DNA of 64,000 nucleotides from a virus (taxonomy: Duplodnaviria > Heunggongvirae > Uroviricota > Caudoviricetes), in the IMG/VR virus record IMGVR_UViG_3300037424_001372, positions 204,837-268,836 of that record; one strand, 5' to 3'. The notes beneath the pieces were generated by a model, which saw only the letters and a program-made list of their open reading frames with translations, searched no databases and had not been told where the DNA came from. Made by a program: the position numbers and the translations under genes. Each line of letters opens with the position of its first letter. Position 1 is the first letter of the stretch. This document shows, one piece after another, positions 1 through 64,000 of the stretch.

Positions 1-150
1 ATTGTTATTAATCAAACTGATGACGATAATAATGATTTAATGAAAGATTTAATTTCTATTATTTATAGTTTTTCTGCCAGAATGTATGGACTTAGACGTA
101 GAAAAAATAAAAAAGATATTATCGAATTTTTGAATACGCAGAAATAATTA
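1..150 (+). CDS. tnpA: IS607-family serine recombinase TnpA, C-terminal fragment (5' part lies outside the window)
   Basis: Frame-1 translation ...DLISIIYSFSARMYGLRRRKNKKDIIEFLNTQK* closely matches the C-terminus of the complete TnpA at 45440..46006. Confidence 0.75.
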
Positions 151-159
151 TAATAACAT

Positions 160-1377
160 ATGCAATTAGTAGAACAACATATAATCAATCATAATTCAAA
201 ATTTTATTCTGAATGTGATTCACTGTGTTTTAAATCTAAAAATTTATATAATAGTTCATTATATTTAATCAAACAAGAATACATTAAAAATAAAATTAAT
301 ATTGTTAATAATTTACATTATTTAGTTAAAAATTCTGAACAATATAAAGAATTGCCGGCTAAAGTATCATCATCGGTATTATTGTCAGTTCAACAAAATT
401 TTAAGAGTTTTTTTAAATCCTTAGAATCATATAATAAAAACAATAATAAATTTAAGGGAAGACCACATTTACCTAAATATTTAGATAAAACAGATGGAAG
501 GTTTATAGTTTCGTATACCAATCAAGCAATATCTAAAAAAATATTTAAAAAATATAATAAAATTAGATTATCTAAAACAAATATTGAATTCAAAACCAAA
601 CTCACTGATTTTAGTGATATTAATTGTGTTAGGATAATCCCTAATTTAGGTTACTTTACAATAGAAGTTGTTTATACCATACCTGACACAAAATTAAAAG
701 ACGATAATAATAAATATATGTCAATTGATTTAGGTGTTAATAATTTGGCAACATTAACAACCAATGTAAAAGGTATTGATCCTGATATTATCAACGGTAA
801 ACCGTTAAAATCAATGAATCAATATTATAATAAAAAGAAATCTCATATTAAATCAATATTAGAAACAAGAAATAAAGCAAAGAAAAGTAAAAAAATAAAA
901 AAATTAGAGCAAAAAAGAAAACAAAAGGTAAATAATTATTTGCATAAATCAAGTAAAATAATAATAAACAAACTATTGGAGAACAATATTAACACTTTGA
1001 TTGTTGGAAATAACAAGGAATGGAAACAAGATGTTAATATTGGGGCAAAGAACAATCAAAACTTTGTATCTATACCACACAGTAGATTTATATTTATGTT
1101 GAAATATAAGTGCGAAAGAAGTGGTATTAACTTTATAACTACAGAGGAAAGCTATACAAGTAAATGTAGTTTTCTGGATCAAGAACCGATAAAAAAACAT
1201 TGTAATTATTTAGGTAAACGAGTAAGCAGAGGTATGTTTCGATCATTAAAAGGATATAATATACATGCTGACGTTAATGGTAGTTATAATATATTAAGAA
1301 AAGCAATTCCTAATGCGTTTTCAGAAGGAATAGAGGGATTAGGAGTAATCCCAAAGATCATAAAAATCTTAAAGTAG
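160..1377 (+). CDS. tnpB: TnpB/OrfB transposon-associated RuvC-like nuclease, A-type copy 1
   Basis: 405-aa ORF about 55% identical to the 44169..45437 copy. It has the RuvC-III-like ADVNGSYNILRKA tail and sits directly downstream of a TnpA fragment. Cysteine pairs for the usual Zn ribbon are absent. Confidence 0.85.
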   Translation: MQLVEQHIINHNSKFYSECDSLCFKSKNLYNSSLYLIKQEYIKNKINIVNNLHYLVKNSEQYKELPAKVSSSVLLSVQQNFKSFFKSLESYNKNNNKFKGRPHLPKYLDKTDGRFIVSYTNQAISKKIFKKYNKIRLSKTNIEFKTKLTDFSDINCVRIIPNLGYFTIEVVYTIPDTKLKDDNNKYMSIDLGVNNLATLTTNVKGIDPDIINGKPLKSMNQYYNKKKSHIKSILETRNKAKKSKKIKKLEQKRKQKVNNYLHKSSKIIINKLLENNINTLIVGNNKEWKQDVNIGAKNNQNFVSIPHSRFIFMLKYKCERSGINFITTEESYTSKCSFLDQEPIKKHCNYLGKRVSRGMFRSLKGYNIHADVNGSYNILRKAIPNAFSEGIEGLGVIPKIIKILK

Positions 1378-1478
1378 TAACGTTTTTACATGTTATTACA
1401 TACTCAAAGGATAAATCAACTAAAGTAGGTGCTGTTATAGTTAAAGATAGAGAAATAATTACTTCAGGTTACAATGGT

Positions 1479-1802
1479 ATGCCAAGAGGTGTTAACGATG
1501 ATTTAGCTTATCGACACGAAAAGCCAGAAAAATATTTTTGGTTTAAACATGCCGAAGAAAATGCTGTTATTAATGCTGCTAGACAAGGTAAAAGTACTTT
1601 AGGTTGCGATATGTATGTCAATTGGTATCCATGTTCGTCTTGTGCCGGAATTATTGTTAATGCTGGCATTAAACGAATTTATTGTGATAAAGAACCCGAA
1701 TGGAATGATGGTAAATGGGGCGAGGAATTTAAAAGGGCACAAACAATCTTAAAAGAAGGTAATGTTGAAGTAATTTATTTAGAATATGATGCACATAGAT
1801 AA
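1479..1802 (+). CDS. dCMP deaminase (cytidine/deoxycytidylate deaminase family), N-terminally truncated
   Basis: HAE and PCSSC zinc-ligand motifs and a GYNG motif. The reading frame is open from 1383 with no start codon, and its first codons are encoded by IS right-end sequence. Confidence 0.7.
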   Translation: MPRGVNDDLAYRHEKPEKYFWFKHAEENAVINAARQGKSTLGCDMYVNWYPCSSCAGIIVNAGIKRIYCDKEPEWNDGKWGEEFKRAQTILKEGNVEVIYLEYDAHR

Positions 1803-2400
1803 AGAAACATATAAAATTTCGGACAATAATTATCATAAGACCAAAACTCTTAAAACACAAATCGTTATAGGGACTACATTACGAAAGAATAATCATCATA
1901 TTACTCGATTAAAACATAAAGATTTGGGGGAATCTACTAAATGGAATACATTTACAATAAATCGTAATGGAGATATTTTTCAACATTATGATGATAAATA
2001 TTTTAGTGATTTCCTTGGGGTTAAACAAGCAGATAAAAGAACAATTTCTATTTTATTGGAGAATATGGGTTGTCTTTTTGAAGATGAGGGTAAATATTAT
2101 AATTGGCTAAATGAAGTTTGTGAAATTGATTCTGTTGTTGAAAAGAAATGGTTTGGATATGATTATTGGGAGAAGGTAACTGAAAACCAAATCAAAAGCT
2201 TAATTGGGCTTATAAAAGTATTATGTAAAAAACATGAAATTCCTAAAGAAATTATTGAATTTCAAAATTTTCATAAAGATACTTCTAAATTCAATGGAAT
2301 CGTATTTAGAAGTAATTACGATAGTAATGGTAGTGATGTTAATCCATTTATAAACACCAATGAATTAAACGAAGAAATTGTATTATATAAGAATATTTAA
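1786..2400 (+). CDS. Amidase_2/PGRP-like protein with catalytic residues substituted (probable inactive paralog)
   Basis: Co-linear similarity to the amidase at 7110..7862, but IVIGTT replaces IVLHHT and the C-terminal Zn-ligand Cys is absent. Confidence 0.4.
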   Translation: MMHIDKETYKISDNNYHKTKTLKTQIVIGTTLRKNNHHITRLKHKDLGESTKWNTFTINRNGDIFQHYDDKYFSDFLGVKQADKRTISILLENMGCLFEDEGKYYNWLNEVCEIDSVVEKKWFGYDYWEKVTENQIKSLIGLIKVLCKKHEIPKEIIEFQNFHKDTSKFNGIVFRSNYDSNGSDVNPFINTNELNEEIVLYKNI

Positions 2401-2450
2401 GTATTTATATACGATAACAAATAATTATAATAAACAGTTGAATAAATTGC

Positions 2451-2969
2451 TTGATTACTATGAAAAACATTAATGATAAAAATACGCCAATTCAAATGCG
2501 AGAATTTATGAAAAGGATGCGTGAAGGTAAGTTTGATACAAATTCAAAACCAACCTCTCAAAAAAATCTTAGTGTTAGAGATATGTTAAAAATTACTCGT
2601 GATATTCAACAAGGTAAGATTAATATTAACGAAGCTGAAAATAAAAAAACTAGTTATGACCAACCTAATGAAGAAGAAAAATTTCGAAATTTCTTTAGTG
2701 ATATGAATGTTAGTATTAAATTCATCGATTTGGAAGTTTATGATAATTTAGTATTTTGGGGAGGTACAATAGATGGTGTGATTCAATTTGTTTATAAAGT
2801 AACTCCTGATGAAAGTACTTCAGGGGTTGAATTTAATTATCTTCCAGATTTTTCGCCAGATAATCCTGAAAATGATGAAATTACTGGTCGAATAGAATCG
2901 TATTTTGATAATTTTTATAAATATTGGAGAGATAATGTTATATCATCTAACATTAATATTAACAAATAA
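2451..2969 (+). CDS. hypothetical protein
   Basis: 172-aa ORF in a co-directional gene block. Confidence 0.5.
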   Translation: MITMKNINDKNTPIQMREFMKRMREGKFDTNSKPTSQKNLSVRDMLKITRDIQQGKININEAENKKTSYDQPNEEEKFRNFFSDMNVSIKFIDLEVYDNLVFWGGTIDGVIQFVYKVTPDESTSGVEFNYLPDFSPDNPENDEITGRIESYFDNFYKYWRDNVISSNININK

Positions 2970-2978
2970 AATACTTAA

Positions 2979-3782
2979 ATGAAAAAAACGATATTAGATT
3001 TTTTAAAAAAAAATAATCATTGGGCTATTGCCTCATTGATTATAGTTATTCTAGTGGGAGGATTAGTATTAAACATACAAAAAAATAGAATAAATAATTT
3101 AAAATATGATTATAATGTTGAAGTTAAATTAAAAAATGCTTTAATTGATAGTGTGTATTATTATTATAATAAAAAAAATCAGTTGGTTGGTGAAAAATTG
3201 ACTTTACAGACAACAATTGATAATCTTAATAATATGTATGATAAACTATCTAATAATCAGAAAGAATTAATTAATTCGATTAAAGAAATTAATAAAAATA
3301 ATATTGTGATTGCAGCAGCTATTATTGAAACTAGAATAAAGGTCGATTCCATTTTACATGGTAAAAATGAGGGCGATTATACTAATATCGATACTGTCAA
3401 GAAAGTAATTTCATTTATTAACCCCAATGGTAAATATTTCCAATATAGTTTTAAAGTTAATAATGTATTACCTGCTTATAAAAATATCATACCATCTTTA
3501 ATAATAGACTCACTGAAATTTTCGAATAAACAATTAATTGATTTTCATTGGAAAGACGATAAAAAAGAAGGTTATCCGATATCATTCAGTGTAACTAATG
3601 ATAATCCATATTTTCAAACGATTAATATTGATAGCTATGCTATTCCAGAATTGGATAAACAAGAATTAAGACCAACATTTGGACAAAAAGTTGGAAAATT
3701 CTTTAAAGAAGGTGGTGGTAATATTGGATATTTTGGAATAGGTACTGCAGTAGGTGTTGGTGCTATTTTATTACTTAAATAA
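2979..3782 (+). CDS. membrane protein (N-terminal TM, Gly-rich C-terminal TM)
   Basis: Hydrophobic stretches HWAIASLIIVILVGGLVL and GYFGIGTAVGVGAILLL. Confidence 0.5.
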   Translation: MKKTILDFLKKNNHWAIASLIIVILVGGLVLNIQKNRINNLKYDYNVEVKLKNALIDSVYYYYNKKNQLVGEKLTLQTTIDNLNNMYDKLSNNQKELINSIKEINKNNIVIAAAIIETRIKVDSILHGKNEGDYTNIDTVKKVISFINPNGKYFQYSFKVNNVLPAYKNIIPSLIIDSLKFSNKQLIDFHWKDDKKEGYPISFSVTNDNPYFQTINIDSYAIPELDKQELRPTFGQKVGKFFKEGGGNIGYFGIGTAVGVGAILLLK

Positions 3783-3868
3783 TTTTTATGTTAAATTATA
3801 AAATAGCGTATTATTTTTTAATTCACTATTTTTGTACCCATATTTTTTTTTAAGTTATTCAAGTATTT

Positions 3869-4096
3869 ATGAATAACCTAGAACATAAAATGGAAGAACA
3901 AAATATTAGAAAAATTGTTAAAGATGAGATAAATAAATTTGTTAATGATTCATTGGATAAGGAAATTAAAAAGTTATTAGCAAAATCAGGCACTTTAACA
4001 AGAGACGAAAATATTACAATAATTAAAAATGCTTTAGATGCAGTATATAAAGTATTATGGACAAAAAAAGAGTTTTGGAAGTCTGATATTAAATAA
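3869..4096 (+). CDS. hypothetical protein
   Basis: 75-aa ORF. Confidence 0.4.
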   Translation: MNNLEHKMEEQNIRKIVKDEINKFVNDSLDKEIKKLLAKSGTLTRDENITIIKNALDAVYKVLWTKKEFWKSDIK

Positions 4097-4208
4097 TTTA
4101 TTGTGAATAAAAATGAATATGATATTATTTTATTAAATCATAATACTAATTTAAAATCATTGTGTTTATATAATAATAGACATATTAAGCGTAATAATAT
4201 TAATTAAC

Positions 4209-6662
4209 ATGGCAGATTTAAAACCAACATTAAGCAAACCAATGAGTACTCAATCAAAAAATTATGAAACTAATTTTAAGGCCACTATGAGTAAAAACAA
4301 TATTCATTTACATGAAAGTAATGATTTTTTAATTGAAATTGATAATAAATTAGATAATGACAAATTTTCCATTAAAAAGAAAATATTTTCATTACCTAAA
4401 ATGGAAAGTTTGGTTTTTTCAGACCCATTATTATCTACAAAATATAATGAAATGAGTGAAGAAGGTTCAAATCGTTGGGGGTATCATTATAATGAAACTG
4501 TGATGAACATATTATTTAATGATTATGTTTTGAATAGTCCTAAATATTTGCAAAAATATAAACAAGCAATCCCAAAAGAAAAAAAGAGAAGAGATAAATC
4601 GGGTATTAATCAGTTAAAAAAAGCTGGTGAAGAAAAAATGAATGTACCGACTAAATCTGTTCAAGAAAAATTTGATGTTGATGAATCTACAACGGCAAGT
4701 AGTGCTGGTGGTGCTGCTGGATATGTTGGTTATGCAGGTCCATCTGCGTGGTCGAAGAAAGGTGAACTTAGTGGTGATTTTAAAAAGAAAAAAGAAACTC
4801 CTATTGCAAATATTTCAACAATTTCTGAAAGTCAATATTTAATAGACCCAAGTGGTTTTGAAAAATATATTCAATCTTTAAATGAGGCAGATACTAGTGT
4901 TATTAGAAATAAAATTCAAGAACAGAATGATGCTGATTATATTCAAAAAAATAGTGAGGCATTTGGTAGTGAGGCCAATAATATGAATCAAAGTAATAAA
5001 GATATTATTGTTAAAGATTTAAAAACAGGTGTGCTTGATAGAGGTAATAATATTAAAGAAACTGATAAAACAAATACTCCATTATACGAAAGATTTGAAT
5101 CAAAAAAACAACAAAGATATTTTTATTATAAAGCAAACGATAATTCATTACCTGCTGAAGAAAGAGCTAAATGGAAAAAAATGGCTCAAGAATTTTCAGA
5201 TAAAACTAATTTCAATAAACTTCCTGAAAAGGTTGATGAGGGTAATAATAGAATAAATCCAAAATATACTCATTTTGCTATATATAAACCAAATGGTAAG
5301 ATAATTAATGGTTGGGAATATGCTGGTTATGACTCAGAAGAACTTAAAATGGAGAAAAAACATTATTTCTTTAATGATATTGTTGATATGGATTTTAACC
5401 CTAAAGACGTTAATATTTTAACAACAAAATCATTGCAGAAACGTGGTATTAATCCATTTGATAATAATAATTGGTATGTTGAAAGATTTAATCCTAAAGA
5501 ACAAATAAATAATATTAAAGAAGATAGTCAAACTATGATAAAAGATAATGGTAGTTCAATGGCGAATAAACAACAGCCAATTGGTGATTTAGGTAGTAAT
5601 GCATCAATGGGTATGCAAAGTAGTGGTGGTATGAATGAAGTAGAATCTTTGTTTGAAACACTTAATAATGAATTAGAGGCATTTGCTATTCACCAAAATA
5701 AATTAAAGGTTATTGCTGAAGATAGAAAACCATCTGCTTTGGTTCTTCGTGATAGGCTTGGTGCCGAAAATGAAAAAAATTTCAAGAGCGATATGAAAAA
5801 TAGTGATACTCAAGAAATTATTAATATTGAAAAAGAATTACAATATAAAGACCAACAAACAAATGTTGGTAACAAACCCGATAAACTAGGTATTGATATA
5901 GAGAAAAAAGCTATTAAAACAGGTGATATGAATGGTGAGGAATCATTTAAAAATGTTGGTGATAGTACTAATGATAAAGGTAATGAAATACCTAAACGTA
6001 ATTTAACTTCAGATGAACAAGAGGAAGTTAATATGTATCGTAATGGTATGCATAGTTTGGTTTATGATAACGAACCTAGTGAACGTTTTGAAGATAGAAT
6101 GAAAGCCGATATGGGTGATAATGTTTATGATATTAGACAAAAACAAATGGATTTCAAAGCTAAAGCACCTATGTATAATAAAGATACACAACCAACTGAA
6201 AATGGGATTGATAAAAGTCAATTTGATAAAAATGAATCTGGTTGGAACAAAAGAGAAGGACTTAAAGAATCTTTAATAACTGGTAGATATTTTAATAATT
6301 TAGGAAAAAGACGTTTAGTTGAATTTAAAGTAAGTGAAGTCGAAAATATTGAAAAAATTGACGAATCTAAATTCAGTAAAATTAATTTTGATGGTTTAGG
6401 TAATTCTTATTATAGTAAAACAATTGACAATAAAGTGGTTATTAATGAAAGTGTTGTAAATGCATTGAAAAATAATGAATATTATACTGATGGTAATAAA
6501 ATTGTTGCAACGAAAAAAACTACACTAAAATTAAATGAAAATACTCAATCAATTGAAAAACCAGTAATGAACGAACAAATAAATAAAATGAAACATTTAT
6601 TAGGTTATAAACCAGAATCATATGTGAGTACTAATAATGTTAAAAACAATAGGGGATTTTAA
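4209..6662 (+). CDS. large low-complexity K/N/E/D-rich hypothetical protein (possible virion-associated protein)
   Basis: 817-aa uninterrupted ORF. Gly/Ala-rich patch SSAGGAAGYVGYAGPSAW. Confidence 0.6.
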   Translation: MADLKPTLSKPMSTQSKNYETNFKATMSKNNIHLHESNDFLIEIDNKLDNDKFSIKKKIFSLPKMESLVFSDPLLSTKYNEMSEEGSNRWGYHYNETVMNILFNDYVLNSPKYLQKYKQAIPKEKKRRDKSGINQLKKAGEEKMNVPTKSVQEKFDVDESTTASSAGGAAGYVGYAGPSAWSKKGELSGDFKKKKETPIANISTISESQYLIDPSGFEKYIQSLNEADTSVIRNKIQEQNDADYIQKNSEAFGSEANNMNQSNKDIIVKDLKTGVLDRGNNIKETDKTNTPLYERFESKKQQRYFYYKANDNSLPAEERAKWKKMAQEFSDKTNFNKLPEKVDEGNNRINPKYTHFAIYKPNGKIINGWEYAGYDSEELKMEKKHYFFNDIVDMDFNPKDVNILTTKSLQKRGINPFDNNNWYVERFNPKEQINNIKEDSQTMIKDNGSSMANKQQPIGDLGSNASMGMQSSGGMNEVESLFETLNNELEAFAIHQNKLKVIAEDRKPSALVLRDRLGAENEKNFKSDMKNSDTQEIINIEKELQYKDQQTNVGNKPDKLGIDIEKKAIKTGDMNGEESFKNVGDSTNDKGNEIPKRNLTSDEQEEVNMYRNGMHSLVYDNEPSERFEDRMKADMGDNVYDIRQKQMDFKAKAPMYNKDTQPTENGIDKSQFDKNESGWNKREGLKESLITGRYFNNLGKRRLVEFKVSEVENIEKIDESKFSKINFDGLGNSYYSKTIDNKVVINESVVNALKNNEYYTDGNKIVATKKTTLKLNENTQSIEKPVMNEQINKMKHLLGYKPESYVSTNNVKNNRGF

Positions 6663-7023
6663 TGTGAATATTACCAAAGAACAATTTGATATTGTATATA
6701 ATCAATATTCACCTAATATGTGGATTAAACTAATATTTAAATATTTTTCAAGTCAAACTGAAATGAAAAATATTGCATTTCAAAAAAATCTTCGAATAAT
6801 ATTGTTGGGAATATTTTTCTGTGGATTATTGGGTACTATATTCAATTTACCTGAAAATTTTATTAAAATTATTACATATTTATTTTCAGCAAGTATTTTT
6901 TTTATTGTTCTATGCCTATTTAGTGCGATTATTATGAATAATTTAAGAATAAAAAAAATTATAAAAAAATTAGGTATTTCTATAAATGAATATAATTCAT
7001 TGGTCGATAAATATTATTGTTGA
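6637..7023 (+). CDS. small membrane protein, holin candidate
   Basis: Two or three predicted TM helices and a charged C-terminus, immediately upstream of the amidase gene. Confidence 0.35.
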   Translation: MLKTIGDFNVNITKEQFDIVYNQYSPNMWIKLIFKYFSSQTEMKNIAFQKNLRIILLGIFFCGLLGTIFNLPENFIKIITYLFSASIFFIVLCLFSAIIMNNLRIKKIIKKLGISINEYNSLVDKYYC

Positions 7024-7040
7024 TAAATATTATAATCAAT

Positions 7041-7080
7041 AAAAAAGTGATGCTAATTTAATTAACATCACTTTTTTTTG
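7041..7080 (+). terminator. rho-independent terminator hairpin
   Basis: AAAGTGATG-loop-CATCACTTT stem followed by a T run. Confidence 0.6.
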
Positions 7081-7109
7081 TTATAGTATTTATGAAAAAT
7101 GAATGACTT

Positions 7110-7862
7110 ATGTTAATGAATTTAAAAAATTACCTGTTTGGTGACGATAGTATTAAACAAGCTGAAAATTTAAAAGTAGTTGAAGCAAATAATTTAAAAA
7201 AATTAAATTTAAATGAAATTATCTCGGTAACATTGCCAGATAATCAATATTTTAAAGAGTCTACCCTCAAAAAGCAAATTGTGTTACATCATACAGTATC
7301 TGGACAAGGTGTTGATGGTGATATTTCATGGTGGAGAAGTACTTCTGATAGAATTGGTACTGTAATTATTGTTGGTTGGGATGGTAAAATTTATCAATGT
7401 TTTTCCAGTCAATACTGGGCACATCATTTAGGTGTTCATGCAGCAAACAATAAAGCCCTAAATATGGCTAGCATTGGCATTGAAATAGATTCTTGGGGTG
7501 GATTGGTTAGAAGTAACGGAATGTGGTATCCAGCTATTTGGGATAAAAATTTGGGACGATATGTTGCAAATACTTCCATAAAACCAATACAAAATGTTCA
7601 AGAATATGAAAAAGGATTTAAGGGTTTTTATGGTTATGAAAAATATACTGATGCTCAAATTGAAGCAGTTCGAAAATTATTGGTTTATTTTGGTGAAAAA
7701 TATAATATTTCATTAGCTTATAATGAAAGTATGTGGGATGTTTCTAATGAGGCATTAAGTGGTAAATCTGGGGTGTGGACTCATGTTAGTTTCCGGAATG
7801 GAAAATCGGATTGTTATCCTGATGAAAGATTGATTGAAATGCTAAAAAATTTAAATAAATAA
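7110..7862 (+). CDS. N-acetylmuramoyl-L-alanine amidase (Amidase_2/PGRP family), probable endolysin
   Basis: IVLHHTVSG motif, conserved Cys in KSDCYPDE, and typical amidase_2 core (GWDGKIYQ, HHLGVHAANN, IGIEID). Confidence 0.8.
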   Translation: MLMNLKNYLFGDDSIKQAENLKVVEANNLKKLNLNEIISVTLPDNQYFKESTLKKQIVLHHTVSGQGVDGDISWWRSTSDRIGTVIIVGWDGKIYQCFSSQYWAHHLGVHAANNKALNMASIGIEIDSWGGLVRSNGMWYPAIWDKNLGRYVANTSIKPIQNVQEYEKGFKGFYGYEKYTDAQIEAVRKLLVYFGEKYNISLAYNESMWDVSNEALSGKSGVWTHVSFRNGKSDCYPDERLIEMLKNLNK

Positions 7863-7933
7863 AAATGATGGTCATTTATTGATAATAGTACATCTATAAT
7901 CAGAACTAATTAAAATGTTGAAATCTTCATAAT

Positions 7934-8362
7934 ATGAAAACGACTGAAAAGAAAAATATTATAATTAAAGACCGTGTTGAAATTTATTATGATTTTACTA
8001 AAAATTTACTTAAATATATTTTTAAATATTATATAGATAGAGAATCTTTGAGCGAATACCAAGACATGAAAAATCATTTTAATTGGTGTTTTAATAAAGT
8101 ATGTGACGAATTTTTGGAAGAAGAGATTAATTTTATCAAAAATAATGAATTAAGAGAATATTTCTTCACTTATTATTATAATCAATTTTATAACGTTTCT
8201 CAAAATAATAATTTGGTTAAAGAATATTATGAATTTTTTTGGGATGAAATTTTTAATATAAAAAATGTAAAAAATAGTAATTATATTAAAATTTTATTTG
8301 AAATATATAATATCTTTGATACATCTATCAATACAAATAAAAATATTTTAGAAATGGTTTAA
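7934..8362 (+). CDS. hypothetical protein
   Basis: 142-aa ORF. Confidence 0.45.
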   Translation: MKTTEKKNIIIKDRVEIYYDFTKNLLKYIFKYYIDRESLSEYQDMKNHFNWCFNKVCDEFLEEEINFIKNNELREYFFTYYYNQFYNVSQNNNLVKEYYEFFWDEIFNIKNVKNSNYIKILFEIYNIFDTSINTNKNILEMV

Positions 8363-8434
8363 ATATGTTTGCAATTGATATGATTATTATATACTTTTAC
8401 AAGTACTAAAAATTACTTTAAATAAAAAATTGTT

Positions 8435-8704
8435 ATGGCAAATTTAAAAGTTGATTTAATCAACAAAATAAACAATGAAAAATATTTCGATGAATTGGAA
8501 TTGGTTCGTTTGGCGCAAGAACCTAATATGAATTTTAAAATCAAAATTAATCAAATGGATGAACTTTTGGATAAAATTGTTAGGGCAAATTCTAAAATGG
8601 AATTGATTGGTCATTATTTTCAAGAACCTGCTCAAACACAACCACCGACACAACAACCAATGCCTCAAACTAGAATTCATCAAGGTCAAAGTCACGGAGA
8701 ATGA
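8435..8704 (+). CDS. hypothetical protein with Q/P-rich tail
   Basis: 89-aa ORF. Confidence 0.4.
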   Translation: MANLKVDLINKINNEKYFDELELVRLAQEPNMNFKIKINQMDELLDKIVRANSKMELIGHYFQEPAQTQPPTQQPMPQTRIHQGQSHGE

Positions 8705-8898
8705 TAATAATATTAAATGAAATATATCAGTTTTTATATATATTGTCTACAACATATTTAATTAGTATAATTGCAGATTTATTAATTAAAATGTATGGCA
8801 GATTTAAATTAAAACACGAATCAAGATTTCAGTTAAATTATTATGAAAAAATATTGCTATGGATTTCTATAGCAATATTTTTCACATATACAATCTAA
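8701..8898 (+). CDS. small membrane protein
   Basis: 65-aa ORF with two hydrophobic segments. Confidence 0.35.
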   Translation: MIIILNEIYQFLYILSTTYLISIIADLLIKMYGRFKLKHESRFQLNYYEKILLWISIAIFFTYTI

Positions 8899-8908
8899 AA
8901 AGTTTTAA

Positions 8909-9418
8909 ATGAAATTAATCGAACAAGCATTAAATGCTACTGGTGGTTATATTAATACAATATCAAGAGATACTGTTCATGGGTGGTGGGTTCTTGAGGT
9001 TGGTTTACCTAAATCATGGGTATATGATAACAATCAAAAAATTGATTGTGAAACTGTTTTTGAAAATGATTTAGGTTGTATGATAAAAATATCACCTAAA
9101 ACAGATGATGTTGTTATTGATGACTTAATTTCTTTTGTTGAAATAATTATTAGTACTAATGAGAAAATTGCTTTAAAAGAAAAGGAATTTACTGATAAAA
9201 TGCAGGAAATGAAAAATGTTTTGGAAAACGAAGCAAAAAAATTTTATCAAGAATTGGACGATTTAAAGGAAAAATCATTTAATGACATTAATAGTGATTT
9301 CGTATCTAATATTGGCATATCCAAATCAAAATCAGGTAAAAAAACAAAAAAAGATGGTATTGATAATAATATCAAAGAAGATGTAGATACTATTGAGTCA
9401 ACCGATGCTACCTCATAA
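8909..9418 (+). CDS. hypothetical protein
   Basis: 169-aa ORF. Confidence 0.5.
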   Translation: MKLIEQALNATGGYINTISRDTVHGWWVLEVGLPKSWVYDNNQKIDCETVFENDLGCMIKISPKTDDVVIDDLISFVEIIISTNEKIALKEKEFTDKMQEMKNVLENEAKKFYQELDDLKEKSFNDINSDFVSNIGISKSKSGKKTKKDGIDNNIKEDVDTIESTDATS

Positions 9419-9426
9419 TCAATAAT

Positions 9427-9780
9427 ATGGAAAATATTAATATTAATGAAATTCCTTACGATGGTGATGAATTAATTGAATATGTTTCATTATCAAAACA
9501 CATTAAAGAAGAAACTGAAAGGAATTTAAATTATTTCGTAAATGATGTTACCGAACACGGTGATTCATATATGAAGGAGCTTGATAGAAAAAAGAAATAT
9601 AAAAAAGTGCTCCAAGAAAAACTAATTCCATATATTTTAAAACATCGAGCTATTCAATATAATGAAGATGAATTAATGTCATATAGTTATGATGATGTTA
9701 AAAAAATTTATGACGAATTGAAACATGAAAAACGTCATTTTTTTATCAAATTTTTTCATTTTCTTTTTAATGTTGAATAA
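9427..9780 (+). CDS. hypothetical protein
   Basis: 117-aa ORF. Confidence 0.45.
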   Translation: MENININEIPYDGDELIEYVSLSKHIKEETERNLNYFVNDVTEHGDSYMKELDRKKKYKKVLQEKLIPYILKHRAIQYNEDELMSYSYDDVKKIYDELKHEKRHFFIKFFHFLFNVE

Positions 9781-9818
9781 TTGTTCTATCTTAGCAAACA
9801 ATTAAAATTTGAAATACA

Positions 9819-10592
9819 ATGGCAGAATTATTTGAAAATGTGTTCAATCCAAGTTCAGTTTACGATATGTTGTTTTTTAATGTGAAAACAGTATTAAAAT
9901 ATCCTACACTTGAAAAATTAGAACAAGAAAATAAACCGCTTTATGATAGGTGGTTATATTTTGAAAAAAAATACCTTGATAAGGAATTAAGTTCTAATGA
10001 AATTTATGAAAAGCAAGCCCCTGATTACCAAGAATTTTCTCAAATTGTTGCGATTACATACGGCACATTGTATTCTGAAAATGGTTCTCTTAAACGTCAC
10101 ATGAAAAAGATTTCTAATAATGATGAATTTATTGTGTTAGCTACTTTCATGGATGAGTTATATCAAATATCTAAAGATGGCGTGGAATCCACTCCAAAAC
10201 ATTTTCCGATATTGTGTGGTCATAATATTATTAGTCATGATATACCGCTTTTAATTAAAAAGTTTATTTATTATCGTGATAAGTTTGATAATGATCAGAA
10301 AATTCCATATATTTTAAAAAACTGTTTAAATCAAAAACCTTGGGAATCAGGTATTATTGATACAATAAATGTATGGAAGTTTAATGGTTATGATAAAATG
10401 TCATTAATGTTAATTGCAGATTATATGGGTTTGAAAAAAACTGTTGATTTATTACCAATTGAAGATGTCTCTAAAAAATATTGGGAATTAATCAATTCTG
10501 AACCAGAAAAAGCATTAGATTTTGTTACACTACAATCGGCAACCCAAACAAATTTAGTCATCCAATTAATGAATGAATTAAGAAAATTATAA
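9819..10592 (+). CDS. DnaQ-like (DEDD) exonuclease-fold protein, probably catalytically degenerate
   Basis: Exo II-like GHNIISHDIPLL motif. The Exo I DxE motif is not recognisable. Confidence 0.3.
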   Translation: MAELFENVFNPSSVYDMLFFNVKTVLKYPTLEKLEQENKPLYDRWLYFEKKYLDKELSSNEIYEKQAPDYQEFSQIVAITYGTLYSENGSLKRHMKKISNNDEFIVLATFMDELYQISKDGVESTPKHFPILCGHNIISHDIPLLIKKFIYYRDKFDNDQKIPYILKNCLNQKPWESGIIDTINVWKFNGYDKMSLMLIADYMGLKKTVDLLPIEDVSKKYWELINSEPEKALDFVTLQSATQTNLVIQLMNELRKL

Positions 10593-10615
10593 TAAACAAT
10601 ATTCTAACTCTCATT

Positions 10616-10653
10616 AATGAGTGAAATCGGTGCATTTCACTCATTTTTTTTGT
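10616..10653 (+). terminator. rho-independent terminator (end of + block)
   Basis: AATGAGTGAAAT-cggtgc-ATTTCACTCATT followed by TTTTTTTT. Confidence 0.65.
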
Positions 10654-10820
10654 TTTTATATTGTGATAGTACAGTAGTTGTGCTGATCATAGTTTGAATT
10701 CGGACAAATGGTTTTGTTAATATCTTTTGTTAGTTTATATAAATAAAAAAGATGTTAAAATTAAATTGTTTTAATATTAAACTAAATAATATATTTGACA
10801 AATATTTGAATAAAATAACG

Positions 10821-10855
10821 ATGCCATTTTAGAATTTAATTATCTAAAATGGCAT
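10821..10855 (-). terminator. hairpin terminator (end of - block)
   Basis: Perfect 12-bp inverted repeat ATGCCATTTTAG / CTAAAATGGCAT in the convergent strand-switch region. Confidence 0.5.
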
Positions 10856-10878
10856 TTAATTAATCTTAGGATGATATT

Positions 10879-11190
10879 TTATTGAGCTAATTTAGATGGC
10901 TCTGTTGTCCAACTTAATTGGTCTGAAAATTTACCGTTAATATGAGAAGCATCATAAATTTTATCAAAATCTTCTTCACTAAGATACGCTCTTTTTGTAT
11001 TAAAGTCTGAATATAATAAATAATCATTCATTTCAATAATTGTGTTGAAAAAAATGTATGTTTTACGATGAAATATATATGTTAAACTATCCACCCTATT
11101 ATTTTCATCATTAAAATTGAGCAACACTCCTAAAATTTTACCATTTACAGAATATTTTTCTTCATGTGCCGTGGTTATAAAAGTTTTCAT
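10879..11190 (-). CDS. hypothetical protein
   Basis: 103-aa ORF. Confidence 0.45.
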   Translation of the reverse strand: MKTFITTAHEEKYSVNGKILGVLLNFNDENNRVDSLTYIFHRKTYIFFNTIIEMNDYLLYSDFNTKRAYLSEEDFDKIYDASHINGKFSDQLSWTTEPSKLAQ

Positions 11191-11308
11191 ATTAAATTAA
11201 TTATTAGTTATTAATGTTAAATTAGCTTGATTGTTTATTATGTTAATATAAAAATAAAAATTAGTATTGTCACAAATACTATTTAAATTTCCAATTATTA
11301 AAATATTA

Positions 11309-12046
11309 TTAAGGGTTTGATTTATTTAAACCAATTTTATTTTTATTAATTAACCTCTTCTCAATTTTATTTGGAGTAAATTGAAATAAATAAGAGTTAT
11401 TTAATCTAATAAATCCACATCTACTTGCAATAGCAAATAATTTATATTCATTCATTTCAACATCGGTTTCATTAAAAAAGCCTTTCAACTCATAATAATC
11501 GGCACCTTGAATTATCATTGGTTTTTCATTCAACTTCTCTTTAACCTCAACAATTTTTTTATTAATAAAAAAATCAGCATCCATTTTATTATTTTGAAAT
11601 GGTTTTACTAACATTAATATTGCTATTTTATCACCAAAATAATCCCTATAAAACATTTCAATTAATTCATCGGTAATACCTTTTTTACGATATTCTTTTT
11701 TTAATAAATATGTGTGAATTATAATTACTTTATTATATTGGTTATAATCAAAATTATTAGATTTTATTAATTTAACCAGTTCACCATAACTATTTTCTAA
11801 ATTATAGGCTTGGATTAATTTATTGATATTAATATTTAATTTTCTACCTAATTCAATATTCCATATTGAAAAAGAATACTCCCCAATTAATTTAGGTAAT
11901 TTATTGTCTTCATATCTTAATTCAGTAATAACACCTTCACATTCAGTTATAATGTTTTCATTGGTGTTAATGAAATCAATATTTTTCCGATATACTAGTG
12001 TTTTAAATGTAATTTTTTTCCACAAATCAAAATTATGTTTGTTCAT
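11309..12046 (-). CDS. GNAT-family acetyltransferase-like protein
   Basis: RKKGIT (R/Q-x-x-G-x-G/A) motif A-like segment. Confidence 0.3.
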   Translation of the reverse strand: MNKHNFDLWKKITFKTLVYRKNIDFINTNENIITECEGVITELRYEDNKLPKLIGEYSFSIWNIELGRKLNININKLIQAYNLENSYGELVKLIKSNNFDYNQYNKVIIIHTYLLKKEYRKKGITDELIEMFYRDYFGDKIAILMLVKPFQNNKMDADFFINKKIVEVKEKLNEKPMIIQGADYYELKGFFNETDVEMNEYKLFAIASRCGFIRLNNSYLFQFTPNKIEKRLINKNKIGLNKSNP

Positions 12047-12094
12047 ATATTATAATATACTCAAATATAAGTAATTTTTTATTAAAATTAAAAT

Positions 12095-12526
12095 TTATAG
12101 TAATTCATATGATTTATTCATTATTTTCAATAAATCTCTATAATATTTTTCAATATCCTTTTCTTGTAAATATTCGTTAGGCTCGAAATTATTATCGACA
12201 TAATTAGTCCAATATAGATCAACACCAAATCTATTCATGTCATTAATAAAATCATTAATTGTTTTAGGTATTGATGATATATATGTTATTGAATTAGGTA
12301 TGTCTTTTTTTACTTGATAGTATGTTGAATAAAATTCTAATGTAGATTTATCGTTATTAAATTTATACCAATTGATCATATCATTACCACACCATCCTTT
12401 AAATAAAATTTCGCAAGAATTATTTACGTTGATTGGATATAACATATCAACCAAGAAAGGTTTGGCTAGAAATTCATTAAACTTCTTACTTCCAATTGTT
12501 TCATTATATGTTGAAACTATTATCAT
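12095..12526 (-). CDS. hypothetical protein
   Basis: 143-aa ORF. Confidence 0.45.
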   Translation of the reverse strand: MIIVSTYNETIGSKKFNEFLAKPFLVDMLYPINVNNSCEILFKGWCGNDMINWYKFNNDKSTLEFYSTYYQVKKDIPNSITYISSIPKTINDFINDMNRFGVDLYWTNYVDNNFEPNEYLQEKDIEKYYRDLLKIMNKSYELL

Positions 12527-13125
12527 TGTTTAATTATTGTGAATTTACTGTTATTAGTTGGAATGAACACATATATAATCCATTTATGTTGATAAATATT
12601 ATCATTTTTCTCTTTTTTTGAATCAAATGGACAAGTAATGCTTTCGCCATAGAAAATTAACATTTTAACATAAATTTTGTTGTCAATTAATTCTATTTTT
12701 GAAAAACCAATGCTATTACGTTCAATATTATTCGAATTTATATCAAGATTTTTATTCTCACAAAAACTTTCATAATACCATTTAACGCCTCTATCTTCTT
12801 CATAAGAAGGAAGTTGTTCATATGTTCTATAATCAGTTCGAATTACATCCGATACAATTTCCCAACGGTTATTTAAACTATTATAATCCTTATCAATAAT
12901 TAGTGGTCTACGATATAAATATATATTTCTTTTAATGATCACATCATTATATTTAAATGGGGTTTCATCATATGCAATTGTATATTCACAATTATTTAGA
13001 CTATCTTTTAAATAATAACTTCGATTATCACTTCTGTTTTCAACTCTTTGTCTAGTGCCTTGCCCAAAACAAGACATACCAACTAACAAAATCAAAATTA
13101 TTGACAAGTTGAATATTTTTTTCAT
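12523..13125 (-). CDS. lipoprotein (signal peptide with lipobox LVGMSC)
   Basis: N-terminus MKKIFNLSIILILLVGMSCFGQG. Confidence 0.5.
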   Translation of the reverse strand: MKKIFNLSIILILLVGMSCFGQGTRQRVENRSDNRSYYLKDSLNNCEYTIAYDETPFKYNDVIIKRNIYLYRRPLIIDKDYNSLNNRWEIVSDVIRTDYRTYEQLPSYEEDRGVKWYYESFCENKNLDINSNNIERNSIGFSKIELIDNKIYVKMLIFYGESITCPFDSKKEKNDNIYQHKWIIYVFIPTNNSKFTIIKQ

Positions 13126-13189
13126 TTTTAATATATTAAATTAGATGTTTATGTTGTATATACGAATAATGTGATGTATTTGTTACATA

Positions 13190-13222
13190 AAAATAAAATA
13201 CGCAAATTTGCGTATTTTATTT
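13190..13222 (-). terminator. rho-independent terminator
   Basis: AAAATACGCAAA / TTTGCGTATTTT palindrome with flanking T run. Confidence 0.5.
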
Positions 13223-13432
13223 CAGTTCATATTCTCCGACAACTAACACCATAATATTTTCAGGATGTTTTTTATTTTTCCATTCATTCGCCATAATACT
13301 GTTTATGGCATTATCTGTCAATAATTCCCCAACATTCATCCATGTTCGGTCTTTTATTTCAAATAGTATTTCATCACTATCTGAATTAACAAATTTAACT
13401 GTTAATCTTGGGGTTGATTTAGTATATCTCAT
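13217..13432 (-). CDS. hypothetical protein
   Basis: 71-aa ORF. Confidence 0.4.
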   Translation of the reverse strand: MRYTKSTPRLTVKFVNSDSDEILFEIKDRTWMNVGELLTDNAINSIMANEWKNKKHPENIMVLVVGEYELK

Positions 13433-13433
13433 T

Positions 13434-13709
13434 TTATGAAATTTCGTTTATGTTATTTTTTTCTTGCTGAAAAATACTACTCGACTGCATCAAAGTAGCT
13501 ACAAGATTAAAGACGTTAAATAATAACATTTTTACAATCCAATATATTCCAGAGATTTGTAAAAATGTTATTTTTATTTGAAATAAATCATATAGTAAAT
13601 ATCTCCATATTAGAGATATTATTAATCCAATGATTAATGATTCTAATGCAAGGTATATCATTATTGGGAAGGTGATGAAGATTCCACTTAATATATTGTT
13701 ATTGTTCAT
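13434..13709 (-). CDS. small membrane protein
   Basis: 91 aa with two hydrophobic helices. Confidence 0.4.
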   Translation of the reverse strand: MNNNNILSGIFITFPIMIYLALESLIIGLIISLIWRYLLYDLFQIKITFLQISGIYWIVKMLLFNVFNLVATLMQSSSIFQQEKNNINEIS

Positions 13710-13744
13710 AATAATTTAAATTATTGATTTAAGAATTGTAAGAA

Positions 13745-14272
13745 TTATGGCAATTTTATACCATATTTTTCGGAAAAATATAGTAATGCCTCAACATTAC
13801 CTTTACAATCATCAATCGGGTGATGCGAATGATTAGTTATGCGATGTTTTTTCCATTTATACCATAAATCTTTTTCTGCACCACAGAATAAATCACCAAT
13901 TCGTCTTGATGACCAACCAAATGGATTATGATTAGTAAATTTATGAAAATAATAATTTAAACATACTCCGAAATCATATCCATTATTATCAGAAATACCA
14001 ATTGGTGAGTTACCGCTATTAATTTTCAACCACTCTGTGAAATTCTCCATCACTTCTTTAGGGTCATCAAATTTTTCGTGTTCTTCTCTACTAAATCCAC
14101 TGATAGCGAGCGCATTTGAATTCCAATTATTTGATATTGGTTTCATTTTACCATAAAATATTTTAGAAATTGTTGGTTCTACAATAATTGCTGAAAAACA
14201 AACAATCGAATAATCCGGCATATAAGGTCCATCAGATTCAACATCGACACAAACTAATTTACTTTTTGACAT
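13745..14272 (-). CDS. DEDDh 3'-5' exonuclease (DnaQ/RNase T-like)
   Basis: Exo I VDVESDG. Exo III HHPIDDCKGN. Confidence 0.65.
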   Translation of the reverse strand: MSKSKLVCVDVESDGPYMPDYSIVCFSAIIVEPTISKIFYGKMKPISNNWNSNALAISGFSREEHEKFDDPKEVMENFTEWLKINSGNSPIGISDNNGYDFGVCLNYYFHKFTNHNPFGWSSRRIGDLFCGAEKDLWYKWKKHRITNHSHHPIDDCKGNVEALLYFSEKYGIKLP

Positions 14273-14273
14273 T

Positions 14274-14819
14274 TTATTGAATATTTAATTTATTATAAAT
14301 TTTAGTACAATATTTTATTTGTAATTTAGCATCATTAATTGGATGATGAATCAATGTGTTATTATTAGCAATTTCATCATATTTTATTTGAGGGGCAAAT
14401 GCAACTAATGTCCTTACATCTCTTTCTTTTGTATAATTCCAAGGTATTTTTAATTTACATGCGATATAAGCATCACTAAGAATACCAATATCAAAACGAG
14501 AACCATTGCCCCATATTTGAATATCTTGAATACTATCATTCATCCATAGACTAAATTCGTGTAAAACATTTTGAATTTCATCGTTGTTCTTATCGCATAT
14601 TGCATCACGAGCATCTTGACTTTGTTGCAACCACCAATAAACAGTACTCGCATCAATTTTCAAACCAAAATCCAAACAAGATTTTAAATTAACTACACGA
14701 TAAAACTCACGACCCGTTTCACCTGTTTCAATATTAAATTCAACAGCACCAATAGAAACAATGGCAGAATTGCTTGTACTTCCCATCGTTTCAAGGTCCA
14801 ACATTACATCTGTAAACAT
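14274..14819 (-). CDS. DEDDh 3'-5' exonuclease (DnaQ/RNase T-like), tandem paralog
   Basis: Exo I LDLETMG. Exo II WGNGSRFDIGIL. Exo III HHPINDA. Confidence 0.7.
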   Translation of the reverse strand: MFTDVMLDLETMGSTSNSAIVSIGAVEFNIETGETGREFYRVVNLKSCLDFGLKIDASTVYWWLQQSQDARDAICDKNNDEIQNVLHEFSLWMNDSIQDIQIWGNGSRFDIGILSDAYIACKLKIPWNYTKERDVRTLVAFAPQIKYDEIANNNTLIHHPINDAKLQIKYCTKIYNKLNIQ

Positions 14820-14831
14820 ATATTATTTTTT

Positions 14832-15371
14832 TTAATAATTATGAATTTCATCAAGCTCTGCCCAAAATTCATTTAATTGTTGCAAATTTAATGAATCTTC
14901 ATACCATTTCAAAGCCATTTTAAAAATAGGTCGCTTGTATTCATATTCTGTGATATATTTTTCATACATAGAACTGCGTGAATCTCTGCTATATGAGGCG
15001 TTTGCTGCAATATCACACATTTTCACAACTATTGAACGATAATCACTAATTGTTTTAGGCATCGTTAACATTTGTCGCATTAATCTGTTTTCGGCAGGTA
15101 CATCAGTAACATTTAATGTAATGCGAGCAACATCTTCATTGGTTTCACATTTAATATCGTTGAATGTTAATTTAGCATCCTCTATCAAATCATGAGTCAA
15201 ACAAGCCATGCTAGAATTTAAATAATCATGGGGATATTTAAAGATTTTACAATATCTTCCCATGTAATTTTTAACCATATCAATATGGGTGAAATAATTT
15301 TTTCCATCATATTTACAATTAGCATCATCATATGCTTTTTGTGCAAAATCATATACATTATCAATATTCAT
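14832..15371 (-). CDS. HD-domain phosphohydrolase (YfbR-like 5'-deoxynucleotidase / dNTPase candidate)
   Basis: H...HD...D pattern: YFTHID then ACLTHDLIED. Confidence 0.5.
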   Translation of the reverse strand: MNIDNVYDFAQKAYDDANCKYDGKNYFTHIDMVKNYMGRYCKIFKYPHDYLNSSMACLTHDLIEDAKLTFNDIKCETNEDVARITLNVTDVPAENRLMRQMLTMPKTISDYRSIVVKMCDIAANASYSRDSRSSMYEKYITEYEYKRPIFKMALKWYEDSLNLQQLNEFWAELDEIHNY

Positions 15372-15382
15372 AATAATTATTT

Positions 15383-15928
15383 TTAATTGTTATAACAAAT
15401 TAGTTTAGCATTTTCTTTACTATATATTTTAATATCAATAAATTTACCGCTCCATAGTTTATTATTGTCATATAGATTTGCATCACCTTTGGTTTGTAAG
15501 AAATCTATTGTATTACGATACCTCTTATTTTTTGTATCGTGAGCGATCCACCAGCCATTAATTTTTTTATTTGAACTTTCAATCCAAATACTATCACCAT
15601 ATTTTATTTTACCTTTGAATAAATTTGACGATTTATCAGATAACAAACTATAACGATATTCACAATCTAACATATCTTGACTAATCGCAATCCAACGGAG
15701 TTCACTGGCAATATCTGGATTAATGATAGAACCATCGCCGGTAATATTTGGCGTGCTGTCACATTGAGCAATTTCTGCGTGATAAATAGTGCCCCAAATA
15801 TTAGAATATAATGGTTGTATTTTAAATACTGTCGTTGACAAACCATTTCTTTCAAAAATATTTATACTTGTTAATATAGAATACAAAATACTGATGAGGA
15901 TTAACATATAATAACGATATAATTTCAT
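15383..15928 (-). CDS. 3D-domain (MltA/YuiC-like) peptidoglycan-binding or lytic protein with N-terminal signal anchor
   Basis: N-terminal TM. TPNITGDGSIINPDIASELRWIAISQD and C-terminal GWWIAHDTKNKRYRNTIDFL resemble the 3D-domain conserved Asp pattern. Confidence 0.45.
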   Translation of the reverse strand: MKLYRYYMLILISILYSILTSINIFERNGLSTTVFKIQPLYSNIWGTIYHAEIAQCDSTPNITGDGSIINPDIASELRWIAISQDMLDCEYRYSLLSDKSSNLFKGKIKYGDSIWIESSNKKINGWWIAHDTKNKRYRNTIDFLQTKGDANLYDNNKLWSGKFIDIKIYSKENAKLICYNN

Positions 15929-15997
15929 TTTATTTTATTTAAATCAGGTTATTTATTTTACTATGATACGAATTTTATTTTAATTTGTTACAAAAAA

Positions 15998-16028
15998 TTT
16001 GTGAATGAAAATAAATCAATTATATTTG
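15998..16028 (+). promoter_or_regulatory. candidate Bacteroidota-type promoter (-33 TTTG, -7 TAnnTTTG)
   Basis: TTTG-19 nt-TATATTTG in the divergent intergenic region upstream of 16110. Confidence 0.3.
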
Positions 16029-16109
16029 CAAAATAATATAATAGGTAAATAGTAACAAAGATTGTTTTGGTTCGTATCAAACAATAATTTTTAAAAACAA
16101 ATTACAATT

Positions 16110-16508
16110 ATGAGACAAATTATTTTTCGCGGCAAATTGTTATATTCTGAAACAGAATGGATTGAAGGTAATTTAATTATTGCAAGAGACGGACAACCAT
16201 ATATTATTCCGTTTGATATATTTGAACCATATGGACATCATTTAATAATTAATTCGGATAATCCGTTTTATGTAAAGCCTGAAACGGTAAGCCAATTTAC
16301 TGGTATGGTTGACAAAAATAATAAATTGATATTTGAAAATGATATTTGTTCGCAAGAACAATCTATAAATGGATTTGTAAGATTTGACCACGGTTGGGCA
16401 ATTGATTACGACACCCATTCTCACGATATGCCCCAGTATTATTGTGATTATCTTGAAATAATTGGTAATAGGTTCGATAATGCTGAAATGCTTGATGATA
16501 ATTGTTGA
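16110..16508 (+). CDS. YopX-family phage protein
   Basis: N-terminal MRQIIFRGK and C-terminal IIGNRFDNAEMLDD resemble the YopX hallmark IGNIYENPELL. Confidence 0.5.
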   Translation: MRQIIFRGKLLYSETEWIEGNLIIARDGQPYIIPFDIFEPYGHHLIINSDNPFYVKPETVSQFTGMVDKNNKLIFENDICSQEQSINGFVRFDHGWAIDYDTHSHDMPQYYCDYLEIIGNRFDNAEMLDDNC

Positions 16509-16732
16509 GTTATAACAGTACATGTATGTTGTAAGTTGGCTGTTAATAGCTGATGGCAAGGCGACCATGTATCGGCTTTCGTTGGATAGTAATTGTAATC
16601 CGAGCAGCTTCCTTCCGTCATTTATTTATAATGGGATTCTGATATAAGTAGTTGCAGTTTTAGAACTACTGACTTTACAATTGTAGAAACTTTAATATTA
16701 AAAACGAAACGAAAAAATAAAACTTAAATGTT

Positions 16733-17341
16733 ATGGCAAAAAAGAAAACTATTTGGGACTACTTTGAAAATAACGTTGATTATCCAAGCGAAGTGGCACA
16801 TAATCCATTACCATACGGAACTGTTTGGTGTTATATTTCATCAACATTTTTGAACGGAATTATAAACTATGTAAAACCAATTAGCTGTTTTGTATTGGAT
16901 AGATATACTGCAGATGATGAAAATGTTGGTGATAGAAATTTTACTGTACGCAACAAAGGCGAATTTGGTAATTGGCATAAATGGGATGGAACAAAAAAAG
17001 AACTAATCAATGCAATTACAAGTGGTGAAAAAGAAATGCATCATACCGATATGAATTGCTTTGGTGATGATATTACATTGCTTGCCGAAATTGAAACTAA
17101 CGAAGATGATAATAAAGGAAGATATATGTTTTTTTGGTTTGATTGTGATGTTTCTGATTGTTGTATAGGGAAATTTGAAACTACTGATACCAAAGAAGAA
17201 GTTATTCAATCAATGATAAACTGGCTTGATGAAAACAAAGAAGAAAACAAAGGAAAAGTGGTTGAAGAAGGACATGATAATGGGATTGTAAACTACTCTG
17301 AACTTCCTATTTGTTTTTTGAAGGGTTGGCTTAAATTTTAA
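16733..17341 (+). CDS. hypothetical acidic protein
   Basis: 202-aa ORF. Confidence 0.5.
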   Translation: MAKKKTIWDYFENNVDYPSEVAHNPLPYGTVWCYISSTFLNGIINYVKPISCFVLDRYTADDENVGDRNFTVRNKGEFGNWHKWDGTKKELINAITSGEKEMHHTDMNCFGDDITLLAEIETNEDDNKGRYMFFWFDCDVSDCCIGKFETTDTKEEVIQSMINWLDENKEENKGKVVEEGHDNGIVNYSELPICFLKGWLKF

Positions 17342-17438
17342 TTGAATTATAATCACAAACCTACTAAAATGGTTGAAATTATAAAAGAAGCGTAAAAATT
17401 TAAAACCTTGTGGTGTAAAGGCGAACCACATATAACAT

Positions 17439-18053
17439 ATGACAAATATACAAAAATTCGCAAAGCAAGAGTTGGATATTCTTGCAGCAACAGTACCTAA
17501 TGCGATTGTAACTCCTTTCGCAAAGGAAATTTTAGCCCTATGTGAAGCATTTGGTAAAAGTGGACAAAGTGGTGGTTCGGCACCTTACACTGCTTCGGCA
17601 ATTGCACGAGCAGTAAAAAAACTTATGTTACATGAACCGATTTGCGATATAACTGGACATGAAAACGAATGGGTCGATGTAAGTGGAATTGGTGACGGCA
17701 CCATTACATACCAAAATAGTAGATGTGGTGCCTTATTTAAGGATGGTATTGATGGAAAGGCACATTACTTTGATGCAATTGTTTGGAAAGACAAAGAAGA
17801 TTGTAACACATTTACTGGTAGAGTTTATATTGACAATAAAAATTTTGAGTTGATCGGAAGTGGTCAATTTGTAAAATTTCCATTTAAACCGAAAACATTT
17901 TATATTGATGTAGTTCGAGTCCCTATTACCAAAGAAGATGCTGAAAAAAGAGATTTGCACTATATTGAAGATAGAAATGGTGAATGTTATTATACTATTT
18001 TGAAAGACCCGAAACAATTAAACAAGGTTTTTAAATATTATTATAAAAAGTAA
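17439..18053 (+). CDS. hypothetical protein
   Basis: 204-aa ORF. Confidence 0.5.
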   Translation: MTNIQKFAKQELDILAATVPNAIVTPFAKEILALCEAFGKSGQSGGSAPYTASAIARAVKKLMLHEPICDITGHENEWVDVSGIGDGTITYQNSRCGALFKDGIDGKAHYFDAIVWKDKEDCNTFTGRVYIDNKNFELIGSGQFVKFPFKPKTFYIDVVRVPITKEDAEKRDLHYIEDRNGECYYTILKDPKQLNKVFKYYYKK

Positions 18054-18069
18054 ATTAATTGTAGGAATT

Positions 18070-18441
18070 ATGAATATCAATAAAAACCCCTTAACAAATC
18101 GGCTTTGTTTCAGAGTTTGGATTGAAAGTCAAAAGTATATGACTACCCAAGGCAATCCTGATTTAGAAACACTACAGTCATTTATGTTTCATTATGGAAA
18201 CGAAGAAAATATAATGCAATACACTGGATTAAATGATATGAATGGTTTAAAAATATTTGAAATGGATATTATCGAATATACTCAGCACCATTTTAATACC
18301 GATATGGTTGAAACCAAACGTAAGCTTGTCAAATGGAAATATGATAAATGGGGTGTTTACGAAACAAATGCCGGCGAAAGTGATGTAAAAGTAATTGGGA
18401 ATATTTTTGAAAATCCAGAATTATTACAGAACGTTATTTAA
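18070..18441 (+). CDS. YopX-family phage protein
   Basis: C-terminal VIGNIFENPELLQNVI matches the YopX hallmark. Confidence 0.65.
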   Translation: MNINKNPLTNRLCFRVWIESQKYMTTQGNPDLETLQSFMFHYGNEENIMQYTGLNDMNGLKIFEMDIIEYTQHHFNTDMVETKRKLVKWKYDKWGVYETNAGESDVKVIGNIFENPELLQNVI

Positions 18442-18541
18442 GCCGTTTGTGAATGTTCCGTTTATTTAGTACGGACTTAGAAGCGCAAAGCATAATTAAA
18501 AGAAAAAAATAGATCGAATTTCTCAAATTTCATTTTTTTAT

Positions 18542-18859
18542 ATGAAAATAAAAACTATGTACAATATTAATAGAAGTATCGGGAAATATATTGGTAAAAG
18601 CAAAATGTATAAAGGAGTTTATATTTATAAACTTAATGGTGGTATATTAGTTTACAGGTGAATAATTGGAAAACGAAGAAGTTGGGATTTTGCGACTGAG
18701 CGAGAAGCTGCTTTGTTCTGCGACAAGGCACTAATAAACCAAGGAAAAAAACCTGTAAATATATTGATTGCATACAACGGTGACGGTAGTAGTGGTGCGG
18801 GCATTAACCCCCCTTCTCTATCAAACCGAACAAATGTAAATAGAACTCAGTATGATTAA
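18542..18859 (+). pseudogene. AP2-domain (homing-endonuclease-associated DNA-binding domain) remnant with in-frame TGA at 18659
   Basis: MYKGVYIYKLNGGILVYR*IIGKRRSWDFATEREAALFCDKALINQGKKPVNIL fits the AP2 pattern (GV..., GKR, F.T.EEAA, AYD-like, ..NF) across the stop. Confidence 0.45.
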
Positions 18860-19177
18860 TCGACCTGTTAATAATAGTATTTTTAAACCTTTATGCGTTG
18901 GGGAACTAAACGAATTAAAGGATGAAATTTACAAAGAACAATTTTTTGATTATGATGAAACCGATGCAAGATGTGGAAACTGTGGACATTGGATTTAAAA
19001 ATGTTTTACTAATGTCGATAATATGAAAATTTGGGGATTACGGGACTGCGATGTGTCGAACGGCACGAAACTAAATGCGAGGGTAATGCTTGGCAAACAG
19101 TTACCGCCCCCAATTTTTTATATTATGTGTTAGGCCAATGCTTATGTACTTTATTATTAATATAAAACATAAATAAA

Positions 19178-19393
19178 ATGTCAAATTTCAAAGTAGGTTG
19201 CTCACCTTTAACAAGCAAGTTGTTTGCTGGAAATGTTTTAAAAAACGGAATGTGGGGCAATACTAAACATGATGTTACCGACAGTGCTGTTGGTGCAGTT
19301 GCTCAACACCTTTTGCAGTTAGACCAAAAAATGCTGTTTAAATATAATGATGAGGAATATGAAATCAAAGTTGTAAAGGTGTCTAATAAATAA
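19178..19393 (+). CDS. hypothetical protein
   Basis: 71-aa ORF. Confidence 0.4.
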   Translation: MSNFKVGCSPLTSKLFAGNVLKNGMWGNTKHDVTDSAVGAVAQHLLQLDQKMLFKYNDEEYEIKVVKVSNK

Positions 19394-19404
19394 AATTTTA
19401 TAAA

Positions 19405-19791
19405 ATGAATACACTTAACAGATTTGCAGAATGTAAGCAATTGATTATACACATTGTTAGCATACGTTTATGTTTTCACAAATATGAGCAATTTAAAGTG
19501 GGTAGATTTCCATTAGTTGCCGCATATTGTCATAAGTGTGGAAAAGTTAAATTCGGAAACTGTGTTTATTATGATGGCACAACCTACCAAAAAACATATA
19601 AAGGAGATGAAGCAATAAATTTTGTAAGAAAATTTTCTGAAGAACTTATATGTAAAAATAAAGTGATAAATGATTTTGAAATGCAAACTGGGCTAAATTT
19701 ATGGGATCACAAAGAACAAATTTACCGAGAAGAACACGAGACGATTGATAAATATAATGAAATAGTTTGTGCGTTAGAAAATTCACGTTAA
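19405..19791 (+). CDS. hypothetical Cys-containing protein
   Basis: 128-aa ORF. Confidence 0.45.
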   Translation: MNTLNRFAECKQLIIHIVSIRLCFHKYEQFKVGRFPLVAAYCHKCGKVKFGNCVYYDGTTYQKTYKGDEAINFVRKFSEELICKNKVINDFEMQTGLNLWDHKEQIYREEHETIDKYNEIVCALENSR

Positions 19792-19913
19792 TGATTGGCA
19801 ATATATGATGAGTAAATTTTTCCTCTAAAAAATAGATAAATGAAAATTTATTTCTTATATTTGTTGTCATAAGTATGCATTATTTTTGTTTTACTTTATA
19901 AAAAAATAAAATT

Positions 19914-20438
19914 ATGGAAAAATTAGAACAATTAAAGAAAGAAATGTTGGATGCCAAAGAAGCATATGATACATTTAAAACGAACAATTCAAGAGTATTA
20001 ACAGAAGAAGAAAGTAATGAACTACAGTTTCCAATATTTGGAATGGGCGTTGAGCAATCTGAAACACGAATGTTCGAACTTATAAAAGAAAATTTTGATG
20101 AAATGAGAAGGCTTGGACAAAATATGAAAGACACACATTCTGTATATGTAAAAAAATATATGAACAACACAAAACAAAAAGAACGACTTGGTTTTATAAA
20201 GGTCGCAAATGACCTAAATCAAGAAATGTGTGAAAAACATGGAGAAACCGAAGATAAATTTTATTATTCAACGGATGGGCATATAGATATTTTCGGATTT
20301 GGTGATAAAATGCTTTGGAATTCTGAAATGGATGACAGAATATTTATCGAAGAGAAAAACGATTATGAAGATTTTAAGCCATTTATTATACAAGTATTTA
20401 ACAATTGGATTGAATCGCTGAATGAGCTGTCATTATAA
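19914..20438 (+). CDS. hypothetical protein
   Basis: 174-aa ORF with a TATTTTTG motif about 30 nt upstream. Confidence 0.5.
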   Translation: MEKLEQLKKEMLDAKEAYDTFKTNNSRVLTEEESNELQFPIFGMGVEQSETRMFELIKENFDEMRRLGQNMKDTHSVYVKKYMNNTKQKERLGFIKVANDLNQEMCEKHGETEDKFYYSTDGHIDIFGFGDKMLWNSEMDDRIFIEEKNDYEDFKPFIIQVFNNWIESLNELSL

Positions 20439-20750
20439 TTGGCACTAACTGTTACAGATATATGTAATTTTTTCTTAAATTGAAATAATAAACAAATAAA
20501 TGAAAACAAAATTCAAATCAAAAATACTTGATGAATATCAAAAATTCTGTGCGTATTTTAAATCAGAAAATTGCGATTCTTTGTGAATAGAAGCAATTGA
20601 ATTATTTGAATGGATTAGAACTTTTAAATCACTTGAAAAGAAACAAAATTATTAGAAATTGGGTCGTCAAATTTCAAGTGAACAATTATGTGAAGGATAT
20701 TCGAATGATAGGGAACGCTGGAGAAGCATACATAAATAAAAAATAACGAT

Positions 20751-21308
20751 ATGAAAGAATTAATGAAAAATAATGAAGATATTGATAAACTAATCAATAA
20801 ATTAGCAAAATATGGTTATGATATGTTTGTTAAAGATAATACGATAACTATTTTATGTGATGGTTATGTTAAAACAACACCATTGGATAATACACTTAAT
20901 TTGTTATACGATGAATTAATGCCAATGACAATAAAAGAAGTTGCGTCATTATTAATAGACCAACATAAGACAAGACGAGATATTGATGAAGGTAAATATG
21001 ATAATTTAGAATCAATGACATCTGAAGAAACACATGATAAATTATCTGAAATTTTTGAAAAAGTAAAAACGAATAATACAACAAAAAAATTATATATTTA
21101 TAGAGAATGGTGTAATTACCATGTTGGTTTTTATGATGATAAAATATGTGTTGCATCAAATATTGATGAAGCATGTAAAATTATTTCTAAAAATATGGAT
21201 GCTAAATTTGTAAATATTAATAATGGATTAGCGACAATAAAAAGTGAAATAAATGAATTTGATTTAGATATTGGAATTAAGAAATTTTGTAACAAAAATG
21301 ATGATTAG
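20751..21308 (+). CDS. hypothetical protein
   Basis: 185-aa ORF. Confidence 0.5.
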   Translation: MKELMKNNEDIDKLINKLAKYGYDMFVKDNTITILCDGYVKTTPLDNTLNLLYDELMPMTIKEVASLLIDQHKTRRDIDEGKYDNLESMTSEETHDKLSEIFEKVKTNNTTKKLYIYREWCNYHVGFYDDKICVASNIDEACKIISKNMDAKFVNINNGLATIKSEINEFDLDIGIKKFCNKNDD

Positions 21309-21470
21309 AACGTATAAAGTAGCATTGTGTATAACGCTAAGTGTAGCATATCGTTGTGGATTTTGAAACACTTAGCTGTTAATTAGTAGCACAAATAATA
21401 ATTAACCCGCCTAACCGGCAATGGATGTTAACACATTGTTAGGGGCCGGCATTTTAAAAACTATGAAAAA

Positions 21471-21740
21471 ATGAATGAATGTGTTAAAGAAAGCCGTCCA
21501 GAATTTGTTGTATTATTGGAGGCATTAAATGAACAGTTGGTTTATATGGATGAAAACTCAAGTATTATTTTTGACAAATTAAACACAATTAAAGATGTTC
21601 GAGAGCTTGAAAATGAAGAATTAAATGATCCAAATTCGGGAGGTGTATTGAATGAGCTTTGGTTGTGTGTGAGTAAGATGAAAAGATATAATTCAACTCT
21701 AAATCAAAGCAAGAAAGCACTTGTTAGATTTTTTGGGTAA
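21471..21740 (+). CDS. hypothetical protein
   Basis: 89-aa ORF followed by hairpins. Confidence 0.4.
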   Translation: MNECVKESRPEFVVLLEALNEQLVYMDENSSIIFDKLNTIKDVRELENEELNDPNSGGVLNELWLCVSKMKRYNSTLNQSKKALVRFFG

Positions 21741-22264
21741 ATTTCATCAGGGCAGGCTGTTCCTATGCTTGCCCCTAACGGTTGCAAATAAAACATCGTT
21801 TTAATGTGTTTTATTTGTTGTTATAGTTGAATTATTGTTTCACAAATTAAAAATAAGAATATGAAAAAAGAAGTTAAATATTTAGGAATTGTTGTTGGTT
21901 ACACATATGATGGACAAATAATAGAGCTTCTTGATAATAAAGAAGCGCAATAAATAAAAGACGATTTAATGAAAGGACACACAATTGGAATCTCATCAAG
22001 ACGAATGGGAACTGTTGATGAGAATGGTAAAGTTAATTATGAAGAGATTACTGAGTATGGTATAATAAATCGTCTTGATCAATTAAAAGATTCGAAACAA
22101 TAATTTAATTAACTATAATGTTAAATGTATGAAATGTAGGTGAATAGGAACTACTGCCTTATCAACCTACAAAAAACTAATAGAAAGTATAAAAGTATAA
22201 ACCTGCACTGAACCGTCCATATTTTATACATATTGTGGCGTATGTGCTTTAATATCTTAAAATT

Positions 22265-22495
22265 ATGTCAGAATTAAGTTGTGAACCACAAGGCTATAAA
22301 AAGCCAGTAATGTCAATCGGTGACGAATTTGTTGTATGGGCAGAACAATATTGGAGAATAGATGAATTATTTGACAATACTGTTAAAGACCCTGCTGAAA
22401 AGGGTGACGAAAAATGCCCATATAGTGCAGTAAAACCAATCTTCATAAAAAAAATAAATGATTTAATTGAAGAAAGAGTTCGACATTATATGTAG
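22265..22495 (+). CDS. hypothetical protein
   Basis: 76-aa ORF. Confidence 0.4.
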   Translation: MSELSCEPQGYKKPVMSIGDEFVVWAEQYWRIDELFDNTVKDPAEKGDEKCPYSAVKPIFIKKINDLIEERVRHYM

Positions 22496-22612
22496 GATGT
22501 TTCTTGCATTACGCCTAACGTTGAGCGTATGTGTAGTGCAACCTTACACATACTTTCAATTTACAACTAACTTATTGGTTGCATTACATATTCGCATTGT
22601 TATAGTGCGTTA

Positions 22613-22831
22613 ATGCTTAAAGCTATGTTAAGAATTTTAAATGACAAATATTCAGATTGCCAACCAGTAATGCCAAAATATAATGCTTTATGCGTGTTTG
22701 ATATTGAGGCAGCTAAATTAGCATTTAATTACTGTGCAGTTGACTTTGTGATAATACTGAATGAAAATACTGGTAAATTCACAAAATGCTTTAGTGTGAA
22801 GGATGTTGAGGACTTCCTTAATGCACTATAA
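22613..22831 (+). CDS. hypothetical protein
   Basis: 72-aa ORF. Confidence 0.35.
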   Translation: MLKAMLRILNDKYSDCQPVMPKYNALCVFDIEAAKLAFNYCAVDFVIILNENTGKFTKCFSVKDVEDFLNAL

Positions 22832-22868
22832 CTATTATATATCAACAATGTCACTCAACTAATTTATT

Positions 22869-23087
22869 ATGAGAAATAAATTTGAATCAAGTTTAGGAAA
22901 ATTAAAAAATTGTCTTAAATTTGTATGCAATATATTTGGTGAAAGTAGTTTTTCTTGTGATTGTGGTGATATTGAGTGTAAAAGAGCATTTAAATCAACA
23001 AATGAAGGAAAATTATATGTCATTAATCATTTCACATGTGGAAAAGTAAAAAAAATAATTAATGATTATAAGGATGTTAAGTTCTAA
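22869..23087 (+). CDS. hypothetical Cys-rich protein
   Basis: 72-aa ORF. Confidence 0.35.
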   Translation: MRNKFESSLGKLKNCLKFVCNIFGESSFSCDCGDIECKRAFKSTNEGKLYVINHFTCGKVKKIINDYKDVKF

Positions 23088-23148
23088 ATCATATGTTATT
23101 GTAGATATGATCAGTGATAATTAAAATTAATTTATAAGAAAAATTAAT

Positions 23149-23337
23149 ATGAAAACTCAAAAAGATTTTGTGAAAGCATGGGCTAAAATGGAATTAAATT
23201 CTTCTTATGGTTTCCCACCAGTATCAGTTATATCAACAATGTATGATGAAAATAAGGTACCTCAAATTACGGAAGAAGGTAAAAATAGATTATGGATAAT
23301 TCAAGAAATGCTAAAAACTGTTTTATATTTGTCATAA
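23149..23337 (+). CDS. hypothetical protein
   Basis: 62-aa ORF. Confidence 0.3.
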   Translation: MKTQKDFVKAWAKMELNSSYGFPPVSVISTMYDENKVPQITEEGKNRLWIIQEMLKTVLYLS

Positions 23338-23696
23338 CAATGAAAAATGATAAGATTATTTTGAATTAATTTTAATTGAAGGATTGAATAAAAAACAAAT
23401 TTGGAAGATTTAAAATCGATAGGAACATTAATTAATATTTAAAAATTATGATTAAGCTTATTAAAAAACTATTTAAAATGTGGCGAGATTGGGAATTTGA
23501 AGAAGTTATAATTGCTTTTAATTCTAACATTATTGTAACAAATAATATTACAATAGAATTTTTTATAATAATTTTTTTAATAATTTTTTTAATAATATTT
23601 TCTATAATTGTGGATTAATTATGATTGTCATATATTAGATTAGTTTAGCAATAAATCCAATAAAACATATGAAAGTAAAAATTTTAAAATTGGTAA

Positions 23697-23963
23697 ATGA
23701 TAACTAAAACCGAACCATTTTTACATCGTGTTGACAATTGCGTGTTATATCATGGTTCTCAGATTAAAATTAAGGATATCGGCATGGCTGCTGGAACCTA
23801 TTTTACTGAAGATATTGATATTGCAAAAGATTATGGTCGATTTGTTTATTCGATTCAATTGGATGATAAATTGAAAAAATATTTCCATTTAGATATTTTA
23901 GGTGAACATTTTATTAGCAATACTTTAATTCCATTATATCTTTTTGAGTTAAATGATTATTAA
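23697..23963 (+). CDS. hypothetical protein
   Basis: 88-aa ORF. Confidence 0.4.
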   Translation: MITKTEPFLHRVDNCVLYHGSQIKIKDIGMAAGTYFTEDIDIAKDYGRFVYSIQLDDKLKKYFHLDILGEHFISNTLIPLYLFELNDY

Positions 23964-24011
23964 AGCGTTGAAATAATGTATGCATATTATTAATTTAAAA
24001 CAAAAGTAAAT

Positions 24012-24260
24012 ATGAAAAATAAAACATCATTTTTAGTAAGAACTTATGCCTTATTATGTATAATGTTTTTTACAGGCTGCAAAACTGCCCACATAAATCA
24101 AAAAGGATTCGTTGTAATAAGTATTCATGCCGACAACTCATTAAAGGACATGTGTGTATATAGTGCGGCTAATTATAATATAAATCCATCGATAAGGATG
24201 ATTGATAGTTGTGGGAAATTTGAAATTGGAGATACGCTGTGGATAAGTAAAAAACATTAA
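24012..24260 (+). CDS. small lipoprotein (lipobox FFTGC)
   Basis: N-terminus MKNKTSFLVRTYALLCIMFFTGCKT. Confidence 0.45.
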   Translation: MKNKTSFLVRTYALLCIMFFTGCKTAHINQKGFVVISIHADNSLKDMCVYSAANYNINPSIRMIDSCGKFEIGDTLWISKKH

Positions 24261-24342
24261 GTATGGCATTTGTAATATGAATTAAAATTAGTGTAACAAA
24301 TTTTGAAATTAAACGTATAGATAAATAGAAAGCACAGTAAAT

Positions 24343-24648
24343 TTGAATCTTAAAATTATGACATTAGAAGAATTAAAACAAACAGATTGGTATAATGAAC
24401 GTCCAGAAATAATTCAACAGGCAATTTGCAAACTACCACCAACACGACTTTATAAGTTTAAAGATAGTGGTAAACAATGTCAAATTTGTTCATTTGAAGA
24501 ACCTGAAAGCGGTAAACTAGAAGACGTTACATGCAGTGTTCGAAAAACTGGGATTGGAGGGGCTATGGCAGATATGGGATTGGATTCATTAAACACAAAC
24601 AATGTATTTGATGTTAAATTAGATGACTTGGAACCGTGGGTTGATTAG
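24343..24648 (+). CDS. hypothetical protein
   Basis: 101-aa ORF. Confidence 0.4.
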   Translation: MNLKIMTLEELKQTDWYNERPEIIQQAICKLPPTRLYKFKDSGKQCQICSFEEPESGKLEDVTCSVRKTGIGGAMADMGLDSLNTNNVFDVKLDDLEPWVD

Positions 24649-24978
24649 TGTTGTACCTAATCGTGAAATTATTTATAATTAAAACATTTGATTTGGAAAA
24701 TAAATTAAGCAAGATGAAACCTGAAAATATTTTTTTCCTCGCTCTTGGGATTGCTGTTTCATTAGGTTTAATCATACCATTAGCCGCATTAATTCTATTC
24801 AGTTACTTATGAAAAATGATATGTTTACAAAGGAAAAATATATGTCCTTTTTAAGAAACGAAAATGAAAATTAATGATAAATGAATTGATTACGTTATTT
24901 ATCAAACATTATATGACAATCTTGATGGTGAGTTTTGGATTATGTATTCCGAAGAATTTTTTAAATTATTCGGTGATA

Positions 24979-25302
24979 TTAATATTCACCAACACCCCAA
25001 TAGTCTCTAATTATTGATATATAATTTTGTGTTGCTGAACGTAATTTTGTTAAACTAGGTGGTATTGGTTGATTATTATTTTTATAATTATACATATCAT
25101 TTTCTAAATAATCTACGAGTTGATGTAACTGAGATAAAAAATCGTCCACAATTTCATTTTGAGAATAACGGTCATGAGCCGTAGACATTTTATCTGAAAA
25201 AGTAGCAGTTGGGTTAAATTCATTTTCATTCAATGGCATACCACCTACTTTATGCATCATTTCAAAAAGATTTTGCTTATTTAGTTTATTAACTTTTTTC
25301 AT
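24979..25302 (-). CDS. hypothetical protein (lone minus-strand gene within a + block)
   Basis: 107-aa ORF. Confidence 0.4.
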   Translation of the reverse strand: MKKVNKLNKQNLFEMMHKVGGMPLNENEFNPTATFSDKMSTAHDRYSQNEIVDDFLSQLHQLVDYLENDMYNYKNNNQPIPPSLTKLRSATQNYISIIRDYWGVGEY

Positions 25303-25443
25303 AAAAATTTAAAATTTAATTATAAATACTGTAACAATTATAAATATTGTTCGTAATATTATAAAAAAAATTGTATGAAAACTAATAAAAATATTAACGA
25401 ATCCCCCTCAAAAGATTTGATTATCGTGAGGGGGATTCCGTAA

Positions 25444-25803
25444 GTGCCGGGGGCAGGTAAATCGACTTTTGCATCATTGTTAGGTAGGGCAATTTGTTCT
25501 GCTGATGATTATCACATTAAGGACGGAAAATATACTTGGAAAGCCGAAAAGGTTGAAAATGCACATGAATGGTGTCAACGTAAGTGTAGATTATTCATGA
25601 AGAAACAAATTGACCGTATTGTGATAGCAAATACAAGCACAACCGAAAGAGAATTAAAACCTTATTATGACTTAGCTAGACAATTTAATTATAGAGTATT
25701 TAGCGTTATAGTCGAGAATCGAGCACTCACTAAAAACATTCACAATGTTCCTAACGAGACTATAGAAAAAATGAAAGATAGGTTCGACATCCGACTTATG
25801 TGA
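25444..25803 (+). CDS. P-loop kinase (AAA_33/polynucleotide-kinase-like)
   Basis: Walker A VPGAGKST at a GTG start. The N-terminal segment MKTNKNINESPSKDLIIVRGIP is encoded upstream (25377..25443) and separated by an in-frame TAA. Confidence 0.55.
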   Translation: MPGAGKSTFASLLGRAICSADDYHIKDGKYTWKAEKVENAHEWCQRKCRLFMKKQIDRIVIANTSTTERELKPYYDLARQFNYRVFSVIVENRALTKNIHNVPNETIEKMKDRFDIRLM

Positions 25804-25839
25804 AATTTTATATTTGTAAAAGAATTATTATATATTAAT

Positions 25840-26403
25840 ATGAATGAGATAAATATTAAACAAATCATAAAACCAGAAAACGGCATCGAAGAAGCAATAA
25901 TCTCCGATGTTGAATTCATTTCAGGCGTTAATTATGGTAAGCCACGTCCGGGACATAAAGAGGGCAAGGTAATTTATCATATTAAAGAAGTATTAGATAA
26001 TATCGATAAGTTTTATGGTGATGATGAAGACCGTTCAAACTTACGATTAATTGCAATCTTACATGATACCTTTAAAAATAAGGTTAATCAAAATCTACCA
26101 AAATCAGGCAATAATCATCATGGCCATATTGCTCGAAGATTTGCTAAGAACTATATTTTAAACAATAATACCGTTTTAAATATAATTGAACATCATGATG
26201 ATGCATATAATGCTTGGTGTAAAGGTGATAGGCATGATAATTGGTTTGATGCAGGAAAACGTGCAAACACATTGATTCGTGGACTTCTTATTGAAGGAGA
26301 TTTGGATTTATATGTTAAATTTTATCGTTGTGATAATGCAACCGGTGATAAGAAACCGGATAGTTACAATTGGTTTAATTGGTTTGTTGAATTAATAAAA
26401 TAA
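25840..26403 (+). CDS. HD-domain phosphohydrolase
   Basis: LRLIAILHDTFK HD motif plus downstream His/Asp residues. Confidence 0.5.
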   Translation: MNEINIKQIIKPENGIEEAIISDVEFISGVNYGKPRPGHKEGKVIYHIKEVLDNIDKFYGDDEDRSNLRLIAILHDTFKNKVNQNLPKSGNNHHGHIARRFAKNYILNNNTVLNIIEHHDDAYNAWCKGDRHDNWFDAGKRANTLIRGLLIEGDLDLYVKFYRCDNATGDKKPDSYNWFNWFVELIK

Positions 26404-26556
26404 ATATTATGTGGTGGTTAGTTGGATTTATATTTTTTATTGGATTTTGTTTTGGAAATTTATTTCAAATAATAATTAGGAAGAAATAGTTGCTTCACAA
26501 CACAGTATTTGTAATATTAATCATTTTTCTTCGTAATTTTAATAAAATTCTAATCA

Positions 26557-26690
26557 TGAAAAAAATTAAATATATTAAAAATATTAAAACAATTCTATGG
26601 CATATTTTTCCTCTTAGTATATTAATTACAATACTATTGATTGGTTTAACTATGGCTGGACTTTCATTAATTAATTTTTTAATGAAATAG
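26557..26690 (+). CDS. small membrane protein
   Basis: MKKIKYIK... followed by a TM helix. The track ORF 26490..26690 begins at a non-ATG codon. Confidence 0.3.
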
Positions 26691-26755
26691 TTGTTTATTA
26701 AAAATGCCCGATACTCCAGATAATATATTTAATTACCATTAAATTTGGAAATAAT

Positions 26756-27031
26756 ATGTTACTACATCTATTGCTTACTCAGGAATTAAAAAATTCAATT
26801 CCCAATACAGTTAAAATAACACGAAATTTTGGAAATATTGAGGTTATATTTCCTAATGATTATGGTGAAGAAGGTCATTTATTTGGCGATAATGTTTTTG
26901 TTGAAGCCGAAATAAATGAAATGATTATGTGGTTAAAACCTTTTAATGATAATCATGGTATTGTTGTTGGTTATGGGGCACCACAAATGGAACAGTTTAG
27001 AATTATGTATATTAAAAACGAATTATTATAA
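26756..27031 (+). CDS. hypothetical protein
   Basis: 91-aa ORF. Confidence 0.4.
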   Translation: MLLHLLLTQELKNSIPNTVKITRNFGNIEVIFPNDYGEEGHLFGDNVFVEAEINEMIMWLKPFNDNHGIVVGYGAPQMEQFRIMYIKNELL

Positions 27032-27045
27032 AATTTTAAAGATAA

Positions 27046-27341
27046 TGGCAATAAGTCGGGTAAAAATATTTGGATATGATTTCACATTTGTTTTTCGACA
27101 TAGATATGAAAAGAATGATGAATCATTAAAACTCATCGATAGATTTTCCATATGGAAAGATTGGAAATTGGGATTTTTTTTCAGACGATATAAGGTTGTC
27201 GGTAGAAAAAATTTTAACAAGCCAAAGGAATGGAATAATAATTTAGTATACGAATATATGATAGGCATCGATTTACTTATATGTAAAACATGGTTTACTG
27301 TTTCAAAAGGTGCAATGGATTCAGAAATTAAAGATAATTAA
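27046..27341 (+). CDS. hypothetical protein
   Basis: ATG-initiated part of track ORF 26946..27341, chosen to avoid overlap with the preceding ORF. Confidence 0.3.
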
Positions 27342-27424
27342 TTACTAAAGAATATAATGTGTTACGGTGTAAAATGTAGTTGGAAAAACCATGACACCGA
27401 TTATCAATTTCCGACATTAAAAAT

Positions 27425-27829
27425 TTGATATTGTATCAATTAACCACAAATAAATTTAGTATGAAAAAAATATTTTCATTTCATAATAATAACAATAAGA
27501 CTTATGATCATATGAATATAAAACCTATTAAACCTGATGAAATGCGGGATAGAAAAAATCAAACAATTCCAAATGAATTGATCCAGTCCATTAATGAATT
27601 ACTTGTGAAAAATTGGGGTGGTAGTAGAGCAGTTTTTAAACAAAGTGATATTATTGATAAATATAATGAATTATGTGACAAGACTCAACCATTATGCTCA
27701 ATATTATTGTCGGATGTTAAAGATGTTTATCGCCAATTGGGATGGATCGTTGACAATCATCTTGATATTGGATGTGATTATGATGAAACTTTTGAAGAAT
27801 ATGTTATTTTCAGTAAAAAAACGAAATAA
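27425..27829 (+). CDS. hypothetical protein
   Basis: 134-aa ORF. Confidence 0.45.
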   Translation: MILYQLTTNKFSMKKIFSFHNNNNKTYDHMNIKPIKPDEMRDRKNQTIPNELIQSINELLVKNWGGSRAVFKQSDIIDKYNELCDKTQPLCSILLSDVKDVYRQLGWIVDNHLDIGCDYDETFEEYVIFSKKTK

Positions 27830-27945
27830 AACATTAGGTTAATTGAAAAATTAATAATATGTTTACAACACTAATTAAACATTAACATTGGTTTTGACTT
27901 TGACCACATATCTTATCATTAGGTGACTTTTTTATATAGGTTATT

Positions 27946-28266
27946 ATGAAAATTTATAATAAATTAAAAAAAATTGCTGTTCATGATGATGTAACCCCTG
28001 AAAGGTTGTTATGTAAATCGACTGAAGAACTTGGCGAATTAGCCGAAGCAATTAATTGGTTTAATAATTATAAAAAAACCGATAAATCACATGATGAAAT
28101 AATTAAAGCATGTCTTGAAGAAGGTGTTGATGTTATGATTTGTGTGATGACAATTTTTGAAAAATTAGGAATTGACGATAATGATATAAATAAAATGTTT
28201 GATAAAAAACTTTTAAAGTATCAAAATAAATTGAAAAAAAATAATAAAATAAAAATTATTATTTGA
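27946..28266 (+). CDS. MazG-like nucleotide pyrophosphohydrolase
   Basis: STEELGELAEAI and EEGVDVMICVMTIFEKLGID match the all-alpha NTP-PPase motifs. Confidence 0.5.
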   Translation: MKIYNKLKKIAVHDDVTPERLLCKSTEELGELAEAINWFNNYKKTDKSHDEIIKACLEEGVDVMICVMTIFEKLGIDDNDINKMFDKKLLKYQNKLKKNNKIKIII

Positions 28267-28285
28267 AAAATGTATAAATATTAAC

Positions 28286-28888
28286 ATGAATAAATTATTA
28301 TTAAAAGAAAACTTTAGTTCAGAGAACTTATGGAAAAAAGTAAATATGTTAACCGAAGAACAGTTAAATAAAATATCTACTGGTTTGGATTGGACTGTAT
28401 CAAATATACCATCTGCTGTTCTTGTGGGTGGAACTGCTGTGATTCATTATATCACTGGTGCGAGAGATTTAACACCAGATTTAGATTTTTTGGTTAAAGA
28501 TATTGATATCGTTAAAAGTAAATTGTCATATGATAACTTACGATTCGGTGAATTAAACCCCGGGTATCACGAACCAATCGGCATTACTGCAGATGATTTA
28601 AATACTGATTATCTTGATCCTGAAGCGGTTAATCCTACATTAAATCGACTTATTTTGCAAACATCGATTAAAGGTGTTGTAGGTGGTCATGGTGTTAATA
28701 TAATCAATCCAGAATTATTGGCAATTCAAAAAATTGATTTGAGTAGGGAAAAAGATGTTAATGATGGATTTAAATTACTTTCCTCAGGAAAAGTTAATCG
28801 AGCTAAGTATGTTTCATATTTGAATCAACTTAAATCATCTTTAAATGATTATGATGGATTGATTTCATATAAAAATTTTATACCATGA
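28286..28888 (+). CDS. nucleotidyltransferase-fold protein (AbiEii/DUF1814-like)
   Basis: VGGTAVIHYITGARDLTPDLDFLV fits the hG[GS]-x(9-13)-DhD NTase motif. Confidence 0.35.
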   Translation: MNKLLLKENFSSENLWKKVNMLTEEQLNKISTGLDWTVSNIPSAVLVGGTAVIHYITGARDLTPDLDFLVKDIDIVKSKLSYDNLRFGELNPGYHEPIGITADDLNTDYLDPEAVNPTLNRLILQTSIKGVVGGHGVNIINPELLAIQKIDLSREKDVNDGFKLLSSGKVNRAKYVSYLNQLKSSLNDYDGLISYKNFIP

Positions 28889-29418
28889 GGATAATTAAAT
28901 ATTCTAAAACAACAACTATTGTTGTCGTTACAAAAAACATCGAATCATTTAGAAAATGGTTGGTAGAAAATGAAAGAATATATGAACATAAACCTTCATT
29001 AATACGTAAAAATACAATAAGAGATTATATATATAAAAATAATAGATATGTTTGTATAACACACCCAAACCACTGTCGTGGTATTAGGGCTCATAAAATT
29101 ATTGATTTATTTGATGCCCATGATAATAAATATTATAATGAAATTCATTATATATTGGAACCTGCAATGGTGATGAAAAAAACAATTATTTTAATGTTGT
29201 TAAATTTTATTTCTAAATATATGAAAAACAAATATGTTTTATTTGCCCTAATACCTTTGGTCAGTCTTATTGAATTGCAATGGTTTTCATACATGGCCGA
29301 ATTAGCAAGACAACCTTCGGATATCGCAGTTTTAGTGGGAATTGTTCTATTATGCTTACTTTTAGCAGGTAATTATTTCTTAATAAAAATTTTAATTTCA
29401 AAATTTAAAACAAAATGA
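28885..29418 (+). CDS. membrane protein
   Basis: 177 aa with C-terminal TM helices. ATGA start/stop overlaps with both neighbours. Confidence 0.45.
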   Translation: MRIIKYSKTTTIVVVTKNIESFRKWLVENERIYEHKPSLIRKNTIRDYIYKNNRYVCITHPNHCRGIRAHKIIDLFDAHDNKYYNEIHYILEPAMVMKKTIILMLLNFISKYMKNKYVLFALIPLVSLIELQWFSYMAELARQPSDIAVLVGIVLLCLLLAGNYFLIKILISKFKTK

Positions 29419-29596
29419 AAAAAACAATTATTTTAATGTTTATGACTGCGATTTTAGCAGTTTCTTGTACTCGAATTGATGCTGGTTATGAAGGATGGAA
29501 CAGATAAAGGCGTACAAGATGCTACTATGGTAACTGGTAGAGTTTGGTACAACCGTTCAAAAAATCCTACTAAATCTTACCAGATTCAATATTGAT
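29415..29596 (+). pseudogene. SPFH/band-7 lipoprotein gene, 5' fragment interrupted by IS element B1
   Basis: MKKTIILMFMTAILAVSCTRIDAGYEGWNR* then, after a frameshift, DGTDKGVQDATMVTGRVWYN..., ending exactly at the IS boundary. Confidence 0.4.
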
Positions 29597-30925
29597 TTTA
29601 TTTCCTAATTCAACGAGTGTGTAATCACTACTCTCCAAAGGCGTTAATTCCCCACAACGGATGGGTACTAATTTCTTTATCATACAATAATCATCTACTT
29701 TTATTTCAGATTTATTATATAATTTTAATCCTTCATTTCTAATATTAATCGCTGCATTTAAATCTCTATCATGGACTTCTCCACAATCAGGACATGTCCA
29801 TATTCTATCTTTAAGACTAAGATTATCATTTTTATATCCACAACAATTACATAATTTACTGCTTGGAAACCATCTATCAATTTGAACTAAATCTCTTCCA
29901 TACCAAATACTTTTATATTTTAACATGGTTTTGAATTTATTTAAACTTAGTTCCTGAATACTTTTAGCTAAATTATGATTTTTCATCATTCCCCTTACAT
30001 TTAAGTTTTCCATTACCATAACTTGATTTTCGTTAAGTAATTGATTAGAAACATTATGTAGATAATTCTCTTTAATGTTGTTTAATTTTTCATGAAATAA
30101 AGCTAACTTAATTCTACACTTTTCTTTGTTTTTACTTCCAATAACTTTTCTTGACAATGATTTATTTAATCCTCTTATTTTTTTCTTATTATTTCTTTTA
30201 ATCTTAATATTTTCAAATATTTCACCTTCTGATGTTATTACAAAATCTTTAACACCTAAATCAATTCCTATAATATTATCTGTTTCAGGCAATATTTTAT
30301 CAATTGGTAAATCAATAAGAATTGATAGAAAATATTTATCTGATTTAGTTTTAGTTAAAGTACCTGACTTAATATTATCTTTAAACGTAGATAAATAATT
30401 ATGATATTTATTAGAACATTTAAACTTAACTTTCTTTAAATCAGAAGTTAATGTTATTTTATAATCAGAATATATATTTTTCTTTGATATTGCATCTAAA
30501 GGAAATCTACAACTTTGATTATTATCATGTTTTGACTTAAATTTAGGAAACCCATTTCTGTCAACAAAAAAACGTTTATAACTATCAAGTAAATTAATAA
30601 CACTTTGTTTCAATACCTTAGTATTGTGTTCTTGCAACCATTTATAATCGGGATTTTTGGTCAATTCTTGATGAAAGAAGTTACCTAATTCTTTCAAGCC
30701 TAAATTAACCTTATCATTTGCATAACTTTTCATTTTTTTATCAAGGCATTGATTATAAACAAAACGATAACTTCCAAGAAGTTTAGAAATATAATCTTCT
30801 TGAGTTTTGTTTGGATACAATCTTATTTTTACTGCCTTAATCATTGAATTAATTATTTTCTTCTGATTTCTTTTTCTTATTTTGATGACTTCTTCTTCCG
30901 TATAATTTACTACTAAAACTTGCAA
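29570..30925 (-). CDS. tnpB: TnpB/OrfB RuvC-like nuclease with Zn ribbon, B-type copy 1
   Basis: CNCCGYKND...CPDCGEVHDRDLNAAINIRNEGL. About 60% identical to 35292..36512. Confidence 0.9.
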   Translation of the reverse strand: MQVLVVNYTEEEVIKIRKRNQKKIINSMIKAVKIRLYPNKTQEDYISKLLGSYRFVYNQCLDKKMKSYANDKVNLGLKELGNFFHQELTKNPDYKWLQEHNTKVLKQSVINLLDSYKRFFVDRNGFPKFKSKHDNNQSCRFPLDAISKKNIYSDYKITLTSDLKKVKFKCSNKYHNYLSTFKDNIKSGTLTKTKSDKYFLSILIDLPIDKILPETDNIIGIDLGVKDFVITSEGEIFENIKIKRNNKKKIRGLNKSLSRKVIGSKNKEKCRIKLALFHEKLNNIKENYLHNVSNQLLNENQVMVMENLNVRGMMKNHNLAKSIQELSLNKFKTMLKYKSIWYGRDLVQIDRWFPSSKLCNCCGYKNDNLSLKDRIWTCPDCGEVHDRDLNAAINIRNEGLKLYNKSEIKVDDYCMIKKLVPIRCGELTPLESSDYTLVELGNKINIESGKI

Positions 30926-31463
30926 TTAATGTCATCATATCGTTAACAAATTCATCACTATCAGAAATATTATTGTTTTCAATTCGTTCAATTTCAACCC
31001 CATAACTATTGAAAAAAGCATTAATTAGGTTATACTGAAATCTTGTTAATCTATCTTTATTTTCAATAACAACTTTAAATATTTTTTTATCGATAACTAA
31101 TTTAATTAAATTAACAAATCCACTTCTTGTATCAGATAAACCACTACCAGTATCTTTTATCTGATAATGAACACTATATTTCTTTTTAGCACAGTATTCG
31201 CTTAAACGTTGTGATTGTCTATCTAAATCACCCTTTTGTTTTTGATCATATGAACTAACACGAGAATATGTTGCAACGGCATCAATAATAATTTCTTTTT
31301 TATATTCTCCAATATAATTCAAAATATCTTCTTCTCGATAACGTCTATGACCACCAATTGTTTTAATTGATTTTAGTTTATCTTCTACATCCCAATTTCG
31401 TAGTGAATGTTTAGACACTCCAAGTATTTCAGATGCCTTATTTAATGATATTAGTTTACTCAT
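30849..31463 (-). CDS. tnpA: IS607-family serine recombinase TnpA (MerR-like HTH plus resolvase catalytic domain)
   Basis: N-terminal HTH (ASEILGVSKHSLRNW), resolvase core (YSRVSSYDQ...DRQ) and 77-nt overlap with tnpB. Confidence 0.85.
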   Translation of the reverse strand: MSKLISLNKASEILGVSKHSLRNWDVEDKLKSIKTIGGHRRYREEDILNYIGEYKKEIIIDAVATYSRVSSYDQKQKGDLDRQSQRLSEYCAKKKYSVHYQIKDTGSGLSDTRSGFVNLIKLVIDKKIFKVVIENKDRLTRFQYNLINAFFNSYGVEIERIENNNISDSDEFVNDMMTLIASFSSKLYGRRSHQNKKKKSEENN

Positions 31464-31674
31464 TTAAATCCTCAATCATTTTTAAAATTATGTTTTTTGA
31501 TGAATTTAATATTTTTTGAAATTCGTCAATATTAATATTTTCATCATCATCAAATTCAAAGGGTATTGGAAATATATCACCATTTTCAAGTTCAAACTCA
31601 TTTTTATCAAAACGAACAACATTTAATTGTTTATTTTTTAAGTTTTCCATAAATTTAATAAATTTTCTTTTCAT
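31456..31674 (-). CDS. small acidic ORF inside the presumed left part of IS element B1 (possible passenger gene)
   Basis: 72 aa, overlapping the tnpA start by 8 nt, between tnpA and the host-gene junction near 31747. Confidence 0.35.
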   Translation of the reverse strand: MKRKFIKFMENLKNKQLNVVRFDKNEFELENGDIFPIPFEFDDDENINIDEFQKILNSSKNIILKMIEDLNE

Positions 31675-31747
31675 ATAAATACTATTAAATTTCTCAAAAG
31701 TATGAAATTATTATTAAATATTGAAAATAAATAGTAATATTTGGTAG

Positions 31748-32257
31748 GTTTATTTAAACCGTCTCACGCCAACAAAAAGTCCTATGATATTTGTTAAATA
31801 TAGAAAGGATATCGATGAATTGCAAGAGACTGTTATTCTTACTTATGTGAAAGATGTTTTTAAAAATGTATTCAACACATATACTACAGATGATATTCTT
31901 TCAAAACGACAAGAATTTGATGCTGAAGTAACAAAATTACTTTCTGATGAAATGATGAAAGAAGGTTTTGAAGTGGGTCAATTAACATTTGGAATGAGAT
32001 ATCCAAATAGCATTAATAAAGCAATTGAATTAAAAACTGCTGCTATGCAGGTTGCTCAACAAAAAGAAACTGAATTAAGAGTCGCGAAAGCAAATGCAGA
32101 TATTTTAATAACTAATGCAAAAGCCGAAGCCGAAGCAAATAAATTAAGGCAACAGACACTTAACACTTTGTTAATCCAACAACAATTTATTGAAAAATGG
32201 GATGGTAAAACGGCAATATATGGCAACGCACCTTCTTTTTTCAAGAGTGTTAATTAA
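31748..32257 (+). pseudogene. SPFH/band-7 (HflK/C-like) protein, 3' fragment
   Basis: Frame opens at 31748. IFVKYRKDIDELQ... and AEAEANKLRQQTLNTLLIQQQFIEKWDGK are typical of the band-7 C-terminal region. Confidence 0.5.
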
Positions 32258-32290
32258 TTTATAATACTAGGATTTTTCTATTTTTAAATA

Positions 32291-32332
32291 AAAAACAGGT
32301 ATGTTATTTAAATAATAATACCTGTTTTTTAT
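32291..32332 (+). terminator. rho-independent terminator
   Basis: AAAAACAGGTAT...ATACCTGTTTTTT. Confidence 0.6.
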
Positions 32333-32497
32333 TTGTAACAAAATCAATATGCTTTCGTAATCATTATATGAAGAATATTGTGAAAATACAATGAGACGAT
32401 TATAAATTCCCATAAATGTTTCATGAATTTTATTTGATAATGATATGGTTATTCATTTATTTTTTATTTAATATTGTAAATTCTAATACACATTAAA

Positions 32498-32821
32498 ATG
32501 AATAGATTTAGATTTTTTATTAACGTAAATTCTCCTAACAACTACGATAGTGAGGAAAAATTGAAATTGTTGACCCAAATTAGGGAAGCGTTACAAGAAT
32601 TTTGTATTAGCAAACCCGAACTGAAAATTAGTATTAGTAATGAACTTACTGATGATAATATTGCTCATAGTCTTAATCTTTTTTGTCATAAAAAGAAAAA
32701 TGATTTAGAGAACGTTAAGTTGTGTAAGTCATATGACTTTGCCCAAGGGAGAAATCTTTGTTACAATACTAAGACCAATAGTAAAACTTGTAATGGTATT
32801 TGTGATTTTTATGATGAATAA
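32498..32821 (+). CDS. hypothetical Cys-rich protein
   Basis: 107-aa ORF. Confidence 0.4.
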   Translation: MNRFRFFINVNSPNNYDSEEKLKLLTQIREALQEFCISKPELKISISNELTDDNIAHSLNLFCHKKKNDLENVKLCKSYDFAQGRNLCYNTKTNSKTCNGICDFYDE

Positions 32822-33226
32822 TGTTTTAAAATAATTATAAAACGATTGAAATAATACTTGACAACAAACTGGAAATATTTAATAATAGCTTTCCTCAATT
32901 TAATTTTTTAATTTATGAAAGAAGATAAAGTAATAAAAGCGATTGAAATTTATATAAGAGAAACAGGTAATAAATATGGTATTAGTAAAATTAAAAAATT
33001 AAATGACTACTTATACCAGATAAATGACCGTGAAGTAAATACTGATACTAATACTATTGGTTATCCTGATATAGAATAAAATTGTTTATAACGGTTGAGA
33101 ATATAAGTAGCAACCGATTTGAAATAAAAAACTTAAAATTAGTATAAATGTTAAACAGAAGTAGTAACTTAAATAAACCACATAACTCGGTTATTACTTA
33201 TATTCTTTGTTATGTAATGTTTTATT

Positions 33227-33484
33227 ATGGAAGAAATATTTAAAAAATCAACATTCTGTTTCACTGATGAAAGTGAATATGAAAAATTTAAGGAAAGTTG
33301 TTTACAAAGGTCGAAAGATTTTTGTGGGTGGGATATTAGAAGCGAATATGATTTAATTGGGTTTAACGAGGAATATCAAAAAGAACATGGTTTTAAATTC
33401 AAAGTTACTTTTGATATGTTGAGGGTAAGTGGTGATGATTTCAATTGGCTTCCAAGAACGAAGGAACTTTTAAATGTTTTATAA
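33227..33484 (+). CDS. hypothetical protein
   Basis: 85-aa ORF. Confidence 0.4.
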   Translation: MEEIFKKSTFCFTDESEYEKFKESCLQRSKDFCGWDIRSEYDLIGFNEEYQKEHGFKFKVTFDMLRVSGDDFNWLPRTKELLNVL

Positions 33485-33650
33485 CGGTCGAGTGTAGCAC
33501 AAGTAAGGGAATGCGGAGTGCAAACCTATCAAGCTACACCGACCAAAAAGCGGGCTACAACGCTTAAAATTTGCAGCAAAACACTTATTGGTGCTACACT
33601 TTGTTACCACCAGTACTTTTTTGATTATTCACTTTAAAAACAAAATAGAA

Positions 33651-33890
33651 ATGATAAAGGAAATTTTAACATCAGAAAACTTAATCGAGATTCACGAAAA
33701 TTTCAATGACTTTGCTAAACACCATCAAAATTTAGGTGGTCAAAAAGCTCACAAAGTAATCAAAGCAATGTGGGATGAAACTAAATCGCAACCACGAGAC
33801 GGAAGTGATGATGCAAGATTGAGAGACGAAGGTTTTGATAGAGCTTTTAGTATTATTCTAAAAGAACTACACCGCCAGTTCGTTCCTTAG
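33651..33890 (+). CDS. hypothetical protein flanked by GC-rich repeat-bearing spacers
   Basis: ATG-initiated part of track ORF 33588..33890. Confidence 0.35.
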   Translation: MIKEILTSENLIEIHENFNDFAKHHQNLGGQKAHKVIKAMWDETKSQPRDGSDDARLRDEGFDRAFSIILKELHRQFVP

Positions 33891-34060
33891 TATTGGTGGT
33901 AACGTTAAGTATATGGCAAGTTGGGGATTAAAATGTGCTACCATATCGAGGTACTGCTCGGAATGGCCTGGCGCAAATACTGCGTAACTCTGATTCCCGT
34001 GCCATTATTGCTACATAGTGTTGTGGCCAGTACGGTTAATTAACTAATAACAATTACAAA

Positions 34061-34423
34061 ATGACAAACGACGAAGCAAGAGAGCTATATAAAGAAAGTG
34101 GAATCACTTATAAAAGCATTGGCTCTAAAGAAATTTCAAAGCTTATTTATTGCATTAAAACTGAACTGCATTGCTGCGACAATGAATTAGAGTTGAAGCT
34201 ATGCCCACTCAGGAAAAATGACATAAATTACAATGAGGATGGCTCAATAAAGAACTGTTATTTAATGGTTGATGGAGACTATTTTAAGCGAAGAGAAGCA
34301 ATTTCATTTAACACTGCCGATATTCATGGAAACGAGTTTATCGGATTTGCCGGATGGGGTGGCACAAAACAACGCGAACCACTCTTAAAAGCATTCGCCA
34401 AGTGGATTAATGAGATGATGTAG
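34061..34423 (+). CDS. hypothetical protein
   Basis: 120-aa ORF. Confidence 0.45.
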   Translation: MTNDEARELYKESGITYKSIGSKEISKLIYCIKTELHCCDNELELKLCPLRKNDINYNEDGSIKNCYLMVDGDYFKRREAISFNTADIHGNEFIGFAGWGGTKQREPLLKAFAKWINEMM

Positions 34424-34846
34424 TATTGACCACAACTACTATATATAAAGTGGTGTGTTTAACTTATTAAAAATCATCGCGTTATATTCACAATTTTTAA
34501 GAATTGAATTTGAATTTATATTTAATAAATTAAAAAAATATGGATTTTAGAAAAATAATAATTGGAATATTAATTATTCTTATAATTGTTGGATATGGTT
34601 TTATTTCACTTGTTAATTGGAATTATCATATCAGTGAATGGAATTGGGTTTCAAAATTATTCTTTGGTTATTTACTATTTAAAAGCATTGGATATGTAAT
34701 AATTAGGAACTAATCAAAGCCGTTACAAGTTATAAAAATAAACATATTATATCGAAATGTAATTGGATTGTTTAACGTAAAATTATTTAATATTTTATGT
34801 ATGGATCGTTCAATTTTAATTATTAAAATCAAATCAAATCTTATTA

Positions 34847-35035
34847 ATGAGAAATCTAGTTAACAGTGAAATCAGGGGTTTAAGAATAAAAACCAACACA
34901 TTTAAAAAGGCTAAATGGAATAATGTTTATTTTGAACATAATGGTCAAAATATTAATATCAGAAATATTGAATATATTAATCTTTCTGATTACGATGCTC
35001 TTCGATTGTTAATGTTTCTTATAACAATTATTTAA
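34847..35035 (+). CDS. hypothetical protein
   Basis: 62-aa ORF. Confidence 0.3.
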   Translation: MRNLVNSEIRGLRIKTNTFKKAKWNNVYFEHNGQNINIRNIEYINLSDYDALRLLMFLITII

Positions 35036-35053
35036 AAAAATTAAATATAAATT

Positions 35054-35278
35054 ATGAAACTAAAAATTGGCAATAGTTGTGGATCATGTGTTCACACTAA
35101 TAAACCTAAAACGCCTCGTGAACATGCTGCTTATTATGAAGTAGCTAAAACCGAACGTTGGTGTTTTAAACATAATTGTCATGTTACTCGTGAAACTACT
35201 TGTGATGACCATGAAGGTATTAATCGAAGTGCTAAAACCTCTTTTCCAAGAATAGAAAAATTCAATAGCAGAGCATAA
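35054..35278 (+). CDS. hypothetical Cys/His-rich protein
   Basis: 74-aa ORF with CGSC and CDDHEG motifs. Confidence 0.35.
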   Translation: MKLKIGNSCGSCVHTNKPKTPREHAAYYEVAKTERWCFKHNCHVTRETTCDDHEGINRSAKTSFPRIEKFNSRA

Positions 35279-35291
35279 AAATCAATAGGAA

Positions 35292-36512
35292 TTAAATCCT
35301 ATTTTCTTTTCTTCCTATTTCACCGACACTTGTCTCCATAGGCGTTAATTCCCCGATACTATCAGGTATTTTATTGTTTATTATTCTTAAACCTTCATTC
35401 TTGATATTTATTGCTGCATTATAATCCCTATCTATTGACATATCACATTTAGGACATTTAAATGTCCTTTCACTCAGTGTCAAATCATTGTTCTTATAAC
35501 CACAACAACTACACAATTTACTGGAAGGATAAAACCTGTCTATTTCCACCAAATCCCTACCATACCAAATTGATTTATATGTCAATATATTCTTAAACCT
35601 ATTTAGTGATAGTTCCTGTATTGATCTGGCTAGTTTATGATTTTTCAACATACCTTTTACATTCAAATCCTCAATCACTATAACTTGGTTTTCGTTAAGC
35701 AATTGATTTGATATGGAATGTAAATAATTCTCTTTTTTATTATTTAATTTCTCATGATATTTAGCTAATTTTATTCTTGCCTTGTTCTTATTATTTGATT
35801 TATTTTGTTTTCTTGATAATGATCTTTGTAATTTACTTAATTTCTTCTGGTTATTCCTTTTAATTTTGATATTCTCAAATACTTTATTATCGGAAGTCAC
35901 AATAAATTCTTTAATGCCCAAATCTAAACCAACAACATTGTTGGTTAATGGTAGGATTTTAGCTATTGAATCTGGTAGATCGATTAAAATCGATAAGTAA
36001 TAATAACCAGATTTAGATTTAGTTAATGTTGCTGATTTAATATTATCTTTATATTCTGACAGATAATTAACATATTTCTTTGATGTTTTGAATTTAATAT
36101 CTTTAATTTGAGTGGTCAACGTTAATTTATTATCTATGAATATATTTTTCTTTGATATTGCTTGTAAAGGGAACCTACACGATTGTTTATTATCATGCTT
36201 AGATTTATATTTGGGAAAGCCATTGCCGTTAACAAAAAATCTTTTGTATGTATCGAGGACATTAATAATTGTTTGGTTCAGGACTTTGGTATTGTGTTCG
36301 TTAAGGAACGAATATTCATCATTTTTCAATAGGCCGTGGAAAAGAAAGTTACCAAGAATTTTGAGGTTAGCGGATTTTTTTGTACATTTGTAATGTTCTA
36401 TTGAAAAATTAAGTGCTTGGTTATACGTAAATCTATATGAACCAAGGAGTTTATTCATATAAATTTCTTGATTTTTATTAGGGTATAATTTAAGTTTTAA
36501 ACCTTTAAGCAT
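35292..36512 (-). CDS. tnpB: TnpB/OrfB RuvC-like nuclease with Zn ribbon, B-type copy 2 (solo, no tnpA)
   Basis: CSCCGYKNN...CPKCDMSIDRDYNAAINIKNEGL. No recombinase gene adjacent. Confidence 0.85.
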   Translation of the reverse strand: MLKGLKLKLYPNKNQEIYMNKLLGSYRFTYNQALNFSIEHYKCTKKSANLKILGNFLFHGLLKNDEYSFLNEHNTKVLNQTIINVLDTYKRFFVNGNGFPKYKSKHDNKQSCRFPLQAISKKNIFIDNKLTLTTQIKDIKFKTSKKYVNYLSEYKDNIKSATLTKSKSGYYYLSILIDLPDSIAKILPLTNNVVGLDLGIKEFIVTSDNKVFENIKIKRNNQKKLSKLQRSLSRKQNKSNNKNKARIKLAKYHEKLNNKKENYLHSISNQLLNENQVIVIEDLNVKGMLKNHKLARSIQELSLNRFKNILTYKSIWYGRDLVEIDRFYPSSKLCSCCGYKNNDLTLSERTFKCPKCDMSIDRDYNAAINIKNEGLRIINNKIPDSIGELTPMETSVGEIGRKENRI

Positions 36513-36540
36513 AATTATGTCTTTAATAGACGATTTATAT
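35310..36540 (-). mobile_element. IS1341-like solo tnpB element B2
   Basis: Shares the right-end block TTCCTATTTCACCGA...GGCGTTAATTCCCC with B1. Confidence 0.5.
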
Positions 36541-36839
36541 ATAAATACTCAATAAATAATGAAATGATAGATTTTTTAATGTTTTAATTAAAAATATTTA
36601 TAAGACAAAAAGAAGTACTTGAGATTATTGAATTGATGGGCGATAAAAAGGTTATATTGAATAATGAAATATATTTTGTTAAAAATGGTTAGATATGTTA
36701 TAGTTATGACGAAGATTATAGTTATGATGAAGATGATTATCTTAGATTTAATATTTTTAAATTAAGTACCAAAAATAGATCATGTGATTATTATTTAAAA
36801 GAAATTCGAAATGCTTTGCAATGAGAAGTCATAAATACT

Positions 36840-37121
36840 ATGTTAGGAATATGTACTTTAATTCAATATAATATGAAACTAGATGATGAAGTAATAATAT
36901 TATTATTTAAAAATAATGAAGGTGAAACTACTGTAATAACTTTAACAATAGATCAACTTTTAGATAAAACAAGAGATGATTTATACGAAATGTTAGATAA
37001 TTCTGAACCTTGCACATGCTCAAGCTGCAATAACGAAAGCCAAAACTTTTGTGATTGCGGCTCTAAATATGAAGATTATGAAATTGTTGAGGTACAGGTT
37101 TCTTGTTATAACAATATCTAA
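36840..37121 (+). CDS. hypothetical Cys-rich protein
   Basis: 93-aa ORF. Its stop codon abuts the mini-IS remnant. Confidence 0.4.
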   Translation: MLGICTLIQYNMKLDDEVIILLFKNNEGETTVITLTIDQLLDKTRDDLYEMLDNSEPCTCSSCNNESQNFCDCGSKYEDYEIVEVQVSCYNNI

Positions 37122-37345
37122 ATACACAGAAAAACCATGAAATTGGTTTACGATTTTAATAATCGATGGGATCGCTGATAATCCCCCCTATCCCATCTGT
37201 GAAAACATTTGGGATTGCTTTTCTTAAAATTAAAAAATAGTAAATTACATTAAAATAATTTACTATTTTTTAATACAGTCTGTAATCAACATGTTAAAAT
37301 ATCGCAATTGTTCAACGAAACCCACATAAAATTATGTAAGTCCCG
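37114..37345 (-). mobile_element. miniature (MITE-like) derivative of A-type IS607: right end fused to left end, no ORFs
   Basis: 37114..37230 matches 44129..44250 (tnpB 3'/right end with GGGAT...ATCCC hairpin). 37250..37345 matches 46070..46120 (left end TTTACTATTTTTAATACAGTSTGTAAT). Confidence 0.6.
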
Positions 37346-37440
37346 ATTTCCTAATTCAACGAGCGCGTAACCACTAACTCTCCAAAGGCTTTAATTCCCC
37401 ACAACGGATGGGTATTTGTTTTAATAGAGTATTTTATATA
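37346..37440 (-). mobile_element. B-type IS right-end remnant, directly abutting the mini-A element
   Basis: TTCCTAATTCAACGAGCGCGTAACCACTAACTCTCCAAAGGCTTTAATTCCCCACAACGGATGGGTA is about 90% identical to 29602..29668. Confidence 0.6.
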
Positions 37441-37591
37441 CTAATTATAAATAGTATGAAATGAAAAAAATGTTATATTTAAAAATAATTTTAACAATAT
37501 ATTTCATTAATTTTGTCTATTTCTCTATAAACTGCCAATAAACCCTGCTCCGCCGGTCACTATAATCATAGCCTGATGCCTTGTAGTATTT

Positions 37592-37825
37592 TCACTTTTC
37601 ATGTTTATGTCTAGGTGTTCCAAGATTCAACTTAAAAATAGTTTGCCCAATAGTTTCATTTAGGCTGGCATTTGTATTTCCACTAACTAAATCATCCAAT
37701 AATGTCAACACATCTTGAGGAGATAAGCTCAACTCTTCGGTACCTAAGCTTCCAGTTAGTAGTACACACGCTTTTGATAGCATTTGTTCTGATTTAGTTC
37801 CAGTTTTTAAATCTTTAAAATTCAT
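37592..37825 (-). CDS. hypothetical protein
   Basis: 77-aa ORF in a GC-richer segment. Confidence 0.35.
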   Translation of the reverse strand: MNFKDLKTGTKSEQMLSKACVLLTGSLGTEELSLSPQDVLTLLDDLVSGNTNASLNETIGQTIFKLNLGTPRHKHEK

Positions 37826-38063
37826 GTTTATTTAAATTAATTTATAATAAAATAATGTTACTAATAATATTTTGTTAAAAGTTGGGCAATAGTTCCCCCA
37901 ACCAGCTAAACAAGGTTTTTTCAAAAGAAATGACAAATTCATTAATATGAAATATATGGTGGCATAATGTTTTAGTTTAAGGCAATTTTCAAATTCCTCT
38001 AAACTTGATTCAGGTTTATTCATTATAATCAATTAGTTAAATGATATTGTTAATATATAACAG

Positions 38064-38372
38064 TTATGAATAATACTTCTTAACATACTCATTGAAGAAT
38101 AGTGAAAATCCTTCGACATCTAACTCACAATCACCCATCATATAATGACTCCACTCAGTACGAAATAATGTTTTATCACTATCATTCATTACTTTACTAA
38201 TTTCATTCCATAGTTTTTTCGCTTTATGTTGATTAGATTCTCTTCTACAAAAAACATTATTTCTAAACTCTGTGAAATTACTATTCATAACATCAGATAT
38301 ATGTAATTTTTTATCTGTGTTATCAAGTTCTATGTTCTTATTAACTTTATTCATTTCCTTTTTAAGTTTCAT
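38064..38372 (-). CDS. hypothetical protein
   Basis: 102-aa ORF. Confidence 0.45.
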   Translation of the reverse strand: MKLKKEMNKVNKNIELDNTDKKLHISDVMNSNFTEFRNNVFCRRESNQHKAKKLWNEISKVMNDSDKTLFRTEWSHYMMGDCELDVEGFSLFFNEYVKKYYS

Positions 38373-38421
38373 GTTTCAATTTAAGAAAAAACTACATATA
38401 CACTCAACCGTTATCGGCAAC

Positions 38422-38772
38422 CTAAGAAACCGCTTCGAGCAAATCTGATTTTGAAAAATAATGTTTTTTTCTATTGCCATAATAGAGTTTCGGAATTAAT
38501 GCATTTATTTTTTCAAAGTCCATATTTTCATTTAGAATTTTCATGATTTTTGAAACTTCATCATCACATCTGTTTTCCGAAAATCTTTCTTCATCAATTC
38601 TCTCAGTTATCCATTCAGCATCAATTTCAACAATTGAATTTAATTCAGAACATTCAACTTCTAATTTAAAGTCATCTGGGTAAGATTCTATTTCTTCCTT
38701 ATCCCAATTGTTATAGTCACAACATTCTGATAATTCAGAATAAAAAATATCATTGTAAAAGAAATTTTCCAT
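38422..38772 (-). CDS. hypothetical acidic protein
   Basis: 116-aa ORF. Confidence 0.45.
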   Translation of the reverse strand: MENFFYNDIFYSELSECCDYNNWDKEEIESYPDDFKLEVECSELNSIVEIDAEWITERIDEERFSENRCDDEVSKIMKILNENMDFEKINALIPKLYYGNRKKHYFSKSDLLEAVS

Positions 38773-38820
38773 TTGTTTTATTTTTTAAGTTTAAAATTAG
38801 ATTGAAAAAGGCAGCTCACA

Positions 38821-39162
38821 CTAATCTTTAAATTTAGCTTTATTTTTATTCCACCAAGTTTTCAAAATTTGCATTGTTTGTTCATCTTCCAACATATCGA
38901 AGTCAGCCCTAAAACATTCGTCTTTAACAAATTTTTGTAATATTTTGAAAACACCATCCAATTTACCATTAAATTTCACATTTACATCGTATGTAGCAAT
39001 TTCGTTTATCTTCTTACCAAATACATCAACACAATAGTTAAAGTTTTCTAATAAAAAATTTTGTTCTTTAATTTTGCTTACATCTATTGTCATTTCACAC
39101 ATCACATCAGATATTTCAACCAAACATATTCTTGAGATGGCTTTTGACCAATAAAACCCCAC
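38821..39162 (-). CDS. hypothetical protein
   Basis: 113-aa ORF. Confidence 0.45.
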   Translation of the reverse strand: MGFYWSKAISRICLVEISDVMCEMTIDVSKIKEQNFLLENFNYCVDVFGKKINEIATYDVNVKFNGKLDGVFKILQKFVKDECFRADFDMLEDEQTMQILKTWWNKNKAKFKD

Positions 39163-39620
39163 GGTTCTGTTTTAAATATGCTAGAAATAATATCCTTAAA
39201 TTCGTTTTCCTCACGATATGTTGCTCCCATACATATCAATCTTTCGGGTAATGCGAAACAAGCATCCACAAATTCATTATCGGAGCTACATTTTTCAAGT
39301 CTTCTTAATTCAGACCTTAACTCTTTTTGTAACTCAGGAAATTTATAATAAGGTAAATCATACTTCAATTCATCCTTAATGTATTTTCGTATATTTTTAA
39401 CGCTTGTTTTAGCATCAAAAACATAGTTTTCACGACACAATTTACCTGCAAAGTAGTCACAGTTAATCGTTTTTAAAAACTCTTCAATCTTTGACCCCAT
39501 TGCTCCCCACGAATAAGTAAATGCACCAACCCAAGGGTCTGAAATTGTTATTTTACCTTGACCTTCTTTTTCAAAGTCCTCAATAAAAATATCAGTTTCT
39601 TTAATTTTTAAGTTTTTCAT
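39102..39620 (-). CDS. hypothetical protein
   Basis: 172-aa ORF. Confidence 0.45.
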   Translation of the reverse strand: MKNLKIKETDIFIEDFEKEGQGKITISDPWVGAFTYSWGAMGSKIEEFLKTINCDYFAGKLCRENYVFDAKTSVKNIRKYIKDELKYDLPYYKFPELQKELRSELRRLEKCSSDNEFVDACFALPERLICMGATYREENEFKDIISSIFKTEPWGFIGQKPSQEYVWLKYLM

Positions 39621-39694
39621 TTTATTATTACTTTTCTGCCACTTGGTAATTTTACTTCTATATTTTCAATAAAAACTTCATTTATTTGTAAACG

Positions 39695-39937
39695 TTAGTG
39701 GCAAGCGTGAAAAAATTCACACGTCATACTAATATATTTATCACCACAGTCATCCAATAAAAAACCTTTTAGCTTATCAGACCATACACCTTTAAAAAAC
39801 TGGTTGTTTTGTGAATAGTGATATCTTTGACCATTCAAAGGTTTTTCTTCTTTAAATGAACGCCAACCACTAACAACAGGTATATTTAATGCCCGTGGTG
39901 TTTGTAGTTCATTCAAATTTTGTTCTTCTGTATTCAT
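39695..39937 (-). CDS. hypothetical protein
   Basis: 80-aa ORF. Confidence 0.4.
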   Translation of the reverse strand: MNTEEQNLNELQTPRALNIPVVSGWRSFKEEKPLNGQRYHYSQNNQFFKGVWSDKLKGFLLDDCGDKYISMTCEFFHACH

Positions 39938-39995
39938 TTTATTTTATTTTAAAAATTAGTAATTCTAATTCCCAAACTGGGCATATCTATAACCA

Positions 39996-40226
39996 TTAAC
40001 TGCAAGGCTCAAAATCATCGCATTCTTTAACTTGGTCTTCTGGTGGTTGTGGTTTAATAAACATTTTCTTTTTCTTGCAATATAGTTCTTTATAAGCAGG
40101 TTCATGTATTCCATCGCCACCAGTGTTTATCATTTCAGGCACTTTGCATGTATCACAAAGCCCAGCAGTTAACAACATATATAAAGCATTATCAACCATT
40201 CTAAATTCACTTTTATCTAAACTCAT
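39996..40226 (-). CDS. hypothetical Cys-containing protein
   Basis: 76-aa ORF. Confidence 0.4.
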   Translation of the reverse strand: MSLDKSEFRMVDNALYMLLTAGLCDTCKVPEMINTGGDGIHEPAYKELYCKKKKMFIKPQPPEDQVKECDDFEPCS

Positions 40227-40356
40227 ATCTTAATTAATGTTTCTGTTACAACACCTAACATGCAATATAAAACATAGACTTTCGTTGTCTTTTTTAGTTC
40301 ATACCAAATTTAATCTTTAGTTCATTCTATTTCGTATATGTTTCAAACATTTAACA

Positions 40357-40695
40357 TTAGACAAAATGTGGAGAATCAATCGGTTCAACATAAAACATTG
40401 TACCCCACATCATTTCACCAAACTTATTTGCCAGTTCTTCGGTTCTAAATACAGCCATTAAAGTATTTTCATTTGCTAAGTCAAAACCTACACTGTCTGG
40501 ATAAACAGCAAAAGCATTTTGCCTAACATTGTGTGTTGCAAATGCCTTTCGTGTTTTTTCGACCCATTGTTCAAAAGATTTTGCTTTTTCGTTATCAATA
40601 TTTTCAGGTTCTACCATGTGTCCAGCAGTTTCTTTATTTATAGAATCAAATAATTTGTCGGCAAAATTTTTCACGTCTTTGTCAGTATCTTTCAT
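40357..40695 (-). CDS. hypothetical protein
   Basis: 112-aa ORF. Confidence 0.45.
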   Translation of the reverse strand: MKDTDKDVKNFADKLFDSINKETAGHMVEPENIDNEKAKSFEQWVEKTRKAFATHNVRQNAFAVYPDSVGFDLANENTLMAVFRTEELANKFGEMMWGTMFYVEPIDSPHFV

Positions 40696-40742
40696 AATTT
40701 TAAATTATCATTATTCATAGTTCTGTGTAAGTTAAACAACAT

Positions 40743-41030
40743 TTAAAGAAAAGATAATGCTCTCTTTAAGCAATCTGGACAGATATTAACTGTTGTACTT
40801 TCATAACCTAATAGAATGGTTGTTTCGCAATCATTGCCACACTCACGGCAAATATTTCTAGTCCATTCTTTATTACCAATAATTTCAGCGATTTCATCCT
40901 CTGTTTTAGGTTTTTCAGCCCTTAATCTATTACCCTTTTCAATTTTATCTTTTTGGGATGTATTTCTATATTGAAAGTCCCATCTTTCAGATACATTTTG
41001 AATAAGATTTGATTTTGTAATGATAATCAT
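40743..41030 (-). CDS. zinc-ribbon protein
   Basis: CRECGNDC...CPDC motif. Confidence 0.4.
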   Translation of the reverse strand: MIIITKSNLIQNVSERWDFQYRNTSQKDKIEKGNRLRAEKPKTEDEIAEIIGNKEWTRNICRECGNDCETTILLGYESTTVNICPDCLKRALSFL

Positions 41031-41353
41031 ATGTTGTTATTTAAGAAATCGTACAATTCTGCAGCAGTAGACATTTTGATTTCTTTGTCATTTTGAGTTA
41101 CTTTTAACCGATAGTTTTCTTGACCGAAATTTAGCTCCCATAAAAAATACTCAATCCAACTTTGTGAATGGTGATCGTTCATTTCTACTTGTAAAACATG
41201 AATTAAAGCATCTTGTAAAAAATGATTTCGAGGCAACAAATTAGCTTCATATGCATCTGGAAAGACTTTCCCTAAATGCCCAGAAACCTCAATATCAAAT
41301 TCAATTTGTTTTTGGATTGCATCAATTGCTTCGATAAACAATTCTTTATTCAT
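41027..41353 (-). CDS. hypothetical protein
   Basis: 108-aa ORF. Confidence 0.45.
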   Translation of the reverse strand: MNKELFIEAIDAIQKQIEFDIEVSGHLGKVFPDAYEANLLPRNHFLQDALIHVLQVEMNDHHSQSWIEYFLWELNFGQENYRLKVTQNDKEIKMSTAAELYDFLNNNI

Positions 41354-41436
41354 GATATTTTAAGTTTAAGATTAATGAAAAATAATGACAAACACAATAT
41401 GATAAAATGTAAGAAATTTTGATAAAAAATTTAACC

Positions 41437-41673
41437 TTAAAAAGATCGATACCATAGCCCTTCTATGTAATTGTCGAGTGTAGTTTTCAGTATAACATAA
41501 TTATCCATAACTTCATAGTTATTAGATAATTCTTCGAGTTGTTCAATTATTTCTTGTTTACGCTCTCTAGCTGCTTGTTCCATTGCCAGTAAACAAATAA
41601 CATTCCATGATTGACAATTATCTTTCGCTGCTTGTTCGAGTACTTCTTTTAAAATTTCTTCAAATGTTCTCAT
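41437..41673 (-). CDS. hypothetical protein
   Basis: 78-aa ORF. Confidence 0.4.
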   Translation of the reverse strand: MRTFEEILKEVLEQAAKDNCQSWNVICLLAMEQAARERKQEIIEQLEELSNNYEVMDNYVILKTTLDNYIEGLWYRSF

Positions 41674-41710
41674 ATTGTTTTTATTTTATACCTAATGATA
41701 AGCAGTCGAT

Positions 41711-42196
41711 TTAAATTGAATTATTTCTTAAATAATCTCTAACTTCCATCAATACTTTCCCCAATAGATTCTGGCCACGCCATTTAGTTTCATCATAAAT
41801 TTCAGGACTATTTTCCTCCAACCCAATACCCCAAATATTGTCATTAGGATTTACTTCAACAAGTATCTTATCTCCTGTCGATAATAATTTAGTTTTTAAA
41901 TCTTCGTTTTGCGTATATTTACAAAGATTTGCTTGAAACATCGCTTGGCATCTAACTTTAGACCATTCCTCGTCATTATAGTTTTTAACTTGTCTTCCCA
42001 ATGCTTTTGCTTCATAAGGAACAGGTGTATTTAATATTTTATTAGCAATTTCGATATCTTCGAAAAATAATGCTTTATGATATATAAACATTTGTTCAGT
42101 ATTTTTGAAAACATTATCATTTGAAAAAATTTCACAATGTTTAAAATTGCTCAGCCATTCTTTTAAAAAGAATATATGCGTGTTTGTTTCTTTCAT
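41711..42196 (-). CDS. NADAR-family protein (YbiA-like N-glycosidase / ADP-ribosyl-DNA hydrolase family)
   Basis: C-terminal NIWGIGLEE...WRGQNLLGKVLMEVRDYL matches the NADAR signature (WG.G...G.N.LG..LM.VR..L). Confidence 0.65.
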   Translation of the reverse strand: MKETNTHIFFLKEWLSNFKHCEIFSNDNVFKNTEQMFIYHKALFFEDIEIANKILNTPVPYEAKALGRQVKNYNDEEWSKVRCQAMFQANLCKYTQNEDLKTKLLSTGDKILVEVNPNDNIWGIGLEENSPEIYDETKWRGQNLLGKVLMEVRDYLRNNSI

Positions 42197-42273
42197 TTTA
42201 ATCTAATTAATATCCAATATTTATTGTAAATACGATGTAAATATGTGTGAAAATAAAAAAATGATGAATAAAA

Positions 42274-43749
42274 TTATGAATCAATTTTAGTGGTTAAAAT
42301 AATTGCAGTATTTGATGGACGACTTAATGCCACATAGCGTAATTTATTTCTTTCAACAATATCTTGATTTAAATTAATATCAATTTCATTAATCACAACA
42401 TTTTGATATGTTGAACCTTGAGCTTTGTGTATTGTGATAAAATAACCATAATCAATGTCTTTTTTTATCACATCATAATTATTTCTATATTGACCATTAA
42501 TATATTTATCGATATCTTTCATTAAAATATTACTTCGTCTAAATTCATAATATCTTTTCCAAAGTTTTTTATTTGATTTTGCTTGGTCTCTTAAAAAATC
42601 ATGCATTTGACCAAATAAATGTAAATTATTATGATTATTAACATCAACAATAAATATGTCTTGAAATTTAAACTGTTTATTATCAATCTCTTCTCTGATT
42701 TTAACTTCAAATCCTTGAATTCCGTATGAATTTTCAATTAGACTTGATTTTTCAACAACAATGTAATCAGCAGAATTTTGAATAATTATTATATTTTGTT
42801 TATCATTTAAGATTGTTCGATATCCTGTGATTAAATCATTTTTTTCAATTATATCCACATCACAACCAAATAATTCATCTCTAATTATTTTATTTGATAT
42901 CATTACTGTATTATTTTTCCAAGCCAACCCTTTCACATAATCAAAATCTTTCTTAAATTCCTCTGATTTAAATTTTTCTAAAACTAATTTTCTAAATTCT
43001 TTTTTATTTATTGTAAATATTACACCATCACCATTATCATTTATATTAGTTTTTCTTTCAAAATTACCACTAATATCTGTCAAACTATTTCTTAAATTAT
43101 CATATAAAAATAATAATGGATTATCATCTTTCTGTCTTTCAACCTTACTTAAATGATATTTTTCAATATCTTCTGAAATAAAAACTGGTGAAATTGTTTG
43201 ATTTATTGGAGGTAATTGTGCTCTATCACCCATAAACAATACTTTTGTCTTAGTTTTTTTTAGTTGTTCAATAATTAAATTAAATAATTCTGAATTTATC
43301 ATAGAACATTCATCAATAATACAAAGAGAATAGTCACCTATCCTTGGCAATGCTATTGGCGCAAATGAGGGGTCATTAGGGTTGTATGATGAAATTTCTA
43401 AATCAGGACGTAGCCCAAGCAACGAATGTAAAGTTTGACTCTGTTTTCTTGTGAATTTATAAATAATTTTACATGCTTTATGAGTAGGCGCACTCACACA
43501 AATTCCAAAACGATATTCATCAACAATTTTTTTAATACAAGTACTTTTACCAACACCCGCAAAACCAGACAACGTAAAAAACTTAGAGTTTTTATTTTTC
43601 AACCACGCTCTTATTTTATTAATTCCCTCATATTGTTCATCATTTAAGGTAATAATCTTACCATTAGATAAAATCATTTGATTATCATCAACCTTAATAT
43701 CGTTTTTAAATTTATGTGAAGGACCTAATTCAGAATCTAAATTAAACAT
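42274..43749 (-). CDS. SF1B DNA helicase, Dda/RecD-like
   Basis: Walker A GFAGVGKST. C-terminal TIHKAQGSTYQNVVI and YVALSRPSNTAII motifs. Confidence 0.8.
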   Translation of the reverse strand: MFNLDSELGPSHKFKNDIKVDDNQMILSNGKIITLNDEQYEGINKIRAWLKNKNSKFFTLSGFAGVGKSTCIKKIVDEYRFGICVSAPTHKACKIIYKFTRKQSQTLHSLLGLRPDLEISSYNPNDPSFAPIALPRIGDYSLCIIDECSMINSELFNLIIEQLKKTKTKVLFMGDRAQLPPINQTISPVFISEDIEKYHLSKVERQKDDNPLLFLYDNLRNSLTDISGNFERKTNINDNGDGVIFTINKKEFRKLVLEKFKSEEFKKDFDYVKGLAWKNNTVMISNKIIRDELFGCDVDIIEKNDLITGYRTILNDKQNIIIIQNSADYIVVEKSSLIENSYGIQGFEVKIREEIDNKQFKFQDIFIVDVNNHNNLHLFGQMHDFLRDQAKSNKKLWKRYYEFRRSNILMKDIDKYINGQYRNNYDVIKKDIDYGYFITIHKAQGSTYQNVVINEIDINLNQDIVERNKLRYVALSRPSNTAIILTTKIDS

Positions 43750-43808
43750 ATTTTAACTATTTATTTTCTTCAGAATTTAATATAATTGATTTTCTATTAT
43801 CATTTATA

Positions 43809-44153
43809 TTAAATTAATGACGATCTAATTATTTCAATTAATTGTTTTAATTGGTTTAAGTCATTAAATTTCACTTCTTCTCTTTCAAAAAATTCAACAG
43901 TATATCCCTCACCATTTTTTCTTTCATCATTGGAGTTTGAAATTAATAAACATTTTCCACCGACAACAAAAGAATAATAATGGAATCCATTTTCTTCAGG
44001 TTCAATTGAAGCATGTTCAATTTCCTTTTTAAAACCCAATTTAATTAAATCGTTGCCTTTAATTTGATTATTTTTCATATCTTTGTCAATAAAATCAATA
44101 ATATATTGAGTGACGGTAGTATGATTTATTTCAGCAACAGTATCTAAAAACAC
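43809..44153 (-). CDS. hypothetical protein (annotated N-terminus derives from IS right-end sequence; the true start is probably an internal ATG)
   Basis: The GTG start and codons LDTV are encoded by the conserved GTATCTAAAAACACAG IS-end block. Confidence 0.35.
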   Translation of the reverse strand: MFLDTVAEINHTTVTQYIIDFIDKDMKNNQIKGNDLIKLGFKKEIEHASIEPEENGFHYYSFVVGGKCLLISNSNDERKNGEGYTVEFFEREEVKFNDLNQLKQLIEIIRSSLI

Positions 44154-44168
44154 AGAAAATCCATGAAA

Positions 44169-45437
44169 TTAGTTTACGATTTTAATAATCGATGGGATTA
44201 CTGATAATCCCTCTATCCCATCTGTGAAAACATTTGGGACTGCTTTTCTTAATATATTATAACTTCCGTTCACATCGGCATTAATTACCTTATCTTCTCC
44301 CTTAATCTTATATAATCCCCTACATTTACGGTAGTCAGAGAACGAAGGTTCTTCGTTTATCTTTCCGTAAATAGGGATGTTATCCATATTAAGAAATGAT
44401 GCTTTAGAGGTATAACTTTCCTCCTGAAGTATAATATTTATTCCAGCTTTTTCGCATTTATAAACAAGCATGTTTATAAATCTACTATGTGGAATGTTAA
44501 CGAAGTTCTGATTTGAGTTTTTACTCATATCTGTGGATTGTTTCCAACCATCGTTCTTACCGATTATCATGGTGTTTGTTTGTCTTTCTTTTGCAATATC
44601 TATAACCAACTTACTTGCTTTATGCAAATAATCATCAACCTTGCGGTTGCGTTTATTCGTCATTCTGCGAGTTCGATTGCTATGTTTCTCTTTATTTCTT
44701 TTTTCTAATATAGAATTATAATGTGCAATTTTTTTATTATAAAACTGATTCATGGATTTTAATGGTCTACCATTAATAATCATAGATTTAATTTCATTAA
44801 CATTGCTAGTTATTGTTGCTAAATTATTCACGCCTAAATCTAAACTCAAATAACGATTATTGTTTTGTAATTTAGATACGTCAGGTATTTGATAAACAAT
44901 CTCTATAACATAGTGATCTAATCGTGGAACGATTCTGACAATAAGTATATTTTCTTTTTTAGTTGTTAATTGTATATTAGTTTTAGATAATGCTAAAATA
45001 CCTTTTTTAAGAAATTTTTTAGAAATGGCACCTTTTTCATAAATGACAATGAATCTACCATCTTTTTTATCTAAATAAGAAGGTAATTTAGGAATGCCTT
45101 TATATTTAGCCGGATTTTTCTTATAATCTCTAATAGAAGCGAAAAACGATTTCCAATTTCTATCCAAAACCATTAAGGTTTGGTTTGAAACCTTAAGTGG
45201 AAGTTGATACATATCGAATTGTTTATCATCTACAAGAAGCCTATTAATATCATTATAATTAAGATAATTAGCAAAGGAACGAGTTCCTTCTTGTTTTTCT
45301 TTTGATGTTTGAATAAATTCTTGTCTAATAATATGATTGGCGTAATTATATAGATTTTTAGATTTAAAACACACGCTATCACATTCAGCGTACAATGCTG
45401 AATTTTTATTGATGATATGTTTTTCTACTAATCTCAT
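44169..45437 (-). CDS. tnpB: TnpB/OrfB RuvC-like nuclease, A-type copy 2
   Basis: 422 aa, homologous to 160..1377, with ADVNGSYNILRKA tail and no Zn-ribbon cysteines. Confidence 0.85.
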   Translation of the reverse strand: MRLVEKHIINKNSALYAECDSVCFKSKNLYNYANHIIRQEFIQTSKEKQEGTRSFANYLNYNDINRLLVDDKQFDMYQLPLKVSNQTLMVLDRNWKSFFASIRDYKKNPAKYKGIPKLPSYLDKKDGRFIVIYEKGAISKKFLKKGILALSKTNIQLTTKKENILIVRIVPRLDHYVIEIVYQIPDVSKLQNNNRYLSLDLGVNNLATITSNVNEIKSMIINGRPLKSMNQFYNKKIAHYNSILEKRNKEKHSNRTRRMTNKRNRKVDDYLHKASKLVIDIAKERQTNTMIIGKNDGWKQSTDMSKNSNQNFVNIPHSRFINMLVYKCEKAGINIILQEESYTSKASFLNMDNIPIYGKINEEPSFSDYRKCRGLYKIKGEDKVINADVNGSYNILRKAVPNVFTDGIEGLSVIPSIIKIVN

Positions 45438-45439
45438 AT

Positions 45440-46006
45440 TTATTTTTCTAAAAATTTAATTATTTCTTCTTTGTTTTTCTTTTTTCTTAAACCATACATT
45501 CTTGCAGAAAATGAATATATGATAGAAATTAAATCTTGCATTAAATCGGTCTTATCATCATCAACTCTATTGACTACTAAAATTTTTTTATTATTTAAAG
45601 TAAGTAGTTTTTCAATATAATTAAACCCGAAACGGGTTAGTCTGTCTTTATTTTCAACGATTAACGCATCCCAATCATTTTGTTGTAAAAGTTTAATAAG
45701 TTTAGGTCTATGGTCGTTAAGACCGGAACCGATTTCTTTAATGTTGTAAATAATATCATAACCATTATTAATACAATAATTAACCATTCTTTCTGATTGT
45801 CTATCTAAGTTATCTTTTCTATCGGAATTAGATACTCTGGAATAAATAGCTGCTTTTTTACCATTATCAAATTCTGGGACTTTAATACAAACATGTCCAG
45901 TTTTATCAATAAAACAATTATCTATTTTTCCTGCCTTATATCTATTCCACGCTGTTCTATATGTGACATTAAATTTTTTAGCGTAGTCTGATAATTTATA
46001 ATACAT
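45440..46006 (-). CDS. tnpA: IS607-family serine recombinase TnpA (MerR-like HTH plus resolvase domain)
   Basis: YSRVSNSDRKDNLDRQ catalytic core with N-terminal HTH. Stop lies 2 nt before the tnpB start. Confidence 0.85.
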   Translation of the reverse strand: MYYKLSDYAKKFNVTYRTAWNRYKAGKIDNCFIDKTGHVCIKVPEFDNGKKAAIYSRVSNSDRKDNLDRQSERMVNYCINNGYDIIYNIKEIGSGLNDHRPKLIKLLQQNDWDALIVENKDRLTRFGFNYIEKLLTLNNKKILVVNRVDDDKTDLMQDLISIIYSFSARMYGLRKKKNKEEIIKFLEK

Positions 46007-46106
46007 TATTTTTATTATTTTAATATAAATAGTTTTTATTTTAAAAAAAGATGTGAAAATTTTAAATTATTTTACTATAATTTACTATTTTTAATACAGT
46101 GTGTAA

Positions 46107-46262
46107 TTAACATAAGTCCATTTCATGTGAGTCAAATCCCCAAGAAATGTTAGGGACTATAATGTTTTGCCTTATGCCGAAATGTTTAGCAATAACCACT
46201 TCAATTTCTGCTGTGGTGATTGGTTTTGGTTTATTTCTATTTCTATTTCCCTTAATGCCCAT
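46107..46262 (-). pseudogene. PD-(D/E)xK nuclease-like gene fragment truncated by insertion of IS A2
   Basis: MGIKGNRNRNKPKPITTAEIEVVIAKHFGIRQNIIVPNISWGFDSHEMD then runs straight into the IS left end. Confidence 0.4.
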
Positions 46263-46527
46263 TTAAACAACCGTTTTTTGGTAAATCAACTACTTGTAAT
46301 TGACTAACAACAACCTTAGTATTTTGTTTGAGAAGTTCCTTTCTTACAACAAATTCTGAATTGAATTTTTCTCTGAAATTTTTTTCACTACCATAATCAT
46401 GAACATCATTTTCCAATTTCATCTCAACTTCAAAACCATTTTCAATAAAAAATCTTTCGAGCAATAATGCCATCGTTGATTTTCCGCTCGCAGTTTCACC
46501 TGCAACAATAATTTGTAGATTTTTCAT
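46252..46527 (-). CDS. small P-loop NTPase/kinase-like protein
   Basis: Walker A GETASGKST. Only 91 aa. Confidence 0.45.
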   Translation of the reverse strand: MKNLQIIVAGETASGKSTMALLLERFFIENGFEVEMKLENDVHDYGSEKNFREKFNSEFVVRKELLKQNTKVVVSQLQVVDLPKNGCLNGH

Positions 46528-46541
46528 ATTATTTTTTATAA

Positions 46542-47126
46542 TTACTTATCAAATATTGATTTAAATATTTTGCGTAAATTATCCAAAGTAATTACCTCTT
46601 TAGTATCTTCATGCAAAACATTGGTATATTTTTTAAATAAAATGTATACTGATTCAGCATAACAATCATCAAACACTTGAATCGATGCATATTTCCAATC
46701 ACGATTTTTATTTGCTTGTGGGTCACTGATAATATCTGCAAGATAATTTAAAGTTACTTTAAGTATATCGGTAATATTAAAATTCTTTGTTTTAAATTTT
46801 TTCCATTCATTTCCGCATTTATTACAATGATTAACTTCCAAAGTATCAATATTCAACGTTGTTTTAATTGTTCCAAATCCCAAATAAAACGTTTCATTGA
46901 CCTTCATATTACCTTGAACTTGTCTAACCTTATCTACGATATTTATTTTACCTGTGTTACATTTAGGGCAATAATTATTATGAGATAATTGATTTTCCTT
47001 TTGTTCTTCAGACTCAATATCAGCTATTTTACCACATCTTTCAACAATAATTTTAACATCGCCAATAAGTTTCTGCTTTTGAATATCGGTAGGTATGTAC
47101 AATAATTTGCGAAAATTCAAATTCAT
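46542..47126 (-). CDS. zinc-finger protein
   Basis: YCPKCNTGK and HCNKCGNEW motifs. Confidence 0.4.
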   Translation of the reverse strand: MNLNFRKLLYIPTDIQKQKLIGDVKIIVERCGKIADIESEEQKENQLSHNNYCPKCNTGKINIVDKVRQVQGNMKVNETFYLGFGTIKTTLNIDTLEVNHCNKCGNEWKKFKTKNFNITDILKVTLNYLADIISDPQANKNRDWKYASIQVFDDCYAESVYILFKKYTNVLHEDTKEVITLDNLRKIFKSIFDK

Positions 47127-47701
47127 TATGCTAATTTTTTATCCATTATCAATTGACGAAGAAATACATTCTTAACTCCACCAATCAATCTTACCCATTC
47201 CTTATAATAATCCGGGAATATTTCTTGTTGTTTTTCAAAACTTTGACTTCTCAACATCAATTCGTTTTCACTTGACATTTCAAGTAATGCTTCTGGTGAC
47301 ATTTTACTCAAAATAAAATCATAAAAATGTGGATATTTTTTATAATTGAAAACCCTTTCATCAACAATAAAACACAATGCAGTTAATGCATCATTTAAAT
47401 CGGGTTCAAAAAAGAAAGAAAATTCAACATCATTTTCTTGAAGTTCATCACCAATTTTATTTAGACTTCCAAAAGGAATTGATTCTAAATCTCTATTACT
47501 ATTAGTTGTTCCACCATTAAGTACAATCCAAGTTTTCCAATTATTAACAAAATCTTGAAATAGTTCAGTGTTACCATATTTATTAGCATACTCAAGAGCA
47601 GCATGTCCACATTGAATACCTTTAGAAATTCCCTGAAGTGAAGATATTACAAAAAAATACATTCTCAATTCCAATTCTTCGTTTTGTTCTATGTTCATCA
47701 T
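47126..47701 (-). CDS. peptidyl-tRNA hydrolase PTH2-like domain protein
   Basis: ISKGIQCGHAALEY resembles the PTH2 GKGK(I/V)AAQC(S/G)HAA motif. Extra C-terminal domain of about 70 aa. Confidence 0.45.
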   Translation of the reverse strand: MMNIEQNEELELRMYFFVISSLQGISKGIQCGHAALEYANKYGNTELFQDFVNNWKTWIVLNGGTTNSNRDLESIPFGSLNKIGDELQENDVEFSFFFEPDLNDALTALCFIVDERVFNYKKYPHFYDFILSKMSPEALLEMSSENELMLRSQSFEKQQEIFPDYYKEWVRLIGGVKNVFLRQLIMDKKLA

Positions 47702-47913
47702 AATTAATTTTCAATTTTACAAATATATGAATTTTGAAATTAAAATCAATATATTATTTATAAATTATTAGTTGAATATTTCATTAAGCTATTAACTACA
47801 TTAGAATTATTAATAATTGTCATTGCTTCAGTTGCTAATGTTAGTTCAGCAATTCTCTATTTAATTTCCTCAGTTTCTTCTAATGATTGAAGATATATTA
47901 ATCTTTTGTTCTA

Positions 47914-48432
47914 TCATATAGTTCGTTCATATGTAGTATGTTTGTAATTCAAACCTTGTGAACTTTTAATCCAAGAACAATCATCAATAATTTGAAAATC
48001 ATGAAATAACTTATCAATCGGGAAGAATTTATCACCCTCTTTAATTAAAATATCAACCCATGAAATAATTGCTTCATTACAATGATCAATTAATTGTTCA
48101 TAAATTTGAGAACCCCCTGCAATATAAATTGTTTTACCATTAAAATCTTCATTAGAATCGAAGTATTCTAACAACTCATTTACTGATGTAAATTGATTTG
48201 GGTAATATTTATCAGAATTAAGATTTCGAGATAACACATAGTATTCACGATTCTTTTTAGCTACTTCTGGTAATAAATCATATGTTTTAGAACTAATTAT
48301 AATGTGATTACCAGTAGTAACACTCTTATAATGATTTAAATCTTCTGGAATATACCAAGGAATATTATTACCTACTCCAATAATACCATCCAAACTTACT
48401 GCTGCGATTATTGATAACTTATACTTTCTCAT
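47914..48432 (-). CDS. dihydrofolate reductase
   Basis: IAAVSLDGIIGVGNNIPW, SSKTYDLLP and YIAGGSQIYEQL match DHFR motifs. Confidence 0.85.
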   Translation of the reverse strand: MRKYKLSIIAAVSLDGIIGVGNNIPWYIPEDLNHYKSVTTGNHIIISSKTYDLLPEVAKKNREYYVLSRNLNSDKYYPNQFTSVNELLEYFDSNEDFNGKTIYIAGGSQIYEQLIDHCNEAIISWVDILIKEGDKFFPIDKLFHDFQIIDDCSWIKSSQGLNYKHTTYERTI

Positions 48433-48434
48433 TA

Positions 48435-48985
48435 TTAATTGTTTTCATTATTAACTATCCAACGATTAAGATGTTGAGCTTCGATTTGAGGCGTAAAATC
48501 AGCATCGCCCATATCTGAAACAGGTATTTCAAAAAATATTGTTTTATATATGATTATTGGTTCAGATTCAACACTAATTTTAGCATCATAATAAGCAACA
48601 CCTTTTCTTATACATAATAATTCTGCTATTGGTTTTTGTTTGTAAAGCAATTTTTTAATTTCAGTTGTTGTCATAATTAATTTGATTTTTTGTTTGTTAA
48701 CATCATTATAAATTGCTGATTTCTTATCAGCACTATATAATATCAAAGTAATTTCATCACTTTGAGTATAACCTATCACAGCATTGGTCTCTTCTACCAA
48801 AAATTTGGTGGTTTCATCATCAAATCGCTCAAATTTTCATCAAACGGACGATTTAAGCCCTTTACATATTGAGAGAAATTGCCGCCATCAAGTCTAATAA
48901 TAACAGGAAGAGTCGGAATCATTACATCTGGTGAAAAGTTTTTTTCTAAAAATTTACACCAACCTCCAAGATTTTTAAATTCCAT
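48435..48985 (-). pseudogene. Thg1-like protein (tRNA-His guanylyltransferase family), split by a frameshift near 48795..48805
   Basis: Upstream ORF has PVIIRLDGGNFSQYVKGLNRPFDENLSDLMMK (Thg1 VVRIDG.NFH.F....F.KP.D motif). Downstream ORF continues with AVIGYTQSDEITLIL (Thg1 IAYGVSDEYSFVF). Confidence 0.55.
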
Positions 48986-49301
48986 AATTTAATTTAATTT
49001 TTAAAATACTATTTTCAATATCATCTAACACAATTTCGCAGTTATTGTAATTTAATTTACTAATATCAAAATAATCAACATCAGCATTACGATACCTTGC
49101 TTTAATTAATATTTCATTAACATAAACTTCAGTATATTTCATTATTTTCTTGTAATACGATTCTTTTGTTGTATGTTTTGGATTACGAATATTCCAAGCA
49201 TCTAACATTGATTTCATGTCAGTAATATTTCCTAATTCAATTACATTTTCAAGAATAATATTCCCAAAATTAATCATATCAGATTCATCATATGTTCTCA
49301 T
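48975..49301 (-). CDS. hypothetical protein
   Basis: 108-aa ORF. Confidence 0.45.
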   Translation of the reverse strand: MRTYDESDMINFGNIILENVIELGNITDMKSMLDAWNIRNPKHTTKESYYKKIMKYTEVYVNEILIKARYRNADVDYFDISKLNYNNCEIVLDDIENSILKIKLNYGI

Positions 49302-49302
49302 A

Positions 49303-49506
49303 TTATTTATTTTTTCCTAAAATATTAAAAATATCTTTAAAATCACCAAGTAAATCACTAAATAAATCATCATTTTTTATTTCTTCAACTTTATGAAAAA
49401 TAATTCGTTTCTCAATCTGTTCATTAGCTTCCTTTTCAGATTTAGCAAGAACAGTTGTTTTCATTTTTCTTCCATAAAATTCAAAAAGTATTTGATATTT
49501 TTTCAT
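49303..49506 (-). CDS. hypothetical protein (start taken at internal ATG; the annotated upstream extension is IS-remnant derived)
   Basis: MKKYQILFEFYGRK... The track ORF start at 49542 is a TTG inside the IS right-end remnant. Confidence 0.35.
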   Translation of the reverse strand: MKKYQILFEFYGRKMKTTVLAKSEKEANEQIEKRIIFHKVEEIKNDDLFSDLLGDFKDIFNILGKNK

Positions 49507-49528
49507 TTTATTCAAATTTACTTTGACA

Positions 49529-49590
49529 GTATCTAAAGACAAAATTAGATTACGATTTTAATAATTGATGGGATTGCTTTTTTTTAAGCG
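49529..49590 (-). mobile_element. degenerate A-type IS right-end remnant with internal deletions
   Basis: GTATCTAAAGACAAAATTAGATTACGATTTTAATAATTGATGGGATTGCTTTT aligns to 44129..44250 with two gaps. Confidence 0.55.
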
Positions 49591-49650
49591 ATGTTTTTTT
49601 TTTAATTATAAGAAAAATTTAAATTATTTTATTATAATTTATTAGTTTTA

Positions 49651-50205
49651 TCACTTCTTTTCAAATGGATCAACACCATCATTTTCCTCACCAGTTTCAA
49701 AAGCTTCTTTAGTTTTAGCACTTGTCACAAGTTTAATTTCCAAATCAGGTTTATTACCAAGAACCAAACTATTAGGAAAAGTAACTTTCATCGATTTAAG
49801 TTCCCTATCAATATCAATTAGTTTCTTTTGTTCCATAGTAAACTCGTTACGACTACCTTCAATAGTATTCATTACGGTTTTAAATAAACTTGCATCAAAC
49901 TCGGGATTTGATTCTGTAATCCATTTCATAAGAGTTTCTTTACCTGCACCAGCATCGTTTTTATAACGAGCATCCATGATTTCAACATAAACCTCTTTAA
50001 AACTTGATTTATATTCGGCAGCAACACCTGCTTGTCCTGAAATTTTCTTCCAAGTGTTATCAAACACTATTTCAGAATTTTTCTGAGCAGCACGACCTGT
50101 TTCAAGTTTCACATTATAGGTGTTTGAAAGACCTATTGCCCAAAAAGCAATAATTGCACCCAAAATACCAATACTAATTAAAGTAATAATTGTACCTTTA
50201 CCCAT
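49651..50205 (-). CDS. LemA-like membrane protein
   Basis: N-terminal TM followed by a LemA-like region with conserved R...ARY segment. Confidence 0.35.
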   Translation of the reverse strand: MGKGTIITLISIGILGAIIAFWAIGLSNTYNVKLETGRAAQKNSEIVFDNTWKKISGQAGVAAEYKSSFKEVYVEIMDARYKNDAGAGKETLMKWITESNPEFDASLFKTVMNTIEGSRNEFTMEQKKLIDIDRELKSMKVTFPNSLVLGNKPDLEIKLVTSAKTKEAFETGEENDGVDPFEKK

Positions 50206-50282
50206 TTTTTTAAATTTTATTTATTTAATTTTAAATTAATACGACAAATATATAAAATTGTTACAATGTCTTACTAAGATAG

Positions 50283-50468
50283 TCAACATTTTTTTTCAGT
50301 ATTATTCATTTCAATTTTTATCAAATCCAATAATGATTTCTTTAAATAAAATTCATTATCTTCATCAAAATATTGTTTGAGCATTACAACTAAATTCATA
50401 GGTGATGAGAGTTTATTACGAATATCGGCCCCAATCTCACCACCATCAAACACATTTAATTCAATCAT
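50283..50468 (-). CDS. hypothetical protein
   Basis: 61-aa ORF. Confidence 0.3.
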   Translation of the reverse strand: MIELNVFDGGEIGADIRNKLSSPMNLVVMLKQYFDEDNEFYLKKSLLDLIKIEMNNTEKKC

Positions 50469-50494
50469 TTCGATATTCGATATTTTTTTTATTA

Positions 50495-51409
50495 TTAATT
50501 AATACGATTACATAAAATACTAACTATGTTTTTATTCTCCCAATATGGAATTTTTAGTAAAGTAATCTCGTGCAATTTACAATATTTATTCTTAATATTA
50601 TCACATTTTTTCTGTGTTTTTAATATGTTTTCATTTGATATGCCTTTTAATACCTTATAATGATATTCACCTTGATATTCGATACACATATTAATATCGG
50701 GCAAATAAAAATCAAAACGTAGATTTTTAATGTTTTTACAATCATTAAACGAATGCTCATAAATGTAATTAATATTGTTATTCTCTAAATAACACTTAAT
50801 AGCATATTCACCTTTAGACATCTTACAATTAGGACATGGAGCATTTCGTTGATTTCGATAATGAACAGATTTTTCCCATTCATGACCACAAGTATTACAA
50901 AGCCACCAAAATTTTTTAGTTGTGTTCGATTGAATGTTTTCAGGACGTATAGGATAATTTCTATCGTAATTCCATTGTTTTGCAATATCTGGATTAATTA
51001 TTAGTGAATTATTGGCTTCATTAACCTTTCTTCCTGAACAATGTGGACAATCAAATAAATTTTTATTAGTAGTATTCCAAGACCTATCAAAAGTATAATT
51101 ACATAATAAACATTGCCATTTTAAATTACCTATCGAATTTTTATATATGTTACTAACTAATTGATACGATTTATTGTTCAATTTACACCAAAGTTTTATA
51201 TTATCAATGGTGTGTGAATTATTTTGACTAAAATAAATTGGCTTAGTGCTTCTAAGAATATTATTTATTCGAGTATTAATATGATATCCGTCAGAATTAG
51301 AAATGGTTATTTTTCCTTCATTGCCAATTGATTCAATACTAATCAAATTATAGCCCAACTGATTAACAACTTCAATAATCTTTTCCTTAGTATATTTATA
51401 TTGTTTCAT
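50495..51409 (-). CDS. tandem treble-clef Zn-ribbon protein with C-terminal DUF559/Vsr-like PD-(D/E)xK nuclease domain
   Basis: Repeated W.C..C...W....R.....CP.C units (WQCLLCNYTF...CPHC; WWLCNTCGHEW...CPNC). C-terminal FDFYLPD...CIEYQGEYH. Confidence 0.45.
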   Translation of the reverse strand: MKQYKYTKEKIIEVVNQLGYNLISIESIGNEGKITISNSDGYHINTRINNILRSTKPIYFSQNNSHTIDNIKLWCKLNNKSYQLVSNIYKNSIGNLKWQCLLCNYTFDRSWNTTNKNLFDCPHCSGRKVNEANNSLIINPDIAKQWNYDRNYPIRPENIQSNTTKKFWWLCNTCGHEWEKSVHYRNQRNAPCPNCKMSKGEYAIKCYLENNNINYIYEHSFNDCKNIKNLRFDFYLPDINMCIEYQGEYHYKVLKGISNENILKTQKKCDNIKNKYCKLHEITLLKIPYWENKNIVSILCNRIN

Positions 51410-51564
51410 TTTAATATGATTTGATTAAAATACTCTTGAAGTAACCAGTTAATTAGTTTAGATTTGTTTATATGTAAATCATTAAGTTGTTTATTAATAT
51501 CAGGATTGATGGTAATGGAAAATTTTATTTTCTTGTCTTCGAGATTCATAGTTTTTCTTGCCAT
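51406..51564 (-). CDS. ribbon-helix-helix (CopG-like) small DNA-binding protein
   Basis: MARKTMNLEDKKIKFSITINPDINKQLNDLHINKSKLINWLLQEYFNQIILK. Its stop overlaps the start of the nuclease gene (ATGA). Confidence 0.45.
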   Translation of the reverse strand: MARKTMNLEDKKIKFSITINPDINKQLNDLHINKSKLINWLLQEYFNQIILK

Positions 51565-51610
51565 AGTACTTGGTTTAACATAAATACTAAGAAAAAATGG
51601 AAAAGTATGA

Positions 51611-51775
51611 TTAATCCGACTTTTTGATCAATTTTTTTATATCTTTTTTATCTAACTTTATCCACTTATCTAATAATGAATTAATTAACTTAGACTTATT
51701 ATATTTCCCCTCCTCAAGTTTATCGTTAATTTCTTTATCGATAGATAGACCAATTTTTGTTTTGTTCTTGCTCAT
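51611..51775 (-). CDS. ribbon-helix-helix (CopG-like) small DNA-binding protein, paralog
   Basis: MSKNKTKIGLSIDKEINDKLEEGKYNKSKLINSLLDKWIKLDKKDIKKLIKKSD. Confidence 0.45.
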   Translation of the reverse strand: MSKNKTKIGLSIDKEINDKLEEGKYNKSKLINSLLDKWIKLDKKDIKKLIKKSD

Positions 51776-51808
51776 AATATAATTTTAATTTACACAAAAA
51801 TATATTTT

Positions 51809-52978
51809 CTATACATTTTCATTTGAAAATCCAAATCCTTTATCTGAATAAACTGGTAATACATCAGATATGTCACAATATTCACCAAATTCTTCATAAC
51901 TTACATTAGCAACACTATCTCCAATTGTAACTGGAATTTTTTCAGGAACTTGATCTAGGCATGTTACTACCAAATGTTTGTTATTAAACAAGTCAGGATT
52001 GTCAAACCTATCACAATTAATAGCATATTTTAGCATATCCAAATCCATCATTGCTTTTCTGAATTCACCTTGAAATCCCAATACATTGGTTTCTAAAGGA
52101 TTTTCTTTAATAAAAGATATATCCATACTTTCATTGCTCAAGAACCCATTACCATGACGAGTTTGATATGCTCTTGTGATGTAATATGTATTAATATTGG
52201 AAATAACACCTTTCAAATTATACTTATCAATGAGTTCGATAGCGTTTTTTGCTACGGTGTTACTTCGAGTAACGTGTGGAAAAAAACCATAATCTTTATC
52301 CAACATAATACCTTGACTACCCTCAAAAATAATGTTATTAAAACCCTTAACAACACTAAAATCATCAACAATTTGATATTTTTTCACCAAATCATCACAA
52401 GCAGTGATAAATTTATGATAAAGTTCATCAGTAATTTTATATTTTGCTTCAAATGGGTTTTTTGGATTGTATGCATGTTGATAATAACTGTTGATTATTA
52501 ATCTTAATTTTTCATTTCTAATTTTAGGATATAACAAATCTCTTGCAAACAAACGAAAATGGTCTTCGTTTCGTTGAATTGTAGTACCAAATCCTACACC
52601 AACACTACCATGTTTAGTAGTATCATCCAATATTCTATTTTTTAGAATATCAAATGGAGTGGTTATCATAGCATTTGAATTAATGAACAATTGAGGTTCA
52701 AAACCAGTAATCCTTAAAATATCGCCCTCACGTTGAATACCAACAGGGTCTAATGTGCAATATTCAGACCAATAAGTTGGAGCATTTTGAAGTGTTCCTG
52801 AACCAAAATTTGAAAATATGTGTCTAGTATCGTCAACAACAACAGTATGTCCGATTTGGTGACCACCACTGAATCTAACTACCAATGGATTGTCTCGTGT
52901 TGAACATAAATAATTGACAAATGAACCCTTACCCTCATCACCGTATAATGCACCGAGTATTATAAAAGCATTTCCCAT
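51809..52978 (-). CDS. adenylosuccinate synthetase (PurA)-family protein, short divergent form (PurZ-like candidate)
   Basis: GDEGKGS P-loop, GGHQIGHT and FEGSQG motifs. 389 aa. The Arg-rich TTGRRRR loop is replaced by GFQGEFRK. Confidence 0.7.
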   Translation of the reverse strand: MGNAFIILGALYGDEGKGSFVNYLCSTRDNPLVVRFSGGHQIGHTVVVDDTRHIFSNFGSGTLQNAPTYWSEYCTLDPVGIQREGDILRITGFEPQLFINSNAMITTPFDILKNRILDDTTKHGSVGVGFGTTIQRNEDHFRLFARDLLYPKIRNEKLRLIINSYYQHAYNPKNPFEAKYKITDELYHKFITACDDLVKKYQIVDDFSVVKGFNNIIFEGSQGIMLDKDYGFFPHVTRSNTVAKNAIELIDKYNLKGVISNINTYYITRAYQTRHGNGFLSNESMDISFIKENPLETNVLGFQGEFRKAMMDLDMLKYAINCDRFDNPDLFNNKHLVVTCLDQVPEKIPVTIGDSVANVSYEEFGEYCDISDVLPVYSDKGFGFSNENV

Positions 52979-53021
52979 ATATTTTTTTAATAAATTTACG
53001 AAAAAAAATAAACTTTGTTAC

Positions 53022-53058
53022 AAAAAAAAAGTGAGTTAAGCAATTAACTCACTTTTTA
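53022..53058 (-). terminator. rho-independent terminator
   Basis: AAAAAGTGAGTTAA-gcaa-TTAACTCACTTTTT. Confidence 0.6.
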
Positions 53059-53075
53059 GAAAACATGTTAGATTA

Positions 53076-53996
53076 TTACAATTTGATGATACCGTGGTCA
53101 TTAACTGATACGATTTCACCTTTGACTACAGTTGCCAAAGCAGTTGTCACAGCACTAGCAATTTTAGAATCAAATTTGCTTGTTACTTTAGCCATATCAA
53201 CACCATGTTGCACAGCAATCAATGTTGCAATGGTAGCACAAATAGCATGATAATCTTCAAGAACAATCAATCTTTCACCAAGCATTTTCTTCCAATAACC
53301 CAAAACTTGAGGGTCATTACGGTAACTTGCCTCATTTACGTGGATATGGTACACGTTATAAAGTCTTTGTGCTTCTTCAAGTAATTGGAAATCACTAACA
53401 TCTTCTGCTTGTGAATAACCTAATATGTCTTTCAAAGAATCTGCATCGACTTTATCCCAAGACATTTCATCACCAATAGTAATTAAAAAACCTTTTTGAT
53501 TACGTTTTTCAAAACAATCGATAGAAGTATGTCTACCACCAATAAGCCAAGCCAATAAGTAACTTTCCATTTTGTTACCGCCGCCACCGCTTTGAATCGA
53601 TACACTTGTTAACCATTTGTCCAATTCCTCGGTACCGCTTTCAAATTGACCTATTTGAAGAGGTGTCCTGATATAACGGTGGTCATTAATTGCACCGAAA
53701 AGAATTTGTGGATGAAGTACACCATTATCAATAATAGTGTTCATTAAAGTAGGAAGTTCGTTTTTAACAATATCTTCTGGAATTCGACCCATACTACCAG
53801 TATCATCCAAGAAAATCGCTACGGCAAGTGATTCAGGATGTGCATCACTATCACGAGATTCTCTTACTGTAATACCAACTGGGAGCATGTCTTTCTTAGC
53901 TGTTTTAGAAAAAATCTTATCAGCACTTTTTGTTGCATAACTTTTACTTGAACTCAAGGAAGCATATGTATCATCAGACCAACCACTATAACCCAT
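53076..53996 (-). CDS. von Willebrand factor A (vWA) domain protein
   Basis: MIDAS motif in VAIFLDDTGSMG (D-x-T-x-S) and vWA-like alpha/beta core. Confidence 0.6.
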   Translation of the reverse strand: MGYSGWSDDTYASLSSSKSYATKSADKIFSKTAKKDMLPVGITVRESRDSDAHPESLAVAIFLDDTGSMGRIPEDIVKNELPTLMNTIIDNGVLHPQILFGAINDHRYIRTPLQIGQFESGTEELDKWLTSVSIQSGGGGNKMESYLLAWLIGGRHTSIDCFEKRNQKGFLITIGDEMSWDKVDADSLKDILGYSQAEDVSDFQLLEEAQRLYNVYHIHVNEASYRNDPQVLGYWKKMLGERLIVLEDYHAICATIATLIAVQHGVDMAKVTSKFDSKIASAVTTALATVVKGEIVSVNDHGIIKL

Positions 53997-54001
53997 AATA
54001 A

Positions 54002-54157
54002 TTAGGCTTTAGCTGTTTCGTCACAAGTACAATCGTCACATTGTTCATCGCAACAATTTTCGGTTATTTCAGTTACTTCAGTTGCTGGTGCAACCGGTGC
54101 ACTCATTTCGCTTTCCATGTCTTCGAAAGACTTAGCATTTGTGTTGTTCATTCCCAT
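54002..54157 (-). CDS. small acidic Cys-rich peptide (51 aa) upstream of the vWA gene
   Basis: MGMNNTNAKSFEDMESEMSAPVAPATEVTEITENCCDEQCDDCTCDETAKA. Not in the ORF track because it is under 60 aa. Confidence 0.4.
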   Translation of the reverse strand: MGMNNTNAKSFEDMESEMSAPVAPATEVTEITENCCDEQCDDCTCDETAKA

Positions 54158-54234
54158 AATAATAAAAATTTAAGTTTTAATAATAAAAATATGTATTCTT
54201 CGAGATACAATGTTACGAAACTAATTTTGATTTG

Positions 54235-54630
54235 TTACAACCTTTTAAAAATTTCTTCAATTCCTTTTTTTATTGCAATTTCTTGTGCTTTATAATATGT
54301 ATCATATTCTTCATCTAAGAAATCGCCATTACAATGTGGTATATAACAATCAATTTCAGATAAACCAATGGCTTTATTAATAAATAAAGGTATTGCCCTA
54401 ACTACAATATTATGATTATCCCTTAACCAATCAATTGCTTGTTGCCAAGTTTGAGCAAGTATTGATAATTCATCTTGCCTAATTGATTTTTTAATATATA
54501 ACGAACCTTCAGTTAAATCATATTTCCATCCTTCTGATGAGATATAATGCCCCAAACATTCCTCATTAAAACCCAATTCTTTTAATGCTTTGGCAATTTC
54601 ATAATTAACAAATTGTTTTTGTGTTTTCAT
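54235..54630 (-). CDS. hypothetical protein
   Basis: 131-aa ORF. Confidence 0.45.
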   Translation of the reverse strand: MKTQKQFVNYEIAKALKELGFNEECLGHYISSEGWKYDLTEGSLYIKKSIRQDELSILAQTWQQAIDWLRDNHNIVVRAIPLFINKAIGLSEIDCYIPHCNGDFLDEEYDTYYKAQEIAIKKGIEEIFKRL

Positions 54631-55511
54631 ATATCTAACGTATAAAATTTCTTCTCAAAATTTTTCTTTAACAATGCACGATATTTTTCATAATCACCAA
54701 ACTCATTCTGATGTTTAGTTAATAAGAACGTTAACATTTCTTGATTAACATCCTTATCTCTTTTCAACGCAGTTCCGCCAGCAGATTTATCACCCAACAA
54801 ATATATTGCAATTTTCTTACATAATTCTAAATCAATATCAGGTGTTGCAATTTTTTGACTAAATAATGTGGTTGGATACCACATTTTATATTTTGCACTG
54901 ATTGTTGTTGCTTTTTCATCCAATGGTGTCATGTGATAAAATGACGTAATAATAATACCGTGGGTTTCAGGAACAACAAAAACTGTTGTGGGATTCATAC
55001 CTATATGAGAATAACCAAGATTTCTAAACCACAACGATACTTCCATCATTCTGCTCATTATCCAATTAACATGTTCTTGTGGCAATTTCAAACCAGTTAA
55101 AGGTATTGAACTGTCTTTAAACTCAACAATTAATAAATCGTTATTAATTTTCATGCTTTCAGGCAAATATTTATGAAAATTAATTGATGTACCATCTTTT
55201 TTAGATTTCAATATTTTGAAATTCTCAAATGATTTCCTAATTAATTCCCTATTAGTATCAGTAATATTAAACACAATTTTTTTATCGAAGACTTTAAAAT
55301 CACCTGATTCGTCAGTTAACACAGTACCGTTTTCAATTAAATCCTTATATTGATTAATCCTTGACATTGCCTCAGCAGCTTTAGGATTTGAATTATAGTC
55401 AGGATGTAATATTTTTGAATAATTAATATAAGTCTTTTTCCAATTATCTTGGAAAATATCTGATGGTTTTTTTGAATTGAGAACATTATCTATTAATTGA
55501 ATATCTGTCAT
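54627..55511 (-). CDS. hypothetical protein with possible N-terminal J-domain
   Basis: YSKILHPDYNSNPKAAEAMSRINQYKDLI contains an HPD tripeptide in a J-domain-like context. Confidence 0.35.
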   Translation of the reverse strand: MTDIQLIDNVLNSKKPSDIFQDNWKKTYINYSKILHPDYNSNPKAAEAMSRINQYKDLIENGTVLTDESGDFKVFDKKIVFNITDTNRELIRKSFENFKILKSKKDGTSINFHKYLPESMKINNDLLIVEFKDSSIPLTGLKLPQEHVNWIMSRMMEVSLWFRNLGYSHIGMNPTTVFVVPETHGIIITSFYHMTPLDEKATTISAKYKMWYPTTLFSQKIATPDIDLELCKKIAIYLLGDKSAGGTALKRDKDVNQEMLTFLLTKHQNEFGDYEKYRALLKKNFEKKFYTLDI

Positions 55512-55739
55512 TGTATTTAAAATGTTTTATGTGTTAAAAATCTTTTTATGTTATAATAAGTAGTATAAACATACTTGCTGACGTTATACAACATAATAAC
55601 TATTATTCCACTTTCGATTTTCTATATAGGTATGTTGGATTTCCTAATAATTTCATTAATGTATTACATCATTTTTTTAACATATTTAATGTGTTTTAAC
55701 ATATTCTCTTATACAATAACTTGACAGTTAAGTAGTCAG

Positions 55740-56147
55740 TTATTGACAATACTGAAACATTGCACTATAAAAAGTCTGTGCCATAATTTCAAATTGTTCC
55801 AACGTAATGTTCTTACTAACAGTTAAATCAATTCTTCCATCAATATCAATAAACATACATTCAAATTGAACTCCAATTCGTTCAGCGATATTAAATTGAT
55901 TTTGATATTTTCTAAAATCATAGAAAAATAAACCAACTTGATAGGCCTTGTTTTCATTTATGTCAAATGATTTCCAATATGCAAAATCTTCATTTTTAAA
56001 ATTTTGATTATATTTCCAATATCCTAATTCTTTTAATGAAGCTTCCGTTTTTTCCAACCATTCATCCCAAGAAGTGCAGCCACTAACCTTAGCTATAAGT
56101 AAGGGCGGGTTTATCGGTAATTGTTGTGTGGTATCTTTTATTGTCAT
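55740..56147 (-). CDS. hypothetical protein
   Basis: 135-aa ORF. Confidence 0.45.
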   Translation of the reverse strand: MTIKDTTQQLPINPPLLIAKVSGCTSWDEWLEKTEASLKELGYWKYNQNFKNEDFAYWKSFDINENKAYQVGLFFYDFRKYQNQFNIAERIGVQFECMFIDIDGRIDLTVSKNITLEQFEIMAQTFYSAMFQYCQ

Positions 56148-56249
56148 TTATGTTAAATTTAATGTAAATTGTTTTAAACCACTTATAGTGGAAAGACTAT
56201 TGCATATAAATTAAATACATTTTTTTACTATCAATAGTTATCATTCTGT

Positions 56250-56699
56250 TTAAAAAGCCTTGCCGTGCTTATGTGGTCGGAGAGAATTATATCTTATTTT
56301 TGCTTTAATATGACTTTCAATGTCAATTTCTTTGAAAGCACATAATTCAAGAACTCGAATAATAACATCCGCAAGTTCATCTTCAAAAGTGTTTTTCACT
56401 CTCTTCTCAAATTGATTTTTAAAAAATTGATCATCGTTAAAAGTCGAACCATAATTTTTATCTGCCATTCCTTTGATAAACCACTTTTGTTCATCAATAC
56501 AATTTGAATAATAGCCATTAGTTCTTACTGCTTCCAGAGCCTCTGATACTTCTGAGTGAATAAGGCAAAGCATTTCACCTAAATTCTTTTCGTTGTCGAA
56601 AAAGCCTTTTGATTTAGCGTTTTCGTGAATTTGTTTCGATAATTCGTTTAGCATATCTATTTGATTTAAAAAGTAATTAGCCAAAACCTCCATACTCAA
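56250..56699 (-). CDS. MazG-like nucleotide pyrophosphohydrolase (dimeric all-alpha NTP-PPase)
   Basis: LCLIHSEVSEALEAVR and EDELADVIIRVLELCAFKEIDIE motifs. Confidence 0.55.
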   Translation of the reverse strand: MSMEVLANYFLNQIDMLNELSKQIHENAKSKGFFDNEKNLGEMLCLIHSEVSEALEAVRTNGYYSNCIDEQKWFIKGMADKNYGSTFNDDQFFKNQFEKRVKNTFEDELADVIIRVLELCAFKEIDIESHIKAKIRYNSLRPHKHGKAF

Positions 56700-57000
56700 C
56701 TTGTTTATTTAATTCTTTATGGCAAATTTTACATACAGTTATTATGATATATTCCGATCTATCTAAATATCCTCCTTCAATATATTCTTCTTTTTTAATT
56801 GTTTCATCATGTATGCAAATTTGTTTCAGTTCAGCCTTTTTTGTATTTATTTCATTTATTAACCTACCCAGTCTACGCTCTAAACGGTTGATGTGGTTGT
56901 GTAAAACCAATGCCTCACCATTTTCTTCGTTAATAAGTTTGTCTGTTTTAGTTTTAATATGTGTATTCATTTGATTATGTTCGTGTTGACAACATTTCAT
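56677..57000 (-). CDS. hypothetical Cys/His-containing protein
   Basis: 107-aa ORF. Confidence 0.4.
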   Translation of the reverse strand: MKCCQHEHNQMNTHIKTKTDKLINEENGEALVLHNHINRLERRLGRLINEINTKKAELKQICIHDETIKKEEYIEGGYLDRSEYIIITVCKICHKELNKQVEYGGFG

Positions 57001-57011
57001 ATCCTCAACAG

Positions 57012-57230
57012 TTAATGCAAATTTTCTTCAGTATCTTTAATGTAAACTTCCATAAAAAATTGAAGTTCTGCTCTACTAATATATTCAGGTAATCCCTTTT
57101 CAACCTTTTTATCTAAAAATTGATGTAGGACTTTCAAACTTTCTTTCATTCCTAATACAATTCCATCATTTACACATGAAAGTGCAAACGAAGTATTGGC
57201 GTTATTGTTATTCTCTAATGCGTTTTCCAT
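57012..57230 (-). CDS. hypothetical protein
   Basis: 72-aa ORF. Confidence 0.35.
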   Translation of the reverse strand: MENALENNNNANTSFALSCVNDGIVLGMKESLKVLHQFLDKKVEKGLPEYISRAELQFFMEVYIKDTEENLH

Positions 57231-57311
57231 AATTTTATATTAAATAAGTTCTTGTTCGATTGGATATAACGAACCTTTTGCACATCTATTTTATCTATGG
57301 GAGAAATCATT

Positions 57312-57728
57312 TCAAGGTTTCCAATTTGGTGGGTGTTTATTAAACTTATTAAAGTATTCTGCATCAAGTTCATCTAATAATCTAAAACATCTATTTTTCA
57401 ATATTGAATATGGATGGTGTAAACTATCATAATGGTCAAGCCATATCTTTTTACATAATTCAGGTGCTTTAATATACTTCATCTTATACATTTCCTCAAG
57501 TTCATTTTCAATATCGAAAACAGACATTGAGAGTCTTCCAACATAATCAAGTATTTTAATGATATGTTCATAATACCTTAAATGCAGTTCATTGTTGATT
57601 GATTTTTGTTCTTTAATTATTAATAATTCCTCTTTAAATTTTTCAATGACTTCTTCTGCCTCAAACAATTCATTTTCGTGATTAGGTAGGTTAAAGTCGT
57701 GTACAATGTAGTTTTCTTTATATAGCAT
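57312..57728 (-). CDS. hypothetical protein
   Basis: 138-aa ORF. Confidence 0.45.
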   Translation of the reverse strand: MLYKENYIVHDFNLPNHENELFEAEEVIEKFKEELLIIKEQKSINNELHLRYYEHIIKILDYVGRLSMSVFDIENELEEMYKMKYIKAPELCKKIWLDHYDSLHHPYSILKNRCFRLLDELDAEYFNKFNKHPPNWKP

Positions 57729-57812
57729 GTGACTTGGTATTAGTTATTATTGGGTTATTTTTTAATATTCTGGACATTATCTTATTGTTCATATGAATAA
57801 TTTTTAGATTCA

Positions 57813-58268
57813 TTATTTTAAATCGTAAACAGTAACATCTACCTCTACAACTTCTTTAATAATTGATTCAATAACATTCCAATCTCCACCACTTAAACCT
57901 GCCCCAAATCTGGGACAATGTATTGTTGCGTTATTCTTTTTAGCTTCCTCGTTAACTTTTTGTAAACAATTTTTAATTGCATCATATCTTACTGGTGGAA
58001 TACCGTTTATTGATCTAATATCATGTTGTCCAATCATATTAACTACAGTAATATCATTTTCTACAGGAACATATTGGACATTGCCCAAAATCATTTCTTC
58101 ATTGGACATTGCTCTATATGCTTTTTCAGGAGCAGCCCATTTTCTACTTAGCGATAATACGAAACCTGCGCCCCAACCACGAACATTATTACATATGTGC
58201 AATATGTATTTTTTTCCATCGCCTTGTGGATTTGTTGCATCACCAATTACATAAATTATTTTTTTCAT
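57813..58268 (-). CDS. macro-domain protein (ADP-ribose binding/hydrolase fold)
   Basis: IIYVIGDATNP...ILHICNNVRGWGAGFVLSL and ATIHCPRFGAGLSGGDWNVI fit macro-domain motifs. Confidence 0.5.
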   Translation of the reverse strand: MKKIIYVIGDATNPQGDGKKYILHICNNVRGWGAGFVLSLSRKWAAPEKAYRAMSNEEMILGNVQYVPVENDITVVNMIGQHDIRSINGIPPVRYDAIKNCLQKVNEEAKKNNATIHCPRFGAGLSGGDWNVIESIIKEVVEVDVTVYDLK

Positions 58269-58284
58269 GATATGTTATATTATA

Positions 58285-58824
58285 TTATAGTGTATCAATA
58301 TATTTATCAAATTTTTTAAGATGATTACTAATTGCCACAGATAATTCGAAAGCATCTACTTGACCAGTTGGTAATATATCATACAAATTATTTCTAATAT
58401 CAATAATTTCGTTCTTAATATCACGATTAATTAGTCTTATAATTTGATTTGATAGGGCATTACCACTATCTTTTTTCTGAATTGAAACAAGTACAATCTC
58501 TTCTGTTTCATTACCTTTATCATCTTTTTTTATTCTAACAATGGGTGTTGGGCTATACTTACGTACATTCTTACTTAATTTATAGTTTGAATTCGTGTTA
58601 TGTGACATCACAAAACCACCTACACATTTTTCTTTGAAAGAGCAACATTCTTCACGTTCAATCGCTTGTTCAATTTCCACAATAATGGCTCGATATGTGG
58701 CACTTGTTGTTAATAATCTTTCCTTTCTTAACATATCGTGCATACCACCATTATTTGTGTTCTTATCAATCAATTCATTAATTGATTTCAATTTCCTTTG
58801 ATAGTCATCTAATAATATTTTCAT
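58285..58824 (-). CDS. hypothetical protein
   Basis: 179-aa ORF. Confidence 0.45.
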   Translation of the reverse strand: MKILLDDYQRKLKSINELIDKNTNNGGMHDMLRKERLLTTSATYRAIIVEIEQAIEREECCSFKEKCVGGFVMSHNTNSNYKLSKNVRKYSPTPIVRIKKDDKGNETEEIVLVSIQKKDSGNALSNQIIRLINRDIKNEIIDIRNNLYDILPTGQVDAFELSVAISNHLKKFDKYIDTL

Positions 58825-58897
58825 GGTCGGATTTCAGTTGTATTTAATTTGCTCACACTTATCATTATAAATTGTAATTGTCGTTAAAAATCCCATT

Positions 58898-59161
58898 TTA
58901 TTTTAAATTTATTTTTTGGTTAAATAAATCGCCTTGTTGATATGGTGAAAGACTTTTGATATGTTTTTCAATACAGATTATCATTTGAAGATATTCTTCT
59001 ACATCATCATTAATTGGTGTCGCATTATTCACAAAAATAATATTGGGATATTTTTCGCTCAATTCTTTTGCTCTTTTGATGATACGATTATCAAGGGCAT
59101 TTAGTTTATTCACCAACTCCTTACGTTCATTAGTAAGTTCATTACCTGATTTTCTACTCAT
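58898..59161 (-). CDS. hypothetical protein
   Basis: 87-aa ORF. Confidence 0.4.
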   Translation of the reverse strand: MSRKSGNELTNERKELVNKLNALDNRIIKRAKELSEKYPNIIFVNNATPINDDVEEYLQMIICIEKHIKSLSPYQQGDLFNQKINLK

Positions 59162-59167
59162 AATTTA

Positions 59168-59524
59168 TTAGTATAATTCAGTATGAGCTAAATAAAATTC
59201 GGCAAAATTAACTGCAAATTGCCAAACGATTTCAATATTTTCGCTAATCGGAAGTTTAATTACACAATTGACTCTAATTTCATCAACACTGTAATCTGCA
59301 CTTGATTTATGTGGAATGACTTTTTTAATTTTTTGAATCACAGACATCAATTCATTCCAATCAGATTGATATTTAAATTCTGATATATCTAACCTTTGAC
59401 CACTACTAACAATAACTGTATCGTTTTGAACATCATTGCCCATAAATTCACAAAGAATTTTGTTCTTATCGTTATAATAATCTAATGATTCTTTCATGTT
59501 AAAGTGTTTTTTAGTTTGTTTCAA
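59168..59524 (-). CDS. hypothetical protein
   Basis: 118-aa ORF. Confidence 0.45.
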   Translation of the reverse strand: MKQTKKHFNMKESLDYYNDKNKILCEFMGNDVQNDTVIVSSGQRLDISEFKYQSDWNELMSVIQKIKKVIPHKSSADYSVDEIRVNCVIKLPISENIEIVWQFAVNFAEFYLAHTELY

Positions 59525-59738
59525 TATAATCTTTTATTAAAAAACTGATTTGTTGTAGTTCATCCTTTAAATTAGTATCATAAATAATCTTATTATATAA
59601 TAAAATATAATCATCATCAAATGTTATAATAATATCAACATTAATATCAACATTTCTTAATTTTTCAATATCAAAATTATTTTCCAACATAATAATTAAT
59701 TTTTATGATATTTATCTTTATAAAAAACTTTTATATTT

Positions 59739-59987
59739 TTATCGATTAAACAACCTTTTAAAAAAATTCTTTTTAATTATTTTAGGATTATCAATGTCAT
59801 ACCATTTATTAAATAATTCGTTCAATTTATTAGCATCAACAACATTCATTGATAATCTAATGTACATTTCATCATTTCCAACATTACATGGATTTTGTAA
59901 AAATCTTGTTGTTGGTAAATAATTTTTAATAAAAGTTTTTAGTTCATGTAATCTATGTGATTTAATGTAAAACGATTCTTGTACCAT
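59739..59987 (-). CDS. hypothetical protein
   Basis: 82-aa ORF. Confidence 0.35.
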   Translation of the reverse strand: MVQESFYIKSHRLHELKTFIKNYLPTTRFLQNPCNVGNDEMYIRLSMNVVDANKLNELFNKWYDIDNPKIIKKNFFKRLFNR

Positions 59988-60036
59988 GTGCTTAATTTAA
60001 TTCGTGTTAAAATTCTACGATAAATTATCATAATTG

Positions 60037-60345
60037 TTACATATCACGGGTTTTAATCCCCAATAAATTTGCAATTTCATATTGTTTTTGTATGAAAGTA
60101 TTTAAATTACAATCAGTATCAAATTCAAAAAAATCTGATAATAAATTATAGTCGTCACCACAATAATCAATATTTATGGTAGGTTCATCATGAGATGAAC
60201 TATTTGAGAAAGATAATTGTAAACAATATTCAATATTTTCGCTATATCCTTCTTTACCAATATCACATCTTTCAACTAAAATTTCTTCTGGGGTTAAATC
60301 TAAGGTAGTTGGAAGAATAACGTCTAAAGAAATTGGCTTTTTCAT
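60037..60345 (-). CDS. hypothetical acidic protein
   Basis: 102-aa ORF. Confidence 0.4.
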   Translation of the reverse strand: MKKPISLDVILPTTLDLTPEEILVERCDIGKEGYSENIEYCLQLSFSNSSSHDEPTINIDYCGDDYNLLSDFFEFDTDCNLNTFIQKQYEIANLLGIKTRDM

Positions 60346-60418
60346 TTTAATTATGATTTTAATTGTTTAAATATCTAAAGAAATTGATTTTTTATTTAAA
60401 AAAACCGAAATTGTGAAA

Positions 60419-61189
60419 TCAATTTAATTTATCTGTCATTTCATAAACTTTTTTCATGCATTTATGACACATAGTTGTTACTGTAAATAATCCTTCGCCT
60501 CTTATGTCATAAAGCTTTTCATTACCCATGCAAAAATTACATTGAGAATAGATTTTTGTATTTTTCTCAACAATTAATTTAGGTGTTTCAAACATAACGG
60601 GTTTAGGATTTTCACAAATAACTTTTTTTTCGATCATATCTTTTAATTTAATTTGAGCTCTATTGATTTTAGATAGGTGAGTATAGTAATTATCACCTCC
60701 TTTACGTTTCAAATTAACATTAATAAATTCTGGTAATTTACCATGTTGATTATAATGAAAAGCTAAATATCGCATCGTTTCAGGAGCTATTTGCGGCAAA
60801 TAAACCCCATCAAAATGACTTTGAAATGGTTCTAAAGGCAATTTATTTGTATGTGCAAATACCTTATGTATTTTAGAATGTGTCGTCTTATCGGTAGCAG
60901 TAATTAAACAAATATTCCTTTCTCTTTGTTCGACAATCATTAAGCACTGATACAACTTCAATAAATTATTGTTTGTAGAAATAAAATATTCATTAGGATT
61001 AATTAAATTAGAATTAAATGCATCATCACTAATTAATGCAATGTGGAATACATCATATCTCGTTGCAAATCTACGGGCTTCAGCATCGGTATGGAATTGT
61101 TTTAATTTTAAATGTTTATCCAATCCAATACAAAAATGATTAACATCATTAGATGTTGCGGGAATTAATATTGGTTTTAATTGTTGCAT
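60419..61189 (-). CDS. hypothetical protein with C-terminal Cys cluster
   Basis: 256-aa ORF. CNFCMG...CHKC. Confidence 0.45.
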   Translation of the reverse strand: MQQLKPILIPATSNDVNHFCIGLDKHLKLKQFHTDAEARRFATRYDVFHIALISDDAFNSNLINPNEYFISTNNNLLKLYQCLMIVEQRERNICLITATDKTTHSKIHKVFAHTNKLPLEPFQSHFDGVYLPQIAPETMRYLAFHYNQHGKLPEFINVNLKRKGGDNYYTHLSKINRAQIKLKDMIEKKVICENPKPVMFETPKLIVEKNTKIYSQCNFCMGNEKLYDIRGEGLFTVTTMCHKCMKKVYEMTDKLN

Positions 61190-61281
61190 GTTAATTGTTT
61201 TATTAATATTACGAAATAATCCCTTGTAATGTTACAAGGGATTGCTCACTTTAAATACACGAGATGGTGATATTAAACTAT

Positions 61282-61857
61282 TTAATCCAAGGAATTGAAT
61301 TTAAATTCTAAATCGCGACAATCTACTTTTTCTTCAACTCCGTTAGGTTTTTTTATTAATACTGAATGAAAATAATCCGGTGAATCAATTCCTTCCGAAT
61401 CGTAATTTGTTTTAATTATCTCAACACTTTCACCATCAAACAATGCTGTTTTATGCATGATTTGAGAATTGTATTCAATTTTATATGTGTCTTTAATTTC
61501 AGCATCAAGACCTTCAAGTAGTTCATATTCAGTCGCATCATCGTTTATAAGCGAACGTAAATAATCTTTGACTTTAATAGCGATTTCTTGTGATACGAAA
61601 CCAAAATCTTCGTGATATTTTCTACCTACTTGATGTGATAATGCAACAAATTCACCATCAAGAAAATATGCCCTAATTCCAACATAACTATCGGTACAGT
61701 AATGAACTTTAATAAAATAAGCCGTTAATCGTTCATCATCAGAGTCAATAAAATTAAATAAATCAAAAACACGACCAAGACCTTCCCAATCAGGAGTTAT
61801 TTTTAATTTAGTATTGTTGAAATCTATTTCACCAATAAGTTTTCTGAATGTTGTCAT
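61282..61857 (-). CDS. hypothetical protein
   Basis: 191-aa ORF. Confidence 0.45.
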   Translation of the reverse strand: MTTFRKLIGEIDFNNTKLKITPDWEGLGRVFDLFNFIDSDDERLTAYFIKVHYCTDSYVGIRAYFLDGEFVALSHQVGRKYHEDFGFVSQEIAIKVKDYLRSLINDDATEYELLEGLDAEIKDTYKIEYNSQIMHKTALFDGESVEIIKTNYDSEGIDSPDYFHSVLIKKPNGVEEKVDCRDLEFKFNSLD

Positions 61858-61945
61858 AAGATGATTATTAAAAATTTTGAAGTGTATTTATATCAATCTA
61901 AAATCTACTTCTTCTTATTTCTACTAATTACTAAAATCAAATGTT

Positions 61946-62137
61946 TTATAATATGAAATTTATTGAATATCTAAGAAATTGACGAATGATTGGATAACCA
62001 ACGCTAATTATTGTTGCAATCAAAACTATTCGAAAATATTTATTTCTGATTTTAAGATATAATTTCTTATATAAAAACCAGCTAATAATGACCATTATAA
62101 AAACTGTCACAATTCTGACTAAATTATAATTTTCCAT
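61946..62137 (-). CDS. small membrane protein
   Basis: 63 aa with two TM helices. Confidence 0.35.
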   Translation of the reverse strand: MENYNLVRIVTVFIMVIISWFLYKKLYLKIRNKYFRIVLIATIISVGYPIIRQFLRYSINFIL

Positions 62138-62189
62138 ATCACTCTATTATTTTTTTCATATTCTACGAAAAACTTGTTTAATTGTTACA

Positions 62190-62218
62190 AAAAAAAGAGG
62201 TTGCTAACCTCTTTTTAA
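62190..62218 (-). terminator. rho-independent terminator
   Basis: AAAAAGAGGTT-gct-AACCTCTTTTT immediately 3' of the exon-2 stop. Confidence 0.6.
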
Positions 62219-62223
62219 TCTTT

Positions 62224-62590
62224 CTAGTCTTTCACACGTTCCATTTGTTTGGATAGTGGATTGAAACGTCTTTGAATGCCTACGTAGTAAATACCTTTAG
62301 GAATTACAGAACTCCTATGGTCACGCATGGGCAATTCTAGTGGCTTTCTCCAAGCATCATCGGTTAATAAATTCTTGTCTGTGTGATTTAAAACACAATC
62401 TTCATGTACGTCAATAACAAAACCATCGTCATAAGAATACATGTCATAGTTACCTGATAAGGCATGAACGTTTCCGGTTTTTTCAGATGCAGCAATAAAC
62501 TGTTTATCGGCTTTTACTGCGTTTGAAGGGATTGTATCAATGGTAAACCACTGCGTGTCCAATAAGTCAATATTAACCGTCACATTAATA
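62224..62590 (-). CDS. 3' exon of an intron-interrupted gene (product unidentified)
   Basis: Frame opens just after the predicted intron 3' end and continues to the stop at 62224. The annotated first codon is GTG, not ATG. Confidence 0.5.
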
Positions 62591-63870
62591 TCCGTTTATA
62601 AAAAACTGCTGATTATCACTAATCAGATAAGACTATATCTTCAACCTAATATTTTTATAGGCAGCTCCCCATTTCCACTACCATTAAATGACTTGTAGTG
62701 TACACCCCATCACAGGTTAGTCGTTGAACCTTCACCCAATATGTTAAATTGGCTATTTAATTTTGTAAATAGAGAATCGACTGTTTACGATTCAAGTTTG
62801 GCTGCTGATTGACTAATACCGTGGTTTATAGTATTAGTGTTTCCAGCAATTAAAGGAGTTTTTCGATATGTGTTACCACATAAAGGGGCAATCATTTACC
62901 CTGATGTCCGATTTGATTTAAAATTTTCATAATTTTCATAATTTAAAGTTAATTTATTTCTTTTATCTCCTTCATTATATTTACAAATAATATTGTTTTC
63001 AATATAATAATTTTGTATTTTAATTTTAATTTTTTGGTATTCATTATATTTACGCTCTAAATAAACATTAGAATTTTGATAAATAATATCAAGAATTAGT
63101 TTACTTATTTGTTGCGGGAATCTTATTGCATTATTTACTGAATCATCATTATTTCTTATTTCATAATATTGGGGTATTAATAAATAATCTAAATATTTTA
63201 AAAATTCATTATATGTGTTATAATTAAAACACATGATTAAATTAGATGTATTAATATGTCCATCACCATCAATATAACCTCTCCAAAAATCCTTATGTAA
63301 ATCATATGGTATTTTACTTAAATCAGCAAATTGACCACAATATGTTTTATTGGAAATTATATTTAATTCATTTAGTTGTTCTTTTATGGATTTACTACTA
63401 AATCTTAATAAACATGTTTTATTATATTTTCCTTTTCTTAGACGTTTTCTGAATTTTATTTCAGTATCCACACCAATAAATTCTTTAAATTTATTTAAAT
63501 GTGAGACATCTTTTATTGATAATTCTAATAATATTTCATTCTTTACAATAGAACCATCTGCCATGAAAAAACCAATCCAATATGCTTTAAACTCAGTATC
63601 AATTATTTTGAAAATATCTGAAATAAAACCTGTTTTTATTTTGCTTTTATATTCAGGATATTTTTTATTAATTATCCCACTTAAAGAACTACCTTTTTTT
63701 CTTAATGTTTTACCACTAATTAATGGAGAAATATTTAATTTATCAATTATTTGAGAATATGACATTCCCTCGTCTCTTAAACGGAGAATGTCATATAAAT
63801 AAGATTCTATATTAGATGTCTTAAACATTTGACAAAATTAATAAAATTCTTTTAATAATCCAATCAATTA
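62591..63870 (-). ncRNA. group I self-splicing intron (boundaries approximate) carrying a LAGLIDADG homing endonuclease ORF
   Basis: On the minus strand, in order: P-like AATTGCTGGAAA, Q-like AATCAGCAGC, R GGTTCAACGACTAA and S AAGATATAGTC (P7 GACTA/TAGTC), then a P9 hairpin CTGATTA-gtga-TAATCAG. Confidence 0.7.
62896..63828 (-). CDS. LAGLIDADG homing endonuclease (two-motif, monomeric type), intron-encoded
   Basis: Motifs WIGFFMADGSI and WRGYIDGDGHI. Confidence 0.8.
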   Translation of the reverse strand: MFKTSNIESYLYDILRLRDEGMSYSQIIDKLNISPLISGKTLRKKGSSLSGIINKKYPEYKSKIKTGFISDIFKIIDTEFKAYWIGFFMADGSIVKNEILLELSIKDVSHLNKFKEFIGVDTEIKFRKRLRKGKYNKTCLLRFSSKSIKEQLNELNIISNKTYCGQFADLSKIPYDLHKDFWRGYIDGDGHINTSNLIMCFNYNTYNEFLKYLDYLLIPQYYEIRNNDDSVNNAIRFPQQISKLILDIIYQNSNVYLERKYNEYQKIKIKIQNYYIENNIICKYNEGDKRNKLTLNYENYENFKSNRTSG

Positions 63871-64000
63871 TTGAAAGAATTAAAATCATATTTCAATTCT
63901 ATTGGTATTGATTGTGGACGATGGAATTTGCACGCTTCAATAGCATCTTTGAAATGTGCTGATGTAGCGATTAAATATTTACTTCCTGTAGAAGGACAGG
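63848..64000 (-). CDS. 5' exon fragment of the intron-interrupted gene (continues beyond the window)
   Basis: Minus-strand frame ...PSTGSKYLIATSAHFKDAIEACKFHRPQSIPIELKYDF is open to the window edge. The exact 5' splice site was not determined. Confidence 0.35.

Follow-up and report, generated by a model that had tools for sequence, protein, structure and literature searches.

A group I intron without an ORF splits a gene for a 122-aa protein in an uncultured jumbo phage, and a free-standing LAGLIDADG homing-endonuclease gene lies directly upstream, running into the first exon. The phage is represented by a 324.7 kb metagenomic contig, of which a stretch of 64,000 nt was analysed (the window). 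This anatomy can be stated with near certainty: the intron is 338 nt long and ORF-less, exon 1 is 33 nt long and the endonuclease gene stands outside the intron. The best explanation overall is probably that the ORF-less intron in the 122-aa gene and the adjacent endonuclease are a collaborative-homing pair; for the mechanism by which such a pair would move, judged by its likeness to known systems, the chances seem about even. The features of the locus are the following:

62192..62216, minus strand: intrinsic terminator after the split gene (GAGGTT-loop-AACCTC, then a run of 8 T)
62224..62559, minus strand: exon 2, 111 codons plus the stop TAG (62226-62224)
62560..62897, minus strand: group I intron, 338 nt, ORF-less, with limits from comparison of exons, P1 and omega-G
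62570..62606, minus strand: 3' extension of the intron (P9.1 and P9.2), from covariation
62609..62907, minus strand: Rfam Intron_gpI match, P1 through P9, full model (1-253)
62898..62930, minus strand: exon 1, 33 nt, matching the N-terminal consensus of uninterrupted homologues
62896..63828, minus strand: LAGLIDADG homing-endonuclease gene, free-standing, 310 aa, from Pfam and PHROG profiles
63864..64000, minus strand: 3' end of a separate upstream gene, ...CPSTGSKYLIATSAHFKDAIEACKFHRPQSIPIELKYDFNSFNN, with the stop TGA at 63866-63864

The intron and the gene it splits

A preliminary description, made from the letters of the window, had reported group I core elements in the correct order on the minus strand, a P7 pairing and a P9-like hairpin, and all three hold up. 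P (AATTGCTGGAA) is found at 62851, Q (AATCAGCAG) at 62810, R (TCAACGACTA) at 62727 and S (AGATATAGTC) at 62640, all on the minus strand; P7 is formed by GACUA (62722-62718) and UAGUC (62635-62631), and the P9 hairpin is 62626-62609. The covariance search that the same description had proposed, run on 62200-64000 alone, matched the Rfam model RF00028 at 62609-62907 on the minus strand with 86.4 bits, against a gathering score of 50 (E 3.6e-22). Given that the match to Intron_gpI is full-length and this strong, the ribozyme core is real, far beyond chance. The match to the window surfaces only when the stretch searched is 1.8 kb or less: a scan of the whole window at the gathering threshold was empty, a false negative of the speed filter that the narrow search corrected, and scans of related loci taken together were likewise empty through filter false negatives, the narrow search giving 71.4 bits for one of them, L256. 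Since long-window Rfam scans missed introns of 71-86 bits, routine pipelines probably count too few phage introns. No second group I core turned up in a regex scan of the window.

The ends of the intron follow from the exons and from P1. The downstream ORF has as its homologues complete proteins of about 122 aa, in which an initial MKILxQxGHQG is followed directly by DTQWF; the window's frame resembles this family from exactly DTQWF on (62559 onward). The first 11 residues, absent from that frame, are found at 62930-62898 (ATG AAA ATT TTA AAT CAA ATC GGA CAT CAG GGT, encoding MKILNQIGHQG), directly 5' of P1, and the intron is therefore 338 nt long and without an ORF. The 5' splice site lies directly after U62898, where the exon bases GGGU pair with the guide GCCC (62889-62886) to form P1; the U.G pair at the splice site, U62898 with G62889, is invariant in the five aligned alleles. 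At the other end, the omega-G is the terminal nucleotide of the intron, G62560, and a G stands directly before GAY-ACN/GTN-CAR-TGG in 7/7 alleles. Exon 2 then opens with GAC ACG CAG TGG and encodes DTQWF...ERVKD. Joining 62898 to 62559 gives 122 aa that align without gaps, residues 1-122 to 1-122, with the homologue P0002 (79% identity), and ligation of CAGGGU to GACACG restores the invariant GHQG-DTQWF; the predicted ligated junction is ...CAUCAGGGU joined to GACACGCAG. The intron thus sits after codon 11, in the gene's most conserved block (GHQG-DTQW). An in-frame ATG 9 nt upstream, at 62939, is an alternative start for the split gene.

The preliminary description had placed the 3' end elsewhere, with an omega-G at about 62593 and exon 2 opening right after it (62224..62590). 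The nucleotides there form two additional hairpins of the intron. In P9.1, GUUU (62606-62603) pairs with AAAC (62597-62594), and compensatory changes keep the pairing in all alleles (GUUY/RAAC). In P9.2, AUAUUAA (62591-62585) pairs with UUAAUAU (62576-62570), a pairing that is kept as ATATTAA/TTAATAT in the window, ATATGT/ACATAT in L004 and TAAGAG/CTCTTA in L008. About 10 nt and the invariant G separate P9.2 from the GAY-ACN-CAR-TGG of exon 2. The ATTAAT once proposed as one side of P10 is thus part of the stem of this conserved, covarying hairpin; P10 itself, between the guide and the first bases of exon 2, has 4-5 bp in L004 and L010 and just 2 bp in the window.

Covariation supports the fold as a whole. 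The alignment comprises five alleles (the window, L004, L008, L010 and L254), and the intron's helices are P1, P2, P3, P4, P5, P6, P7, P7.1, P7.2, P8, P9, P9.1 and P9.2. RNAalifold independently predicts P1-P6, P7.1, P7.2, P8, P9, P9.1 and P9.2, with 38 of 80 pairs compensatory. In a structure drawn by hand, with the P3/P7 pseudoknot and P10, 94.6% of cells are paired and 40 of 80 pairs have changed on both sides; sliding one partner by 1-3 columns leaves only 39-49% of cells paired, and none of 500 shuffles reached the count of 40. Every variable helix shows covariation. P7, for example, changes from GACUA/UAGUC to GACCA/UGGUC in L254 and to GAUCA/UGAUC in L256, and among the five alleles P7.1 and P7.2 are each 95-100% paired with 3 compensatory pairs each. 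P6 has a three-hairpin extension of about 55 nt that is specific to the window allele. Neither a sense-strand ORF of more than 36 aa nor an ORF remnant was found in the intron. Together, the model score, the covarying core, the U.G pair of P1, the omega-G and the restored reading frame identify the element as a predicted self-splicing group I intron.

Subgroup IA is the class typical of phage introns and has the extra helices P7.1 and P7.2 between P7 and the 3' strand of P3; the phage T4 introns of td, nrdB and nrdD belong to it in the Michel-Westhof classification. By its P7.1 and P7.2 the intron is subgroup-IA-like, an assignment that draws on general classification knowledge rather than on a classifier. 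It shares with phage IA introns P1-P9 with P7.1 and P7.2, the U.G pair at the splice site, the omega-G and insertion into a block of conserved codons; it differs in its host gene (the 122-aa gene is new), in its insertion only 11 codons into the gene, in having no internal ORF and in the P6 extension.

The product of the split gene matches no Pfam, PHROG or NCBIfam family. Its invariant residues are H9-Q-G-D, H43, N69-H70 and D91-H92, and its AlphaFold model is all-beta and confident (pLDDT 87), with no significant structural neighbours except uncharacterised viral proteins.

The endonuclease gene and its place outside the intron

The LAGLIDADG ORF had been recognised correctly in the preliminary description. 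The 310-aa ORF matches Pfam LAGLIDADG_3 (PF14528) with 32.5 bits against a cut-off of 22.5 (1e-7) and phrog_4645, "endonuclease" (1e-41), and its N-terminus has a weak helix-turn-helix match. The protein carries two LAGLIDADG motifs, YWIGFFMADGS and FWRGYIDGDGH. Only 3 close relatives (at least 50% identity) were found among 5.8 billion proteins, the window's own gene call included; the other two, P0123 from L004 (50% identity) and P0122 from L256 (56%), occupy the same position at their loci. The acidic residues of both motifs are kept and ..GFFMADG.. and ..GYIDGDG.. are invariant in 3/3 homologues, lineages that are only 47-57% identical overall. The sequence thus describes an apparently intact, two-motif, single-chain LAGLIDADG endonuclease with predicted nuclease activity.

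The gene occupies a spacer that is normally short (113 nt in the relative L001). It begins 35 nt past the stop of the upstream gene, and its last 11 codons overlap exon 1, which lies in another frame beneath the final 33 nt of the ORF. Its stop TAA (62898-62896) spans the 5' splice site, with U62898 on the exon side and A62897 and A62896 in the intron, and in the endonuclease frame the stop would become UGA after splicing. Since the intron begins at 62897 and the ORF is flanked by the upstream gene on one side and exon 1 on the other, the LAGLIDADG gene is free-standing. The end of the ORF relates to exon 1 differently in each allele: it is in the +1 frame in the window; in L004 the frame of the homologous ORF continues through exon 1 to a stop two codons inside the intron; and in L256 the homologue stops at an ATGA overlap with the start codon of the host gene. 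This variability argues that there is no conserved coupling of expression between the two genes.

The preliminary description had drawn the locus otherwise, as a single intron of about 1.28 kb (62591-63870) with the LAGLIDADG ORF in its 5' loop and an exon 1 that stays open to the window edge. Such a layout does exist in this endonuclease family. In L308, a distant relative, the ORF follows the 5' splice site and precedes the P3-P9 core of a genuine intron in a DnaE-like polymerase gene, and many relatives of the endonuclease, those in Staphylococcus phages, are annotated as intron-encoded. Distant relatives (27-36% identity) are abundant in phage metagenomes, with at least 544 matching IMG/VR stretches. 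Of 80 such loci surveyed roughly for motifs, L308 among them, 25 had no core motif other than S after the ORF, in most cases some 100-135 nt further on, so that the ORF would seem to lie within the ribozyme core. For another relative, L260 (33% identity), no group I intron was found near the endonuclease gene. L308 and the survey thus place the ORF-in-intron layout in the family, and the window departs from it.

Five observations contradict the single intron in the window. First, the upstream frame belongs to another gene, one of 360 aa, and ends at that gene's natural stop: it closes with ...KYDFNSFNN where the 360-aa protein of a relative closes with ...KYDFSEFNN, and its last 44 aa are 70% identical to residues 317-360 of that protein, from L001. 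In the uninterrupted L001 locus the 360-aa gene lies 113 nt upstream of the 122-aa gene, and the equivalent gene end is also present in L256 and L008. Second, there is no GGGU near 63870 for the guide GCCC. Third, the real exon 1 is at 62930-62898. Fourth, L008 has the intron without the LAGLIDADG ORF. Fifth, 62593-62560 consists of covarying hairpins and is not coding. A search with the exon frames joined as first proposed gave the same picture, all 184 matches (184/184) covering the downstream part only. The single-intron layout has therefore already been refuted by the comparative sequence data and retains a vanishingly small probability. What survives of the preliminary description is the intron and the LAGLIDADG gene; the position of the ORF, exon 1 and both splice sites had to be redrawn. 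It had named flanking ORFs of different families as a finding that would count against it, and the flanking ORFs are of this kind: this overturns its exon assignment and leaves the intron itself standing.

Another possibility is that the LAGLIDADG protein has taken on a new role or is in decay, acting mainly in trans as a maturase for the adjacent intron or persisting as an inactive nuclease. LAGLIDADG maturases are known in bacteria, for example with the Thermotoga 23S intron (PMC3984707), and retention of the gene beside the intron in three diverged lineages would fit such a role. Against it, the acidic residues of both motifs are kept, the L008 intron survives without the protein, and the ribozyme core is complete with strong predicted helices. 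We consider either variant improbable.

Related alleles and probable collaborative homing

Loci homologous to that of the window are found in IMG/VR on viral contigs that are 129-340 kb long. Neither a megablast search with the locus nor a tblastn search with the host protein returned a match in 50,697 phage records. The best cultured-phage matches of the window's Dda-like helicase are in crAss-like phages, at only about 33% identity.

Most homologues of the host gene have no intron: 109 of the 120 listed are uninterrupted, and 6 of the 120 are gene calls that cover exon 2 only. Beside the window, intron-bearing alleles were recovered complete from L004, L008, L010 and L254, as a 3' fragment from L255 and in more divergent form from L256. 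In all intron-bearing alleles with a known exon 1 (6/6) this exon ends in CAGGGT, as P1 requires (in L256 P1 is CAGGGU/GGCUCUG), and the 4 intronless alleles that were examined have CAGGGC, CAAGGT or CAAGGA at that position. Alleles with known upstream context are few: 3 with the endonuclease, 1 that is clearly intron-only and 1 probably so. The window, L004 and L256 have intron and endonuclease, with exon 1 located 3' of the end of the ORF or beneath it. L008 has the intron and only 40 nt from the upstream gene to exon 1, a spacer too short for the endonuclease, which is thus absent. In L254 every frame is closed by a stop codon shortly before exon 1, and this allele is probably intron-only. 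The endonuclease gene was absent beside the host gene in all four intronless loci inspected (L001, L011, L012 and L013). Close relatives of the endonuclease therefore lie directly 5' of exon 1 of an intron-bearing allele in 3/3 cases, and the locus has the layout of a collaborative pair, a free-standing endonuclease gene and a gene with an ORF-less intron, polymorphic among related genomes.

Given this layout, the pair could move as follows. In a mixed infection, the enzyme would cut an uninterrupted 122-aa gene at or near the intron insertion site, which is about 33 bp from its own gene, and recombinational repair off the donor would copy endonuclease gene, exon 1 and intron together. The donor would be protected from self-cleavage by the intron splitting the recognition sequence, and self-splicing would keep the host gene functional. 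From the association of the enzyme with intron-bearing alleles in 3/3 cases, which is circumstantial, we infer its cleavage specificity. Endonuclease gene, exon 1, intron and exon 2 are probably co-transcribed, since there is no terminator between the endonuclease and the split gene and a clear one after exon 2. A candidate shared promoter motif upstream of the host gene or the endonuclease (GTATATTTGT) was not enriched in the window (20 matches vs 17 expected), and sigma-70-like matches were at chance level.

The main competing account is that the two elements are independent neighbours: a real ORF-less intron and an ordinary free-standing endonuclease engaged in intronless homing, found together through shared ancestry. 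On this view the endonuclease would cut at some other place, such as the spacer, the end of the upstream gene or a position in the 122-aa gene that has nothing to do with where the intron sits. Free-standing endonucleases are commonly encoded between conserved genes, one of which is their target (PMC6083498), and the intron persists without the endonuclease in intron-only alleles. The divergences also fit this account. Among the three endonuclease-bearing alleles the endonuclease is 47-57% and the host protein 49-66% identical, with the intron similarly diverged, so that all three components look similarly old, and no recent co-conversion tract was found around the splice site, where the peaks of identity correspond to conserved motifs of the endonuclease protein. 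This combination of similar divergence with no visible co-conversion tract suggests that the association of endonuclease and intron could be old and partly vertical. Two points speak against independence. The three close relatives of the endonuclease all lie beside intron-bearing alleles (3/3), whereas only about 5% of the listed host-gene homologues (6/120) are exon-2-only calls, which indicate an intron. In addition, judged by the host protein, the alleles with the endonuclease are not one another's nearest relatives, which goes against simple descent in a single lineage: the window's host protein is 72-73% identical to those of L010 and L254, 66% to that of L004 and 55% to that of L256. Being nearer to L010 and L254 than to the other endonuclease-bearing alleles, it argues for gain, loss or transfer. 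On balance, independent neighbours are a serious reading with roughly a one-in-four standing, and the collaborative pair is preferred.

Known systems, novelty and gene calls

A free-standing endonuclease next to a split gene is an arrangement already known in a few other phages. Collaborative (trans) homing has been described for the psbA intron and F-CphI of cyanophage S-PM2 and for T7-like phages (PMC3984707, PMC6083498). The S-PM2 system resembles the locus in the window in pairing an intron with an adjacent free-standing endonuclease and in the intronless alleles of related phages. There are also differences. F-CphI has an Endo VII-type motif and the window's enzyme is a LAGLIDADG protein; experiments with F-CphI demonstrated that it cleaves the intronless allele and that the intron protects against it (Zeng, Bonocora & Shub 2009, as described in PMC6083498 and PMC3984707), whereas both are predicted here; and in the window the endonuclease ORF abuts and overlaps a 33-nt exon 1. 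In phage T4, mobE beside the nrdB intron provides trans homing of the defunct I-TevIII (PMC2790892). The likeness is again a free-standing endonuclease that adjoins an intron-containing gene and mobilises the intron by co-conversion; MobE, however, is an HNH enzyme, and the nrdB intron keeps a decayed endonuclease ORF, whereas the window's intron has no ORF remnant. Members of the same endonuclease family are known from Staphylococcus phages 812, Romulus, Remus and relatives, where they are annotated in the gene for a recA-like recombinase (27-28% identity over about 80% of the length, same PHROG), where the ORF is annotated inside the intron rather than outside it as in the window.

The locus would add a LAGLIDADG member to the very few known pairs of a free-standing endonuclease and an ORF-less intron. 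It may, on a tentative view that we hold at slightly less than even confidence, be the first collaborative-homing system driven by a LAGLIDADG enzyme, found in uncultured jumbo phages with three stages preserved in metagenomes. If this is true, the alleles, together with the distant relatives of the enzyme that sit inside introns, would make up a natural series for a proposed route in which a free-standing endonuclease and an ORF-less intron come to share one site and afterwards merge into a mobile intron, and the natural intermediates (empty, intron alone, intron with endonuclease) could be used to test how mobile introns are assembled.

Short sequence patterns did not help in finding further members. 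A generic core pattern (TCAACGACTA...GATATAGTCT) and a junction pattern (CAGGGTARA..TTGCCCC) each occur in at least 119-120 unrelated viral contigs, and both are uninformative. A longer pattern retrieved related introns only in other genes (L175, L193 and L253).

The intron also affects annotation. The public gene call for the window's host gene, P0001, is a GTG-started fragment of 119 aa that has lost the invariant HQG residues, and the correct product is the spliced 122-aa protein. Exon-2-only calls in other intron-bearing alleles start M-DTQWF, the M coming from an intron-final AUG or UUG, and comparable calls are present in at least 5 other metagenomic contigs.

Related introns in other genes

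Close relatives of the window's intron split genes unrelated to its host gene in three other phage contigs (L175, L193 and L253). The 5′ ends of these three introns are near-identical (CAGGGT|ARA..TTGCCCC..TGCTGGAA), and in L193 and L253 exon 1 terminates in ...HQG, as it does in the window's split gene. It seems that one intron lineage, represented in the window and in these three contigs, has colonised several CAGGGT-containing sites. The L253 intron has an ORF located in its P6 region. In P6 of the window's intron, an additional inserted sequence of about 55 nt folds into three hairpins:

62790-62700, minus strand: P6 region of the intron; the hairpins of the insertion have stems GAAUCG/CGAUUC, CUAUUUA/UAAAUAG and CCAAU/AUUGG

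This window-specific insertion is absent from all four of the other alleles compared.

Endonuclease placement and intron detection

In L004 (3770-5345), a relative with both intron and endonuclease, the LAGLIDADG ORF shares a reading frame with exon 1, and therefore spliced mRNA read from the endonuclease start codon would encode a predicted endonuclease-host fusion of about 427 aa; unspliced RNA would encode a predicted 318-aa endonuclease. At L308 (700-1960), the locus of a distant relative of the window's LAGLIDADG endonuclease, a group I intron splits a DnaE-like polymerase gene at ...RKSPPD|IDTDF..., and the part of this intron from the 5′ splice site to the P3-P9 core holds a 292-aa LAGLIDADG ORF. 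This layout, with the ORF inside the intron, is the architecture that the preliminary description had assumed for the window.

Rfam cmscan with default filters missed the group I introns in inputs of 6-64 kb (the whole window, L004, L256 and the intron-only relative L008); the introns reach 71-86 bits once the input is 1.8 kb or shorter. Routine scans of whole contigs probably under-call AT-rich phage introns.

Other candidate mobile elements and a possible paralogue array

Four TnpB copies lie within this one 64 kb stretch of jumbo phage genome, a notable number. One overlaps a serine recombinase ORF, the two forming an IS607-like unit (29570-31463, minus strand):

30849-31463, minus strand: serine recombinase (Resolvase plus MerR-type HTH)
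29570-30925, minus strand: TnpB / Cas12f1-like_TNB ORF
160-1377, plus strand: TnpB-like ORF (phrog_506)
35292-36512, minus strand: TnpB-like ORF (phrog_506)
44169-45437, minus strand: TnpB-like ORF (phrog_506)

A Cas12f1-like_TNB gene is also present in L001, a related phage locus with an uninterrupted host gene.

A second free-standing homing endonuclease of the window may be encoded directly downstream of an adenylosuccinate-synthetase homologue:

50495-51409, minus strand: endonuclease-like ORF of the HNH / treble-clef zinc-finger type (phrog_559 at 9e-49, DUF4379)
51809-52978, minus strand: adenylosuccinate-synthetase homologue (Pfam PF00709 at 1e-41)

The PHROG label of the homologue, '2-aminooxy adenylosuccinate synthetase', is PurZ-like; PurZ is the synthetase tied to 2-aminoadenine DNA, and PurA is the alternative identity.

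Elsewhere, four minus-strand ORFs of about 175-181 aa each follow in succession (13745-15928) and may be a tandem paralogue array. One member has a recognisable domain:

14274-14819, minus strand: ORF with Rv2179c-like 3'-5' exoribonuclease domain (2.6e-54)
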